Shown: piece after piece, positions 1 to 63,845 of the stretch
Position numbering within the stretch: the stretch's first letter is position 1
How the letters are laid out: every line of letters starts with the position of its first letter
Assembly: GCA_030264375.1 (NCBI GenBank)
Contig: JASCQW010000112.1
Location: 58,329,637 to 58,393,481 of the forward strand
Length of the DNA stretch: 63,845 bases
Reading direction: 5' to 3'
Source of the DNA: Carcharhinus longimanus
Lineage: Eukaryota
Program-made: the position numbers and the translations under genes
Notes under the pieces: model-generated
Seen by the model: only the letters and a program-made list of their open reading frames with translations
What the model was told of the DNA's origin: nothing
The model's database searches: none

Positions 1-39
1 GCTATCCATAGGCCTGAACCAAATTGTCCTGTTTTCTAG

Positions 40-189
40 ATCAGAGATAAAGTCCGTGCTCTACAGGATGAGAGAGCGAGCTTGTACCGTCACTGGGAAT
101 TGAAGAAGAACTGGTTGGAGAAGATGTTATTGCAGCAGCTTTTCTACAGAGACAGCAGCCAAATGGAAAAGATCATGAACTCTCAGGAG
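40..189 (+). CDS. SPTBN5: SPTBN5 coding exon (window exon 1), phase 0/0
   Basis: ttctag| ... |gtaggt; IRDKVRALQDERASLYRHWELKKNWLEKMLLQQLFYRDSSQMEKIMNSQE, spectrin repeat helix C/A junction. Confidence 0.93.
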
Positions 190-548
190 GTAGGTGTGGT
201 AAGGAGAGGAGAAACAGGAGGTGGGATTTTTCCCTAAACATTATGAGTGATGCTTCTTACATACATCCTTCTTAGCAATTCAATCCAGATGGGATACCAG
301 GAATCATGCACAAAGGCTTTGGCATCAAAGTCACAAATCCAGCAGGCATGTTGTACCTGCAGTCACTAACACAGAGTGGGGTTGGGAGCTCCAGAACAGG
401 GGTTTTTGGAGTCAGGCTATTTTTTATTTTTAAAATTGCATCCCATGCTGTCTAATTCCAGAATTAATGGACTTGAGGAGTGGGGAGGGGGATGAGATTC
501 CAAACCACTCCCAACTGGCAGGATTGAGAAGTGGGAAGAGGTGAGATT

Positions 549-860
549 CATAGAATCCAACAGTGCAGAAGGAAGCCATTCGGCCCATCTAGTCTGCACC
601 GACCACAAGGCCCTATCCCCATTGACCGATGCATTTACCCTAGCTAGTCCCCCTGATACTAAGGGATAATTTAGCATGGTCAATCCACCTAACCTGCACA
701 TCTTTGAGNNNNNNNNNNNNNNNNNNNNNNNNNNNNNNNNNNNNNNNNNNNNNNNNNNNNNNNNNNNNNNNNNNNNNNNNNNNNNNNNNNNNNNNNNNNN
801 NNNNNNNNCAATCCACCTAACCTGCACATCTTTGAGAAGGAAACCCATGCAGACAAAGGG
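549..860 (-). mobile_element. Partial SINE, same family, spanning an N gap
   Basis: catagaatcc..tttagcatggtcaatccacctaacctgcacatcttt. Confidence 0.7.
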
Positions 861-2768
861 AGAACCCACTCCCAGCTGGCAAGATCCAGGATTGAGGAGT
901 GAGAGAGAGTTGGGCAACAAATCCACTCCCAGAAAGTTTGGGGTAGGGGGGTAGTTGACAACTTAATGGAGGTGGGACTATTAGATCCAGTTTACCTGCT
1001 TCACCTTCCTCTCCACACCCCTGATCCTTCTGAATCCCCTTACTCCCCCAGCCTTTCAGTCTCTCTCACTGATATTTCCAATCTATCACCCAAAACTCCT
1101 GTCAACCCTCCAACCCTTTGATGTATTCTCTAGCCCCCCTACCTCCTAACCCCACCAGCCGATCATTCCAATCATCCACATAATGGCTGCCGATTAAGAT
1201 CAGTAAGAATCTCACAAAGCCAGGTTAAAGTCCAACATTTGGTATAAAATCAATCTGTTGGACTTTAACCTGACGTTGTGAGACTTCTTGCTGTGCTTAC
1301 CCCAGTCTAATGCCGGCATCTCCACATCATGATTAAGACCAGAACAGAGCTCACTTCCCACTGACCCCATCCACTAATTGGTTGCCAAACTGTCCACAGA
1401 GTCATTAAAACCCCAAACCCTGTGAAAATCACACTCCGTGGGAGGTGAGGTTGTGACTTACAGTCAGACCCCGCCTTCCAATTCCCACCTCCAGCAGGAA
1501 AATCCACCATTAGTTTCCCTTCTTGAGAGGCTAGAAGCCTTGTTTACAACCTTGTTTATCTCATAGTGCCATCTGAGTCTGAACACACTCTCATTTATAT
1601 TGCAGCATTGTCTCTGAGCGTGCACAGTCGCTGGTTTATCTTAGTGCTGTCTCGTGTGAGTGTGAACACACTCATTTATATGACAGCAGTGTCTCTGTGT
1701 GACTGTGAAGACTCTCTTGTTAACATCACTGTCATATTCAGGTTGCATTCACATAGTCACAGGTTTGACTGCACTGCTGTCGGCAGTGTCACTATCTGCC
1801 CTGGAAAACTAAAATATTGGTGAGCTGATGTTTACACTCCTGCACAACTGGGGAATACTCCGCCTCAAGTGGTTTTTGTCATCTTGCAGATTTGGCTGCA
1901 ATGGTTTGTAGGTTTAGATAGGAGCGAAAAAGAATTGTTGTTGAGCTGTTAAACCCTGAGTAAGTAAGGTGAGAATACATTCAAACAAGTCCCTGAGGTT
2001 TGCCCGGACAGGGTTTAGTCTGAATACCTCCCACAAAAAAAGTACAAGGAGAAAATTTCCACTGAATTGAACAACCACCTCTACAGTTAATGAGCACATT
2101 CATTTGTCAGAGAGTACTGCAGAGTGGTGACAGCTTGTTGGCTGCATTTGGAGGTCAGAAATAGTGCACATTTAATATGGGTTAATGGAGCCTGTGAGGC
2201 ATTTCATATGTAAGTGCATGAAGGATTTAGGAAGTAAAAGCTTTAAGGCAGGCTACGTAATCCAGCAGCTCAACTACAGTTCCGTGTGGTCATTGAGACA
2301 GGGTGTCTGAATCAAGTGTCGCATCACTACCATGTTCTGCCAGAAAGACCCTTTCAAAGTTTTGATTGCTCAGCTTTTGAGTTTTTTTTGCATTCCTGAC
2401 GAAATAGGAGGAGGGAGCCAATTTTCTCAGAGCTTGCTGTCGTTGACATTTTTTAAAGAAGGAAAGCCTGCCTCGAGAAGAAAAGGTTTGATCCAGCAGA
2501 CTCTCGTAGGGATAGCAGCATGTACCCAGAAGCAGCCAGGCTCCCAGGAATCGAGATGCTGCTCAGATGCTCTCTGGCTCGTGCAGTGGTCTTATGCTCT
2601 TTAACTAACTCCCTGGTTTTTCTTTCTTGTGACGGCCTGTACTGGACTTGGTCTCCTTTGATAGTTCATGGTTAAATAAGTGAATCTGATGCTCCAGGAT
2701 GCTGCTGCGTCAATGCTTTGCCTCATTCGGTGAATCTCTTTTCCTGCTCAACAATCCTCGCAGACTTC

Positions 2769-3953
2769 ATGGCTGAAAAGTTGGACACTGAGAGATTAAA
2801 AATGTTGAGTCGGGAACATGGGAAAAGAGTCCAGCGTTTCACGGTATGTAAAAAGCTTTGGCCAGCTCCTGCAGGAACACCATTGCCCTCACGCTCGGTT
2901 TCAATGTTGACCTCAGCACCTGCAGCAGAAGCAGCCACTCCTGCTCGTCGTGTCTCAAGAATGGACATCACCTTGGCTTCCGCCTTGCCAGCATCGACAG
3001 CACCCCATCTCTCCGCCTCCGATGCGACACCCTCTGCCCAGAGCACGCATCCAAGGTCATCATGTGCGGATGCTACTGAAGGGACAACCCCTGCAGAGCC
3101 CAACTCTCCTACACACCCCCTGGTGAGTTCTGAATCTGGGGGGGCAGCATTCTGTCAGAGCTGCAAACCTGGAGTTTCCAAGAAGGAGAGGACTGTAGCA
3201 GTACACCAGATCGCATCATCATCTCTCCCTTTGCTGTCCCCTTCTGCAACAAAGGTCATTCAGAAAGCTGACAGTGGATGGTTGCAGCCAAGGGTTTCAA
3301 AACCACTTTGGGTGCCTGTTGACCAGCCCTGCCACATTGTGCCAGCACATCGGGTCAGCAGACTGCAAGTCACTTTGGCTGCTGCACAGAACATGCCAAG
3401 ACATCACGTTGCCTCATTGACTGTCACCCCACAGTCCCCAGTGCATACCACAAGCCACCAAAGCTCCATTCATAACTCACCTGGACACTCTCGATCGAAC
3501 AGCCCTACGCGGGCATTGGGTGTGATTCCCACTGCCGCTCCACCAGCTCACTTTTCTCAAACAGTGCTTGTGTTACAGGGACACCCAGAGCTCAACGAGA
3601 CTAGTCAGCCAGACAAGGTCTCCAGCTGTACTCTAAATTGTATCTTCAATTCCTCTCTCATCAATGGCTGCGGCCCCATGATCTCCATCAGCCTAACTCC
3701 AGCTCGGGCTAAGGACAAGTTTCCTGAGGGTGACACTGAGACCAGGGCAGGTACAAGGACTAGTTGCTCATCTCAGAACGTTGCTGCACTTTCTGAAGCC
3801 AAGCCTCAACTTGTAGAGAAGGTGGAAAACCTCCCCATGCAGTGCACTTGTGGCAGCAAAGATCATCGCTGGATGACGGAAAGTAACCCACTAGGCATCG
3901 GTTTTCACTCTGGGTACAAGGAGACTAACTGTAGCACTCCCAGTGTGCTGCAG
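2769..3953 (+). CDS. Candidate alternative first coding exon (395 codons, S/P/T/A-rich, probably disordered) in SPTBN5 intron 1
   Basis: Frame is stop-free from 2676 to the gap at 4002; pyrimidine tract plus CAG at 2761-2763; ATG at 2769; phase-0 donor CAG|GTATCC at 3953/3954 compatible with exon 5008; no TE protein motifs recognised. Confidence 0.55.
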
Positions 3954-4579
3954 GTATCCTGCGGGAAATCAATGAGCTTATTTCTAAAGGTTAGACCACA
4001 TNNNNNNNNNNNNNNNNNNNNNNNNNNNNNNNNNNNNNNNNNNNNNNNNNNNNNNNNNNNNNNNNNNNNNNNNNNNNNNNNNNNNNNNNNNNNNNNNNNN
4101 NNNNNNNNNNNNNNNNNNNNNNNNNNNNNNNNNNNNNNNNNNNNNNNNNNNNNNNNNNNNNNNNNNNNNNNNNNNNNNNNNNNNNNNNNNNNNNNNNNNN
4201 NNNNNNNNNNNNNNNNNNNNNNNNNNNNNNNNNNNNNNNNNNNNNNNNNNNNNNNNNNNNNNNNNNNNNNNNNNNNNNNNNNNNNNNNNNNNNNNNNNNN
4301 NNNNNNNNNNNNNNNNNNNNNNNNNNNNNNNNNNNNNNNNNNNNNNNNNNNNNNNNNNNNNNNNNNNNNNNNNNNNNNNNNNNNNNNNNNNNNNNNNNNN
4401 NNNNNNNNNNNNNNNNNNNNNNNNNNNNNNNNNNNNNNNNNNNNNNNNNNNNNNNNNNNNNNNNNNNNNNNNNNNNNNNNNNNNNNNNNNNNNNNNNNNN
4501 NNNNNNNNNNNNNNNNNNNNNNNNNTCATTGCAGTATTAAAGTAAGCCTATCTGTGACTAATAAATAAACTTTTTAAAC

Positions 4580-4720
4580 TATCCATCACACTCCTCGGGC
4601 AGGTTAAACACAGATTAGATGGAGCGTAAAGCTTCCTCTACAATGTTCCATCAAACACTCTTGGGACAGATACAGCACAGGCTAGGTACAGGATAAAGCT
4701 CCCCCTACAATACGCCTCAG
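4580..4720. repeat. Dispersed or tandem repeat unit, also at about 29410-29525
   Basis: ccatcaaacactc..ggacag.tacagcac.gg.tag.tacag..taaagctccc.ctaca. Confidence 0.55.
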
Positions 4721-5007
4721 CTCAATTCTTTGAATGATATCTATCACCTTTCCCTTTTCGCAAACCATCCTCTTTGTGTACTGTGTGGAAAAAGCAGTGC
4801 ATTTCTGTAGCACATTTGAGTCCAGTGGGGTAAGTTGTCAGGCACAGGGCTAAAACGTCTCTAAAACTATCTGACTGTGTTTGAACATGAAACAATTTGC
4901 GAGTCATCATTGATGGCAAGCGAGGATAACTGGAATTGATAAACAAATACACAGAGTGAAGTGTGCAGAAAGACAGTGAGTGTTCATTGACTGCAATTTT
5001 ATTTCAG

Positions 5008-5112
5008 GTTTACCTAAGGTCTAGTGAACTGGGGACATCCGTGGACACTGTGGATTCTCTCATCAAACGGCATGAAGCCTTTGAGAAATTGCTGACAACT
5101 CAGGAGGAAAAG
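5008..5112 (+). CDS. SPTBN5: SPTBN5 exon 2, phase 0/0
   Basis: tttcag| ... |gtaaat; VYLRSSELGTSVDTVDSLIKRHEAFEKLLTTQEEK. Confidence 0.95.
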
Positions 5113-5340
5113 GTAAATCAGGCCATGTCCAAATCAAACAAGATTAAATTGAATGGAGGGGTTGAAAAGGCACTACAAGAATCTGGAAAGATTGTGAGTT
5201 TATGTAACTAGAATTATCCACTCACATGGAATGGAAGTTCTGTCATAAACTGGTGTGGCCCAGTCACCTGTTTTTTGTTATAACCTTGTATGTTTCTAAC
5301 TCCGTGAATGGTCATGATTAACTTAACAGGGATTGAGCAG

Positions 5341-5730
5341 CATTTAACTCTCTTTGGGTAGGCTGAGCTGTGTTTAACTCGTTCAGAAAGGGTTAGTCTG
5401 TGTTTAACATTCTCAAAATGTGTCAGGCTGTGTTTAACATGTTCAGGATACGTCAGGTTATATTTAACATGTTTAGGGTACATCAGGCTGTGTTTAACAT
5501 GTTCAGGATATGTCAGGTTGTATTTAACATGTTGAGGGTACATCACGCTATGTTTAACATATTTAGGATACGTTGGGTTGTATTTAACATGTTTAGGGTA
5601 CATCAGGCTGTGTTTAACATGTTAAGGATATGTTGAGCTTTGTTTAACATGTTCAGGATGGTGGAGGCTGTGTTTAACTCTCACAGGCTGGACCAGATAG
5701 TCTTTAATTCTCTCAGGTTAGCTGCGTTGT
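5341..5730. repeat. 30-bp minisatellite, about 13 units, with a 60-bp dimeric core
   Basis: Units align in 30-nt register: tgtttaacatgttcaggatatgtcaggttg alternating with tatttaacatgtttagggtacatcaggctg. Confidence 0.92.
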
Positions 5731-6085
5731 ATTTAGCTCACTGACTTTGGTGTTGTCAGCATACATGTAAATGTTAATGCTATGTTTTAAGATGATGTCA
5801 TTGAGGGCAGCTTGTAGATGACAAATAGGATGGGAATGGTACACTAGAGGTAATAGTGTGGGAGCAGGAAGAGAAGTCTTTGCAACTGATGTCCTACATT
5901 GTATCAGAGGTTCAAGAAGGACCTCATCACCATCTTCCCAGGGCAACCAGGATGGGCATTCAATGGTGGCTTTTCCAGTCACGCCCAAGAATGAATAAGA
6001 AAGAACTTCGTTATTCATGTGTATGTTGACAGCCCAAAGTCTGTCTGCTGCTCCAGTCAGTGAGTACTGTATTTTTTTGTTGCAG

Positions 6086-6277
6086 GTGATATCTCTGCAA
6101 GAACAGGCAGGTAAGCTGAAAGAAGAAAGTTTAAAACGTGATGATGCCAGCCGCATCCAGCAGAAGCTCAGCACTATCCTGGAGAGGAGGAACCGTATTA
6201 AGGAGCTGTCGCAGAGCCGCAAGGGCGACCTGAGCACTGCCCGTCTCTTGGCCCAGTTCAACCAGGACCTGACTGAG
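6086..6277 (+). CDS. SPTBN5: SPTBN5 exon 3, phase 0/0
   Basis: ttgcag| ... |gtacgg; VISLQEQAGKLK...STARLLAQFNQDLTE. Confidence 0.92.
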
Positions 6278-9200
6278 GTACGGTACTCCTGTGCACCTAG
6301 ATGTCCTGATGTGGGTATGCCGGCGTTGGACTGGCGTAAACACAGTAAAAAGTCTGACAACACCAGGTTTTAGTCCAANNNNNNNNNNNNNNNNNNNNNN
6401 NNNNNNNNNNNNNNNNNNNNNNNNNNNNNNNNNNNNNNNNNNNNNNNNNNNNNNNNNNNNNNNNNNNNNNNNNNNNNNGTCTCTAAAAGGAGAAGCTGCA
6501 ACAAGACAATGTAAATTCTTGTACACCTGGGCATGCACACTGATTGATGTGGCACAGGAGGCATTAGTGCTTTAGGTGGGAGGAGGAAAGAAACCTAGGC
6601 TCTGTGAGGTGGCAGGGGTGGGGGAGTGGGGATTGTAATGGCAGGGGATCCTCAAGGTAACCCAGAGAGAGCTGGGAGCAGATAGCTTGGGTGGCCAACT
6701 CCCAGAGTCCAGACTTGAGATCCTGACAGCAGTGCCACAAGAAGTCTAACGATCTAATGCAGTGTTAGTGGATTCTTGGGCATTAAATGCTTTCCACAAC
6801 CTTATGTCCAAAATATTATGCAGCCAATAAAATACTTCGAATCCAATTCACAGTTGTGATGTAGAAACGCATTAGCAAGTTGCACATCGCAAATTCCTAC
6901 ATGCAGCAATATGATAATTAGAAACATATGATAATATTTCCACTGCTGTTGGTTTAAATATAAATGTTGGCCTGAACTGCATCGGTCTTTGTCAAAATTA
7001 TGCCAGAGTATCTCTTACATCTATCTGAGAGGGCAAATGGGATTTACTCTCATCCAAAAGTTGGCACTTACAACAATGCAGCACTCCATCACTAATTCAC
7101 TGCAATGTGAGTCCGAATTATTGTGCTCCATTCTCAGAAGTGGGACATGAATGCATTACCTTCTGACTAGGAAGTAAGAGATCTACTGCTGAGCCATCCC
7201 CGACAATGTTTAATTCTTTGATAGTATTGGTGAGGGGGCAGACAGGACTTCTCATATTTATAAAGGTGGGAATTGTGAGCATGCATAATAAACTCATCTT
7301 GCCTGAGGCTATATGTAGTTCTTTTGCCCTCTGGCAGCTTTTGCTGTTTACTACTGGAAATCTGTGTCTTGATGCTCTGTTTCCATAAATTGTTAAGCCA
7401 ACAGGCCTGCGTGAATTAATAAAGTTATCACAAGTGGGTTCACCAGGCAGACTGGGATTTCGCTCTCCAACTAACTAGTTGAACTGTCCTTCATCTTGAT
7501 TGGAAAATATCCATCTCATACAATGGCTGAATCACCAAACATTACGGTTCTTAACAATTCACTATCGTAAATGTCATCTTTATGAAATGTTAATCATAGA
7601 TTGAATATGAATGACTGGCATAGCACAGCACAGGCATTTAATTAGTTAAAAGCAAAAATGGCAGATCATGACCATTAGTTCATTCCCTAAACCATCAATA
7701 ATGGCGCAGTGAACATTTATTACCAGCTCCTTCTATCTGTACTAGAATTCAGAATTAACTTTTGAGTTTAATGAAGATGAATTAATCATTCAATATTAAA
7801 TTATTGGTCATGATTAATCAACTGCAGTCTTCATTAATCATTCCTATTACCCTAGTGTGTTCTGTCAGAAATCTGATCAAAACACATCAATTGCTGCCAA
7901 AGTTAGCTACCTCGGTAGCTAGGCTAGCTCTCTGGTGGCATGTTCTGCCTTGCCTTTGTAATTCACTGGATTAAATTCTGCCAAACAGAAATTTACTGTT
8001 AAAAATATCAAAGGAATCCATTGCTTTCATGGACTGGTGCAAGTAAACAAATAGGACTCCTGCTCCTATGGTTCTGCTATCTGTTCACATCTTCATTGGC
8101 ATGTATTAGCTTCCTTTTCCTAACATCTGTCAGCCTCAAACATTCCCTTGAATCAAATTTAATTAGCAGATAGCTGGACCTAATATTTTTCTGCTCGTAC
8201 ATGGAGTCCACTGATGTGTTTAAGGTAACTCATTGAGTTTGAAAATAGGAATATCTAAATAACGGAACATCCATCTGCGATGTATTTAAAAAATATTAGC
8301 AGCAGTCACAAAGTAAGTGTTCATCTGACTCAATGCCAACCTCTTCAGAAGTCCAGAACAAATGTTATGTGTTAAACAGTAATGAGTTTATATGATAACA
8401 ATCGACTAACTCTTCAAAGGCAAATAACATTGAATAAAATATTCATGGAAGCAAATGTGCATTTAATTTTTGAAAGGAAAACTGAACCTTAACAGTAATC
8501 ATGTGGAAACCATTTGCGAATATCAATTGCTGCGAACATGCATAGGTGCATGAAATGTATGCACAGATTATAGTGTAATCATGTTGACCTTTAAATGTTG
8601 GATGTAATTCCCAATAGCAAAGCTCCATTGTACTTAAAATGCCAATTTGAAAATTTTGAATTGGCCGAATTTCCTTCCTGAGTGTTATCCCATTCAGAAA
8701 TAACAAAGCTGATGAAATCAAGTTCGTTATGGCTGCCTGGAAGATTGCAAAGTGTTATAAAATATTTACAGGTAAGAAACAGGTCAGTCAGTCCAAGAGG
8801 ACTATGTTGATCTTTAAGTTCCACTTGAGCCTCCTCTCACCCTTGTTCATCTAAACCCATCAACGTGTCTCTCTATTCTTTCCTCCTTCATTTGCCCACG
8901 TAGCTTTCTCATACATGTATCACTGCAAGTACGTTAAAAGAAAAAGGAAGAAATAGATAACATGAGAAAGATTTTATTGCAATTGACTCGTTCACAACCG
9001 GGGTGAGAAATGCAGAAAAAAGTGGTGGTGGATAGTGTGATGATAACCCACACTTGTCAATAAAAAGATTTCTCTCTGTTTAAAAGGACCTCAGTCTGAA
9101 TAAATGGAGCTAACGCAAACGGCTGGATTTAATATGGCATTAAAAAGTTGGGAGGGAGCCCGCCATCTAAGGATGAAACTTATGCCCACATCCAGGGAGA

Positions 9201-9409
9201 AAGTCCCACCTGGCAGTTCTGGAGTCCCAGTCTGATACCAGTCTCTACAGTAAAAGTTGCCAAGCTACCCTGACTTGGGCATTCCATACTATAGATAAAT
9301 AATGACAGAGGTGGAATAAGGTACTTGATTGGCCATTAATAGACACATCAGCCAAAGGCCTTAAAATCCATTGTTCCTGAAGGGTGCAGGAAGAAGAAGG
9401 GTAAACTGA

Positions 9410-9520
9410 GACATGGGAAGGCTGCCTCATGGTTCTCTGACCCTTCACTGGAGAGGATGATGGACGCAATGAGGGCCTGAAGACATGGGTTCTTTCTCAT
9501 GGATCGAAAGACTATGGCTA
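9410..9520 (+). mobile_element. Remnant of Harbinger Myb/SANT-like ORF N-terminus
   Basis: GKAASWFSDPSLERMMDAMRA*RHG resembles the APRFSxxxLExLLxxVxARR start of Harbinger Myb/SANT proteins; TGG and TGA fit CpG decay of CGG and CGA. Confidence 0.5.
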
Positions 9521-9949
9521 AGATTTGCCAGGACCTGCAATGGAAATTTGGCAGACCAGCCAAAACTCCAAACAGCTTCTTAGTGTTTTTAAACACAGGC
9601 AACAAAATGGTTTGCTCGCCAAACTTCCCTTTCAAAATAAAAGGGTAGTATTATTATTGATTACAGGTTCTGTGTTGTTGTTTATCACCTAGTGAGTTTG
9701 AGGCAGTCAGTGTATTTGAATGGCCCATTCAAAGTGATACATACTTAGATTAGTTTCAGGATAAGAAATTGATTCAACATTAATCTGGAATGTTCCTTTT
9801 GTTAACTCTTGACACAGAGGCATGATTTTAATCTATAGTAGAAGTCAGGTGACCTCAGACAGTCATATTTTTGTAGTCAAGTTTTACAATATAAAAACTG
9901 GTTTGCAGTTCAAAGTAAGATATGCCAAGACTGGACATGACATTTGAGC

Positions 9950-10720
9950 CAGGTCCTCAGACGGCAGCCTTTCTCTCATTCTGAGGAGCTGGAAAAGCTG
10001 TGGGTGTTGTGGGTGTTGTGGTGGATGTTGTGACTGTCGCAGAATGAAAAGCTCACAGCATCTTTCAAGATATTGTGCACCAAAATGTGTGAGCACCTTG
10101 TGGTGGTCACATTTATTTGAATAATAATGGAGAGAAATCCGCTCTAATTGATAAATACAGCAGGATGATCTGAGGACACCTTGATTGTCACATGGGTATA
10201 GCCTATGTCTCTGCACCATTGGGAATCCAGATCCCTCAGAAATCTCCCTACCTGACTGGCATCATTACTGTCAAAGTTGTTCTGAATGGTGGCCCCGGTA
10301 ATCATGGCATTAATTGCTTGGAGGGTGCACGTGTTTGTGGCTGATTGTGAAATCCTGCAGATATCAACAACAAATCCCTGGAAAGATCCAGAGGTGAAGA
10401 AATTTGGATCTGTAGTGGCCTTGGTAGCCATTGGTGAAGCATGTCAACTTGGTCCACTATGAAAGAGTTCCTGTTCCAAAAGGTTGAAGATGTCAGCAAT
10501 CTGCTACAGGAACTTGAGTCTCCTGGGACACCACTGGTCAGTTACATTGAGGAAGCTGATCTGCTGTCACCCTAAAGTCAGGAATATTACTTGATTTGAG
10601 CTGGACCCTTGTGCCTGCAGAGAAGGCAATTGCTACAGGTGTTCTTGCTGCTCCTGCTGCTGTTGTTGTCATGGCTGTTGGTGTGGCTGTTCCTAATGTT
10701 CCTCGTCAGAGGTCCATGGT
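9950..10720 (-). mobile_element. Decayed PIF/Harbinger (HARBI1-like) DDE transposase
   Basis: QISFLNVTDQWCPRRLKF*..NFFTSGSFQGFVVDICRISQSA..IGYTHVTIK..AVFIN..KCDHH..FILRQSQ, spread over frames with stops and frameshifts. Confidence 0.85.
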
Positions 10721-10945
10721 ATAGCTACATAATCTGCTCCCATTCTATAGTGTAGGCGGACAATAGGGAAGTGCAAATCAAGGTGAACAGAGTCCAAACT
10801 GTGAATGAAATACCGTCTAAAAATTTGGCAAAGCTCTTTAAACAGGCTTAAGGGGAATGATCAATTATTATGCTTTTTGGCAGAGGTAGCTGCAAGAGGA
10901 ATATTGACCAGGATAAAACATTATACTGTAAAGAGCATGTTAGCA

Positions 10946-11213
10946 AAGTAAAAGTAAAGTTTATTTATTAGTCACAAGTAGGCTTACCTTAACACTGCAA
11001 TGAAGTTACTGTGAAATTCCCCTAGTCGCCACACTCCAGTTCCTATTCGGGTCACTGCACCTAACCAGCACGTCTTTCAAATTGTGAGAGGCAACCGGAG
11101 CACCCAGAGGAAAACCACATAGACATGGGGAAAATATGCAAACTCCACACAGACGGTGACCTAAGCCAGGAACTGAACCCAGGTCCCTGGCACAGTGAGG
11201 CCTCAGTATTAAC
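10946..11213 (-). mobile_element. SINE subfamily with an alternative tail; second copy at about 34685-34962
   Basis: Same head and core, but tail aaagtttatttattagtcacaagtaggcttac..gaagttactgtgaaattcccctagtcgccacac. Confidence 0.75.
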
Positions 11214-11899
11214 AATTCATTCATTCATGTGTGCATGAATATGTACATAAAAGTATATTTACTCATTTAAAATATCCTTTGGAGATCTAATGTTACTGGC
11301 CATTGCTGCAGAAAAATGCTGCAGAAAAATGCACCAGAAAATGTATTGACCTCCTGTCTCTGTGATCTTGCCTTGTTATTTGGTATATCTCTATTTATGT
11401 ACCAGTTGTCTCAGAGTAAGTATTTTTCGCAGTATGTGTTCANNNNNNNNNNGCTACCAAATAAACCTGTTGGACTTTAACCTGATGTGAGACTTCTCAC
11501 TGTGCCAAATTAATAGGAAAACAATATTTTGGAAATGTCTCTAAATAGCCTGATTCACATGAGAAAACACATTCCCATTATCTATTAACTTTTTAATTCA
11601 ACCCATCAGCTTCTGAAGTATTAATTTCATGACAATGCAAGAGTAAAACAAATTAAAAACCTTAATATGTCACCCAATAGGGCATTACTTATGCAGTAGC
11701 GCAAGCCTCAACTGACATGATAGCAAAAGTTGTTTAACAGGTTAAATGTGTTTCCCATTACCTGATGATACACTACAATGTGTTAGAAAAAAAGAATATA
11801 TCTCCAAGTTTCTGAACCGTGCCTGTAATTTCAAGGTTGAATCTGCATCCCGACTGATATGGTTTCAGGTAATCTGAGTCTAGGTGACAACAAGACTTG

Positions 11900-12125
11900 G
11901 GGCTGGATTTTCTTCATGGAGATGAAGGTGTAAATTGACAAATTGCCTGACTCAGCAGGCCTATCTTCTTATAAATAACCCCAGCAAGCACACTCTTTAG
12001 TAAGGGCTGGGGCGGGAGGGGTGGAAGGGTGGTGGTGGGAGTGGGAGTGGGGGGGGTGGTGGTGACGGGGGCAGTAGCATGATCACGTTAGAACCGAATA
12101 ATCATGACATTTGAGAATCCAGCCC
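11900..12125. mobile_element. MITE with G-rich interior
   Basis: GGGCTGGATTTTC ... GAGAATCCAGCCC. Confidence 0.55.
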
Positions 12126-14545
12126 TTTGCCTTTTTTCTGAAGAATTGGGGCCAGAGTGTCAGGTTCAGACTGAAAACTGATATGTTTCTTTCCAAGGTT
12201 TTTAGTCCAGATCCTCCCACATTTTGCCATTTTAAAACTTGGAGGGAGGGCTGAGGTATTCTGGTGTCATTGTGAGTTGTGAGAGTTGGGGATTAAAGTT
12301 TACTTTTTCGCCTCCAAGAAGAAAATTCAGCCTCAAGTCTCGTTGTCACCTAAACTCAAATTACCTGAAACCCAGGTCCAGAGAGATTAGGGCATCCTCT
12401 ATGAAGGGTGCCTTGATGTCAAAGGAACATTAAAGATGTCCTGCAATTGTTGGCATTGCCCCCCACCCTCTCATTGAATACCCCATGTGAAGTGATTCCC
12501 CATTATGGGGTTGCTTAGAGATTCTGCCTCCTGTAGGCTCCACCCCCTGGCAGTGCCAAACTGGTGGTAACAATCTGCCCTAGCACTGTCCAGCAGGTCT
12601 CTGGCCTCCCAAGGGCTACACTATTCTCCGAGCTCCTGGTGTGGTCATCAGGCCTGGTCCCATTTTTGGAGACCAGTGGTGATTCCCGCCTGGATGATTC
12701 ACCGGTTAAACTAGTTTTGAATATTTAAACACATTTAACTGAATGGAATCAGATTCACTCCTTGCTGTAGCATGAACCTGATGCCATCACTAGACGGTCA
12801 GGGAAGATCTCATTATGATCTCATTATGAGATCTTCCTGGTGCAATTCCTGTTATGGTTCCCCCATGGGAATTCCAGCCATAATGGGAGTTGCATCTGTG
12901 TCGAACAGAGTTGGAAAATTGCCCTCTCTAATTATCATTCAGTAACTGTTCCTGGGAAATACATATATGTAAACATTTGATGAGCATAGTGTTGTCAATC
13001 ATCCGGTATTTACCATCTATGTTCTTCCATGAAGAGTATTCAGTTTAGGGAGTTACTAGAAAGTTGCCAGTTACTGAGAAATAATTCTTTGACTTTAGGC
13101 ATCACTTTTTCAAAACGATTGATTAGTAGAAAATTGAATTTAAAAATGAAAAACTCTACTCATCAAAGTTTCAATATGTCTATTATGTTAAACTTTTTTT
13201 CAACTATTTTAATATGTGAACACCAAAAGAGATAATTTCTCCAGAGAACACATTGCCTCCTATGATCTGCACTTCATAGGCATTTTTTTTAGCTTAGTAT
13301 ATTTTGGATTAAAATCAATTTTCACTCAGATAAAGCATCCCAATCGTGGAAACATTTAGTCTTCCACAGCTACAATAGGAATGATCACGATTGTGAGTCA
13401 TCCGAGTGTACTATCTCTTACGATGTGCTCATACTGTGCAGTATCTAGCTATATGATTATGTGACCTACTGGTGCAACAATAGGACACCTTGTCAGCTTC
13501 ACTTGTTAACTCTGTCTTCTATATGCCCCCATCTGTGACTCTCAAACCTTTTCAAAGTTGGACTGAAAATGCATTTGCTGAGACAAGGTGAAACATGAAT
13601 TTAACAATGTAAGGAGAGTGTAAATCCTACAAACTATTCTCCTTCCACTGCTTTATGTAGTTAAATTCCACAATCAGACATATTTAATAAATAGCTTTTC
13701 CAGTTACAAGTGAATGTGAACTCATTTATTGCATATAAGGTCCTTGTACAAACTTTTAAGAAATTGTGGGCAGGATCTGACCATGGTGGTTGATCAGCAT
13801 GACAAGCTGGTAAGAAAGGGTGGGAGGCTAAAAAAAAATCAGGTTTGCGCCCGGTTTCTCACCTCTCATGAACTAGTCAGTCATGTTTTGCTGCTGAAAT
13901 CAACCTCATATCCAGGGAGAGTGTAAGACAGATTTAGATATTCATAGGCCTATTTAAATTCTATTAGTGAGCTCCAGACGCTATTGTCGGCACTCACTTA
14001 CCTTAGTCCCATGCTGGTCAAGGTCCTCACCGACAAGGACCACAGATGGTCTTCACCAATGGGTAAAAGATGTGTTGGTCATGCCGGTGGGATCAGAGGC
14101 ATTTGAAGCCACCTAAGTGGTCGGGGGCAAAGCCAATCAGTGCCCATAGGCCAGGGCTAGCCTGGCACCCTGGCACTGCCAAGGGGGCAGAGCCTGATGG
14201 GCAGGGACTGACAAGAGAGGCAAAGAGGAGGCCTGTAGAAAGGGAGAGAATGGAGGAACTCTGCATTAGGAGGGTGGGTTTATTGGGGGGGGGGGATTGG
14301 ATGGCAATCAGGGGAGTGGAAACTAGCTTCCCAAAATGGTGGATGGGGGTGTCCATTGGTGGATTGACAGTGACAGATCTCCCAGTGTACTATGTACACA
14401 GTGGACTAGGAGATTGTGGCACCTACACAATGACGTCCTTAGAGCTCAGCAACCAACCTCACAAGTGAGCTTTGACTCCACCACCCCTACTGGTGAGATT
14501 CATGTTATGCCCTATGTTATGCCCTAATACCAAAAGGACTACAGA

Positions 14546-14578
14546 CACCTGACGAAGGGTCTAACCCGAAAGCTTGTG
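14546..14578 (+). ncRNA. Minimal hammerhead ribozyme motif in a Penelope-like terminal repeat (family B)
   Basis: CAC-CTGACGA-A-GGGT CTA ACCC-GAA-AGCT-T-GTG: core boxes, stem II, palindromic stem III, CAC/GTG stem I. Confidence 0.6.
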
Positions 14579-14674
14579 AGAATATTATCAAATAAATAGG
14601 TTGGACTAAAACCTGGTGTTGTCAGACTTTTTACCTAGATGTCCATCAGGCTCTCGCTGACAACAGATTACATA

Positions 14675-15100
14675 GCTGTGGCTTATGGCAACACTCCCAT
14701 CTCTTAGTCATGAGGTTCCCAGGTTTAAGTCCACTCCAAAGACTTGAGAACAAAAATCATGCTTACAGTGCAATACTGAGAGAGTGCTTCACTGTTGGAG
14801 ATGCTGTCTTTTAGATGAGCCCTTAAACTGAGGCTACATCTGCCCTGTCAGGTAAATGCCATGGCACTATTCAAAGAAGACCTGGAGATTTCTCCCTGGT
14901 GTCCTGGTCAATATTTATCCTTCAAATAACATCACTGAAACAGATTGTCTGGTCATTATCACATTGCTGTTTGTGGAAGCTTGCTGTGTGTGAACTGGCT
15001 GTCGTATTTCCTACATTACAACTGTGACTACATTTCAAAAGTACTTCATTGGTTGTAAAATGGTCTGAGTCATTGTAGCGCTATATAAATGCAAATTTTT
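14675..15100 (+). mobile_element. Deu-domain SINE (SacSINE1/AmnSINE-like); degenerate copies near 6790-7195(-), 20180-20420(-), 21850-22030(+), 33980-34180(-), 62020-62300(-)
   Basis: gtgcaatactgagagagtgcttcactgttggagatgctgtcttttagatgag..ccatggcactatt..gtcctggtcaatatttatcc..cacattgctgtttgtgg. Confidence 0.7.
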
Positions 15101-16070
15101 CTTTATTCTTTTAAAATGTAAACAAACAGTCCAACATTTCCACATTGAGTGGACAGACACAAAACCCCAGTCGGATTTAGACACGTGTATTTTGCTCCAT
15201 TAGCCGGACAGGTCAGGCAGTGTTTACGGAGCAGAATATCTGCCAAACTCGCAAATATATTTTCATTTTTACAGCACCATTCACAACCTTAGGATATCCC
15301 AAAGCACTTTATAACCAATTTTTCTAGCTTTCCCTTAAATGCATCTCCACTATTTGCCTCCAAGATTCCCTGTGGCAGTAAGTTCCACATTCCTAACCAC
15401 TCATTGGTTAAAGAAGTTTCTCCTGAATTCCCTTTCAGATTTATTGGTCTATCTTATGTTATGACCATGCCCACAGATGGAAATATTCACTCTCTGTTTT
15501 TTCTATTAAACCTTTTCATGATCTTAAAGATCTCTGTGAGGACACACCTAAATCTTCTCGTTTCAAGAGAAAAGTATCTCAGGATGTTCACTCTTTCCTG
15601 ATGGATGTAACCACTCAGTTAACAGAGGTTATCACTGCATTGCAGCAGAGAATCTTCACTGTGTGGCCCTCATCGTGAGTCAAGACAACTGATTGAGAAC
15701 AGATGTGGCTGCTGGAGCAGGCAGCGACTTCGACTGAGCTCATTCTGGCAGCAAGTGGCAGGAGACGGTAATACCTCCAGAATGAGATCATGGCTCAGAG
15801 CGGAACAAAGGATTATTGCAGGCTGTCTGAATGTTCCACGCAGTGGCAGTGCCTTAGGGATTAGGAGGCAGGCATCTGTGAGAAAGTTCAAGTACCTCAC
15901 TTTCACATTTGCAGAGAGAAGTTGTTATCTCAAACCTAATCTAAAGTTAGGAAGTGTTGTAGGAGTTAGCTCAGACTGAGCACGTTCAGTCAGTATTGAA
16001 ACACTGGTGTGAAATGAGAATAGGTAGAAGGGCACAGATAGGACACGGGCTTTGAGCTGACACACAGTTT

Positions 16071-16185
16071 GGGTGGGAATTTCTGGTCTTGTGGCAGTCG
16101 TGACTGGAAAAATCATCGGACCTTTGCATCGTCCTGTCCCACCTGCTACGATTCCCGTGGCAGATGGAACAGGAAAATTCCACCC
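16071..16185. mobile_element. Short Harbinger-type MITE related to 22978-23084
   Basis: GGGTGGGAATTT ... AAAATTCCACCC; shares the internal gattcc(c/t)gtggc segment. Confidence 0.6.
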
Positions 16186-16859
16186 AGTATCTTTGCATTT
16201 AAGGGAAATGGTTGATGGAGGAGAAAGTTAGAATTGTATGTGTTATTTGTGGATTAACAGGAATATTTGCTGTGCTGTACTTGTCTGATAGAAAGAACAG
16301 ATGGTTTAATGGGAACAGCGCAGCAGGGGTTTCCTGTTCCTGGTACAGCCACAAACTTAATGCATTATTAACCCCTAGGAATGATTTTAATAATTCATGA
16401 TCTCGTTGAATGTCGAGACAGACTCGATGGGGCAAATGGCCTCCTTCTATTTCCTACATCTTATGGTCTAATAGCACTGAGCGTGAGGTGGCCTGGAGCC
16501 ATTGAACTGCTGCTGGGCCCTAATCAGAGCAGCCTGGTCTCAGCACAGCCCTTTTCCCTGCCTCCAAATCTTCATTGTCAAAACTCAGAATAGCAATGTA
16601 CAGTTACAAACACAGACCCCACTCTCTCCATCACTGATAAACAAACCCAACTCTCCCATCACAGAAACATAGATACAACTCCCCAGAATTTCACAGAAAC
16701 ACGGCGCAAAACCCTGTGCCCTTCCCTGTAGTGGGTTTGGTGGCAGGGGCCATGCCCCCCTCAACCCCTGTTCCCTTCCCCTTCCCTCCCACCTCCGCTC
16801 TGTGGCCATGGATAACCTTCCTGACCCCACACAATTGAAATCCTTAATTAAGCAATTAA

Positions 16860-17690
16860 TTCTCTGTCAAATGCAGCCTTGTTGTCAAGGGCAGTCACTC
16901 GCCTCACCTTTTGATTTCAGCTCATTTGGCTATGTTTAGGCAAAAGCTGTAATGAAATCAGGAGCTGCATGGCTCTGGTGGAACCCAACTGAGCATCAGT
17001 CAACAGATTATTGCTGCATAGTACTGCTTGATAGCACTGTTGATGGCCCATTCCATCACTTTACTGATGATTGATTGAAAGTAGATTGATGGAGCAGTAT
17101 TTGGCCAGATTGGATTTGTCCTGTTTTTGTGTACATGAGATACCTGGGCAATTTTCCACACTGTCGGGTAGATGCCGGTGTTGTAACTGTACGGGAACAG
17201 CTGAGACAGGGGTCCAGCAAGTTCTGGAGCACAAGTCTTCAGTACTATTGCTGGAATGTTATCAGGACCCATAGCCTTTGCAGTATCCAATGCCTTAAGC
17301 CGTTTTTTGATATTATGTTAAGTGAATTGAATAAACTGAAGATTGACATCCATGATGCTGGGGACCTCCAGAGGAGGCCAAGATGGGTCACCTACTCAGC
17401 ACTTCTGACGAAAGGTGGTTGAAAATGCTTCAGCCTTGCCTTCTGCACTGATGTGTTGGGTTCTCCCATTATTAAGGATGCAGATATTTGTGGACCTTTC
17501 TCCTCCAGTGAGTTGTTTAATTGTTCAACCCCATTCAAGAATGGATTTGGAGGACTGCTTAGCTCTGATCTATTGGTTGTGGGATTGCTTAGCTCTGTTG
17601 ATCAAATGCCATTTTTACAGATTGACATGCATGTAGTTTCACCAGGTCAACGCATAATATTTAGATATGCATGGTGCTATTCCTCATGAT
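16860..17690 (-). mobile_element. LINE (CR1/L2 group) ORF2 fragment, RT N-terminal region
   Basis: DTAKAMGPDNIPAIVLKTCAPELAGPLSQLF..GIYPTVWKIAQV. Confidence 0.8.
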
Positions 17691-17916
17691 TTCCCTCTCT
17701 GTCTCTCTCTTCTCACCCTTCCTTCTCTCCCTCACTTCCACCTCCGCTCTCAGCCTCTCTCCACTTCCTCCCACTTTCTCCCTCCTGCTCCTCCCTCCCT
17801 TCTTCCCTTCAATAGATCTCTCCTTCAACTCCATCCCTCCCTCTCACCATCCCTTTCTTCACTCACTCCTTTCTCTCCCTTCTTCCCACTCTCCCTCCAT
17901 ATCTCCCACCTCTCTC
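17690..17916 (+). repeat. CT-rich polypyrimidine low-complexity tract
   Basis: About 225 nt that are mostly C/T. Confidence 0.85.
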
Positions 17917-18609
17917 CAACCCATGTGGCTACTGAATGTATTTATGACCGTGTGCCTCTTCCTAATTCTAATATATACATAAGTATAGCTAGAAAATTTA
18001 CATTTGATTTCTGAGGTTTCCTGATGCTCTTGGGAGGTCATTAGAGGTTCCGTGGCTCAAAAGGTTTGGGAAACCCTGTCCAAGTTCCAGAAGGCAGGAA
18101 GAATGCAGTACAGTAGCAGGAGGCTTAACTCTGATCCCAGTAATGGAACAGGAGAACTTTTTCCATTCTCTAACAGCATCAGCAACATTTTCAGTTGCAA
18201 ACAAAAGCACAGACTGTGTCTCGGTTTGCACAGGTCTGGATCCAGCACTCAATCTTTCCATTCAAGCAGTGATCAGATGGCAAGCCTCAACACTTAGAAA
18301 TGTTGTCAGCTAGCCTCAGCTGGCAGTACTCACAACTTTGAGCAGGAAGGTCATGGGTCCAGGTCTCATTCATGAGATACAGCATACAATCTAGGCAGAG
18401 ACATCCAACCAGCTACCGCGGAGGTGTTCGAGATGTTGAATTCCCTGATGTGCTTTGCACAAAATGTCACTCTGTGTTGCTCGGAGAAGACAGAATTTCC
18501 AAGTGTCCCATTCAGTGTTCGTTCCTGGATCAACCCCAAGGAAAACGTATTAACTGGCCATTAATCACTGGTTGGTTGTGCGACTTCGCTGAGCACATGT
18601 TGGCTGCAT

Positions 18610-19150
18610 TGTTAAGGGGGCAGTGCGGAGGGAGCGCCGCGCTGGGGGACAGTCACACTGAGGGGCTGTACTGTCAGAATGTCAGTACTGAGGGTGCGCT
18701 TTACTTGGTAAGGGTAGTACTGAGGGAGCAATGCACTGTCAGATGCAATATTAAGGGAGCACTGGACTATGGAAGGTGCAGTAGTGAAAGAGCAGTGGTG
18801 CAATGCTGAGGGAACGCTGCAATGTGGGAGGGGCAGTACTGCGAGGGTACAGCACTGTGGGTGGGCCAATACTGAGGGAGCACGGCATTGTTGAAGGTAC
18901 AATATTGAGGGAGCACTGCAGTGTGGGAGGGGCAGTAACGAGGAAGCACTGCACTGTTAGATTTGCAATCCTAAGAGATTGCTGCACTATGTAGGGGTAG
19001 CACTGCACTATTGAATGTGCTATACTGAAGATTGCTGCACTATGGGAGGAACAGTATGAAGAAGAACTACACTAAGTGGCCATATTGAGGGAGTGTTGCA
19101 TTGAGGGGCTAGACTGAGGGAGTGTTGCATTGAGGGGCTGGACTGACGGA
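18610..19150. repeat. Degenerate ~32-bp tandem repeat derived from a Deu-SINE segment
   Basis: Repeated cagtactgagggagcactgcagtgtgggaggg-like units. Confidence 0.75.
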
Positions 19151-19638
19151 ACACTTTTCCTTATAAATGTTTGGCAAACATTCGTCTGTTGAAATTCTCT
19201 CTTTTATGAGTACTACTGTGGTCAGTGATACTCTAAAGTTCTCCCTCCCGTTGCTCCTGCATCCTCATTGTTTTGCATTCTCTTCCGCTATACTCTGCGT
19301 TAAATTCCATTAGAAACAGGGATGGGGCACAAGATAGTGAAGTGGGTTCATGGACAGCAAATAGTGCCCCAGCCTGAGTTCCAGGATTTGGCCAAGAATT
19401 CCAGGCTGCACAATTACTTTTCATTATTGGGAAACTCAAGTAAAGTGCTGAGCCCAAAAGTGCAGGCCATCAGTATGCTTGGGAAGTGTGGTAAATAAGG
19501 AAATAGTAATGCTGTGGAGCAGAGCTTGGGTTTCAATTTGTAGGACGAGGGAACAGTGAGGCTTACCCCAGGGAGGAGACCCACCAGAGTTAAAACCTCA
19601 GCAGCCTTCACTTTGTAATGCAAACAGTGCACTGAGTT

Positions 19639-19982
19639 CATAGAATCCCTGCAGTGAACAAGGAGGCCATTTGGACCATCAGGCCTGCATTGACTCTCCA
19701 ACAGAGCATCCCACCAAGGCCCTTATCCCCATAACCCCTTGTGTTTACCCCACTAATTCCTCTAACCTACACATCTTGAGACACTAAGGGGCATTTTAGC
19801 ATGGCCAATCCACTTAACCTGCACATCTTTGGACTGAGAGGAAGCTGGAGCACCCAGAGGAAAACCACACAGACATGGGGAGAATGTGTAAATTCCACAC
19901 AGACAGTCACACAAGGCTGGAATCGACCCCAGGTCCCTGGTGCTGTGAGGCAGCCGTGCTAACCACTATGCTATTGTGCCAC
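19639..19982 (-). mobile_element. tRNA-derived SINE, same family
   Basis: Reverse complement of head, core and tail (catagaatccct ... ctgtgaggcagccgtgctaaccac). Confidence 0.8.
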
Positions 19983-21265
19983 CCAAAAATTCTAGGACAC
20001 CTAGGCTCTTTATGAAAGCAAAGGCAGCGAACAGAGTGGAACTGAAACCATGGGTGCTTAGAGACAGGTCGGTGCTGTTGGACAGTACAAGAATTGGACC
20101 CGAGACCTTGCTGTCATTGGCACACCGTTTAAACATTTGAGCTAATTCCACATGATTATCATTGGAAACAAAGGACTTCCATTATGTAGTGCCTTTCACA
20201 ACCTCCCAAAATCACTTCATAACCAATGAAGTACTTTTATGCTGACACTTTTGGGTCGGAAGTATATGAGGCAATTGGCACACAGGAAGATCTCACAATC
20301 AGCAAGAGAATAATAGCCAGATCATTGCTTTTAATTATATTGGTTAAGGGATAAATTTTGGCTGGACATAAATAAAACTCCCTGTTTTTCTTGGGATTAT
20401 GCCACAGAATTCTCTGCATCCACCTGCCTTTACTTTTCTGCTCCTGAAATCTGCATCCACGTGTATTGTCACCTTCAAACTTAACTATTCCAATACTGTC
20501 CCTTTGGCCTCTCAATCTCCATCCTCCATAATCTTCAGCTCATCCTAACTCGCACTCAGTCCATTCGCCCATTTATCACCTGTTGACCTAACTTGACACC
20601 TGACTTGGCAAAGCTCCAATCTTATCGTCCATTTTCAAATCTCCCTATTGCCTCACCCTCCCAATCTCTGTAATCTCCACAGCCCCACAAACCTCGCAGG
20701 TAGCTGAGCCTCTGCAGCATCTCTGGTTTTAATTACTCCACCACTGATGGTTATGCCTTCAGCTGCTGAGGCCCTAAGCACTTGAATTCCCCTGCTAAAG
20801 CTCTTCACTTTCCTTCTTTATCAGACTCCTTAAATTTACCTCTCTGACCCAGTCACCTGCCTCAGTATCTCCTCTATCTCAGTGTCAATATTTGACCGAT
20901 TACAGTCTTGTGAAGCACCTTGATCTGTTTTTCCTAGAATATATTGATGATGTTGATAGATGATGTTGATGATGTAATTTGGATGTTCTGTATTGGTGGA
21001 TAAATCAAAAGCAAGAGACAATGTCATCCAGCTAAACGTGGGATACAGAAAAGGGGTGTTCAGAAGAAAAACTGCTGGTGCTTCAATGATAGCATTGAAA
21101 AATGTGCTGGATAATGACTAAAAACAGAATATGAGAAGGACAAATCGGGAAGGGAGGAATGTATAAAATCAACCTGGAGAACTCCGGTAAATGTGGGGGA
21201 AGGACCAGGTGGCTTCCTGTTGCTCCTGCCTATCCTTTCAGTTTGTGTAATGTTCCTCTTCCTAG

Positions 21266-21421
21266 GAGGAGAGCTGGATCAGCGAGAGAATGAAGAAGTT
21301 AAAAGACAATTCCTCTGCAGACATTAGTGACCTGCAGGGCAAGCTGAAGCTTCTGCAGAAACACCAAGCATTTGAGGCTGAGATCTTGGCCCATCAGGCT
21401 ATTATTACCAGTGTTACTGGG
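21266..21421 (+). CDS. SPTBN5: SPTBN5 exon 4, phase 0/0
   Basis: tcctag| ... |gtaagt; EESWISERMKKLKDNSSADISDLQGKLKLLQKHQAFEAEILAHQAIITSVTG. Confidence 0.95.
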
Positions 21422-22977
21422 GTAAGTATTACCTTCATTTCTCTGTTATATGTGAGATACTAATTATCCCCATTACAGTGAAATCCACTTGGTGAGTTGT
21501 TGGTGTTCAACAGAATGTCAATGTGACGCTCTCACCCTGTTTCTGTTCAGCCCGTGTGACACTGGATTGAGTCTTGGCCCAATCTCAAGTCATGTTGAAA
21601 TTGTTTCGTACTTGGCTCTGATACAGGGGAGCAGCCCATCAGAGAAATATGATCTGAAGTAACTTTTTCTCAAAGGATACCTTAAATAGTGTGTGCATCG
21701 TCCAGGCTTTCTCCTTCCTTTGTGCTTATCAGGAAAACATTGCACTTTCTGTGTCATGCTGTATTTGTATATTTCTCTGTACTTCCTGTGTAAAACATTG
21801 TTTTTTTACATGTTGTGGAGTACTTCCTGTTTTGCATCATACCTCTGTATTGATCACAGCACACTCACCTCTCAGTCAGAAGGTCATGACTCCACTCCAG
21901 AGACCTGGACACAAAATGCACTTGCATAGGTGCTGTCTTTCTAGTGAGATGTTAAAATGAGGCCATAGCCTCTAAAGTGGATGTAAAAGATTCCATGGCA
22001 TTATTGGAGGAAGAACGGGGGTAGTTCAATCAGAATTTCAAGGGGTTCCAACCTGTTATCAATTGGTCACAACAAACCTTGTCCCACAACAGAGATCTAG
22101 ACAGTAATTTACAGTTCCAAACAGATCATCTATCACTTGTTGGGTTACTGGACTAAGTTCCTTACATTATCTTCTCTTTCTTGTTCAGCTTCTTTAGCAA
22201 GGCAGATATTAGGTTCCTGCCAGCATTGATGTCCACTCATGCAAGCATGTTTTCTAACTCTGTATCTGTACTTCTCCAAAATACTCATCATTTGATTCAA
22301 TAATAAGGCTAAATTTGTTTGTCCCCGCAAGCTTAAATCTGTTTTTCACTCAGCAAGTTTATACATCTTGTGTTCATATATACAAAGACACATCTGGTCT
22401 TATCCAACATCTTGATTCATACGTTTTTCTGCCTCTCTTAGGTCTGCACCACAGTTTACCCTTTGTTACATTTATTAACCTAGCTCATTGATCCTTTACA
22501 AATTATAGCAATTACTGATGTACATTGTTCAACTACTCTTCAATTGCAAACATTTCCCAACCTATTTGCACAGAAAGGTCTGTTCAAACATGCAGTTTAC
22601 ATTTTGCATTTGTTCAAACTGTTGCATTTTTAAAACTATTTGGGTTACTGCACCTTTAAAATGTACTTGATTACTGCATTATCAAAGAGATTCCAATCCT
22701 CACCACTGTATTTGGGTAAAGGAATGTTAAACCATTTTTAACAAATCAATCCTTGACAATCTTACAGTTTTCCATGGTTACCTAGACGAATTTTTATCAG
22801 ATAAAAATCAATTATCTGATATTTATCACATTGCTGCTGTGGGAACTTGTGTACAAATTTGCTACCTTACAACAATTCAAAAGTGTGTAATTGTCTGTAA
22901 AAGACTAAACGCAGGTCTTTTTTGGACCTGATATCTTTTGTGACTTCCTGTATTCCCAGTCCTCAGTGTGACACAGT

Positions 22978-23084
22978 GGGCAGGATTTTATGGCCTCGCT
23001 CATCCCGATACTGTAAAATCCCACCCATAGTTCACCCCTTGCCTGCTCTGATTCCTGTGGCGAGCGGATGGTAAAATTCTGGCC
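22978..23084. mobile_element. Short Harbinger-type MITE
   Basis: AGT|GGGCAGGATTTTA ... TAAAATTCTGGCC|AGT. Confidence 0.65.
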
Positions 23085-23139
23085 AGTACTTCCTATGTTG
23101 CTGGTATATCCTGGGCATTATGTCCCTCCTGGATTAAAG

Positions 23140-23340
23140 TAAAATGCTGAGGTTGCTGGAAATCTGACATAATAACAGGAAATGATGAAAAAACTCAGCA
23201 GGTCTGATTACATTGGTGGAGAGAGAAACGGACTTAACGTTTCGAGTCCATAAGAAGTGATATGGAATTGAAACGTGAACTCTGTCCTCTCTCCACAGAT
23301 GCTGCCAGACATGTGGAATTTTTCCAGCATTTTCTGTTCT
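23140..23340. mobile_element. Second class of Penelope-like terminal repeat, inverted pair
   Basis: gctggaaatctga..ctcagcaggtctg..tggagagagaaac..aacgtttcg / gaaacgtgaactctgtcctctctccacagatgctgccagac..ccagcattttctg. Confidence 0.55.
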
Positions 23341-23413
23341 AATGTCCCTCCCGGAGTTGTCTTGTTTTGAGAAAGTCCATCTCACTGTGCCCCTTGAATT
23401 TATACCAATACAG

Positions 23414-23605
23414 ACAGGTGAGCTGCTGTTGTCTGGACACCACCCCAAATCAAGCGAGATCCGTCGAAATATGAGGATACTCCTCGAACATTGGGAGCAG
23501 CTGAAATTAGCAGCAGCTGCACATGGAAAAATGTTGGAGGGCAACCGGGATTTCTTGGAATTCCTGCAGAAAGTCGAACAGGTTGAGGCATGGATCAGGG
23601 AAAAG
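23414..23605 (+). CDS. SPTBN5: SPTBN5 exon 5, phase 0/0
   Basis: atacag| ... |gtagga; TGELLLSGHHPKSSEIRR...FLQKVEQVEAWIREK. Confidence 0.93.
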
Positions 23606-24416
23606 GTAGGAATAGTGTTGGGGAATTTTCTGTACTTGGTACTCCACGACCTTTGGTGGAATTTGCAAGCTTACTGAGCAATGAGAATTGGGCACTGTGA
23701 TTTTTAGGTGGAGGTGGGGATTAGTTACACAAGACAATAGCTTTTTTGTGATTACACCTATCTTGGAGCATCACTTTAACTGGGCAAGTTATGATCTGAT
23801 AATGTGCCCTCCCACCTTGATTCTGGGTAAATTATGCACCTATTAAATAAGCATTTGGTGTTTGCTGTGTATTTGAAGAAATCACATTGTTCTTACCTTT
23901 TGCCAATTCTCTACTTTTATATTAACTTGTGCTTTTATCGTGGACTCCATGTCTGGGTAATTAGACGGTTAAAGTTCTTATTGTGGTTCAATTATTTATA
24001 GCTGACCTTATATACCAAGGCTATTTGAGACAGTCAACAGGAACAATAACAGTGACTAAAATTACAAAATTGCAGTAAGAAGATAGAAAGAATTAAAAGG
24101 ATTACTTTGGGAATCAGAACGGATATTCCTTCCAATTCAGAAAGCGAGTGCAGGTCCGACATTGCCCTTGAGGCTCTGGTCGCTCCCACCTGAGTACAGC
24201 ACTTGCCCACTCAGCCATCAGGGTTAGTTATACAGAAAATGCCCAAGTTCTGAGTACCCTTCCTGTCCTGGTTCCCAGGGAAGGGAGGGAAGTTCTGTTC
24301 AATCTATTACTCAGGGATAGAATCGGTTGTGCATTGCAATAGAAAATATATTTACTCACTGACCAAACATTATAATTCTTAACTCTGCATTTTTCATTCC
24401 ATCTCATTTCAAATAG

Positions 24417-24506
24417 GAGGTGATGATTAATGTGGGCGATGTCGGCAAAGACTACGAGCACTGCTTACAGCTGCAGAAAAAGCTCAACAAGTTCCGAGGA
24501 GCAGGG
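24417..24506 (+). CDS. SPTBN5: SPTBN5 exon 6, phase 0/0
   Basis: aaatag| ... |gtaggt; EVMINVGDVGKDYEHCLQLQKKLNKFRGAG; the GDxGxDxEHC motif is characteristic of betaH/betaV spectrin. Confidence 0.95.
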
Positions 24507-24763
24507 GTAGGTATTGGCCTCTGAGCATTGTGGTATATCAGCTGTGAACTTTTGTCCATTCACTTCCATAAGAATATTGTCAACCAGTATTCCTTTCACA
24601 CATTTAGGAGAGTTGTGCTCAACAGAATGAGGGAAGTCAAGGGGTGGCACGGTGATTAGCACTGCCTCACATCACCAGGAGCACAGGTTTAATTCCAACC
24701 TTGGGTGACTGTCTGTATGGAGTTTGCATGCTCTCCCCATGTCTGCGTGAGTTTCCTCTGGGT

Positions 24764-25580
24764 CATAGAGTCATAGAGGTTTACAGCATGGAAACATGCC
24801 CTTCGCCCCAACTTGTCCATGCCACCCTGTTTTTAAAACCCTTAAGCTAATCCCAATTGCCTGCATTTGGCCCATATCCCTCTATACCATTGTACCTGTG
24901 TAACTATCTAAATGCTTTTTAAAAGACAAAATTGTACCCGCTTCTACTACTTCTACTACCCACTTCTACCTCTGGCAGCTTGTTCCAGGCACTCACCACC
25001 CTCTGTGTGAAAAAATTGCCCCTCTGGATACCTTTGTGTGTCTCCCCTCTCACCTTAAACCTATGCCCTCTAGTTTTAGACTCCCCTACCTTTGGGAAAA
25101 GATACTGACTATCTAGCTGATCTGTACCCCTCATGATGTTTGGACCTCTATAAGATCACCCCTCAGCTTCCTACACCCCAGAGGAAAAAGTCCCAGTCTA
25201 TCCAGCCTCTCTTTTTATAACTCAATCCATCAAGTTCCAGTAGCATCCTAGTATATCTTTTCTGTACTCTTTCTAGTTTAATAATATCCTTTCTATCATA
25301 GGGTGACCAGAACTACCCAATATTCCAAGTGTGGCCTTACCAATGTTTTGTACAACTTCAACAAGATGTTCCAACTCCTGTATTCAGTGTTCTGATTGAT
25401 GAAACCAAGCATGCCGAATGCCTTCTTCACCACTCTGTCCACCTGTGACTCCACTTTCAAGGAGCTATGGACCTGTACCCCGAGATCTCTTTGTTCTGTA
25501 ACTCTCCCCAACACCTTACCATTAACTGAATAAGTCCTGCCCTGGCTCAATCGACCAAAATGCATCACCTCGCATTTATA
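24764..25580 (-). mobile_element. CR1 LINE 3' end, adjoining a truncated SINE head at 24643-24763
   Basis: KCEVMHFGR..EQRDLGVQVHSSLKVESQVDRVVKKAFGMLGFI..YKTLVRPHLEY; KTRGHRFKV; ctctatga tail repeats. Confidence 0.9.
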
Positions 25581-25809
25581 CTTGTAGAATAAGTTCCCCA
25601 TAATTAGTGATAGAATTCCTGTTGTACTTTATATTCAGGGTAGAATTTGAGTTCCTCTATGTGAAGAATTACTGTCTCTCACTATGGGTTCTAACTTGTG
25701 TTTGTTGTAATGATTGCAGAGTAAGGAGCATCGGTTAGACAGAATTATAAACAATTTGCAGCGCTCTATCCAACCGGCTCATATTCCACACGAGCTTCTA
25801 CCTTTATTG

Positions 25810-26003
25810 AAATTGTTGTAATTTTTCACCATTTAAACAATAGTCCATTTTACTATTATTTCTCCCAAAGTGGATAACCTCACACTTGCCAATGTTATAC
25901 TCCATCTGCCAGATCCTCGCCCACTCACTCAGCCTACCCAAATCTCTCTGCAGACTTTCCGCGTTCTCCACGCAACTTGCTTTCCCACTCATCTTTGTGT
26001 CAT
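25810..26003 (-). mobile_element. CR1 ORF2 fragment
   Basis: LQRDLGRLSEWARIWQMEYNIGKCEVIHFGR. Confidence 0.85.
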
Positions 26004-26088
26004 TAGCTGAGCTTCTGGATTAATAGTCTCGAGATAATACTACCAGGCCATTGCCTCCCCTAAATTCAGAGCAATATCAGGAGATTAC

Positions 26089-26142
26089 CTTGTAACCTTC
26101 ATCTCCCGGTTCCCCTCGATCTCCGCGGGGACCCCCGGGGCC
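26089..26142 (-). pseudogene. Isolated 54-nt collagen triple-helix exon (GPGGPRGDRGEPGDEGYK), resembling clade C fibrillar collagens COL24A1/COL27A1; orphan or nested
   Basis: - strand: cattcttctctttcacag|GGC CCC GGG GGT CCC CGC GGA GAT CGA GGG GAA CCG GGA GAT GAA GGT TAC AAG|gtaatc; six exact Gly-X-Y triplets, phase 0/0. Confidence 0.7.
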
Positions 26143-28239
26143 CTGTGAAAGAGAAGAATGTGTGATATATCGTGTAAAGATGTCACTTATACCCAATCAC
26201 TGGAGATTAAACCATTCCTTCCGCTTATATTTGTTGTTGTCAGTTTGACTGTCTGAGTACATTTGAATCCCTCAGTGGTTGAAGAATTGTTTTTCAAGTT
26301 GAAGTATAATTACTTTTCAATATCAGGTCCAGGTTACATTTTGAGTTTTAGGCTATCAGTTTTTCATGAAAAAAACTTCCCAAGACATCAGATCATTCCA
26401 GATGCTTATTTTAATAAGAAACATTTTTCGAGCTTTAGCTGCTTTCCGATTGGATCCAAAATAATCTTGCTGGATTCACACAGCCAGCTACTGGAAGGAC
26501 CTGAGTGAGAGGGTGAGACTCGTGCTCGAGAAGGGAGTGACACTGGAACCAGTCTGAATGCTGGATCACGCTGGAGAGGTTGTCCGGTTCATCCTGTCTC
26601 CCCATTGCTACGAGTGTCCCATGGCACAACTGTGTCAGAGATTGAGTAGGAGGCAGGGGGAGAACGAGAGCAGGACTCATGGAAAAGGACCTTCCCGGGC
26701 GGGGGGGAATACAAGGAGCAACTGGCCGGAGATTGGGAGAGAGAAGACCCAAGCCGCCTCCTTTGTGATAGCAAGAAATCTCACAACACCAGGTAAAAGT
26801 CCAACAGGATTATTTGGAATCACGAGCTTTTGGAGCGCCGCACCTTTATCAGGTGAGCGAGTGTGCGGCTCGCCAAAATACGGAACAAGCGAATGATTAA
26901 CAGGTGACCAGCAACACTTCCTCAGGACCGGGCCAATGGGGGCAGGAGGTCAGCCCACTGACAGCCAATCAGAGGCTGGAAAACACTTTTGTTCTTCAGC
27001 GCCACTGGGAGGGTGGTGGCTGCTGCAGGAAGTGCACCCACTGGAGGTCCAGATTCACAGAGCAAGCTGGTCCACAGATTGGCAGGAGGGGTTTCGAGGG
27101 GTGGGGTGTTGTGAGGATGGGGTTGTAGGAGGGTCAGCAGCAAGAGGAGTGGGGTGGATTTCAGTGGGTCCCTCCCATCCCAGTGTCAAGTCCCTCAATC
27201 AGACACTGAGTGCCTTGAATCCACCCTCCGCCTTCCCACCTGAGTAAATACTGCCCCCACCTCCAAACTTGGCATATGGGAGTGTGGAAAATACCATCCT
27301 ATATTACAGCAAACAAACTCTTTTTGCTCAGCAGAGTCTGTTTAAACAATGCACAAAGCAACAAGTCTATAGCGTCTAATTAAGGAAAGGCTTGGAAGAA
27401 CAGCAAACAGAACTCAGGGCCATGACTGCAACAACTTCTCCAGATAAAAAGCTGGGCCATTTCTCTGGAAAAATGCAGTGAGTGGAGGATAGTCAGATCG
27501 AATAATTCCCAGACACTCAGCAACATGGTCTCCTGTTGTGATTGAGGCTGGAATCACCCGATCATCTCCAATCTGGGTGGGAACAGCAGTGACACCAACA
27601 CTGAACTCAATCTACAGGAGGTTTTGCGGCGCAGTGAACAGCCAGCAGCGTCTCTGCCTCTCTACCTGGAAGCTCCGGGTTCGAGTAGGTGATGAAGGGA
27701 GATGTGTTTCTGGGTGGGGTGAAGCAGATTGAATAGCGATCTAAAATCCTTCCAAAGTGAGAGCGGGAGAGATTCCTGGTCAGCCTTTGGTGGAAAGAAG
27801 ATTGAAGAGAGCTCCAACATGCATGTAGGGGGTGTGTTGACATAGCAACACGGATACTGAGCGAATTGCAACACATCACCAACCCCAGTGTAAAAGCAGC
27901 TCTCTCACACCTCTCTGTGATATGCCTCCATTTCTATCTCCTTCTGACCATTTGGAGGCCTGTCAATTTCTAAGCTCCACCCCTATGGCCCATTTGAGGT
28001 GCTTTCTAACACATCCTCCCTCATGACTGCAACGATGGTCTCTTTTTATCAATAATGGAATACTCTTCTCTCACATCCCTCCCGATCAGGCCTGAACCTT
28101 CTCTACGCTGGAACTTTGAGTTGCTGTCCTTCTTTCATGCCGATTAACGCTCTAAATTTACTTGCTTTACCAGACAGCCTCCTTGATTAAAAGTGACGCA
28201 ATTTAGCCTCCCAATCCTCCCATGATCGTGCTCATGTGT

Positions 28240-28480
28240 TTGCTTGCTGGATTGATATCGATTTCCTTCTAAATTTGACCGAACCCTTGCTCACAATGTT
28301 ACATTTATTCTGTGTCCCGTTTCCTTGCCAAATTTGTTTAAAACCTCCCCAGCAGCACGAGCAAATCTCCCAGCGAGGATAGTGGACCTGCACGGGTCCC
28401 ACCTGCCCCAAAAACTGCCCCAATGATCCATAAATTGAAAAGCCCTCCCTCCGGCACTGTCCCTTTAACCGCACATTCAC
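28240..28480 (-). mobile_element. CR1 ORF1 (esterase-like) remnant
   Basis: VNVRLKGQCRREGF.. resembles CR1 ORF1 NxWLxxWCRREGF; frameshifted. Confidence 0.5.
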
Positions 28481-28599
28481 CACACCAGCACATTAATGGC
28501 TGTCACTTTCCTTCTCTGATGGGATGTGGGTGTCACTGGCTGGGCCGGCATTTGTTGCCCATCCCTAAATTGCCCTTCATATGAGCGTCTCATTCGATC

Positions 28600-29165
28600 A
28601 TTTTTACCAGGATGTTGCCTGGTTTGGTGGGAAGGTCTTATGAGGAAAGGCTGAGGGACTTGAGGTTGTTTTCATTAGAGAGAAGAAGGTTACGAGGTGA
28701 CCTAATTGAGGCATACAAGATGATCAGAGGGTTAGATAGGGTGGANNNNNNNNNNNNNNNNNNNNNNNNNNNNNNNNNNNNNNNNNNNNNNNNNNNNNNN
28801 NNNNNNNNNNNNNNNNNNNNNNNNNNNNNNNNNNNNNNNNNNNNNATTAACTAAGTCAGTCCTGCCCTGGTTCAATGTACCAAAATGCATCACCTCACAT
28901 TTGTCTAAATTAAACTCCATCCTTCATTCATCAGCCCACTGGCCCAATTGATCAAGATCCCTTTGCAATTGGAGATAACTTCCTTCACTGTCCACTACGC
29001 CACCAATCTTGGTGTCATCTGCAAACTTACTAACCATGCCTCCTACATTCTCATCCACATCATTAATACAAATGACAAATAATAGTGGACCCAGCACTGA
29101 TCCCAGAGGCACACTGCTGGTCACAGGCCTCCAGTTTGAAAAGCAACCCTCTAAAACCACCCTGT
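28600..29165. mobile_element. Two CR1 ORF2 fragments in opposite orientation on either side of an N gap
   Basis: + strand: YEERLRDLRLFSLERRRLRGDLIEAYK; - strand: GSVLGPLLF..SKFADDTKIGG..LQRDLDQL. Confidence 0.85.
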
Positions 29166-30454
29166 ACATCACCATAGGGTGCTACTGTTTCATCTCACAG
29201 TCAAAAGATGTGCAGGTTAGGTGGATTGGCAATGCTAAATTGCACCTTAATGTCCAAGATGTGTAGGTTAGCAGGATTAGTGGGGTAAGTACGTGGCCTG
29301 GATAAGATGCTTTGTTGGAGAGTCAGTGCAGACTCAATGGGATGAATGGCCTCCCCTGCTCTGTAGGGAATCTATGATTCTAAGGTGCAGAGGTTTTCTA
29401 CATGCTACACTCATCCCATCAACATTGGGCAGGTACAGTTTAGGTTAGGTACAGAGTAAAACTCCTACACTGGCTCATCAAACACTCCCAGGACAAGTAT
29501 ACGTACTCCCTCTGTGCAGTTCCATTAATGTGCTTCATACCTAATCTTCCTGTGACTTTGTGTTTTTTATTTTGCAAGCCCGTAATGTTTAGGGCTCTGT
29601 GAGCAGCAACAATAATTTAATGCCAGTGATTGCTGAATTGTGGTCAGAATTTTATACTCCTTTGGGAGTGCGCTGGTAGGTGGGGGACAGTGTTGAGTGC
29701 CATAACTATTGCCTCCCACTGGAACTTTTCCAGCAGTGGAGTAGGTGTTGGGTGACCCGCCCATCATTGGGCCATTTGAGGCCCATAAGTGACCAATTAA
29801 TGCCTTTTCCCACCACCACTGGTATTTAATGAGTTGCAGGGGTGGCTCGTGCCAGATGATGAGACGGGCAGGTATATCCCAGCAGCTGGCTGCACCCTCA
29901 GGTGGGGGTTGGAGTGTGATCCCTTATGTTCAGACATCCTGTACAACACAGAGGGCCTGCCGAGGTCATACACACACTTGCTTAATCCCCCCTGCCCACC
30001 CCAACTCCCAATTGCGGCCCCTCACTGGCTCTTGCCTGCGCCACCTACTGGCTTCCTCCATCGCTGCACCTGGTTCAGGGTGGCTGCAGTTCCAGCAGTA
30101 GCCACTGCTTTCAGTGATGCTGCTGGGACTAAAGAGTGGCTGCCCCTTCTGCTTGGCCAGCAGCTCTTTGGAGGTAGGATACCCTGACTCAGGGGTATGG
30201 AAGCCAATTAATTGCCTAATGACCATAAAATCCAGTTGTAGTTCCCAAGACCTCAGAGGTAAGCTTGCCTTCGACGTTCCAACTGGTGGACTAGCCATTA
30301 AATCCCAATCACAGAGCATGACCTAGAACAGTTACTGATGCACCAGTGAATACAGTGTTGCTCACCTGCCTTAGTGTTATATTCCTGAGATACATGGCCC
30401 TGTGATATTCCCTGGTTGGTTTTATAGTTCCAAACAGCTGGCTTAATTTCACAT

Positions 30455-30690
30455 GGTTTATTTGTAACAAACGCCACTAACTTTCAGAGCGCTGCTCTTT
30501 CGTCAGGTGAGTGGGGGTTCTGATCACAAAATATGCATTGTTTGTAACCAGAACTCCCCACTCACCTGACGAAGGAGCAGTGCTCCGAAAGCTAGTGTTG
30601 TTTGTTACTAAATAAACCTGTTGGACTTTAACCTGGTGTTGTGAGACTTCTTACTGTGTTTACCCCAGTCCAACACCGGCATCTCCACAC
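30455..30690. mobile_element. Penelope-like terminal repeat pair in inverted orientation
   Basis: About 30455-30530 is the reverse complement of about 30540-30620; followed by aataaacctgttggactttaacctggtgttgtgagac, which recurs near 1255, 11460, 26780 and 49580. Confidence 0.7.
30563..30597 (+). ncRNA. Minimal hammerhead ribozyme motif in a Penelope-like terminal repeat (family A)
   Basis: CAC-CTGACGA-A-GGAGC AGT GCTCC-GAA-AGCT-A-GTG. Confidence 0.62.
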
Positions 30691-31037
30691 CTTAATTTCA
30701 CATAGCATGGTAATTAGGACCAGCAAAGTTTGGTGAAGTGCAGGTTCGTTAACTTGCCACTGAGTGCCCTATCTCAGTCACGTCCATTACAAGGTGACCA
30801 CAACCAGCTCAGCCAGAGATTGCCCTTTGGGAATGAGTGGAGGCCCAGGTAGGTCAGTGAGAACCTGGGATACTGACCTGGCATTGGCTGAAATCATTGT
30901 CTGTCCATGGGAATGGGAGTAGAGAAACTGTGGGAACCAAGTATCATATTTCTTTACAAATGGCTTTTGTTGCAGAATGTAACAGTGCTTGTTCCAGTAA
31001 CATAAATGTGCTGACTCAACCATGTGACCCCTTGTAG

Positions 31038-31156
31038 GACTTGACGGTGGACGATGCTCACATCAAGACTATCAATAGCCTGGCCACCCGGCTGGAGAAA
31101 CAGAACAAAGATGACACTGGGACTATTCAGCGACGCAAGCAGCAGCTGAATGAAAG
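31038..31156 (+). CDS. SPTBN5: SPTBN5 exon 7, phase 0/2
   Basis: ttgtag| ... |gtcagc; DLTVDDAHIKTINSLATRLEKQNKDDTGTIQRRKQQLNE(R). Confidence 0.93.
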
Positions 31157-33286
31157 GTCAGCCCAACCCCTTCATCCTCCTGTCCCGAATCGGCTAGCAG
31201 CTCCTCATTCTCCAGCACTGCCAGCTCCCTGCTCACAGCTAGCCTACACATGAATAGCTGGGGGATCTCAGAGGGTTCCAAGATTCACTTCTGATCAGTG
31301 CTTCCTCAGTTATTGAGACACTACAGGTTGAGGCCTTGATTGACCTGCAAGGGGTGGGCAGGGAGCAAATCCTGCTCCTGGTTAAAAACCAGCAATCCCT
31401 GCTGGAAAATAATTGTATTGATGCTGAGTGAGGACAAGGTGAATGTCCCAATGATTCTCAAGCTGGAATGTCCCACCTCAGCGGATTGACCATTCATTCT
31501 GCTCTTAACTCTTGCAGGTTCTAACTCACTTCAATTGTTTGAGCAGCTTTTTAAGCAGGATTCTGATTGGTGTCCTTCTCTGAGCAGGGAAAGAGAAGAC
31601 ATTTACAGACAAAAGGAAGACACTTGATGGCCTTTAATTGACTAGATTCCAGGAGCAGATTTAATTTTCATTAGTCCTTTATCTACCCAGAAGTGATATG
31701 TTATATTATGTTTTTGTTCTCCCTTACTGTTCCATTTAAACATGCCCAGCTCATCACTTCCAGGGAAATTCCTGGATGTGGTTGTGTGCCAGGGCAAGAT
31801 GACAGAACCACTGCTCTCCTAGTTGTCCACCTCTTTTTAGCCTGTCAAACCAGTGATACTCCAGTCAAAATCCTCTTGTTCGGTGCTTCAGTGAAAAAGT
31901 GGCCAATTGGCTGAGTGCACTTTTAGGAAGGGAGAAAGGGTAAGATCAAAAATATTATACTGGAGGTCTGTGTCATAGATCAGTGCTACGTTGAAGCTTA
32001 GAATACAACTTACATTGCAAGTAGAATGTAGTAAAACATCCCAAGGAGCTTTGCAGAAGCATAATCATGATATGGAGCATTTAAAATAGATATCAGTATA
32101 GGTGACCAAAAGCTTTGTCTAAGAGGAAGGTTTAAGGGGTGTCTTAAAGGAGCAAAGTGAGGTAGAGAGATGGAGATGTTTAAGGAGAGAATTCCTGAAA
32201 GGCTAAAGTTACAGCCAGCAATGTGGAACTAAGAGATTGAGGGATGTGCTGGAGTTGGAAAAATGTGGAGTCGTTAAAGAGTTGGGGGGAGGTTATAGGG
32301 ATGGGGAAAGGATGAGGAAATTAAACTTGAGATAGGGTTACTTCATTCATATTACAAGAAAATTGTAGATGTGATGGCCATTCAGTTTTTCCAAGCTCTT
32401 TCATCCAGATATAATCCAGTCGCTCTGATAAAGTTTCAGATTGGTTCTGATAGGATTGTATTTTAATTACCTCAGTTAAAATTTAGGGTCTGAATCGATA
32501 TCATTAATGTAAATTTGTATTAGTCTCTGGGATACCTATAATTTGCTTGCCTCAGTGCACCCCATCTAATAGACTCCTATTGTCTCCTGGTTCTTTAGCT
32601 AATTTCTTCTTAATTCCAGAAATTTAATCTGAATCCCCAGGACTGAATCCACACCATACATGACATTTCACCTTTCTTAAAACAGCCTAGGAAGTTGATC
32701 AGTTGAATCTTCCCCTTATGATGTCATGTTGGTTGCTGTTTGCTGAGCTAATGATGTACAGATGACCCCAAGTTTACATCTCTAGTCAATTCCATTATTT
32801 TACAAAGAATTGAAACAAGACTAATGGGTCACTAGTGTCCTCCTAATTTGCCTTCTCTTATTGAGCCTAAAGCATTAGGTTTGCTTTTTTCCAATCTAAT
32901 CTTAAACCCTTCTGCACAATGTGTAGTGATTCCTATGTAATGGTAGATTGTGTCCCTCTTGGTCTTTTGTGGTTAGTCCTTGGGGATTTGCATGTTGTGA
33001 TTGCCTATCTAGGATATCTGTATTTGTATTGAAGTTATTGAACAATAACAGAGCCGCGGTCCATTTATACTTTGCCTCTTTTTTTTCCCAAGTGAAGTCA
33101 AAAGAAAATGGGTGTAGAGTAAAATGTATAATTTACTTTCTGGGATTTTGTTCTCTTTCAGAAGACATATTAATTCTGCCTTGGTAATCCTCGGTTTACT
33201 ATAGCCCAGTGCTCACTCTATCATCCAACTGCCTGCTCACAGTGGTGTCCCGCTGCCATTTAATGTTCTGCTTTCTCTCATTTCAG

Positions 33287-33401
33287 ATGGAACAATTTCC
33301 AGGGAAATTTGAATAAATACAAGAAAAAATTGGCAGAGGCTCTGGAAGTTCATGCCTTAATCAGAGAAATTGATGAAATTAAAGAGAGAATTGGTGAAAA
33401 G
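33287..33401 (+). CDS. SPTBN5: SPTBN5 exon 8, phase 2/0
   Basis: tttcag| ... |gtgaga; WNNFQGNLNKYKKKLAEALEVHALIREIDEIKERIGEK. Confidence 0.95.
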
Positions 33402-33836
33402 GTGAGAGCTATGTAACTGGGCTGTACCATAGTCCCTGCCAGATCTTTGAGTGGGGAGAAATCAGCCGTGGGTGAACCTGCTGAAATGAGGCAAGCTTTA
33501 TGAACAGATAATCCTTTAGTAACCAATTTGGTGTGAGGAATATATATTGAGTGAGGGATATGTCTAAGGATCAGCTCAATGAGTGACAATGAAATAATTT
33601 GAGAACCAAATGGTTCCTGTACCTCTGGACTACAAGAGGTCATGAGAAATGTGGCAGAAAAGGAGTTAAAGAGCTAAAGTTTCTGTTCTCTGTATGTGCA
33701 TTCTAACATTTATAGGGCATGCTGTGTTATTTCTCTGGTTGACGTGTTCTGATTTGCATTAAACTTGGTTTAGGATCACATTAGGCCTCTCAGTTTGATT
33801 AAAGTGGACCCTCTAACTGCCTATTTGTCTTGATAG

Positions 33837-33950
33837 AGTTTGTTGATGCAAGGTCTAGACTATGGCCGGGATGTGGAAAGTGTAGAAAAACTGATAAGGA
33901 GACATAAAGAAACTGAACTGGAAATCACAGTCATCCAGCACAATGCAGAG
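33837..33950 (+). CDS. SPTBN5: SPTBN5 exon 9, phase 0/0
   Basis: tgatag| ... |gtgagt; SLLMQGLDYGRDVESVEKLIRRHKETELEITVIQHNAE. Confidence 0.94.
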
Positions 33951-34339
33951 GTGAGTATTTGGGGATAGCTCCATTGTTCTTCTTCAAATATTGTCCTGGG
34001 ACATTTTACCTTCAGAGGACCGACTGGCCTTCAGTTAAATGGTATCTCTGATAGTGCAGTATTCCCTCCCTATTGAAATGAAATCTTAACCTAAATTTAA
34101 ATGCTCAAGTCGTGGGAATGTAACTTGAACATAACTTTCTGATTCATAGGCAAGTGTTATCACTGAGCCAAGGCTGATACTTCTATTAGGGACCCTCAGC
34201 TACACAGTTTGAAAATGAAGGGTTGGGTATTGTGGCTGGATTAGTTGTGATTTCCTACCAAAGGAAAAAGTCAAGGTCAGAAGGCTCACCTCTGCCAGAG
34301 TATCTGAAACATACAATTTCTGCTTTGTTCTGCACCTAT

Positions 34340-36300
34340 CCTCATTTCCTGGCTGATCTTGACCCCATCATATTTCTCATTCACATGCTGCCCCACAGCA
34401 ACATCATCCAAAAACAGTGTTAGTTTCCACATGTACTCAGATGATATCCAACTCAATCTCATTGCCACCTCTCTCAACCCTTCCACTGTCTCTAAATTAT
34501 CAGACTACTTATCCAAAATCAGTGCTGCATGAGCAAAACTTTCCTCCAACTAAATATCAGGAAGACTGAAACAATAATCTTAAGTCCCTGCTATGAACCC
34601 TGTTCCCTTATCATTAACTCTATGCTTCGTCCTGGTAACAGTCTGAGACCGAACTATACTTCTTGCAACCTTGGTGTAATAGTTATAGTTTTTTTTATTA
34701 GTCACAAATTGGCTTATACTCACTGCAGTGAAGTTACTGTGAAAATCCCCTAGTCGCCACATTCCGGTGCCTGTTCGGGTATACTGATGAAGAATTTAGC
34801 ACGGCCACTTCACCTAATCTGCACATCTTTTGGACTGTGGGAGGAAACCAGAGCACCAGCAGGAAACCCACACAGACACAGGAAGAACTCCACACAGACA
34901 GTGACCCAAGCTGGCAATCGAACCTGTGCCTCTGGTGCTATGAGGCAGCAGTGCTAACCACAATATTTGGCCCTGAGATGAGTTTCCAATAATATTTGTG
35001 CTCTTGCTAGGAACCACCTATTTCCACCTCTGTAACGTTTCCACACCTGCCTCAGTTCACCTGTTGCTCTAACCTTCATTCATGCCTTTGTTTTCTGCAG
35101 ACTTGACAATTCCAACACACTCCTGGCTGACTATCTTCCACCTTCTGTGAATGTGAGGTCCTCCAAAACGCCAGTGCTCGCATCCTAATTCTCATCAAGC
35201 CCCATTCATTCATTGGCCCTGTGCCCACTGTTCCCTATTAAGCCATTGCCATGATTTTAAGGGTGGAATTCTCCTAAGCCCCGCCAGAGTGTTCAATGGT
35301 GGGCATTGCAGGAAAAAGATGGCGGGAGATCCAGAAATTTTTATGCTGGTGTGAATTTACAGTGGACAGGAAAACCCACCAGAGGCTGGCGTGAACCTGC
35401 TTTGCATCCCATTCATGCAGGTTAAGGTCTGACTCCCCCGCCCCCCCACATCAGATTCTCTGCGTTCCCAGGAGGCAAACACACCAGCGTGAAACATGTT
35501 CAGAACAATGTGCCGGGCATTGTTCAGGACTCATCTGAACAATGCCTGGGGCTGCCTCCGGAGTTCAGGATGGAAGCCAACCACAATCCTGGACCCTGGA
35601 ACACCACAGCAATCAGTCAGGGGAGCAACTGCATGTAGACCTTCCAGTTTAGATGTCTTGGAGGCGTCCACCTTTCAGACTCGACTGCTCCAGGGGATCT
35701 ATCATCATTTTCAGATGGTCCACCTTCTTTCTTAAATAGTGGGTCAGTGATGTTGGGTGCCTTTTCAATATGGCACCCAAACATGACACTGGACTACATG
35801 CCATCCAGGCCTGCCCCACCACTGAAAACAGTGTAAAACACAAAGATGCATAATTAATGATGCTGAGGCCAGAAAACTTGGTGTGTTTTTCCATCAGCTG
35901 CCACAGCAGGAAACACTCCATGTTCCTGCCTCAATACTGGCACTATATGGGAGAATTCTGCTCTACAACTCTAAAATCCCTCCACAGCTTTGTCTCTGTC
36001 AAACTCTGTTCCCTTCAACTTTGCAACCTGCTGGAATCTCTGCATTTCCCCAGTGCTGCTCTTTTGAACATCTTTGACTTCAGTCACTCCATGATTGTTG
36101 ATCAAGCATTCAGCTGCTAAAAGGTCTGAGATTTCTCCCTCTCTCTCCTCCTTCCAGATGCTCCTTAAAACTTACAATTTTGGCCAAGTATTTGGTCGCC
36201 TGCCCTGATATCTCATTTTGTGGCTCAGTGTCAATCTTTGTTTGATAAAGTCCCATGAAGCATCTTTAATGGTGCTGTGTAAATCCAAGTTGCTGTTGTT
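34340..36300 (+). mobile_element. Decayed L2 LINE 3' part interrupted by a SINE and a TIR element
   Basis: FHMYSDDIQL (YADDTQL-like), MSKTFLQLNIRKTE, L2-type 3' end; similar L2 ends at about 20470-20930, 32030-32330(-) and 52080-52340. Confidence 0.65.
35261..35963. mobile_element. Harbinger-like TIR element inserted in an L2 fragment
   Basis: TAA|GGGTGGAATTCTCC ... GGAGAATTCTGCTC|TAC. Confidence 0.65.
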
Positions 36301-36346
36301 GGGATTGTACAAGCTTTCACATAGTGAGTTTGTTTATCTGAAACAG

Positions 36347-36468
36347 GAGCTGGAACTTAAAGCCAAGCAAGTCTGGAAGTACCAATCACCAATATGTGAT
36401 AAGCTCAGCCAGAAGCAAGGAGAGATGCAGGAGAGCTGGCTTCGTCTGCAGAAGGAAGCCGAATTGCG
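36347..36468 (+). CDS. SPTBN5: SPTBN5 exon 10, phase 0/2
   Basis: aaacag| ... |gtgagt; ELELKAKQVWKYQSPICDKLSQKQGEMQESWLRLQKEAEL(R). Confidence 0.92.
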
Positions 36469-37190
36469 GTGAGTAAAATCTCCTTTGATAGAGAGTCAAA
36501 AGAGGCACAGGAAAGAAAGAATTTGCATTTCTGCAAGACTTTCCACAGTTTCNNNNNNNNNNNNNNNNNNNNNNNNNNNNNNNNNNNNNNNNNNNNNNNN
36601 NNNNNNNNNNNNNNNNNNNNNNNNNNNNNNNNNNNNNNNNNNNNNNNNNNNNAAAGAATTTGCATTTCTGCAAGACCTTCCACAGTTTCAAGGCCTCCCC
36701 AGGGCCTTACAGTCGGCAAAGCACTTTTGAAGAGCAGCTATATGATAAGTTACCAGATAATCTATTTTTGTTATGTTGATTCAGGGAATAATATTGGTAA
36801 GGGGATGGGAAGAACTGTCTTGTTCTCCTTCATAAAGGTGCTAAAAGGGCAGTCTGGATATCAGTTTACTGTCTTATCTGAGAAACGCTATCACCTACTG
36901 GTTAAAATTCAGGAGAGGAGTTTAAACTGAGAGCTTGGTGAAATCAAGAAGGTAGTGTGCAGCAGTAGTGGATTGTACAGAGTGATAGATGACCAATTTA
37001 AAACATTACTTTCTTAATTGCAATCATATTTACAGTTATAGTTTTGCTGTCAGTCACTATCTCAATTACAGTCTCAATCTCATGTGGACAATGTATGAAG
37101 AGTTGTGTTTTCAGGTTGGTACACTGAGCTTTCTATCATTTCTTGATTGAGTTGTGGACTTTAACTTCAGCTGATTTCTTGTTTCTGCAG

Positions 37191-37353
37191 AAAGGAGAAG
37201 CTGGAAGCTTCATTCCAGCTGCAGAAGTTCAACAGGAGCGTTCGGGAACTGATGGACTGGGCACAGTGGATGAAAACACTGATGGGAAAAGGGAACCTGC
37301 CCAAGAATAAACAAGAAGCAGAGAGCATGATAGAAGAGCATCAAGAGAGAAAG
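37191..37353 (+). CDS. SPTBN5: SPTBN5 exon 11, phase 2/0, GC donor
   Basis: ctgcag| ... AAG|gcaagg; KEKLEASFQLQKFNRSVRELMDWAQW...EAESMIEEHQERK joins TEIDAR of the next exon. Confidence 0.88.
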
Positions 37354-38429
37354 GCAAGGACCCAAGCTTGGGATCTGATTAAATTATCTCAATGTACCAC
37401 ATCTGATCACAGCAGAGATATAACACAATCCTGGCAATGCCTGGACCCTGTTAGGTTTCTTTCCTTTAAGATCAACATTTTGAGCTTCGTTAACTCCTGA
37501 TTCTATTGTGCTGTATGTGTTCCTTCATTAAACCACTCGATAAACTACAAATAAAAGAAAAATACTGAGGATGCTGGAAATCTGAAATAAAAATGAAAAA
37601 TGCTGCAATTTTTTTCAGCAGTTTTTGTTTTGATCCCAACAAGTGAAGGAATTGAATTGGTGCATGGAGAGTGCAAAAATCTTGTAAGAGACAGAATATA
37701 CTCAATCACATGCTGTCAGGGCATTGTGTAACTGGATGGTAGCATAGTGGTAACATTACTAAATGAGAGGCCTGGACTAATCGAGAGACATGAGTTCAAA
37801 TCTCACNNNNNNNNNNNNNNNNNNNNNNNNNNNNNNNNNNNNNNNNNNNNNNNNNNNNNNNNNNNNNNNNNNNNNNNNNNNNNNNNNNNNNNNNNNNNNN
37901 NNNNNNNNNNNNNNNNNNNNNNNNNNNNNNNNNNNNNNNNNNNNNNNNNNNNNNNNNNNNNNNNNNNNNNNNNNNNNNNNNNNNNNNNNNNNNNNNNNNN
38001 NNNNNNNNNNTATAAGTAGCTCACCATTGCTTGTTCAAGGGCAATTAGGAATGAGCAATAAATACTGGCTTGCTAGTGATGTTCTTGTCCAAGAATGAAT
38101 AAAAACAATTGTGGGCAAGTATAGAGTATTGTGATACATGGCCAGGAGTGAGGTGGGAATCTTCATTAGATCTGTACCTCACTTCTAGTGATCCAATTTC
38201 AACCTCTCCAATCACTGCATAAACATTAAGGAAATTAGCTTTGAGGAGAGATTGATTAATGCATCTCAGCCTGTGAGGGAATCCAAGTTTCTATTCAGTG
38301 AGAACTGTTAAACTGTTTTCCCATTGGCATCTCGTTAAGTATTCACTTGGGATGTTAAAAAAGGGTGTGGGAATGTTCAGAGTGACATACGTAAGTTACT
38401 GTGTATGAGCATGTACTTATTATTTTTAC

Positions 38430-38720
38430 ATGGGATGGACAGTAAATGGACAGCATTTACTGTCCATCCCGAACTGCCTTTGGACTGAGTGGCATTTAAA
38501 AGTCAACCACATAGCTGTAGGCTACATGTAACAACTGGAGATTTCCTTCCCTAAAGGACATTATTGGTGTCATGGTCATCATTAGACTTTTAATTCAAAT
38601 TACTTATGGAATTCAAATTTCACCATCTGCCATGATAGGATCCAAACTCAGGTCCCCAGAGAATTAGACTGGGTCTCTGAATTACTAATCCACTGACAAT
38701 ACCACCCCATCTCCACCTCC
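38430..38720 (-). mobile_element. Third SINE-type repeat; copies at about 48213-48535(-), 28520-28575(-) and 37735-38105(+)
   Basis: Shared cagcattta.t..ccatccc..tgccctt..aagtcaaccacat..tctggattactaatcc. Confidence 0.55.
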
Positions 38721-38753
38721 TGTGTTGTTAATCTGTCTTTATTTATCTCTCAG

Positions 38754-38942
38754 ACTGAGATCGATGCCAGAGTGGAGCGTTTCAATGATATCAGGAATGA
38801 TGCTGTTGAACTAGTGGCTGCAAGGCACTATGCGTCACCAGATATCAGGCAGTCCCTTGCCCAAGTGGAAGAAACGTGGACCATTCTGAACAAGGCTTGG
38901 CAGGAGCGTAGCATCAGGCTGGAAGAAGCCAGTGATCTACAG
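38754..38942 (+). CDS. SPTBN5: SPTBN5 exon 12, phase 0/0
   Basis: tctcag| ... |gtatag; TEIDARVERFNDIRNDAVELVAARHYASPDIRQ...WQERSIRLEEASDLQ. Confidence 0.95.
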
Positions 38943-39932
38943 GTATAGATGGGCAAGGGGCGGGTATACATTGTTCACACTGTTAAACTATTAATGAAAA
39001 TGCATAATTGGTAGAACATTGCTCAGTTATCCACTAGGAATTAAAGAGAAATACTACTGCATGTGATATAAGCAGCCAAGGTTCCCAATAATAGGATGGA
39101 AGTTGAGGTCACGCAGACCAAGTAACACTCCTGTCACAGATGGCTGGAGTATACTGTATAGCATGAACCTAACTCAAGAGTTGTTCAAAAGTGCTCCTTC
39201 GTAGGTCTTCACAAATGGTGTGGAAAAGTGCAAAGCACAACAGCTAGAGTTTCCATAAGCAATCTCCAAGGAACATATTGGGAAAAAAAGCAACGCAGTT
39301 CCCAATGTTAAAACCAGATTGAGGATTGTGAACTGGGGGTGTTGAACCAGTGCTTCATTATTGTGGACATTATGTCATTGGTCTGAAGCAAGTTTGCAGA
39401 TGTGTCGTTGATGCAGATACAGAAGATGCCATTCACCTGTTACATTTTGGTATGGTTCTCTCTGAGCAGCGTGACATTCTGCCTACTCTGAGAGCAAGCT
39501 ATGGTGAGGATGTTGCTACTGTAACTCAGTGTGCTAAATCTCCCCACACTACAATGTGATTGACCTTTTTCAAATATTTTAGCCGATGCATTGAATTATC
39601 TAAGCTGCTGACTGGATCTGGTTTCACACACGATTCTGGACACTGTTTATTCCCAGTCTTAATTTATTATGTATAGTGGTGTATCAAAGGTTGCTGCGTG
39701 GCCGGTGGTGCCAGTTCCTCTGTTCAGCACAATAGCACTGCCTTCCTGGGGGCGAATCAAGTGTCTGATCATCAGGAATGTCTGAAGATGTGGTGTGATG
39801 TGACTTGGGGATGGGAGGGCGTGGAAATGATTTCAAAATCTAAATAATGCATTCGAGCTGCTGTCTAACTGCTGCCAAATGCTTCTGTGTTCATGATTTG
39901 TTTGTGATGTTGTGAAACCCTGTGTGTTTCAG

Positions 39933-40010
39933 ATATTCTATGGTTACGTGGAGCAAAGTGAGAGCTGGCTGAGCAACAAGGAGGCATTTCTGGCTAATGA
40001 AGACAAAGGG
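39933..40010 (+). CDS. SPTBN5: SPTBN5 exon 13, phase 0/0
   Basis: tttcag| ... |gtaggt; IFYGYVEQSESWLSNKEAFLANEDKG. Confidence 0.95.
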
Positions 40011-40506
40011 GTAGGTTTCTCACCAGTACATAGCGACTGAATAGGATTAGACATGGATTGAGGATCACAGTTCAAACATAGTAAAGGAATGGAAAGGTGA
40101 CTTGGTGCAGCTGAGCAGAGAGTTCAGAAAGTATGCTATTATTCCTTTGTGTTCATCAAGATCATTGATACTAGTCCTGGGAATGCATCATGGATTAGAC
40201 TAGAGTAAAGTTTGTTCTACATTCTCTCAATTGCCTACCAATGAGACTATTATCAATTTATCATCCAACTACTTTAACTATATTAGCGAATGGGTTTCAT
40301 GATTTTAGGGTGAATAGTTTGACACTTACGCTAACACTTACTGTCAATCAAATTGAAACAAATGGATTTTGTAGAGCTCTCTTCAGCATGCAGAGAAAGA
40401 ACTTGAAGTCAGGTTACAAAGTGAAAGCATCCTCAGCTCAGTTCCTGATTTTCTTCAATGTTCTGTTTTAACAATACAGTGAGTTATCTTTGCTGTCCTG
40501 TTCCAG

Positions 40507-40679
40507 GATTCCCTGACAAGTGTGGAGAACTTGCAGCAAAAGCACGAACAGTTTGAGAAGACAGTGGAAGCTCAGCTAGAAAAAGTGATTGTGATGGAGA
40601 GATTCGCACTGCAGCTGAAGCAGAACAAACACTCAGACTCTGCACAGATCACAGTCAAGTGCCAAGCAGTTCTAGACAG
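40507..40679 (+). CDS. SPTBN5: SPTBN5 exon 14, phase 0/2
   Basis: ttccag| ... |gtatca; DSLTSVENLQQKHEQFEKTVEAQLEKV...KCQAVLD(R). Confidence 0.94.
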
Positions 40680-40729
40680 GTATCACTTGCGTTATATATA
40701 AAGATTCTTTTTGGAAAGTTTTACAGGTC

Positions 40730-41303
40730 ATGGGGATATTATACAGTGGGATATTATTACAGGAATATTGGGATGTTAAATAGCAGGATTTTATGACAGG
40801 ATCAATGGGATATTAAACAGTGGTGTATTATTACAGGAACACTGGGATGTTAAATAGCAAGACTTTATTATAAATATATTAAACAGTGGGATATTAAACA
40901 GTGGGGTCTTATTACAGGATCATTGGGGTATTAAATAGTGGCGTATTATTACAGGATCACTGGGATGTTAAACAGTGGGGTTTTATTACAGGATTACTGG
41001 GATATTAAACAGTGGGATATTATTACAGGATCACTGGGATATTAAACAGTGGGGTATTATTACAGGATCACTGGGATATTAAACAGTGGGATATTATTAC
41101 AGGATCACTGGGATATTAAACAGTGGTATTATTACAGGATCACTGGGATATTAAACAGTGGGGTATTATTACAGGATCATTGGGATATTACTACAGGATC
41201 ATTGGGATATTAAACAGTGGGTTATGATTACAGGATCACTGGGATATTAAATAGTGGATTATTATTACAAGATCACTGGGATATTAAACAGTGGGGTGTT
41301 ATT
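40730..41303. repeat. ~37-bp minisatellite
   Basis: acaggatcactgggatattaaacagtggggtattatt repeated. Confidence 0.92.
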
Positions 41304-41439
41304 ATCTTCATACCACTTTTCCATACTTCTTAACACCACAAATATCTATCAATTTCAACTGGAAATTTGCATTTGACCCCACAGATTCAACAGCTTTTTG
41401 GGTTCCAGATTTCCACTATTAGTTGCGTGAACAAGTGCT

Positions 41440-41800
41440 ATAGAGGTGTATTAAATCATGAGAGGTATGGATAGGGTGAATGCACTCAGTCTTTTTCCCA
41501 GGGTTGTGGAATCGAAAACTAGAGGACATAGGTATAAGTTAAGATGGGAAAGAATTAATGGGAACCTGAGAAGCAACTTTTTTTACATAGAGGGCGATAC
41601 ATATGTGGAATGAGCTGCTGGAAGAAGTGATTGAGACAGGGACATTGACAACTTTTAAAGGGCATTTGGACTGATACATGGATAGGAAAGGTTTAGAGGG
41701 AAATGAGCCAAATAGAGGCAAATGGCGTTAGCTTAGATGAACGTTTTGGTCAGCATGGACCAGTTTGGCTCATGCTGTGCCATACATTCTATGATTCTAT
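41440..41800 (+). mobile_element. CR1 3' end
   Basis: atagaggtgtattaaatcatgagaggtatggatagggtg..aactagaggacatagg..attctatgattctat tail. Confidence 0.8.
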
Positions 41801-42145
41801 CAAAAAGGCATACTGATAGGGTAAGTGAGTGGAAAGAATTGTGGCAGAATGTTTTCTAAAAAGCGGGAATCTGTGAAGGAATGTGAGATTATCTCACAAA
41901 CAGCTTCAATTACTGTTATGCCTCTTTGTTTTGGATTTCGCTCGCCAAAATAAATGGTTTCTTTCTAACTACCCTATTTAACCTTTAATCATCTCAAACA
42001 TCTCAAAATAGTTCATCCCTTAATCTATAGTCAAAGGAATACAAGCCTAGTCTATACAGTCTGTCCTTCTAATGTAATTATTTTAGCACCCATACCATCT
42101 TGGTGCATCTGCACTGCACACTCTTCCTTCTCAACTGAACACATT

Positions 42146-43103
42146 GGAGGAGAATTCTCCAACCTCACTGCACCTGCAGCAGATCGCTCCGATTCCCAGA
42201 AATAGCATTCAGGACTAAAAATTGGTTTCATGGCTTGTGCCAAACAGTTTGCGATTCTCCCTGCTCCTTTCTAATGTGCGAACCAGATTGCGCCCAGAAA
42301 GGGCGTGAGAGCGATTAGCAAGTGTAAAGTAGCAGTTAAATATGCATTGACTATTTGAATCCCAGCACTCGGGATTCTCCAGGCTTCAGGTGCGGCGCGC
42401 AGATGGAAAGAATCACTACTGGAGACTTGGCGCGATGGTCACACTGGGGGGTTTGGAGGCCATTGAAAACTCCAGGTGGCCAGCAGCATGACCGAGCAGT
42501 GCCCATCAGGCGGTGCCTGCCTGTTAGTGCCCAACCAGCACACCTGCAGTGGCCACTGGACATCCTGGCAATGCCAAATGGGGCACTGCTAGTGTACCAG
42601 GTGGGCACCACCAGTATGCCAGGCACAGTGCCAAGGGAGTGGGGCCTGAGTGGGGGCCATGATATGGTGGCTATGCAGGGGGCATCTGATAGGGATATGA
42701 CGGGTTCATGCAAGGGTGGATAATGAAGGTGGTCGAGGGATGGACAGGCAACAAGACCCATCAGGAGGGCACTGATGCCCCGATGCTAGCGATCCATATC
42801 AGGGAAGCGGTGGGGGAACATGTTACCAATGAGCAAGGTGATACCAATGTCTTTGGGGTATGGATATGGGAATCCTAGCACACTGAGAGATTGTGGTGTT
42901 TTTGCAAAATGGCACCCAAGCATTCTGCAGCTGGGCTCACTGACATGTTTAGGCCCCACCTCCTCCCAGTACTGGCACAAAACTCCCAACTCACCCAAAA
43001 AGGGACTGAATGTGGGAGGATTGATCTGCGAAGAGAGCGGCACAAATCGCTCCATTGTTCATTCCGTTATGAGACTTCGAAATTTTGGGGGAGAATTCCG
43101 TCC
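42146..43103. mobile_element. Non-autonomous Harbinger-like TIR element inserted in a CR1 fragment
   Basis: Ends GGAGGAGAATTCTCC / GGAGAATTCCGTCC, flanked by ATT on both sides (3-bp TSD). Confidence 0.75.
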
Positions 43104-43116
43104 ATTATTCCTGATG

Positions 43117-44085
43117 TGGTCTGACCAGAATTAAACACAGTACTCCAGACGCAGTCCAACCAGAACGAAACACAGTACTCCAGATTCAATTCAACCAGAA
43201 CGAAACACAGTACTCCTGATACAGTCCAACCAGAACGAAACACAGTACTCCTGATACAATTCAACCAGAACTAAACACAGTACTCCTGATACAGTCCAAC
43301 CAGAACGAAACACAGTACTCCTGATACAGTCCAACCAGAACGAAACACAGTACTCCAGATGCAATTCAACCAGAACTAAACACAGTACTCCTGATACAGT
43401 CCAACCAGAACGAAACACAGTACTCCAGATACAGTCCAAGCAGAACTAAACACAGTACTCCTGATACAGTCCAACCAGAACGAAACACAGTACTCCAGAT
43501 ACAGTCCAACCAGAACGAAACACAGTACTCCAGATACAATTCAACCAGAACTAAACACAGTACTCCTGATACAGTCCAACCAGAACAAAACACAGTACTC
43601 CTGATACAGTCCAAGCAGAACTGAATACAGTACTCGAGACCCAGTCTAACCAGAACTAAACACAGTACTCCAGACTCGGTGCAACCAGAACTAAACACAG
43701 TACTCCATACACAGTCTAACCAGAACTAAACACAGTACTCCATACGCAGTCTAACCAGAACTAAACACAGTACTCCAGACACAGTCCAACCAGAATGAAA
43801 CACGGTACTCCAGACATGGCCTGACCAGAACTAAACACAATACTCCAGACACAATTTAACCAGAACTGATTACAGTACTCTAGACCTGGTCTAACCAGAA
43901 CTGAATACAGTACTCCAGACAAGGTCTAACCAGAACTGAATATAGTATTCCAGACATAGTCTAACCAGAACTGAACGCAGTACTCCAGACACAATCTAAC
44001 CAGAACTAAACACAGTACTCCAGACAAGGTCTAACTAGAACTGAACACAGCACTCCAGACACAGTCTAACTAGAACTGAACACCA
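43117..44085. repeat. 35-bp minisatellite, about 27 units, CR1-derived
   Basis: ccagaacgaaacacagtactcctgatacagtccaa repeated. Confidence 0.95.
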
Positions 44086-45340
44086 TTACTTCACCAATAT
44101 GGCCTAAGCAGAAAGGAACATAATACTTTGGATGTGGTTTAACCAGTGTTATGCAATTGCAGCATAATTTCTACCTCTTTGATTTCCAGCCCTCTTCAGA
44201 AAAAAGTTAATATTTTGTTAGTCTTTTAAATTATTTTCTGCAGCTATCCACTACCTTTTGGTGATTTCTGTACAAGGACATCATAATCTCTCTGTTCCTT
44301 CATTGTTCCTGGATTCCCAACTTTTAGAAAATACTCTGATACATCCTTCTTTGGCCTAGAGTAGACAATCCCTATATTAAATTCCATCTGCCACAGGTTT
44401 GCCCACTCACTTAACCTATCAAAGTCCCTTTGCAACTTTCTGCTCCCATCTACTCTATTTACTGTACCATTTAACTGCCCTCTAATTTTTCATCCAAGCC
44501 ATTTATAAATATAATGGAAAGTTAAGGTCTCAGAACAGAACTTTGGGGGAACACTACTTAGTCACATGCTGGCAATTGATGTATATACCCATTATCCCTA
44601 CACTCTACCTAAACAATTCGTTATGTATGTCAAAAGATTATGTCCAATTCCATGCGCTCTTATTTTTTCTTCAGTCTCTTAAATGGTGCCTGGTAGGAAA
44701 GAACTCTGCACAATGTTCCATCTGGAGATTAAATTGGTTGGGTAGAGTTCCTAATGGAGTGTGATGCAATAGTCTATATAACCTGTCCTTGTTCAATTCT
44801 CACAACATTTGGATCAATAGTTATGTGTCTGACATGTGATATACTCACATCTGAAGTATAAGGGTCTGATTTATACATGGTTAATGTGGGACTGACTACA
44901 GTACTGCCCACACATTGATGTAAGAAAGCACATGGCCCAGATTTAGGGTCAGTGGTGTTGGCCAGAGACACATAAAGAAGTAGACATGGAGATAGCTCCT
45001 TGTCAATACTGTCTATTGTACATAATATATTGTTAAAAGTAGTTCATGAAGGTTTGATGTGAAAATACAGAAGACTATGAAGATTTTCTTAACAGGAACG
45101 TTGAGTGGCAGCATCGAGCCTCCATTGGCCAGTGAGGGGATCTTCTGGTCATGCTGCTGTCAATGGGCTTTCCTGTTGTTTGCACCCTCTGCTGCTGGGG
45201 AACCCATTGCGCGGGGTTGCCGTCGCTTGGACTGGAAGATCCTGCCAGCGAGAACAACTGGAAAATTCCACTTGTTTTGTAATCAACACCATTATAACAC
45301 ATTTTACAATATCCATCCATTTATTGGTTTTATTCCTTAG

Positions 45341-45431
45341 GAAAGAGAAGTTACTGGAAAACTGTGAGCATCGCAGGAAGGTCCTAGATCAGTCCAAACA
45401 GTTGCAAATGTTCCTGAGAAGCTCCTATGAG
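45341..45431 (+). CDS. SPTBN5: SPTBN5 exon 15, phase 2/0
   Basis: ccttag| ... |gtaaag; KEKLLENCEHRRKVLDQSKQLQMFLRSSYE. Confidence 0.94.
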
Positions 45432-45469
45432 GTAAAGAAGCCCTATCACTGTACATCTGTACTACACCG

Positions 45470-45920
45470 GAGTAACCAAGTTAACACTAGAGACTATTAA
45501 TAAACTGAGTAATGCCAGTTACTGTTAATTAATTGGGTAATATCAGATACGTAAGTAAATCGAGTAACACCAGATACCATAAATAAATTGAGTAATGACA
45601 CACTGTTATTAAACTGGAGGTCACCAGATAAACTGTATAACACCATATACAATAAACTGGGTAATACCGGATACTGTTAATAAACTGAATACTGTCACCA
45701 AATACTATTAATAAACTAAGTAATGCCTGATACTGTTAAACTGAATAACAGCAGATACTACTAAACAGAATAATACCAGATATTGTTAATAAACTGAAAA
45801 ATACCAGATATTGTTAATAAACTGAGTAATAGCAGACACTCAGTGAATTGAGCAGTGCAAGATACTGTCCATAAACTGAGTGGTACAGCTACACTTCATA
45901 AAACAGGTGATACCAGATAC
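45470..45920. repeat. Degenerate ~27-28-bp AT-rich tandem repeat
   Basis: aataaactgagtaataccagatactgtt-like units. Confidence 0.75.
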
Positions 45921-46642
45921 CCTTTTTAAGACCAATTTCACTCATTAACACCAGATGATTTGCCAGCCCTCACTATCCAGATTGAAAATAGCTATATGAG
46001 TGAGGCTGCAGATAGTCCCCAGTGTCAATGCACCATACCACAGAGGTCAAATAGTAGAGGATTCAAATGTCTTTGTATCATTTCTAGGTTAACCATTCAT
46101 CCGGTTTAATACTGGACAGTTTAATTTTCAGTTGGCCTGTTGCCTGTCTGGCACTGGATGACTTTATTCAGTATCTTATTTGATACACACATCCTGAACC
46201 TACCCAATCTTTCTAAATTTCTAAGAAAAACAAATCTTCCCACTCGATGATCCCCAATGGTAACTAAACAAAAATCCAGAGCATTGATGTGTACTCCTCT
46301 AATCACCTGAAGGCTAATGCATGGGCCTATGGCCTGTGCCAGGGGCCTCCACAAAAGCCCTCACAAAAATATGTTTTGTTTAAGCATTACATATTAGGAT
46401 ATGATTTACTAAGAAAATGTTGGAGGGGCTGTTGCCTTCAAAGTTAACATTAATGAAATTCCAGTCTGCCAGTTTTGGTACTTAAAATTGATGCAAGGAA
46501 AAATTCTTTGAATTCACATCCTCTCCTTCAATCTATAAAATCACTTCACAAGCTGGCTCAATGGTGCCTCCTAGCTCATAGACTGCACGTTGTCTTGCTT
46601 CAAAATAACATCATTGGATATTTCATATCTGATAGATTTAAT

Positions 46643-47287
46643 GACTGGGATTTTCACAAAAATATCTAAGTTCCCCAACGTGTGGGAAAATGGGAATAAA
46701 TCTCGCTGGTTTTTTTAGTGTGATTTCCAGAATGAATCACCAACACTCAGCGGGATTCACTCTGGAAAGCAGTGGGCAGGGCCTATTCCTGTCCTTGAGG
46801 CTGGCAGCATAGCGCTGAGCGGGCCTCTGCACGTGTGCCAATCTGTCAGCACAGAGATCGGCATATGTGCAATAGCCCCGCATTGCCAGCCTCTAGATCG
46901 CTGGCCTTCCCAACACCCCTGATTGCTGGCCAGCCTCTCACCCCGCCCCCACCCGAATCGCTGGNNNNNNNNNNNNNNNNNNNNNNNNNNNNNNNNNNNN
47001 NNNNNNNNNNNNNNNNNNNNNNNNNNNNNNNNNNNNNNNNNNNNNNNNNNNNNNNNNNNNNNNNNNNNNNNNNNNNNNNNNNNNNNNNNNNNNNNNNNNN
47101 NAGACTGGAAGCAGGGCCCTGTCCCCTCTGGCCTCACCCCTTTGGCACTGCCCAGTGCCTGATGGGCAGTGCCAGCTTGCCCTTTAGCCAGTGTCAGGGT
47201 GCCAGGTTGGATGTGTTGGAGACGTGCGGAGGCTGCGATGCCCATCGGGAAGCCTGTGAAATGGCCTCCGCTGATATCTCCCAGCCC
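46643..47287. mobile_element. Harbinger-like non-autonomous element spanning an N gap
   Basis: GACTGGGATTTT ... ATCTCCCAGCCC; GC-rich interior with ggcactgccc/gggcagtgcc motifs like those in 42146-43103 and near 14100-14200. Confidence 0.5.
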
Positions 47288-47403
47288 GTTGTGCTACTCA
47301 AGCAGCTCAGCAAGCTGAAAGAATCATCTCAAACATGTCATCTGGAAGAAGGTAAATAATTAAGTCAGATCCAGAAGGTTAGAACTCTAAATGAAGTGAG
47401 GAG

Positions 47404-47431
47404 ACACACACACACACACACACAAACACAC
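47404..47431 (+). repeat. (CA)n microsatellite
   Basis: acacacacacacacacacacaaacacac. Confidence 0.9.
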
Positions 47432-47503
47432 CAGTAAGTTGGGGGTCAGTGATATTTGTGTGTTTTATTAACAGTTTGAATGTTTTCTGTACTGTTCCTT
47501 CAG

Positions 47504-47650
47504 GCTGTTTCATGGTTGAATGAGAAGATCAGTGTCACCCTGGATGAGAGTTGGACAGATCCCAGTAACCTGCAGGGCAAATTGCAGAAACACCAAACCT
47601 TTGAGGCTGAAGTCATGGCCAACCAGAACAGGATCCGAAACATCGGCACT
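47504..47650 (+). CDS. SPTBN5: SPTBN5 exon 16, phase 0/0
   Basis: cttcag| ... |gtgagt; AVSWLNEKISVTLDESWTDPSNLQGKLQKHQTFEAEVMANQNRIRNIGT. Confidence 0.95.
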
Positions 47651-48006
47651 GTGAGTGTTTGTGCTTGGACTCCTGCTATTGTCGCAATTGAGCCTCTCAT
47701 TGCTACACACGTCTGTGAAGCAGGGAACTGACAGCCTGGAATTGCCAGCTCACTGGATCAAGTATTTTGGCTTAGCTTTTATTCAGGGCAACGCAAACAT
47801 CTCATACTCAGGCCAAATTAAAAGAATATACCTGCGTAAAACTCCCTGCATCTGCAGCCAAGCCCTTCGGCGCACAAGTTGTGCCAATCATATCCATACC
47901 TACCAGGCCTATCTATAACTGTCAATCCCATTTCAAATGCCCTTCTCCTATTTTGGATCCAGTTAGTTTTATCTAGTTTATTTTCCTGTTTTGCACATTC
48001 CACTGT

Positions 48007-49018
48007 GGGCTGAATTTTACAGGGGTTCCTGAAGTCAGCACTGAGAGCAAGATGCAACACCACTCCTGTGAGCAGCAGAACCCTGGGGTGGCATCTTGCT
48101 GACGCCAGCCAGTGAGAATGGCAGCTCAGCCTCAAGAGCTGCTGGCTCAATCAGAGCGCCAGCAGCTCAGCAGAACCACCACGAGAGTGGCCACTTTTTA
48201 AATATTCCCTAACGGGACGTGGGTGTCGCTGGCTGGGCCAGCATTTATTATCCATCCCTAAATGCCCTTGAACTGGGGGCTTGCTAAGCCATTTCAGATG
48301 GTATTTTTAAGAGTGAACCACGTTGCTGCGGATCTGGAGTTATGTAGGCCAGACCTGGTTCACTAATCTCCTTCCTAAAGGAGATTAGTGAACCAGGTGG
48401 GTTTTTACGACAGTTGATAATGATTTTAGAGTCACTAATTCCAGATTTTTGTGGAATTCAGTTTCAATTGGTGGGATACCCTGGGTTTCTGGATTACTAA
48501 TCCTGTGGCAGTATTGTTACGCCATTGCTTCCCCCATTGCTGAGGCTGTTTCACCGTGGAGAGGGACCCTTAGAGACAGGTGTGTTTGGTAGGGGAAATC
48601 TGAAGCAAGGCAGGCAGTCAAACAGGTCTTGGCAATTGGCATTGGGGAAGTAGTGTTCATAGTGCACTGGTGGTGCCGTGGCCTCATGAGTGGCAGCTGG
48701 GCCATGGAGCACCAGCTAATGAGGGCACGTCCCTGGAACCCACTGAAGGCTGTCATGGGTAATTTGGTGGTGCCCCTCACCCCTCCCCCATATGTACCAG
48801 CAGACTCTCCTAATACAGGCAAAATGCCCATGGCAATGGGAAGCGATCTTCCATTGGGAACTTAGATGGCTCAATTGGGTGGTCATGCAGCTCAGGCTCC
48901 AACCTCATAATATATCATGGTGGGTACTATCAGGCTTCGCACCCGAAACTATTCCCCACTGTATTGCCAACCCTCTCGCTTCCCAGCTTATCACCAATGG
49001 CCCACGAAAATTCATCCC
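48007..49018. mobile_element. Non-autonomous Harbinger-like TIR element containing a SINE at about 48213-48535
   Basis: TIR GGGCTGAATTTT / AAAATTCATCCC with TGT on both sides. Confidence 0.75.
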
Positions 49019-49476
49019 TGTATTTGAGATTCTGAAAGTTTTGTATGGACAACATTAGACAACTTCAACGGCATAGGAGAATCCAAGCTGCGGACGAGGT
49101 TGGAGATTTCTGGTGTACAATCTTTAATGGAGTTAAACATTAGGGTTTTTACTGCTAAATATTTTCCCCTGTATTCAACTCCAACCAGTCAATTCTGAAA
49201 GCAGATCTCATGGAGTACATCCTTTTCTACCCAATATCTAGTTGTACAATAATGAGGCCAAATGACCATGACAGAGAACCCATACTCTACACTGAATAGT
49301 ACCACCATGTAATACATCACTTTTCCAGAGGTATTTGGATAAACACACTTAAGAAATTAAGACAGGTGTTTTGGTTTTATTTGCACAAAAAGTCTGAAAT
49401 AATGGTCAATCAAAATCATCAAAACAGGAACAGGCCATTCAGCTCCTTGAGCCTATAATCACTATTCAGTTACAAT

Positions 49477-49655
49477 AAGAAATCTCACAACACCAGGTTA
49501 AAATCCAACAGGTGTACAGTCCTGTTGGAGTCCTTCACCTGATGAAGGAGCAGCGCTCTGACAGCTTGTGATACCAAATAAACTTGTTGGACTTTAACCT
49601 GATGTTGTGAGACTTCTTGCTGTGCCCACCCAGTCCAACACCAGCATTTCCATGA
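49477..49655. mobile_element. Penelope-like repeat (inverted pair) inserted in a CR1 3' fragment
   Basis: aagaaatctcacaacaccaggttaaatccaacagg ... ttggactttaacctgatgttgtgagacttctt; degenerate hammerhead at 49536-49570. Confidence 0.65.
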
Positions 49656-50116
49656 CATTCAGTTAGATCATGGCTGCTATATACCCTGATCTCATTTACC
49701 CAGCTTTGTTCCATATCCAATAACTAAAAAAAATCTATCAGTCTCCATCTTCAAATTTTCTGTCAATGCCATAGCATTTATTCGTGGATCTTTAGGGGAG
49801 AGAGTTCCAGATTTTCTTCAACACTGAAAGATGGTTCCTGATTTCACTTCTCAATGGCCTAGTTCTAATTTTAAGCTGCTGCTATGTTCCAGATTCACCC
49901 ACCAGAGGAAACTTTTTCCCAGTATTAACCATTAACCATGTTAAATACCTCAAAAAAATAGTGCTGAACCTTTTAATGACAAGAGAACGCAAGCCTAGTC
50001 CATGCAAACATGAGGTTTCTGCCCTTTCTACCTTGTTTCTGGAATAATATTATTCCCCATCTGCCTGGTGTGTGTTTATTGATAGTAATGTTGATTCTGA
50101 TTGAACCCCATTGCAG

Positions 50117-50254
50117 GAAGGGGAGCAGATGATTGATGCTGGACACTACGCTGTAAATGAAATTGAACCCCGGATGAAGCATGTTCAAGACCTGTGGAAT
50201 GAACTGCTGGGAAACTGCCATGAGAAGAAGTCCAAGCTGCTGGATGCACACAAG
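50117..50254 (+). CDS. SPTBN5: SPTBN5 exon 17, phase 0/0
   Basis: ttgcag| ... |gtgctt; EGEQMIDAGHYAVNEIEPRMKHVQDLWNELLGNCHEKKSKLLDAHK. Confidence 0.93.
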
Positions 50255-50604
50255 GTGCTTGAATATTATCAGACTCTTGTACCATAGATCTCACTATGAG
50301 CTTTAGCAGTAGTGATATCATCTGTTCCCCACTGACTTCACATGGCCTCCGCTCTCTGCCCAAGACTGTGGCTCACACTGTACTTTGTGTCCACCTGCGC
50401 AGTTGCTCTTTACTGTGAGTCTATACAATGAGTGTCAGCAGAAGATTGAACTGTGGCGGCATCAGGTCATTGGCATAATCATCATCAACAGTCACAGGAT
50501 GGTGATAAGGAGAGCGTCCTTGTCTTATTTTCCCCACTTGTAGTGCCCTGCTCAGTACATGTTTTCAGTCCATCATGCCTGCATAGACCACAATCTGACC
50601 CAGG

Positions 50605-50813
50605 CCCTATCACTGTAATCCCACTGACACTAAGGGGCAATTCAGCATGGCCAATCAATCTAACCTGCATCTTTGGGCTGTGGAAGGAAACCAGAGCACC
50701 TGGAGAAAACCCATGCAGATATGGGGAAAATGCGCCAACTCCACAGACAGTGACCTGAATTGAACCTGGGTCCCTGGCACTGTGAAGCAACAGTGCTAGC
50801 CACCATGCCACCC
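50605..50813 (-). mobile_element. tRNA-derived SINE fragment
   Basis: gacactaaggggcaattcagcatggccaatc..ctgtgaagcaacagtgctagccac. Confidence 0.75.
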
Positions 50814-51318
50814 ATCTAAATATCTTTTGATCTTGGGGCAGTGAATATAATGTGCCTATTTTGCCATCTCTCCCTACCACACCCGGCAGGGAACTGGCAA
50901 CTAATGACACAGAAGAGCTTTCAATTTCTTTTGAGATAAACCAATGAGTTGCAGCCTACGTTTGTGAATGATCTGACTGAGCACAACATTCCTGGGCTGT
51001 ACACCCAATTTGACACAGATGGGCCTGATAGCCCCCCTGTTGGGATGGAGATTTCAAGACTCCATTTGGGTACACCCTGCGGCCCACTGCCCTGGGGAAA
51101 GGCTAAGGGNNNNNNNNNNNNNNNNNNNNNNNNNNNNNNNNNNNNNNNNNNNNNNNNNNNNNNNNNNNNNNNNNNNNNNNNNNNNNNNNNNNNNNNNNNN
51201 NNNNNNNNNCTGGGGAAAGGCTAAGGGGTGGTTCTGTAGGTGCATCTCCTGATTCTGCTGATGTGCAGGGAGCTCTGGTGTATGAATCATTAACATTTCC
51301 TTCTCTTTAACCTTGGAG

Positions 51319-51575
51319 GCCCTGAACTTCCAGCGAAGCATCGATGATGTGGAGAATTGGCTGAGTGAGGTGGAAAAGCAGCTGGATGATCCTGAAAAGG
51401 GAACAGACCTGGTGTCTGTGAAGAACCTTCTCAATAAGCAGCAAGATCTGGAAGAAGACATCAGCAGCTATGTAGAGAGGATGCAGGGTTTACTCGATCA
51501 GTCCGAGGAGTTTATCCGGGAAAATCATTTCCTGGCTGTGGAAATTCGAGACAGGGTCGGCAACGTACTCCAGAG
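51319..51575 (+). CDS. SPTBN5: SPTBN5 exon 18, phase 0/2, GAG acceptor
   Basis: ccttggag| ... |gtaaat; ALNFQRSIDDVENWLSEVEKQL...HFLAVEIRDRVGNVLQ(R); the 5' boundary could instead be 51334. Confidence 0.88.
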
Positions 51576-53053
51576 GTAAATGTAAAGATTCAGTGGCCTA
51601 TGTTGAGCCCTGCCAACTGGGAACAACCAATTTCAGTCCCAGGGCATCCCCAACTTCAGTCCCAAACCATTTCGCAACACTGTTTCAGTTCCAAGGTATT
51701 CCCAGGATATACGCAGCTTTAGTCAGGATACCATCCTGGCTTTAAATCTCCCAACATCTAAGTACATTTCATCAGAATGCAGTGATTCATCCACCCTGAA
51801 ATATTTCAGAACTAATCCTTTCCCCCAAAGAAATGATAGCAATATCTCTGACCAATGGTATCTCAACCTCCCTTCACATTGTCCCTTGTTCTAATGGGCA
51901 AATATGAAATGCAGCTGCATTTGATTAGATAGTCCTTGAGCCGTATCTGGCCTTACTTTAATTAGAACCCGTCATTTGCACGTAGCTTTCCCTGTGTGAC
52001 TAAGGATCAGCTTGCAGCTTATGTGATTTTTGACTCTTTCACTCTCTTCAAGCTCTTCAATGAGATAGATCCTAGTGCTCCTCCAATTCTGCCCTCTTGA
52101 GCTCCCTGCTCCTTTTGCCCACCATTAGTGGCTACTCCTTCAGCTACTAAGGCTCTGTAATTCCCTCCCCAAACCACTCTTCCACTCCACCTTTCGTTCT
52201 CTGAGATATTCCTTAAAGCTTAACTCTTTAACTTGTCCCAATATCTCCTTACATGACTTGGTGTCATATTTTGTTTGATAATACTCCTGTGAAGAGCCTT
52301 GAGATGTTTTACAGTGTTACAGATGCTATATAAATGCATGTTGTTGATCACTTTCCACCCTTCATATCTCCCTATCTCATCTTGACCGCACGTTCTATAT
52401 TCCTCAGGATTATCTTTAGATTTATGGGTCTGAATGTAATCATTCAATTTCTTTTCCATTTCAAATCCATTTTGAATCTTTGGGCAGGATTCTCTGATCT
52501 TGTTCTTTCCCTCCCCATTACCAGTGAGAATGGACAATTTAGTGCTCAGCTGAAGCAGCGTCGGAGATTCCCAGCCGTGGATGGGGCCAGAGGTTTCCAG
52601 TGTCTATTTCTCCATGGCTTACTGGGATGGGTGGTGGGAGGAATTGGGAGGGGAGGGCAATCTTTCCATTGGAGTCTCCTGATTAATTGATACTTCCTCA
52701 GTGTTTACATTGTCAATTCTGGAAAGTTACATGGACTGATGTGAGACACTGCACCCCAACATCACAACCCCCAGAGGAATCCAACCACCTTTATCATTAT
52801 TCTGTACTTCACTCATTTCACTTTTGAACATTTTCCCACTGACCCTTCAAGNNNNNNNNNNNNNNNNNNNNNNNNNNNNNNNNNNNNNNNNNNNNNNNNN
52901 NNNNNNNNNNNNNNNNNNNNNNNNNNNNNNNNNNNNNNNNNNNNNNNNNNNATCACATTGGCCCTCTTTTCATGAGCTCTGTTAGCTGTGTGGATCGCCT
53001 GAAGTGGATGTGACTTCCTTGGTTATGATGAGTATCTGTTGTCTGTTGCTCAG

Positions 53054-53240
53054 ATACCAGGCATTGAGAGATCCAATCAAGGACAGGCGTAGGAGACTGG
53101 AGGATAATACACGGCTTTATCAGCTGTTCCAGGATCTCGACGCTGGGCAGGCCTGGGTTCAGGAGAAGTTGCTGTTGGTTACAACCAAGGATGTTGGACA
53201 ATCGCTGAGTGCTGTACAGAGCTTGCAGAAGAAGCACCAG
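53054..53240 (+). CDS. SPTBN5: SPTBN5 exon 19, phase 2/0
   Basis: gctcag| ... |gtgagt; YQALRDPIKDRRRRLE...DVGQSLSAVQSLQKKHQ. Confidence 0.95.
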
Positions 53241-53352
53241 GTGAGTCACCTGAGGTAAAGATTTGTCCTGAGATGACGGTCAGTCCTGGGACAAGGGCAA
53301 GGCTCGTTTAAGAAGTAACCAGAGCATTTGTTGGATTTTGATTTTTGTGCAG

Positions 53353-53565
53353 GCTTTGGAGAATGAGATCAGCAACCATGATACCCTGATTAAAACTGTA
53401 ATGGAGACGGGACAGAATCTTGTTAAGGGCGGGCACATTGCTTCACGGGAGATTTCAAAGCGCCTGTGGGAGCTGAAGGATGCGGTGGAGACGCTGAAAG
53501 AGGAGACGGAGAATAGGAGCAAGTTACTAAGGGAAGAGCATGCAGCACAGCTCTTCTACTCTGAG
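53353..53565 (+). CDS. SPTBN5: SPTBN5 exon 20, phase 0/0
   Basis: gtgcag| ... |gtaggt; ALENEISNHDTLIKTVMETGQNLVKGGHIAS...AQLFYSE; follows a 112-nt intron. Confidence 0.95.
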
Positions 53566-53649
53566 GTAGGTGCTTGGTTATATCATTGAGAACTCATTGC
53601 CTCTCCTAGGGATCATCCCCTGACAGGTCTCAAACTAAAGGAAGAGCAA

Positions 53650-54880
53650 CTATAAGACCAATAAAACGCGTGCGCAGAAGTAGGCCATTTGACCCATCAA
53701 GTCTGCTCCCTTTCAATGGGATCATGCTTGATCTGAAATGATGACCCTTAACTCCGCTTTTTCTGCCTTATCCCCATAAGCCTTGTGTCCTTTAATGATT
53801 TAAATCAGTAAAAATAAGTTTATTTCAGCCTTGAACATACTTAATGACCCAGCCTCTACAGCCCTCTGCAGTAAAAAATGCCGCAGATTTACTACCCTCT
53901 GGGGGTAGAAATTCCCCCTCATTTCTGTATTAAATTGACAACTCTGAGATTATGCCCTCTGGTTGGCACAGTGGAACAGTGGTTAGCACTGCTGCCTCAC
54001 AGCATCAGGGACCTGGGTTCAATTACGGCCTCGGGTCACTGTGTGGAGTTTGCACATTCTCCCCGCGTCTGTGTGGGTTTCTTCTGGGTGCTCAGGTTTC
54101 CTCCCACAGTTCCAAGATATGCGGCTTAGGTTGATTGGCCATGCTAAATTGACTCTGGTATCAGAGGGATTAGCAGGGTAAGTATGTGGAGTTAAGGGAA
54201 TAGGACCTGGGTGGGATTGTGGTCAGTGCAGACTCGATGGGCCAAATGCTCTCCTACTGCACTGTAGGGATTCTATGATTCTATGGCCCTATAACAACCT
54301 CTCAACATATACCCTGTCAAGCCCCCTGAGAACCCAATGTGTCTCAATAAAGTCGCCTCTCATTCTTCCAACTCCAGTGATTACAGGCCCAATCCATTTA
54401 ACCTCTCCTCGTGTGATAATTCCTCCATATCTGGGATCAACCTAGTGAATCTTTTCTGGACTGCCTCCAATGCCAATATATCTCTTCTTCGATAAGGGGA
54501 CCAAAACTGTTCACAATATTCCAGTCTAGCAATGAAGAAATACATACTGGAAATCGCCGCCCTCATCCATGACTGGGATTCTCCAGGGCTGCTGCAGTGA
54601 ATGGCATTTTGGCTGTATGCCAAATTCTCCACTCTGCTTGTACAGCCTTAGCAAGACTTTCTCTTTTTATATTCCATTCCCTTCGAAGTAAAGGTCAACA
54701 TTCCATTTTCCTTCCTTAGTACTTGCTGAACTTGTATGCTAATTGTTTGTGATTTATGCACAAGGATCCCAAATCCCTCTGTACTGCAACTTTCTGCAGT
54801 CTTTCTCCATTTAAATAATATTCAGCTCATTTATTCTTCCTGCCAAAGTGTAGAACTTCACATTTTCCTACATTAGTGTT
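53650..54880 (-). mobile_element. CR1 3' fragment interrupted by a SINE
   Basis: LEYCEQFWSPYRRRDILALEAVQKRFTRLIPDMEELSHEERL. Confidence 0.8.
53964..54285 (+). mobile_element. Full-length tRNA-derived shark SINE (HE1/V-SINE-like) inserted in a CR1 fragment
   Basis: A box gtggttagcactgctgcctcacag, B box gggttcaatt, core gtgtggagtttgcacattctcccc, tail gggattctatgattctatg. Confidence 0.85.
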
Positions 54881-55348
54881 TAAATATTAGTAATTGTGAG
54901 AATCGGACTTCAGAGGGTAGACACCAAATAATAACTTGTGGTTAGCTCCATGTATGCGAGTTCATAATGCAGATCCAATTAGTTCTCTCCCTTTCTGATT
55001 TTCTGTATTCCCCTGCCATTCACTCGGCACTCTGACAGAGAGCTTACCTGTTGCTTTGCCCCTTTCAATGGCTTGCTGTTTGTTGCACGCTCTTATTATT
55101 CTTACCACCAGCTGTGCACAAGCCACTGTGACCCAGACAGTGATTAGTGCGGCAACTAAGTGCTTCCATTATCTGCACAGGTGACAGGAGGAAGGGGAGT
55201 TGGTGGTCAGGCCAAAGCTACCATATTGGCAAGGCAAGTCACTAAGACTGCAGCCTGGTTTTTATGATGAATGTGCCTGGTCTGTGTGTCTGTAATAATC
55301 TGAATCAGTAAATGCTCCACTCTTACTATTGATTTTGCTCACTTGCAG

Positions 55349-55545
55349 CTGTTGGAAGCTGAGTTATGGATGGAGGAGAGGAGACCACAGCTGGAGAGCT
55401 CAGATTATGGAAAGGACGAGGAATCCACACAGGTGCTGTTCCAGAAGCTGGACAACATTCAATTGGATCTGGTCAGTTACAAGTCCAGGATGCTCAAACT
55501 GAGGGAAACAGGGAATAATCTTTCCGCCATGAGCCATCCTGACAG
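55349..55545 (+). CDS. SPTBN5: SPTBN5 exon 21, phase 0/2
   Basis: ttgcag| ... |gtacat; LLEAELWMEERRPQLESSDYGKDEESTQVL...MSHPD(R). Confidence 0.95.
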
Positions 55546-57759
55546 GTACATCCCAGGAATTCTTTACAAGACCTTACAATGAAATAGAATTGAGGATACT
55601 GTTTTCCTCTTCCCACCTGTCCATAAACAGAAGGTGTTTTGAATTTGTTTTTGTTAGAATAAGCAGTGGCAATCCCTTGACTTTTGTGTGATCCAATTTT
55701 ACTAATATTCCCACACCAAATACAAGATAGGATTAACTCAGAAGGTTAATTTACATCTAAAACCCATGAGAAGGAATATCTGCAACTCCCCACTCCACAT
55801 TTAAACTGTAAAAAGAGGGATTGAGGAAAGGAGGTTTTATACTGCTAGGATCACTGAAAAAGTGAATATTGGGTCATATGAGTTCGAGTCCCAAAGCCAG
55901 CGTTGAATGAGGAAATCTTTCATATAGACATTCGATGATCGGAGGCTGCAGATCAGAGTTGTAAGGTGTACACTATCAGGTGGGATTGATACCACAAAAT
56001 AATGCAGGGATGATGTCAGCTCTATAGGTGATGATACAAAATCTTCCAGCAGAGACAGGTTAGGTGGGCTGATGGTCCTGCTTGGACAGAGCTTGCTTGA
56101 GTGTGGCCTGCCAGTTGGCTGTTAAATAGCAGACTGGCTGTACAACTCAGTAATTTTAAACTACTCAAAAGGCTGACATCTTAAATCATCTAACCTTTCT
56201 TCTCCAGTGATTTCAGCAAAGGGTGTTTATACAGTGTCTAGAATTTAGCTTTGTTTTCAGGACTGATAAGGTCTCAGCTATTATGGATTGAAAGGGGTGT
56301 TGTTTGTCTCAATAGACCTTCAGACTCCACAAGCAAGGCTGGCTTATCAAACGCAAATGGAATTCCTGTAGCTCCTTTTGTAATTGGTCTGTATCGCCTC
56401 AGATGGTCTGTTAAAAACTCCTTAGGCAGAACAAACTGTGACATCCCGGAAACTAAAAAAAAATCATATGTTCTGGTCACTGCTAGTGGATAATTTCCAG
56501 AGAGAGAGAGTCAACCATCTCAATTGTCTTAGTTCAGCAGAAAATTCAAGTATAATAATAACAAACAGTAATAAGGATAAAGTTTTAAAATATATTTCTG
56601 TTCTGTGCTGGAGAACGCCAACATTAGATTGGTAGTAAAGATTTGATTCAGATACAAGTGTGATGGGATCAAGTAATTATTTACCAAGTTGGTTATTGTA
56701 ATGTGAATACTAGTGATACTTGGTATAGGTAGGTGGAGTAACTAGTGGAGTACTGCATGTGTTAGTGCTGGGACCTCAGCTATTTGGAATCCATATTAAT
56801 GGCAGTCTGAATTTCTTCTGTCTTTAAAGAAAATGGCCTAGTAGTTATCTAATAGAAATATTTAAAATTATGCAAGGTTTAGATGTGAATGGATCCAGAG
56901 AGAATATACGGCATGGTGGTACAGTGATTGCATTGCTGCCTCACAGTGCCAGAGACACGGGTTCAACTCCGGCCATGGGTGGCTGTGTGGTGTTTGCATA
57001 TCTTCCTGCTGCAAAAAATTATTGCAAAGCCAGGAAATTAGCCTTAAAGCACTGTGACTTCTGGATAATATCTTCAGTCATCCCATTAACTTGAATGTTT
57101 TGTCTGATAACATCAGCATTGAAAATCTAAAGGTTACTATAGCTATGGGTCAAGGTGAAATCACTAGACATAAGGCATATTATTTAAGTAAGACATTAGC
57201 CCAGCTGATATGAGGGACTGGTGGAGAGGATGAGCTAACCGTCTGAGTTTTTGGCAGTATTTCAACATTATCCATGCCATTAAGTTCAACCATCACCATT
57301 AAATGCACTTTGATGCAAGCTTTGGTCAGAATGTGTGCATGATTTTTCCTGGGTTTACCTGCAGTGAAAATGCAGCTGATATAAATGGGATTGTTAACCT
57401 TTTACAAAGTGGGTTTTGATGAAGTTGATGCAGATGAAGAAGTTGTTGGAATCTCACAATGAAGCATTATCAGATGAAGATCTGATGCAATCAGAGTAGA
57501 TGAAAGCAAGTTTGCTGAGGGGGTGTTGATAATAATGGAGACAGTGAAGAAACAGAAGTAATTTGTCAAATTATATTGAAGCAATTAAGCAAGTTATTTA
57601 TTTTAGTTGATGACATGTGGTCTATCAGTCAAGCTATGGACCCCCATAGTAAATCACAGCTCCAGTATTTGCCAATTAATCCATTCAATGTTACACAGCA
57701 ATCTACAGAGAAAGGAGGAAATTTGCTAAGCCAATTTTCAAGAAAAGTCAATCAACAGG

Positions 57760-58067
57760 GGACGGCACAATGGTACAGTGGTCAGCGCTGCTGCCTCACA
57801 GTGCCAAGGACCTGCCTTCAATTTTCGGCTTGGGTCACTGTCTGTGTGCAGTTTTTCCCTTTGCCTGCATGGGTTTCCTTCAGGTGCTCCGGTTTCCTCC
57901 CACAGTCCAAAGGGTTAGGTTTATTGGCCATGCCAAGTTGCCACTTAGTGCCAGGCGAACTAGTCGAATAAAAATGCAGGATTATGGGGATAGAGCCTGG
58001 ATGGGATTGTAGTTGGTGCAGACTCAATGGGCTAAATTCCCTCCTTCTACACTGTAGGGATTCTATG
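57760..58067 (+). mobile_element. tRNA-derived SINE, same family
   Basis: Same head, core and ctgtagggattctatg tail. Confidence 0.8.
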
Positions 58068-58213
58068 AACTGCAAGCACCAGTGACTCTCCAACTGCTCT
58101 TTCAGTTAATGCTACTGAATTGGATCATGATAAGACTTCCACAGTTAATCTTTAATCTCCACCATACCTAGATGCTACTCAGACAATTTTCATAATATTT
58201 TGTTATTTATTTA

Positions 58214-58828
58214 AGGTCAGAATTTTACATTGCACAGGTGGGTGCATACCTGACCCAGAAGCACGTGAAATCGAGCTAGAAAACTTTAGGCATGCATCGC
58301 TATGTCATCACACGCATGAGCAATATCTCAGTTGGGCGTATGCAGGAGACAGAAGCTTGCCCAATAACAATCAAGCAGGAGTTGTAGCTCATTAAGGGGA
58401 TAATTGAACATAATTTTACATACCTGTCTACTTTTACAGTTGGCAGACAGACTGATTGACTAGGTGGCCATCATGTTTCAGCTTCAACCTCAATCCAGGG
58501 TGGAATGAAATGTCAGGGCAGAAATAAAATTTAAAATGTTATCTGGGAACTAAAGTTTGTGTTTGGATGTGCTACCTGGACACTTTTTGCAGTGTTTTTC
58601 CATTATCATTGATCTTTTATAGGTCCACAGCTCGCTGAGTCAGCTCTGCATTGGCTGTCCCCCTGAGGGAGCTCATTAGAAATGCCAGCCCACACTCTCA
58701 GGACCTGCGCTCTTCCCACCCTCCCTGGCAGAGCTTAGTCTTTTCCAGTCCACGTTTCACACTGGTTGCTCATTAATTGGCAGTTAATCACCAAGTGTGT
58801 GCACCCAATGGGAGAAGAATTCAGGCCC
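58214..58828. mobile_element. Degenerate TIR element
   Basis: AGGTCAGAATTTT ... AAGAATTCAGGCCC; TSD not clear. Confidence 0.45.
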
Positions 58829-58949
58829 AAGTGTTTCTACATTTAATCAATAAATCAAATGGATAAAAACAAGTTTCTAAGCTAAAAATTACAGGAACTT
58901 GTTAGGTGTGTTGAATAAGGATTATCTGTATGTGTATTGGAGGCAGTAC

Positions 58950-59252
58950 AGCGTAAATTCATTCCATTGGCTCCTTAAATGAAGAGATTGTCCTAATAAG
59001 AGGTTGAGTAAGTTGGGCCTATACTCTTTGGAGTTTAGGAGAATGAGCAGTGATCTGATTGAAACATAAAGACTGTAAAGCAGCTTGTTAGGATAGACAC
59101 AGAGGTTGTTTCACCTGGTTGGGGAATCTAGAACACAGGAGCACAGTCTCAGAAGAAGAGGTGATTATTTTAAGTTACGTTTAATTGTATTGGATGGTGG
59201 AACAGGCTTAACAGGCCTTCTGGTCTACTCCTCCTATTTCTTATGTTCTTAT
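58950..59252 (+). mobile_element. Degenerate CR1 3' end
   Basis: ggaggcagtacagcg..tggagtttaggagaatgag..tcctatttcttatgttcttatg tail. Confidence 0.65.
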
Positions 59253-59343
59253 GATGAATGTTGGTGAATTACCAGACTGAATCCGGTACGGTGAGTGCTG
59301 GTGTTATTTACCAGATTTCTGGTTGCTCCAATCTCCTTTGCAG

Positions 59344-59548
59344 GCACATGATTTTGAAGCGGCTGCAGGATGTGGAGACTGAGTATGAGGCGCTCCTGCG
59401 GTTAGCAGAAACTCGACACAAGAAGCTGGTGGACCAATGCCAACTCTATCACTTTGAACGAGAGATACAGGAGATGGTAACATGGCTGTCCAGTAAGCAG
59501 CGCCTGGCAGATTCCCAGGACTATGGACAAGATCTGGAAGATGTGGAG
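59344..59548 (+). CDS. SPTBN5: SPTBN5 exon 22, phase 2/0
   Basis: ttgcag| ... |gtaaaa; HMILKRLQDVETEY...WLSSKQRLADSQDYGQDLEDVE. Confidence 0.95.
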
Positions 59549-60024
59549 GTAAAAAGTGGAGCACTTTCTAATCCTGTTCAGCCCTGATAATAGAACTGCA
59601 AACATTTGAGACCACAAAACCATTGATGTTTATAATAGTTCTTACTGAAGATACCAGGGTGGGGGATGGTGACGGTGGTGAGGGGATGGAATAGACAGTG
59701 GATAACCTCAAGAAGATTGAAGGTGGAGTTAGGAGAGATGTTTTCTCAGAGAGGGTTGTTAGAACTGGAAATGCTTTCCGAGGGAATAGGATAGGGATAA
59801 GGAAAAGTAATATAAAAGTATGATGAATTAATCTCCAGTCTCTCACTGTGGTGAACACTTTGTGAGCACAAGTGTTAAAAACAATTGATAGTGGTTTTCA
59901 ATGCAGGGTTCTGGAAGTGGTGTGATGTGAACATAAGGAAGAGCTCTGTTTCTAATGATGATGTCTCTGAGACCTAAATTTTCATAGTTTAACTAGAAGT
60001 AAAACCAAGGGCTAGAATTTCAAT

Positions 60025-60228
60025 AAAAAGTCTGACAACACCAGGTTTTAGTCCAACCNNNNNNNNNNNNNNNNNNNNNNNNNNNNNNNNNNNNNNNNNN
60101 NNNNNNNNNNNNNNNNNNNNNNNNNNNNNNNNNNNNNNNNNNNNNNNNNNNNNNNNNNGACTAAAACCTGGTGTTGTCAGACTTTTTACTGTGTTTACGC
60201 CAGTCCAACGCCGGCATACCCACATCAT
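60025..60228. mobile_element. Penelope-like repeat family B, inverted pair around an N gap; other copies at 6308-6378 and 14546-14633
   Basis: aaaagtctgacaacaccaggttttagtcc / gactaaaacctggtgttgtcagactttt. Confidence 0.65.
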
Positions 60229-60325
60229 GACTAGAATTTCAATACAGACTGGTGGATGTCAAGAGGGGTTGTCTGATACCATGCCTTCCCAGATACTGAG
60301 CCTTCTGTGTTTCCTTCATCCTCAG

Positions 60326-60520
60326 CTGTTGCAGAAGAAGTTTGAAAACTTGGAACAGGAGTTAAGTACCCTGGGTCAGCACAAAATGTCCACATTTCAT
60401 GAGCTGGTGAAGTCACTGAGAAGACAGTCTCACAGCTTCATGACAGAGATTATGGATCAAGCCAATGAGGTGAACCAGCAGTGGGACACACTGCAGCAAG
60501 CTGTCAGAAATCGAGCAGAG
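60326..60520 (+). CDS. SPTBN5: SPTBN5 exon 23, phase 0/0
   Basis: cctcag| ... |gtgagg; LLQKKFENLEQELSTLGQHK...QWDTLQQAVRNRAE. Confidence 0.94.
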
Positions 60521-63275
60521 GTGAGGGGCTGTCGGGTGAGGGATTGGATTAAGAAATTTGAATACATTCCTGTTGGATAGAATGCCCTGATAGTGAGTGT
60601 GTCTGCATGGGGGTGTAAGTGTGAATTTAATCTGTCATGGTAAGCGTGCCTGGATGTGAATTCAGACCCTGATAATAAACGTGTTAGGGTATGAGTGTGA
60701 GTTCAGTCCCTGTTGTTGGACTGCTTTCCCGCTCTATCTTTTTCATTACTGTACTTTAAACACAGTTATTAGTTATAACAACCACAGAATCATATCTTTG
60801 TCTTTAACAAGCTCATGTTACATAATCCAATATGAATACTCAGTAAATGGTACAACATAATTTTATATGATTCTACTGAGTTCACAATTCTCTACAAGAG
60901 TTCAGTTTCCACACTTCACAATTCTAGCCTGGCTGCAGCAAGCACTAGCTTACTGAAAGCACTTATACCACCAATTCTACTTCTGATCTCTATCTTGCAT
61001 GCATCCCAACACATATATAAAAAATTGTGTACTTCAGATAACAGAGTCAAGAAGATGCACTTAAGTTTATCTCAATCTCTCCAAGTGATTCTGTCACTAT
61101 GGCTGTTATGGCTCACTTAAGCTCTTCAGTCACTTTATTACTATAAACTGTGACCAAACATTCTCAACCCTTAAGACATGGATGAATGACCTGCTTCACA
61201 AAGCATCATTATTCAGCTGATTTGAAAGCTGTTTAAATGTACAGTGTGTTAATCCCACACACTACCTTGAGACGTTAAGATACATGGGTCATGTGAACCC
61301 GCATCCTACACCAGATAGTAAGTGTCTCTGGATGTGTGTGTGAGAATTTCCCCACATCCACCAGAAAGATTCTCAGTCAGTTATAATTCCCAACACCTGA
61401 TGTAAACCACTGGTTTTCCTCCAATCCATTCCTTCTAACCTGGAGACAATCCTATTCTGCCAGCCCCAGAGGAAAGTAAAATCAAAATATAGAAATGCAC
61501 CTTGTTGGATTGGGCCTGGTCTGTGATCCACCTCCCAGAGGGTTGCCCAGTGAGTTACACTTTGTTTCTTCTTCCTGAGATCACTGCTAAAATTGCAGTC
61601 GATCCCAATGATATCACTGAGATCCTCCATCCAATAGATAAAGAGGATCCTGCTAGCTTTGGGCAGCTGTATTTGTTGCCTGTTCCATTGAAATGGTTAA
61701 AAAGGTGGTTTGTCAGCTCCTGTGAAGATAAGTAACTTGGGAATATTTTATAGTTACCCAGCAACTAGGTTATTCACCAAGCAGTTTAAGTTAAAATTGT
61801 CACCATTGGTTGATTATAAGGGGACAATGGGATGCATCAGTCAGAGAGAACTGCAACAAGTTAATCTCATGTCATTGACCTCAATTACTGGCGAGGTTGG
61901 GAAGATCTCATTAACCATCTGTATCAAGAGCCCCTCCAAAGCCTCTGGCAAGAGGTACTGAAATTCTGGTCTGCAGTCCCTTTTGATGGTGTATTGGGTG
62001 ACTACAGTTCCTGGTATGATGTTTGTTACACAAGTGACTTTCACAACCTCAGAACATCCCACAGTACTTGACAACCATTGAAGGGAATTTGAAATGTAGT
62101 CGTTCTAGGAAGTGCAACAGCTAATTTGCACACATCAGGATCTCACAAACAACAATGTGATGATGGTCAGATAATCTGTTATGGTGACGTTGTTTGAGTG
62201 ATAAATATTGGCCACCAGGAGAACTTCCCTGCTCCTCTTCGATCTTTTACATTCCTCCAAGGGGGCTGACAAGCACTTGGCTTAATGTCTCATTGAAAGA
62301 CAGATAATTACATGTTCTCTGCTGAACCAGCCAACTTCAAGTGGATCAAGAGGCAAGGAAATAATCATAAAGTAAAACTGAAAATGCCAGAAACATTTAG
62401 CAGAAAGAGATCAGCTTGAATTTATATAGAGTCTCTCAGCACAACCAATTAATTACTTTCCAAAGCATGATCACTTTTGTTTTATGGGCAATCTGCCCAC
62501 AGGAAGATCCCACACAAAGCACGAAAACATCCGTGACTAGTTACTGTGTCTCTGTGGTGTAGATTGAGAGAGAAAACACTGCAAAAACTCTAATCGTGCC
62601 ATGCATTCAATAAATATTGCCTTACATTGGTGGGACCAACTGACAGAAAGACTGGAATTATCTAGCCACTCACACACGGCCACTACTGCCAGACAGGATG
62701 GAGAATTTGACGCTCAGCCAAATTTCCATTAACTGCAGCAGGACTGGACAATCCTGCTGGTGTGAACAGCTGGAGAATCCCACCCAAACTGTTCAATATC
62801 CTTTGAAAAGGAGAGCACCTCCTCTGACAGCGCAACACTCGCTCATTACTGCTCTGGAGTTTCAGCCTGAATCACATGTCCTGAAGTGGGGCTTGAACAT
62901 ACGAGCCTCTGAATGGGAGAAATAAATTGGGAAGCCTGTTATTATTGTCAGTCTGTGAAGCACAAATGGACAGAGCATCATGTTCAATTGTGATGCTCTC
63001 CATAATGCAGCTTGAAACAGACAGCAGATGGTCACCAGCAAGTTTCAAATGTGAAGGTTAGCTTGCTTGAGAGATGTTAATCTGAGATTGAACCTAATAC
63101 CAATCAGGTGAGGAAGGGGAGAAATGAATGGAGTCAGGGATGAAATGGCGATTGTAGTCTTTATCCTCTGTTATTCTGCTTGCTCCACAATGGTGAGATG
63201 GCAGCTTTTAGTAAGGGATTGGATAATTGGGTGGAAGGGACTGCAATTTTACCTGAGTCTGCATCCTCTCTCCAG

Positions 63276-63431
63276 AATCTGAAAGCAGCACACCAGGTTC
63301 ACCGATTTGACTATGATGTGTCTGAACTGAAGGCCTGGATCCAGGAGAAGGGCAGCACACTGGTTACTGAGGACTATGGCCATGATTTGAATCAGGTGCA
63401 GACATTACTATGGCAACATGAAGGTGTGGAG
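63276..63431 (+). CDS. SPTBN5: SPTBN5 exon 24, phase 0/0; gene continues past the window
   Basis: ctccag| ... |gtaagc; NLKAAHQVHRFDYDVSELKAWIQEKGSTLVTEDYGHDLNQVQTLLWQHEGVE. Confidence 0.95.
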
Positions 63432-63845
63432 GTAAGCTATGGACTCTGAACACTGCATGTAGTCACTCTTCCCGGATAAGGGGTGAGGGAGAGACGCTTT
63501 GCTGGTGGGAACCAATGAGTCCATTGAGCCAATGGGGCCACTCTTTTTCAGGTTTTGGTGGGGGGTGCTCTGACAATTGGGGCCACTCCACTAATGAGAC
63601 TATTCCATCAAGATGGCAACTCTTTGAGGGAGCACCAAACCCAGGGGCCATATTACTATGAGATCCACCCCTTCAAAGGCCTGATTGAAATTCCCAACCA
63701 AATCCAGTACCAGTTAGTTTGCAAAGTGTGATTCTACCCAGAAAGGAATGGTAGGAAGTAAATGTCTGTCGTTGAACATATAAATGGTATACAGTTTTTC
63801 AATGTAAAATAACTGAGCATGTTAGATAAAGGAAAAGAGAATTGT

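Follow-up and report, generated by a model that had tools for sequence, protein, structure and literature searches.

Internal promoters that swap N-termini are known for dystrophin, plectin and the nesprins, and giant disordered exons rich in Ser, Thr and Pro are found in ankyrins as internal cassettes. Chicken TW260 was considered as a candidate for the short form proposed below and dropped, because it forms long actin-binding tetramers. Among the beta-spectrins, mouse betaIV-Sigma6 (Sptbn4) is an N-truncated product of an internal first exon, and the study describing it calls this type of isoform unique to betaIV (PMC2199236). All beta-spectrin isoforms except the truncated betaIV forms are described as starting with an F-actin-binding domain and a dimer nucleation site (PMC13545430). 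Full-length betaV and betaH (SPTBN5, karst, sma-1) carry two CH domains, about 30 repeats (30 in heavy betaV) and a tail with PH-like exons (PMC3249148), and the C-terminal repeats of Drosophila betaH self-associate, the same being predicted for betaV (PMC13545430). The exon reported here lies in an intron of a shark betaV gene, and it differs from betaIV-Sigma6 both in belonging to heavy betaV instead of betaIV and in contributing about 400 residues of its own, whereas betaIV-Sigma6 has non-coding first exons and starts at an internal spectrin methionine (PMC2199236). Since the shark exon is coding, the form proposed below would be a variant of the betaIV-Sigma6 type and not a member in the strict sense. 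Its head is also unlike the short forms of dystrophin, which have only short N-termini of their own, and as a proposed first exon it is unlike the giant exons of ankyrins.

The window, that is, the whole stretch of DNA analysed, comprises 63,845 nt of Carcharhinus longimanus (GCA_030264375.1, JASCQW010000112.1); all coordinates refer to it and to the + strand unless stated. An earlier note, made from the letters of the window alone, had pointed to a frame without stops from 2676 to the assembly gap at 4002, and this frame is indeed present on the + strand, with 442 codons. Its length is as unusual as had been stated: no other N-free open frame in a 264-kb region around the window is as long, the next one having 269 codons, and 1000 rounds of dinucleotide shuffling of 2401-4001 produced longest frames with a median of 127 and a maximum of 281 codons. 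Just upstream of the open stretch, a TAA at 2673-2675 closes the frame of the head. The other signals named at the same time, namely an ATG at 2769, two phase-1 acceptors (AG ending at 2763 and 2697, exon starts at 2764 and 2698) and the phase-0 end of exon 40-189, are likewise found in the sequence. High-copy repeats occupy 547-850, 1230-1330 and about 4540-4700 and are heavily covered in all four runs of one comparison, and a 30-bp tandem repeat of 10.4 copies lies at 5367-5678, in the intron after exon 5008. The gap of 100 N at 709-808 is flanked by the same 26 bases on both sides and is probably an assembly artefact. That 1401-2100 and 4726-4900 are uncovered in all four runs of one comparison is no evidence by itself.

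Judged by its sequence, the host gene is a heavy beta-spectrin (betaV/betaH), with a CH pair and about 30 repeats, not 17. Tandem CH domains of the beta-spectrin type are encoded upstream, with Pfam CH in four exons (three above the cut-off), and the top five solved-structure matches of the CH2 exon are beta-spectrins. A hand count from Pfam positions and translations gave 29 spectrin repeats (15 upstream, the junction repeat, and 12 full and one partial downstream), and one further repeat probably lies in a 3-kb assembly gap; given the 12 full repeats before the final partial one, the junction repeat would be repeat 17, assuming 30 in total. The dynamic-programming gene model missed exons and misplaced some borders, and therefore repeat counts and sizes are hand-curated estimates. 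A C-terminal PH domain gave no Pfam match and a single solved-structure match at E 0.9; three short exon-like frames past the repeats resemble PH strands by eye. Between the last repeat and these frames, 5.6 kb past the window end (L012:5561-6367), lies a second long open frame, of 269 codons and rich in Ser and Pro, which had no Pfam match and no migfilin-like motif and is probably the non-repetitive betaV tail exon. About 46.5 kb upstream of the window (L006), the rough gene model alone gave a candidate for a short charged exon, situated between repeats 5 and 6; in invertebrate betaH an SH3 domain is located at this point. The intron holding the open frame interrupts one repeat, between exons 40-189 and 5008-5112. 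Exon 5008 enters the repeat model at about position 22 of 105, so that a short isoform starting in this intron would be devoid of most of helix A in that repeat.

Table 1. Features of the betaV intron and its flanking exons (coordinates of the window).
Feature	Position	Strand	Remarks
Upstream betaV exon	40..189	+	Phase 0 at both ends; end of a spectrin repeat and helix A of the junction repeat; skipped in the proposed short isoform
Putative 5' leader	2498..2801	+	5' edge approximate; contig starts
Alternative exon, coding part	2802..3989	+	Open frame; synonymous excess; indel-free; orthologs; no Pfam family; mean pLDDT 32
Most conserved block	2814..2921	+	N-terminus of the head, RVQRFTVC..LWPAP..TP...RSVS.L; invariant columns of the three-species alignment
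Motif copy 1	2946..2981	+	RRVSRMDITLAS; candidate beta-strand docking motif, migfilin-like
Motif copy 2	3348..3383	+	HRVSRLQVTLAA; internal repeat of copy 1
Candidate donor GTATCC	3954..3959	+	Unused in X18, X20 and X22 contigs
Intron of the alternative form	3990..5007	+	Donor GTTAGA at 3990, acceptor TTTCAG at 5007; assembly gap 4002-4525
First shared spectrin exon	5008..5112	+	Pfam PF00435 positions 23-56, E 6e-4

Splicing of the alternative exon was assessed in seven of 22 listed runs (X18 in two comparisons), all of them contigs, with the best-matching run, X1, outside the seven and X19 giving two short pieces only. The runs come from relatives about 93-99% alike over the open frame and from unspecified tissues; no run is recorded as RNA, and for X18, X20, X21 and X22 this nature is deduced from spliced joints and from cover confined to exons. 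A contig of X22 passes directly from 3574-3987 to 5006-5114 and, because both 3988-3989 and 5006-5007 read AG, the joint falls at 3989/5008, in frame, with the donor GTTAGA (AAG/GTTAGA). In X18, a contig covering 3096-3992 carries a loose end of 25 letters identical to 5011-5035 of the window. Accordingly, the alternative exon is spliced onto an internal spectrin exon in two of the seven runs (X18 and X22), from two studies and two coded organisms. A contig of X20 likewise stops matching at 3987 and has 37 further letters after that point. The DNA run X12, from the same coded organism as X18, continues past 4001 into the intron, and thus the joint reflects splicing and not a genomic deletion. 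A long contig of X18 ends on exon 40-187 followed by 30 further letters, which is consistent with the canonical 189/5008 path operating alongside the alternative one. The earlier note had placed the donor 12 codons before 3989, at 3953 (CAG/GTATCC); the motif is in the sequence, but contigs of three runs (X18, X20 and X22) pass through it unspliced and a 3953-5008 junction is seen in no contig, hence this donor was rejected. Donor scores, calculated with generic splice weights, were 3.0 at 3989 versus 0.7 at 3953.

A search of 1.84 billion cluster representatives with the head as a single-sequence query returned two matches at E up to 0.001, both in sharks and none outside them: GCC16942.1 of Chiloscyllium punctatum (E 2e-33), annotated as 'hypothetical protein, partial' and not named as betaV, and g20948.t1 of Rhincodon typus (E 2e-29). 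Both are orthologs of the exon, with heads 41 and 45% identical to that of the window in the three-species alignment. The whale-shark protein ends on the residue just before the 3989 donor, and in the bamboo-shark model, built on a 16-kb contig, automated annotation had already fused the head to the spectrin exon that begins here at 5008, using a predicted donor about 26 codons before 3989; the spectrin part of that protein is 87% identical over 94 residues. Conservation of the head takes the form of blocks with in-frame gaps between the distant sharks: 106 of 407 positions are invariant among the three species, in seven blocks split by linkers whose lengths vary by tens of residues. Both ortholog proteins begin at a methionine aligned with ATG 2802, as chosen by gene predictors, and the conserved start is therefore probably 2802 and not the ATG at 2769 proposed previously. 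Consequently, the predicted head would measure 396 residues (2802-3989), or 407 from 2769, where 395 had been announced. As to the novelty of such an isoform, no description of a betaV form with an internal start was found in the mainly open-access literature searched, yet the automated bamboo-shark model holds the fusion and N-truncated forms of betaIV are known.

The exon is under purifying selection. The tables of differences comprise the best-supported 40 of 152 and 40 of 164 rows, and yielded 32 distinct rows in the open frame, 24 from one comparison and eight more from the second. Of these 32 listed substitutions, 19 are synonymous and 13 non-synonymous, with no stop, where about 30% synonymous would be expected (p 5e-4), and the rough omega is 0.31, uncorrected for multiple hits. 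The other two + frames gave 9/32 and 4/32 synonymous changes. As the listed rows are mostly common to several relatives, they reflect the branch of the window species itself. Likewise, all eight indel rows of one comparison fall at 1415-2381 and none in the open frame; X16, which differs in 117 letters over 1674-4001, shows seven indel events, again none in the open frame (p 0.013), and every aligned piece of the frame in both comparisons is free of gaps. The putative leader, 2382-2768, is indel-free as well; this zone begins upstream of the open frame, and part of the constraint is thus non-coding.

The head is rich in Ser (14%), Ala (10%), Pro (10%) and Thr (8%); AlphaFold2 modelled it with a mean pLDDT of 32 and a pTM of 0.17 on an alignment of only three rows, and the low pLDDT is consistent with disorder or with the shallow alignment. 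A solved-structure search with the head profile had no matches to E 10, a search of a protein atlas gave no usable match, and Pfam assigned the open frame to no family. Within the head, two blocks are repeated, RRVSRMDITLA and HRVSRLQVTLA, with the pattern R-x-V-S-x-hydrophobic-x-hydrophobic-T-L. The two copies are the best self-match in the window head, at a level reached by none of 300 shuffles; in the orthologs they are not the best self-match, and shuffles reached the ortholog level in 83 and 18 of 300 cases. This pattern is reminiscent of the migfilin peptide PEKRVASSVFITLAPP, residues 8-18, whose binding site is the CD face of filamin repeat 21 (PMC4554727). Ligands of filamin pair with it as an added beta-strand in which hydrophobic residues alternate (PMC10164935; 10.1101/2025.05.02.651884), and a screening preprint reports no obvious sequence similarity among them (10.1101/2025.05.02.651884). 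The motifs share with migfilin a basic residue followed by Val, Ser, alternating hydrophobics and I/V-T-L-x-P, and differ from it in that the distance from R-V to the strand is one residue shorter and, in the window species, in the following Pro being absent. In the orthologs the best match of the migfilin 12-mer falls at the repeated motifs (p 0.0014 and 0.0044), whereas in the window head it falls at another site (p 0.044; 0.21 for a 10-mer); these p values overstate the likeness, since it was spotted ahead of the scoring and concerns one of many known motifs. Scores of the two copies are 19-30 in the orthologs, against 19 and 13 for the window, and the summed score was reached by three of 5000 permuted motifs. 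On these sequence resemblances, filamin is our best guess for the partner of the head motifs, a tentative one that we regard as possible and no better. The genome of C. longimanus itself contains three filamin genes (contigs C105, C130 and C162), each with one exon holding two nearly whole Ig repeats.

A different action of the head, within the same exon and isoform, appears to us about equally possible: its blocks may form a small beta or metal-binding domain, or serve as kinase or acylation sites, with no docking on a partner such as filamin. Six of the 13 cysteines are invariant, AlphaFold2 places short strand pairs at residues 287-309 and 357-368 (pLDDT about 25-30), and R-x-x-S is a common kinase consensus. 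Against a folded head stand the lack of a confident fold at a pTM of 0.17, from the three-row alignment, and the differences of tens of residues in linker length among species.

At the 5' end of the exon, contigs of X18, X20 and X21 start at 2498, 2515 and 2545, with all letters aligned and no loose ends, and pass the 2697 and/or 2763 acceptors unspliced, while the DNA runs X12 and X16 extend upstream of about 2500; at a depth of 2 to 5, these starts are a weak hint of a transcript start near 2500. The 2697 acceptor, which a G>A change destroys in all three runs covering the site in one comparison, was rejected as an entry point on account of this loss in relatives. Over the leader, CpG observed/expected is 0.44-0.51 against a regional median of 0.22 (0.51 is reached by 2.6% of 507 windows), a mild enrichment, and a scan of this region found no TATA box, GC box or formal CpG island. 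Nine ATGs are found in the leader (2520, 2556, 2567, 2594, 2668, 2689, 2699, 2713 and 2769), relatives gain an extra one at 2678, and eight to nine upstream ATGs in a leader of about 300 nt would hinder scanning. The first of them opens an upstream frame, 2520-2675, of 51 hydrophobic, Cys-containing codons in the frame of the head, closed by the single TAA at 2673; among the listed differences (best 40 of 152 and best 40 of 164) none changes this stop, the read-through or loss of which would lengthen the head by the upstream frame. In mouse, deletion of exon 2 lowers the 3' exons 53-60 in testis (10.1101/2021.02.01.427491), which makes a strong internal promoter less likely in that tissue.

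Instead of starting a short isoform, the open frame could be a cassette of full-length betaV, joined by exon 40-189 or by a small exon, so far unseen, that corrects the phase, so that the CH domains would be kept and the junction repeat would contain a long disordered loop. In-frame AG acceptors with pyrimidine tracts are indeed present at 3042, 3255 and 3435, the deeper X18 contig begins at 3096 with a depth of 8 versus 2 further 5', and contigs drop rare joints, the joints and loose ends known being those among the rows listed. However, contigs pass all three acceptors unspliced, the X18 contig starting at 3096 has no 5' loose end (all four X18 pieces are listed), and the strong 2763 acceptor is in phase 1 whereas exon 40-189 ends in phase 0. 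Furthermore, both orthologs start at an aligned methionine, and the most conserved stretch (2814-2993) lies upstream of these acceptors, which, like the in-frame stop at 2673 and the phase clash with exon 40-189, we count in favor of a first exon. A cassette is in our opinion improbable.

Slightly less probable still is a non-productive RNA, with a retained or poison exon (entered, for example, at the 2459 acceptor) being spliced to 5008 and left untranslated, and the open frame arising as a by-product. The many upstream ATGs, the in-frame stop at 2673, the low depth of 5' contigs and an indel-free zone that already begins at 2382 would all suit such an RNA, but the synonymous excess is limited to the frame of the head, 442 codons are open, and distant sharks conserve the blocks at the protein level with in-frame gaps. 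An exonised transposon or captured gene fragment with no function as a spectrin head, suggested by homologs in only two sharks (among cluster representatives) and by flanking repeats in the same intron (depth peaks at 526-875, 1226-1400 and 4376-4725 in four runs), is very improbable in view of purifying selection, the low depth of the open frame in runs with a depth of 1e4-1e5 over the flanking repeats, the lack of a Pfam family and a single copy in its own genome, where the locus itself was the one DNA match and the one significant protein match. This agrees with the earlier note, which recognised no transposon motifs, and led us to reject a recent multicopy element, with the reservation that absence of further matches in the search tool does not prove rarity.

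We therefore return to the reading of 2802-3989 as a conserved coding exon, spliced in frame onto exon 5008 in related sharks, which would be the first coding exon of a betaV isoform with an internal start, a disordered head and docking motifs, and we consider it probable. The internal-start isoform of the earlier note is retained in that a coding exon, and not a simple cassette, joins exon 5008 in frame, but with its boundaries shifted to a donor at 3989 and a start at 2802. A promoter near 2500, inside the intron, would drive its transcription; alternatively, a non-coding upstream first exon may be spliced to 2764 in other tissues and lead to the same protein. Translation from ATG 2802 would yield an N-truncated betaV of roughly 2,100-2,300 residues, an estimate based on 396 plus at least 1,586 codons of the listed exons, several exons being missing from that sum. 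Missing from this short betaV would be both CH domains, the repeats that nucleate the alpha/beta dimer and about 16 repeats; what would remain are 12 full repeats, a final partial one and the tail. When compared with full-length betaV or betaH, the short form would thus be deprived of the F-actin-binding domain and the dimer nucleation site and keep what corresponds to segments 20-33, among them the self-interaction segments 25-31 as well as the head-to-head site (PMC13545430). Since the region kept corresponds to these self-interaction segments, the short form could pair through its C-terminal half and not bind F-actin directly. The head may act as a flexible tether, its conserved motifs adding a beta-strand to a domain of a partner, for which filamin is the candidate named above, and short betaV may serve as a membrane or trafficking scaffold, anchored through the short motifs of its head rather than through F-actin.

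No vertebrate spectrin is understood less well than betaV, which is regarded as one giant chain. A conserved and selected exon which replaces the actin-binding end suggests that at least one vertebrate lineage probably maintains a heavy spectrin devoid of CH domains for a purpose, and would extend the design of betaIV-Sigma6 to a second gene, with a large domain of its own in addition. This fits the C-terminal self-association of betaH (PMC13545430), in the region that the short form would keep. A bolder and unlikely extension is that sharks, and perhaps other vertebrates with a diverged head, possess a second heavy spectrin in which actin binding is replaced by a disordered head with several filamin-binding strands; if true, betaV dimers would be tied to actin via the force-gated sites of filamin, that is, in a mechanically switched spectrin network. 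The mouse knockout study assumes CH-less betaV products to be non-functional (10.1101/2021.02.01.427491). The present finding raises the question of what the orthologous intron holds in other vertebrates, and both 5' knockouts and data obtained with C-terminal antibodies may be open to re-reading.

Follow-up and report, generated by a model that had tools for sequence, protein, structure and literature searches.

A single collagen exon in a spectrin intron

The window analysed here is a stretch of 63,845 bases from Carcharhinus longimanus (C112:58329637-58393481), which contains 11 N gaps and belongs to an assembly of 2.68 Gb in 68,774 contigs. It raises the question of how one well-formed collagen exon came to lie, in antisense orientation, inside an intron of a spectrin gene. 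The exon and its host intron comprise the following features:

26089-26142, minus strand: Gly-X-Y exon of 54 nt in phase 0, identified as the one absent from COL24A1 on C81 between 2716421 and 2728816
26143-26162, minus strand: polypyrimidine tract and CAG splice acceptor, read directly
26083-26088, minus strand: splice donor GTAATC, read directly
24417-24506, plus strand: spectrin-gene exon upstream of the intron (AG/GT bounds, open frame; a short exon with no Pfam Spectrin match)
31038-31156, plus strand: spectrin-gene exon downstream of the intron (AG/GT bounds, Pfam Spectrin)

The two plus-strand exons flank the collagen exon, and their junction is in phase 0 on both sides. Pfam Spectrin matched the window at 23420-23605 (E 1.5e-6), 31038-31154 (E 0.015) and 51286-51573 (E 2.8e-17), and an ESM Atlas search with the host exon likewise returned a spectrin repeat, without a gene name. 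Judged from sequence, the host is a plus-strand spectrin-repeat gene, presumably SPTBN5, as the preliminary description has it; the analysis itself reaches the level of Pfam Spectrin only.

Translation of 26089-26142 on the minus strand gives GPGGPRGDRGEPGDEGYK, six Gly-X-Y triplets encoded by 54 nt in phase 0. The exon is preceded by a pyrimidine tract ending in TTTCACAG and followed directly by GTAATC, so that the sequence and its translation agree with the preliminary description of a 54-nt minus-strand exon with a polypyrimidine acceptor and a GTAATC donor. The six frames of the window contain seven runs of at least four Gly-X-Y triplets, and no other run has AG and GT at its borders. The pattern AG-(GGN7)x6-GT matched once in the window and in none of 100 dinucleotide shuffles, which ruled out a chance match to a collagen exon.

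A second AG/GT-bounded Gly-X-Y exon, looked for by eye in the preliminary description and not found within the window, was also absent when 50 kb on each side were added (163,845 bases in all, 23,483 of them N), and none of 44 matches to the collagen C-propeptide domain (COLFI) fell on C112. In a genome search for a parent locus, the DNA at 26040-26340 matched only itself in the 2.68-Gb assembly, and no second full-length match to 26870-28590 was found there; these searches ignore common words, so their match counts are lower bounds. Consequently, no parent copy is assembled, and the surroundings hold no collagen gene.

COL24A1 and COL27A1 lack the corresponding exon

PMC8887668 describes two clade C collagen genes in jawed vertebrates, col24a1 and col27a1. 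We identified the plus-strand locus on C81 as COL24A1 and the minus-strand locus on C148 as COL27A1 by sequence similarity. The top match of the N-terminal collagen exon on C81 was whale shark COL24A1 (68%), and the best named matches of the COLFI exon on C148 were COL27A1; one COLFI exon of the assembly showed 96% identity to a catshark protein. Protein searches and a cluster look-up of nine proteins returned no full-length shark COL24A1 or COL27A1.

Both loci lack the exon that comes after a 57-nt interrupted exon. On C81, the neighbouring exons 2716365-2716421 and 2728816-2728869 flank a hole of exactly 18 residues relative to all three COL24A1-type proteins (skate 1469-1486, mouse 1209-1226, catfish 1182-1199). 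Two gaps, of 2,720 and 6,425 N, follow the preceding exon, and a six-frame scan of C81:2713292-2728815 yielded no candidate for the missing exon. The COL24A1 span on C81 is 44% N, and further exons are missing there as well. On C148, the neighbours 5235234-5235290 and 5224170-5224223 correspond to frog COL27A1 1120-1138 and 1157-1174; residues 1139-1156 have no counterpart, and the interval separating the neighbours includes gaps of 2,469 and 3,266 N.

The window exon has the properties of the COL24A1 exon that follows the 57-nt interrupted exon in skate and mouse (54 nt, phase 0, an exact fill of 18 residues) and differs from it in place, being assembled on C112 and not in the gene on C81. 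It is the assembly's only copy of the exon that COL24A1 on C81 lacks. The proposed origin in a clade C collagen was borne out.

The window exon is assigned to COL24A1

Peptides filling this slot were typed by the preceding exon, and proteins without that motif were excluded. The window peptide is identical to skate COL24A1 1469-1486 at 13 of 18 positions, with the common start G-P-x-G-P-R-G, and to the paralogous, same-slot frog COL27A1 1139-1156 at 14 of 18. Its BLOSUM scores are 66-80 against three COL24A1 rows and 67-85 against 18 COL27A1 rows; because these ranges overlap, the raw score alone does not separate the two genes. Two positions favour COL24A1. Position 5 of the window exon is Pro, a residue shared with skate COL24A1, and position 15 is Glu, shared with mouse COL24A1 (three COL24A1 rows only); the exon has neither the Asp5 found in 16 of the 18 COL27A1 rows nor the Pro15 found in 17 of them.

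A genome-wide search with the slot pattern gave six matches (as did the reversed control), two of which were spliceable collagen exons; the other four were not. The second of the two is another orphan 54-nt exon, GPVGDRGDRGDPGDPGYI, on the plus strand at C184:12685063-12685116. It lies on a 3,157-base contig between gaps and is alone in 70 kb, of which 40 kb is N. This orphan is identical to the frog COL27A1 slot at 16 of 18 positions, carries both Asp5 and Pro15, and scores 77-96 against the 18 COL27A1 rows versus 57-71 against the three COL24A1 rows; it clearly reads as the COL27A1 version of the slot exon. Two orphans thus stand for two empty slots, and since the one on C184 suits COL27A1, we assigned the window exon to COL24A1. 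Our first assignment of the window exon to COL27A1 was dropped, because COL24A1 also lacks the exon and the C184 orphan is the better COL27A1 fit.

The putative displaced piece ends in LINEs that continue at the COL24A1 gap

The surroundings of the exon comprise the following features:

25352-28745, minus strand: putative displaced COL24A1 intron-exon-intron piece of ~3.3 kb, delimited by repeat edges and uniqueness
24766-25579, minus strand: LINE 3' fragment, subfamily B, adjoining unique DNA beyond 25580
25815-26060, minus strand: high-copy repeat stretch whose 5' piece is fused near 26005 to a LINE piece
28600-28745, plus strand: LINE fragment, subfamily A, which stops at the N gap and whose tail borders the C81 gap on the left
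28746-28845, no strand: 100-N scaffold gap (N run) at the right end of the displaced piece
28846-29165, minus strand: upstream half of the subfamily B LINE native to the spectrin intron (Pfam RVT_1, E 7e-7)

The LINE at 24766-25579 is presumably of CR1 type. In two natural copies of this LINE, the parts corresponding to 24766-25520 and 28846-29165 are directly adjacent (distance 1), so the displaced piece interrupts one host LINE. The two LINE parts share a 57-base overlap that is 88% identical; this is the level between copies of subfamily B, and the overlap is therefore not a target-site duplication.

Each end of the piece falls within a high-copy repeat, and both repeats resume at the donor gap on C81. 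The 6,425-N gap of C81 has a subfamily A tail at its left edge (94.8%) and a subfamily B body at its right edge (86.7%). The LINE on that right side is 84% identical, over 591 columns, to the window LINE at 24766-25579, with the match starting at window position 25351. The C81 tail occurs 184-233 bases past the window break in 14 of 19 natural subfamily A copies, and four of the other five run into N. Both LINE orientations at the C81 gap are those required by the strand of the exon. Among 170 gaps of at least 50 N with clean flanks in the 714 kb fetched, the A edge docked at two, the B edge at four, and both at one, the 6,425-N gap of C81; this test was designed, and its repeats chosen, after the fit had already been seen. 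Subfamily B is common, with 36 matches in the 714 kb. When the flanks of the C148 and C81 gaps were searched for direct overlap with the piece, identity stayed at repeat level and no identical overlap was found.

The docked piece amounts to ~3,626 bases versus a gap estimate of 6,425 N. Our guess is that the missing length may be hidden at the unbridged repeat junction near 26005. In the stretch at 25815-26060, we take the 5' piece to be SINE-like and the second piece to be a LINE. A short shared motif lies at the fusion near 26005, and no bridge occurs among the contigs listed. The sequence at 25815-26060 may be collapsed, possibly as a second collapse.

Independent sequencing runs

Four of 24 listed runs, from four studies, were compared over 25540-27760, a stretch that contains no spectrin exon. 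The exon and its unique flanks were present in all four, and the contigs listed end at repeats. In all four, contigs that include the 5' end of the subfamily B fragment (from 25550-25567) continue into the unique DNA past 25580. This junction is therefore real, which would put the left switch point within the LINE, between 25352 and 25549; the LINE at 24766-25579 would then be a chimera of the spectrin-intron copy and a COL24A1-intron copy. At position 26135, all four runs have A versus C in the assembly, changing codon 3 from Gly to Val, a residue that is also found at this codon in frog COL27A1 and in the C184 exon. The C of the assembly could be either a base error or a private allele.

Other displaced collagen exons in the assembly

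The COL27A1 slot exon stands alone on C184; on C148, the slot itself contains gaps but no exon. When the C184 orphan was docked into the 3,266-N gap of C148, no bridging copies were found on either side; the repeats are compatible by eye. A further exon, a COL24A1-type C-propeptide (COLFI) exon covering profile positions 118-186, lies on the minus strand at C98:25756359-25756562. It shows 82% identity to a partial catshark protein versus 56% to the COL27A1-type one, is absent from C81:2755000-2780000, and has no Gly-X-Y exons around it within 100 kb. At least three clade C collagen exons are thus displaced in this assembly, on C112, C184 and C98.

Two loose COLFI exons covering profile positions 44-82 were also seen, at C128:13356493-13356606 and C18053:1274-1393. 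Since neither C81:203-205 kb nor C177:13.57-13.58 Mb, both COLFI loci, has a match for positions 44-82, the two loose exons are probably collagen exons that are likewise displaced or were left unplaced. On C184, 12717911-12718882 (minus strand) is a single-exon open frame of ~320 residues that by eye resembles a rhodopsin-class G-protein-coupled receptor.

Origin of the lone exon

The lone exon is very probably the product of a repeat-mediated misassembly that set a COL24A1 exon into the spectrin intron. This reading rests on six observations: the DNA has a single copy, the COL24A1 slot is gapped, both ends of the piece dock there, the host LINE is split, other collagen exons are displaced in the same assembly, and in four runs from four studies the listed contigs with the exon and its flanks end at repeats. 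On the other side, no read or contig was seen to span either junction at either locus, and the docked piece is shorter than the gap estimate. We infer that the relocation occurred in the assembler and not in the animal. Starting in the spectrin intron, contig extension or a gap-filling step would have entered the subfamily B LINE, switched to a related subfamily B copy in the COL24A1 intron, read ~3.3 kb through the exon and halted in the subfamily A LINE; the scaffolder would then have added 100 N and continued with what was left of the host LINE. The animal itself would splice the exon normally into its COL24A1 mRNA and have a single unbroken LINE in the spectrin intron. Repeat-mediated chimeric contigs and gap-fill errors occur in short-read assemblies. 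The present case shares with them a single-copy foreign piece with both ends in high-copy LINEs, N gaps both at the donor site and on one side of the piece, and other cases in the assembly; no difference from such errors came to light.

A real, recent duplication, which we consider quite improbable, would have copied ~3.3 kb of COL24A1 into the spectrin intron with the exon and its splice sites intact. The route would be LINE-to-LINE ectopic recombination or templated repair; the assembler would then have merged the two near-identical copies at the spectrin locus, leaving the parent with a gap. Such a merged pair would likewise give one assembled copy and a parent gap, and the left end does lie at homologous positions of two related LINEs. 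The right end, however, is an unassembled gap and not a junction, the assembly displaces two further clade C exons, and there is no target-site duplication; moreover, among the contigs listed for the four runs, no second long contig covers the unique segments. LINE 3' transduction and templated insertion are known to put a genomic piece with its intron flanks at a new site beside LINEs, and the spectrin intron shares this arrangement. It differs in that there is no second assembled copy, no target-site duplication and a gap at the donor site; no parent copy is assembled, and the parent slot is an N gap able to hide a collapsed copy. Of the three origins put forward in the preliminary description, the assembly chimera fits; the captured fragment would call for a parent copy, of which none is assembled, and the COL24A1 slot is an N gap.

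The same misassembly could also have drawn the exon from COL27A1 on C148, where the equivalent slot is empty too. We regard this as highly improbable. The frog residues that the window peptide matches at 14 of 18 positions fall exactly between the C148 exons, where 3,266 and 2,469 N lie, but the C184 orphan suits that slot better in identity (16 of 18), scores and Asp5/Pro15, and the ends of the piece dock at C81 and at no C148 gap tested. Scarcely credible is the remaining proposal, that the exon is part of a very long collagen gene running antisense across the spectrin gene, perhaps a third member of clade C. In its favour, the exon retains intact splice sites and is kept in all four runs; however, 164 kb hold no other Gly-X-Y exon, even within 50 kb of the window, no COLFI match among 44 is on C112, and the neighbouring exons are on C81. 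The slot pattern, too, finds two collagen exons for two genes that both have the slot empty, and PMC8887668 gives two clade C genes for jawed vertebrates.

Under the misassembly reading, the lone antisense exon as a feature is most likely neither real nor new biology, and as biology it is most likely without importance. What it reveals is that the assembly puts exons of long, repeat-rich genes into unrelated chromosome-scale scaffolds, and claims of lone exons, gene loss or exon shuffling from this genome call for a check of the donor locus first. The duplication, if true, would offer an example of LINE-guided exon capture, with the exon intact and the event datable.

Other features of the window

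Both strands of a tandem repeat array at 43325-43725 carry open frames. One short high-copy repeat borders each of the 100-N gaps at 6379-6478 and 60059-60158, which is consistent with breakage of contigs at this repeat.
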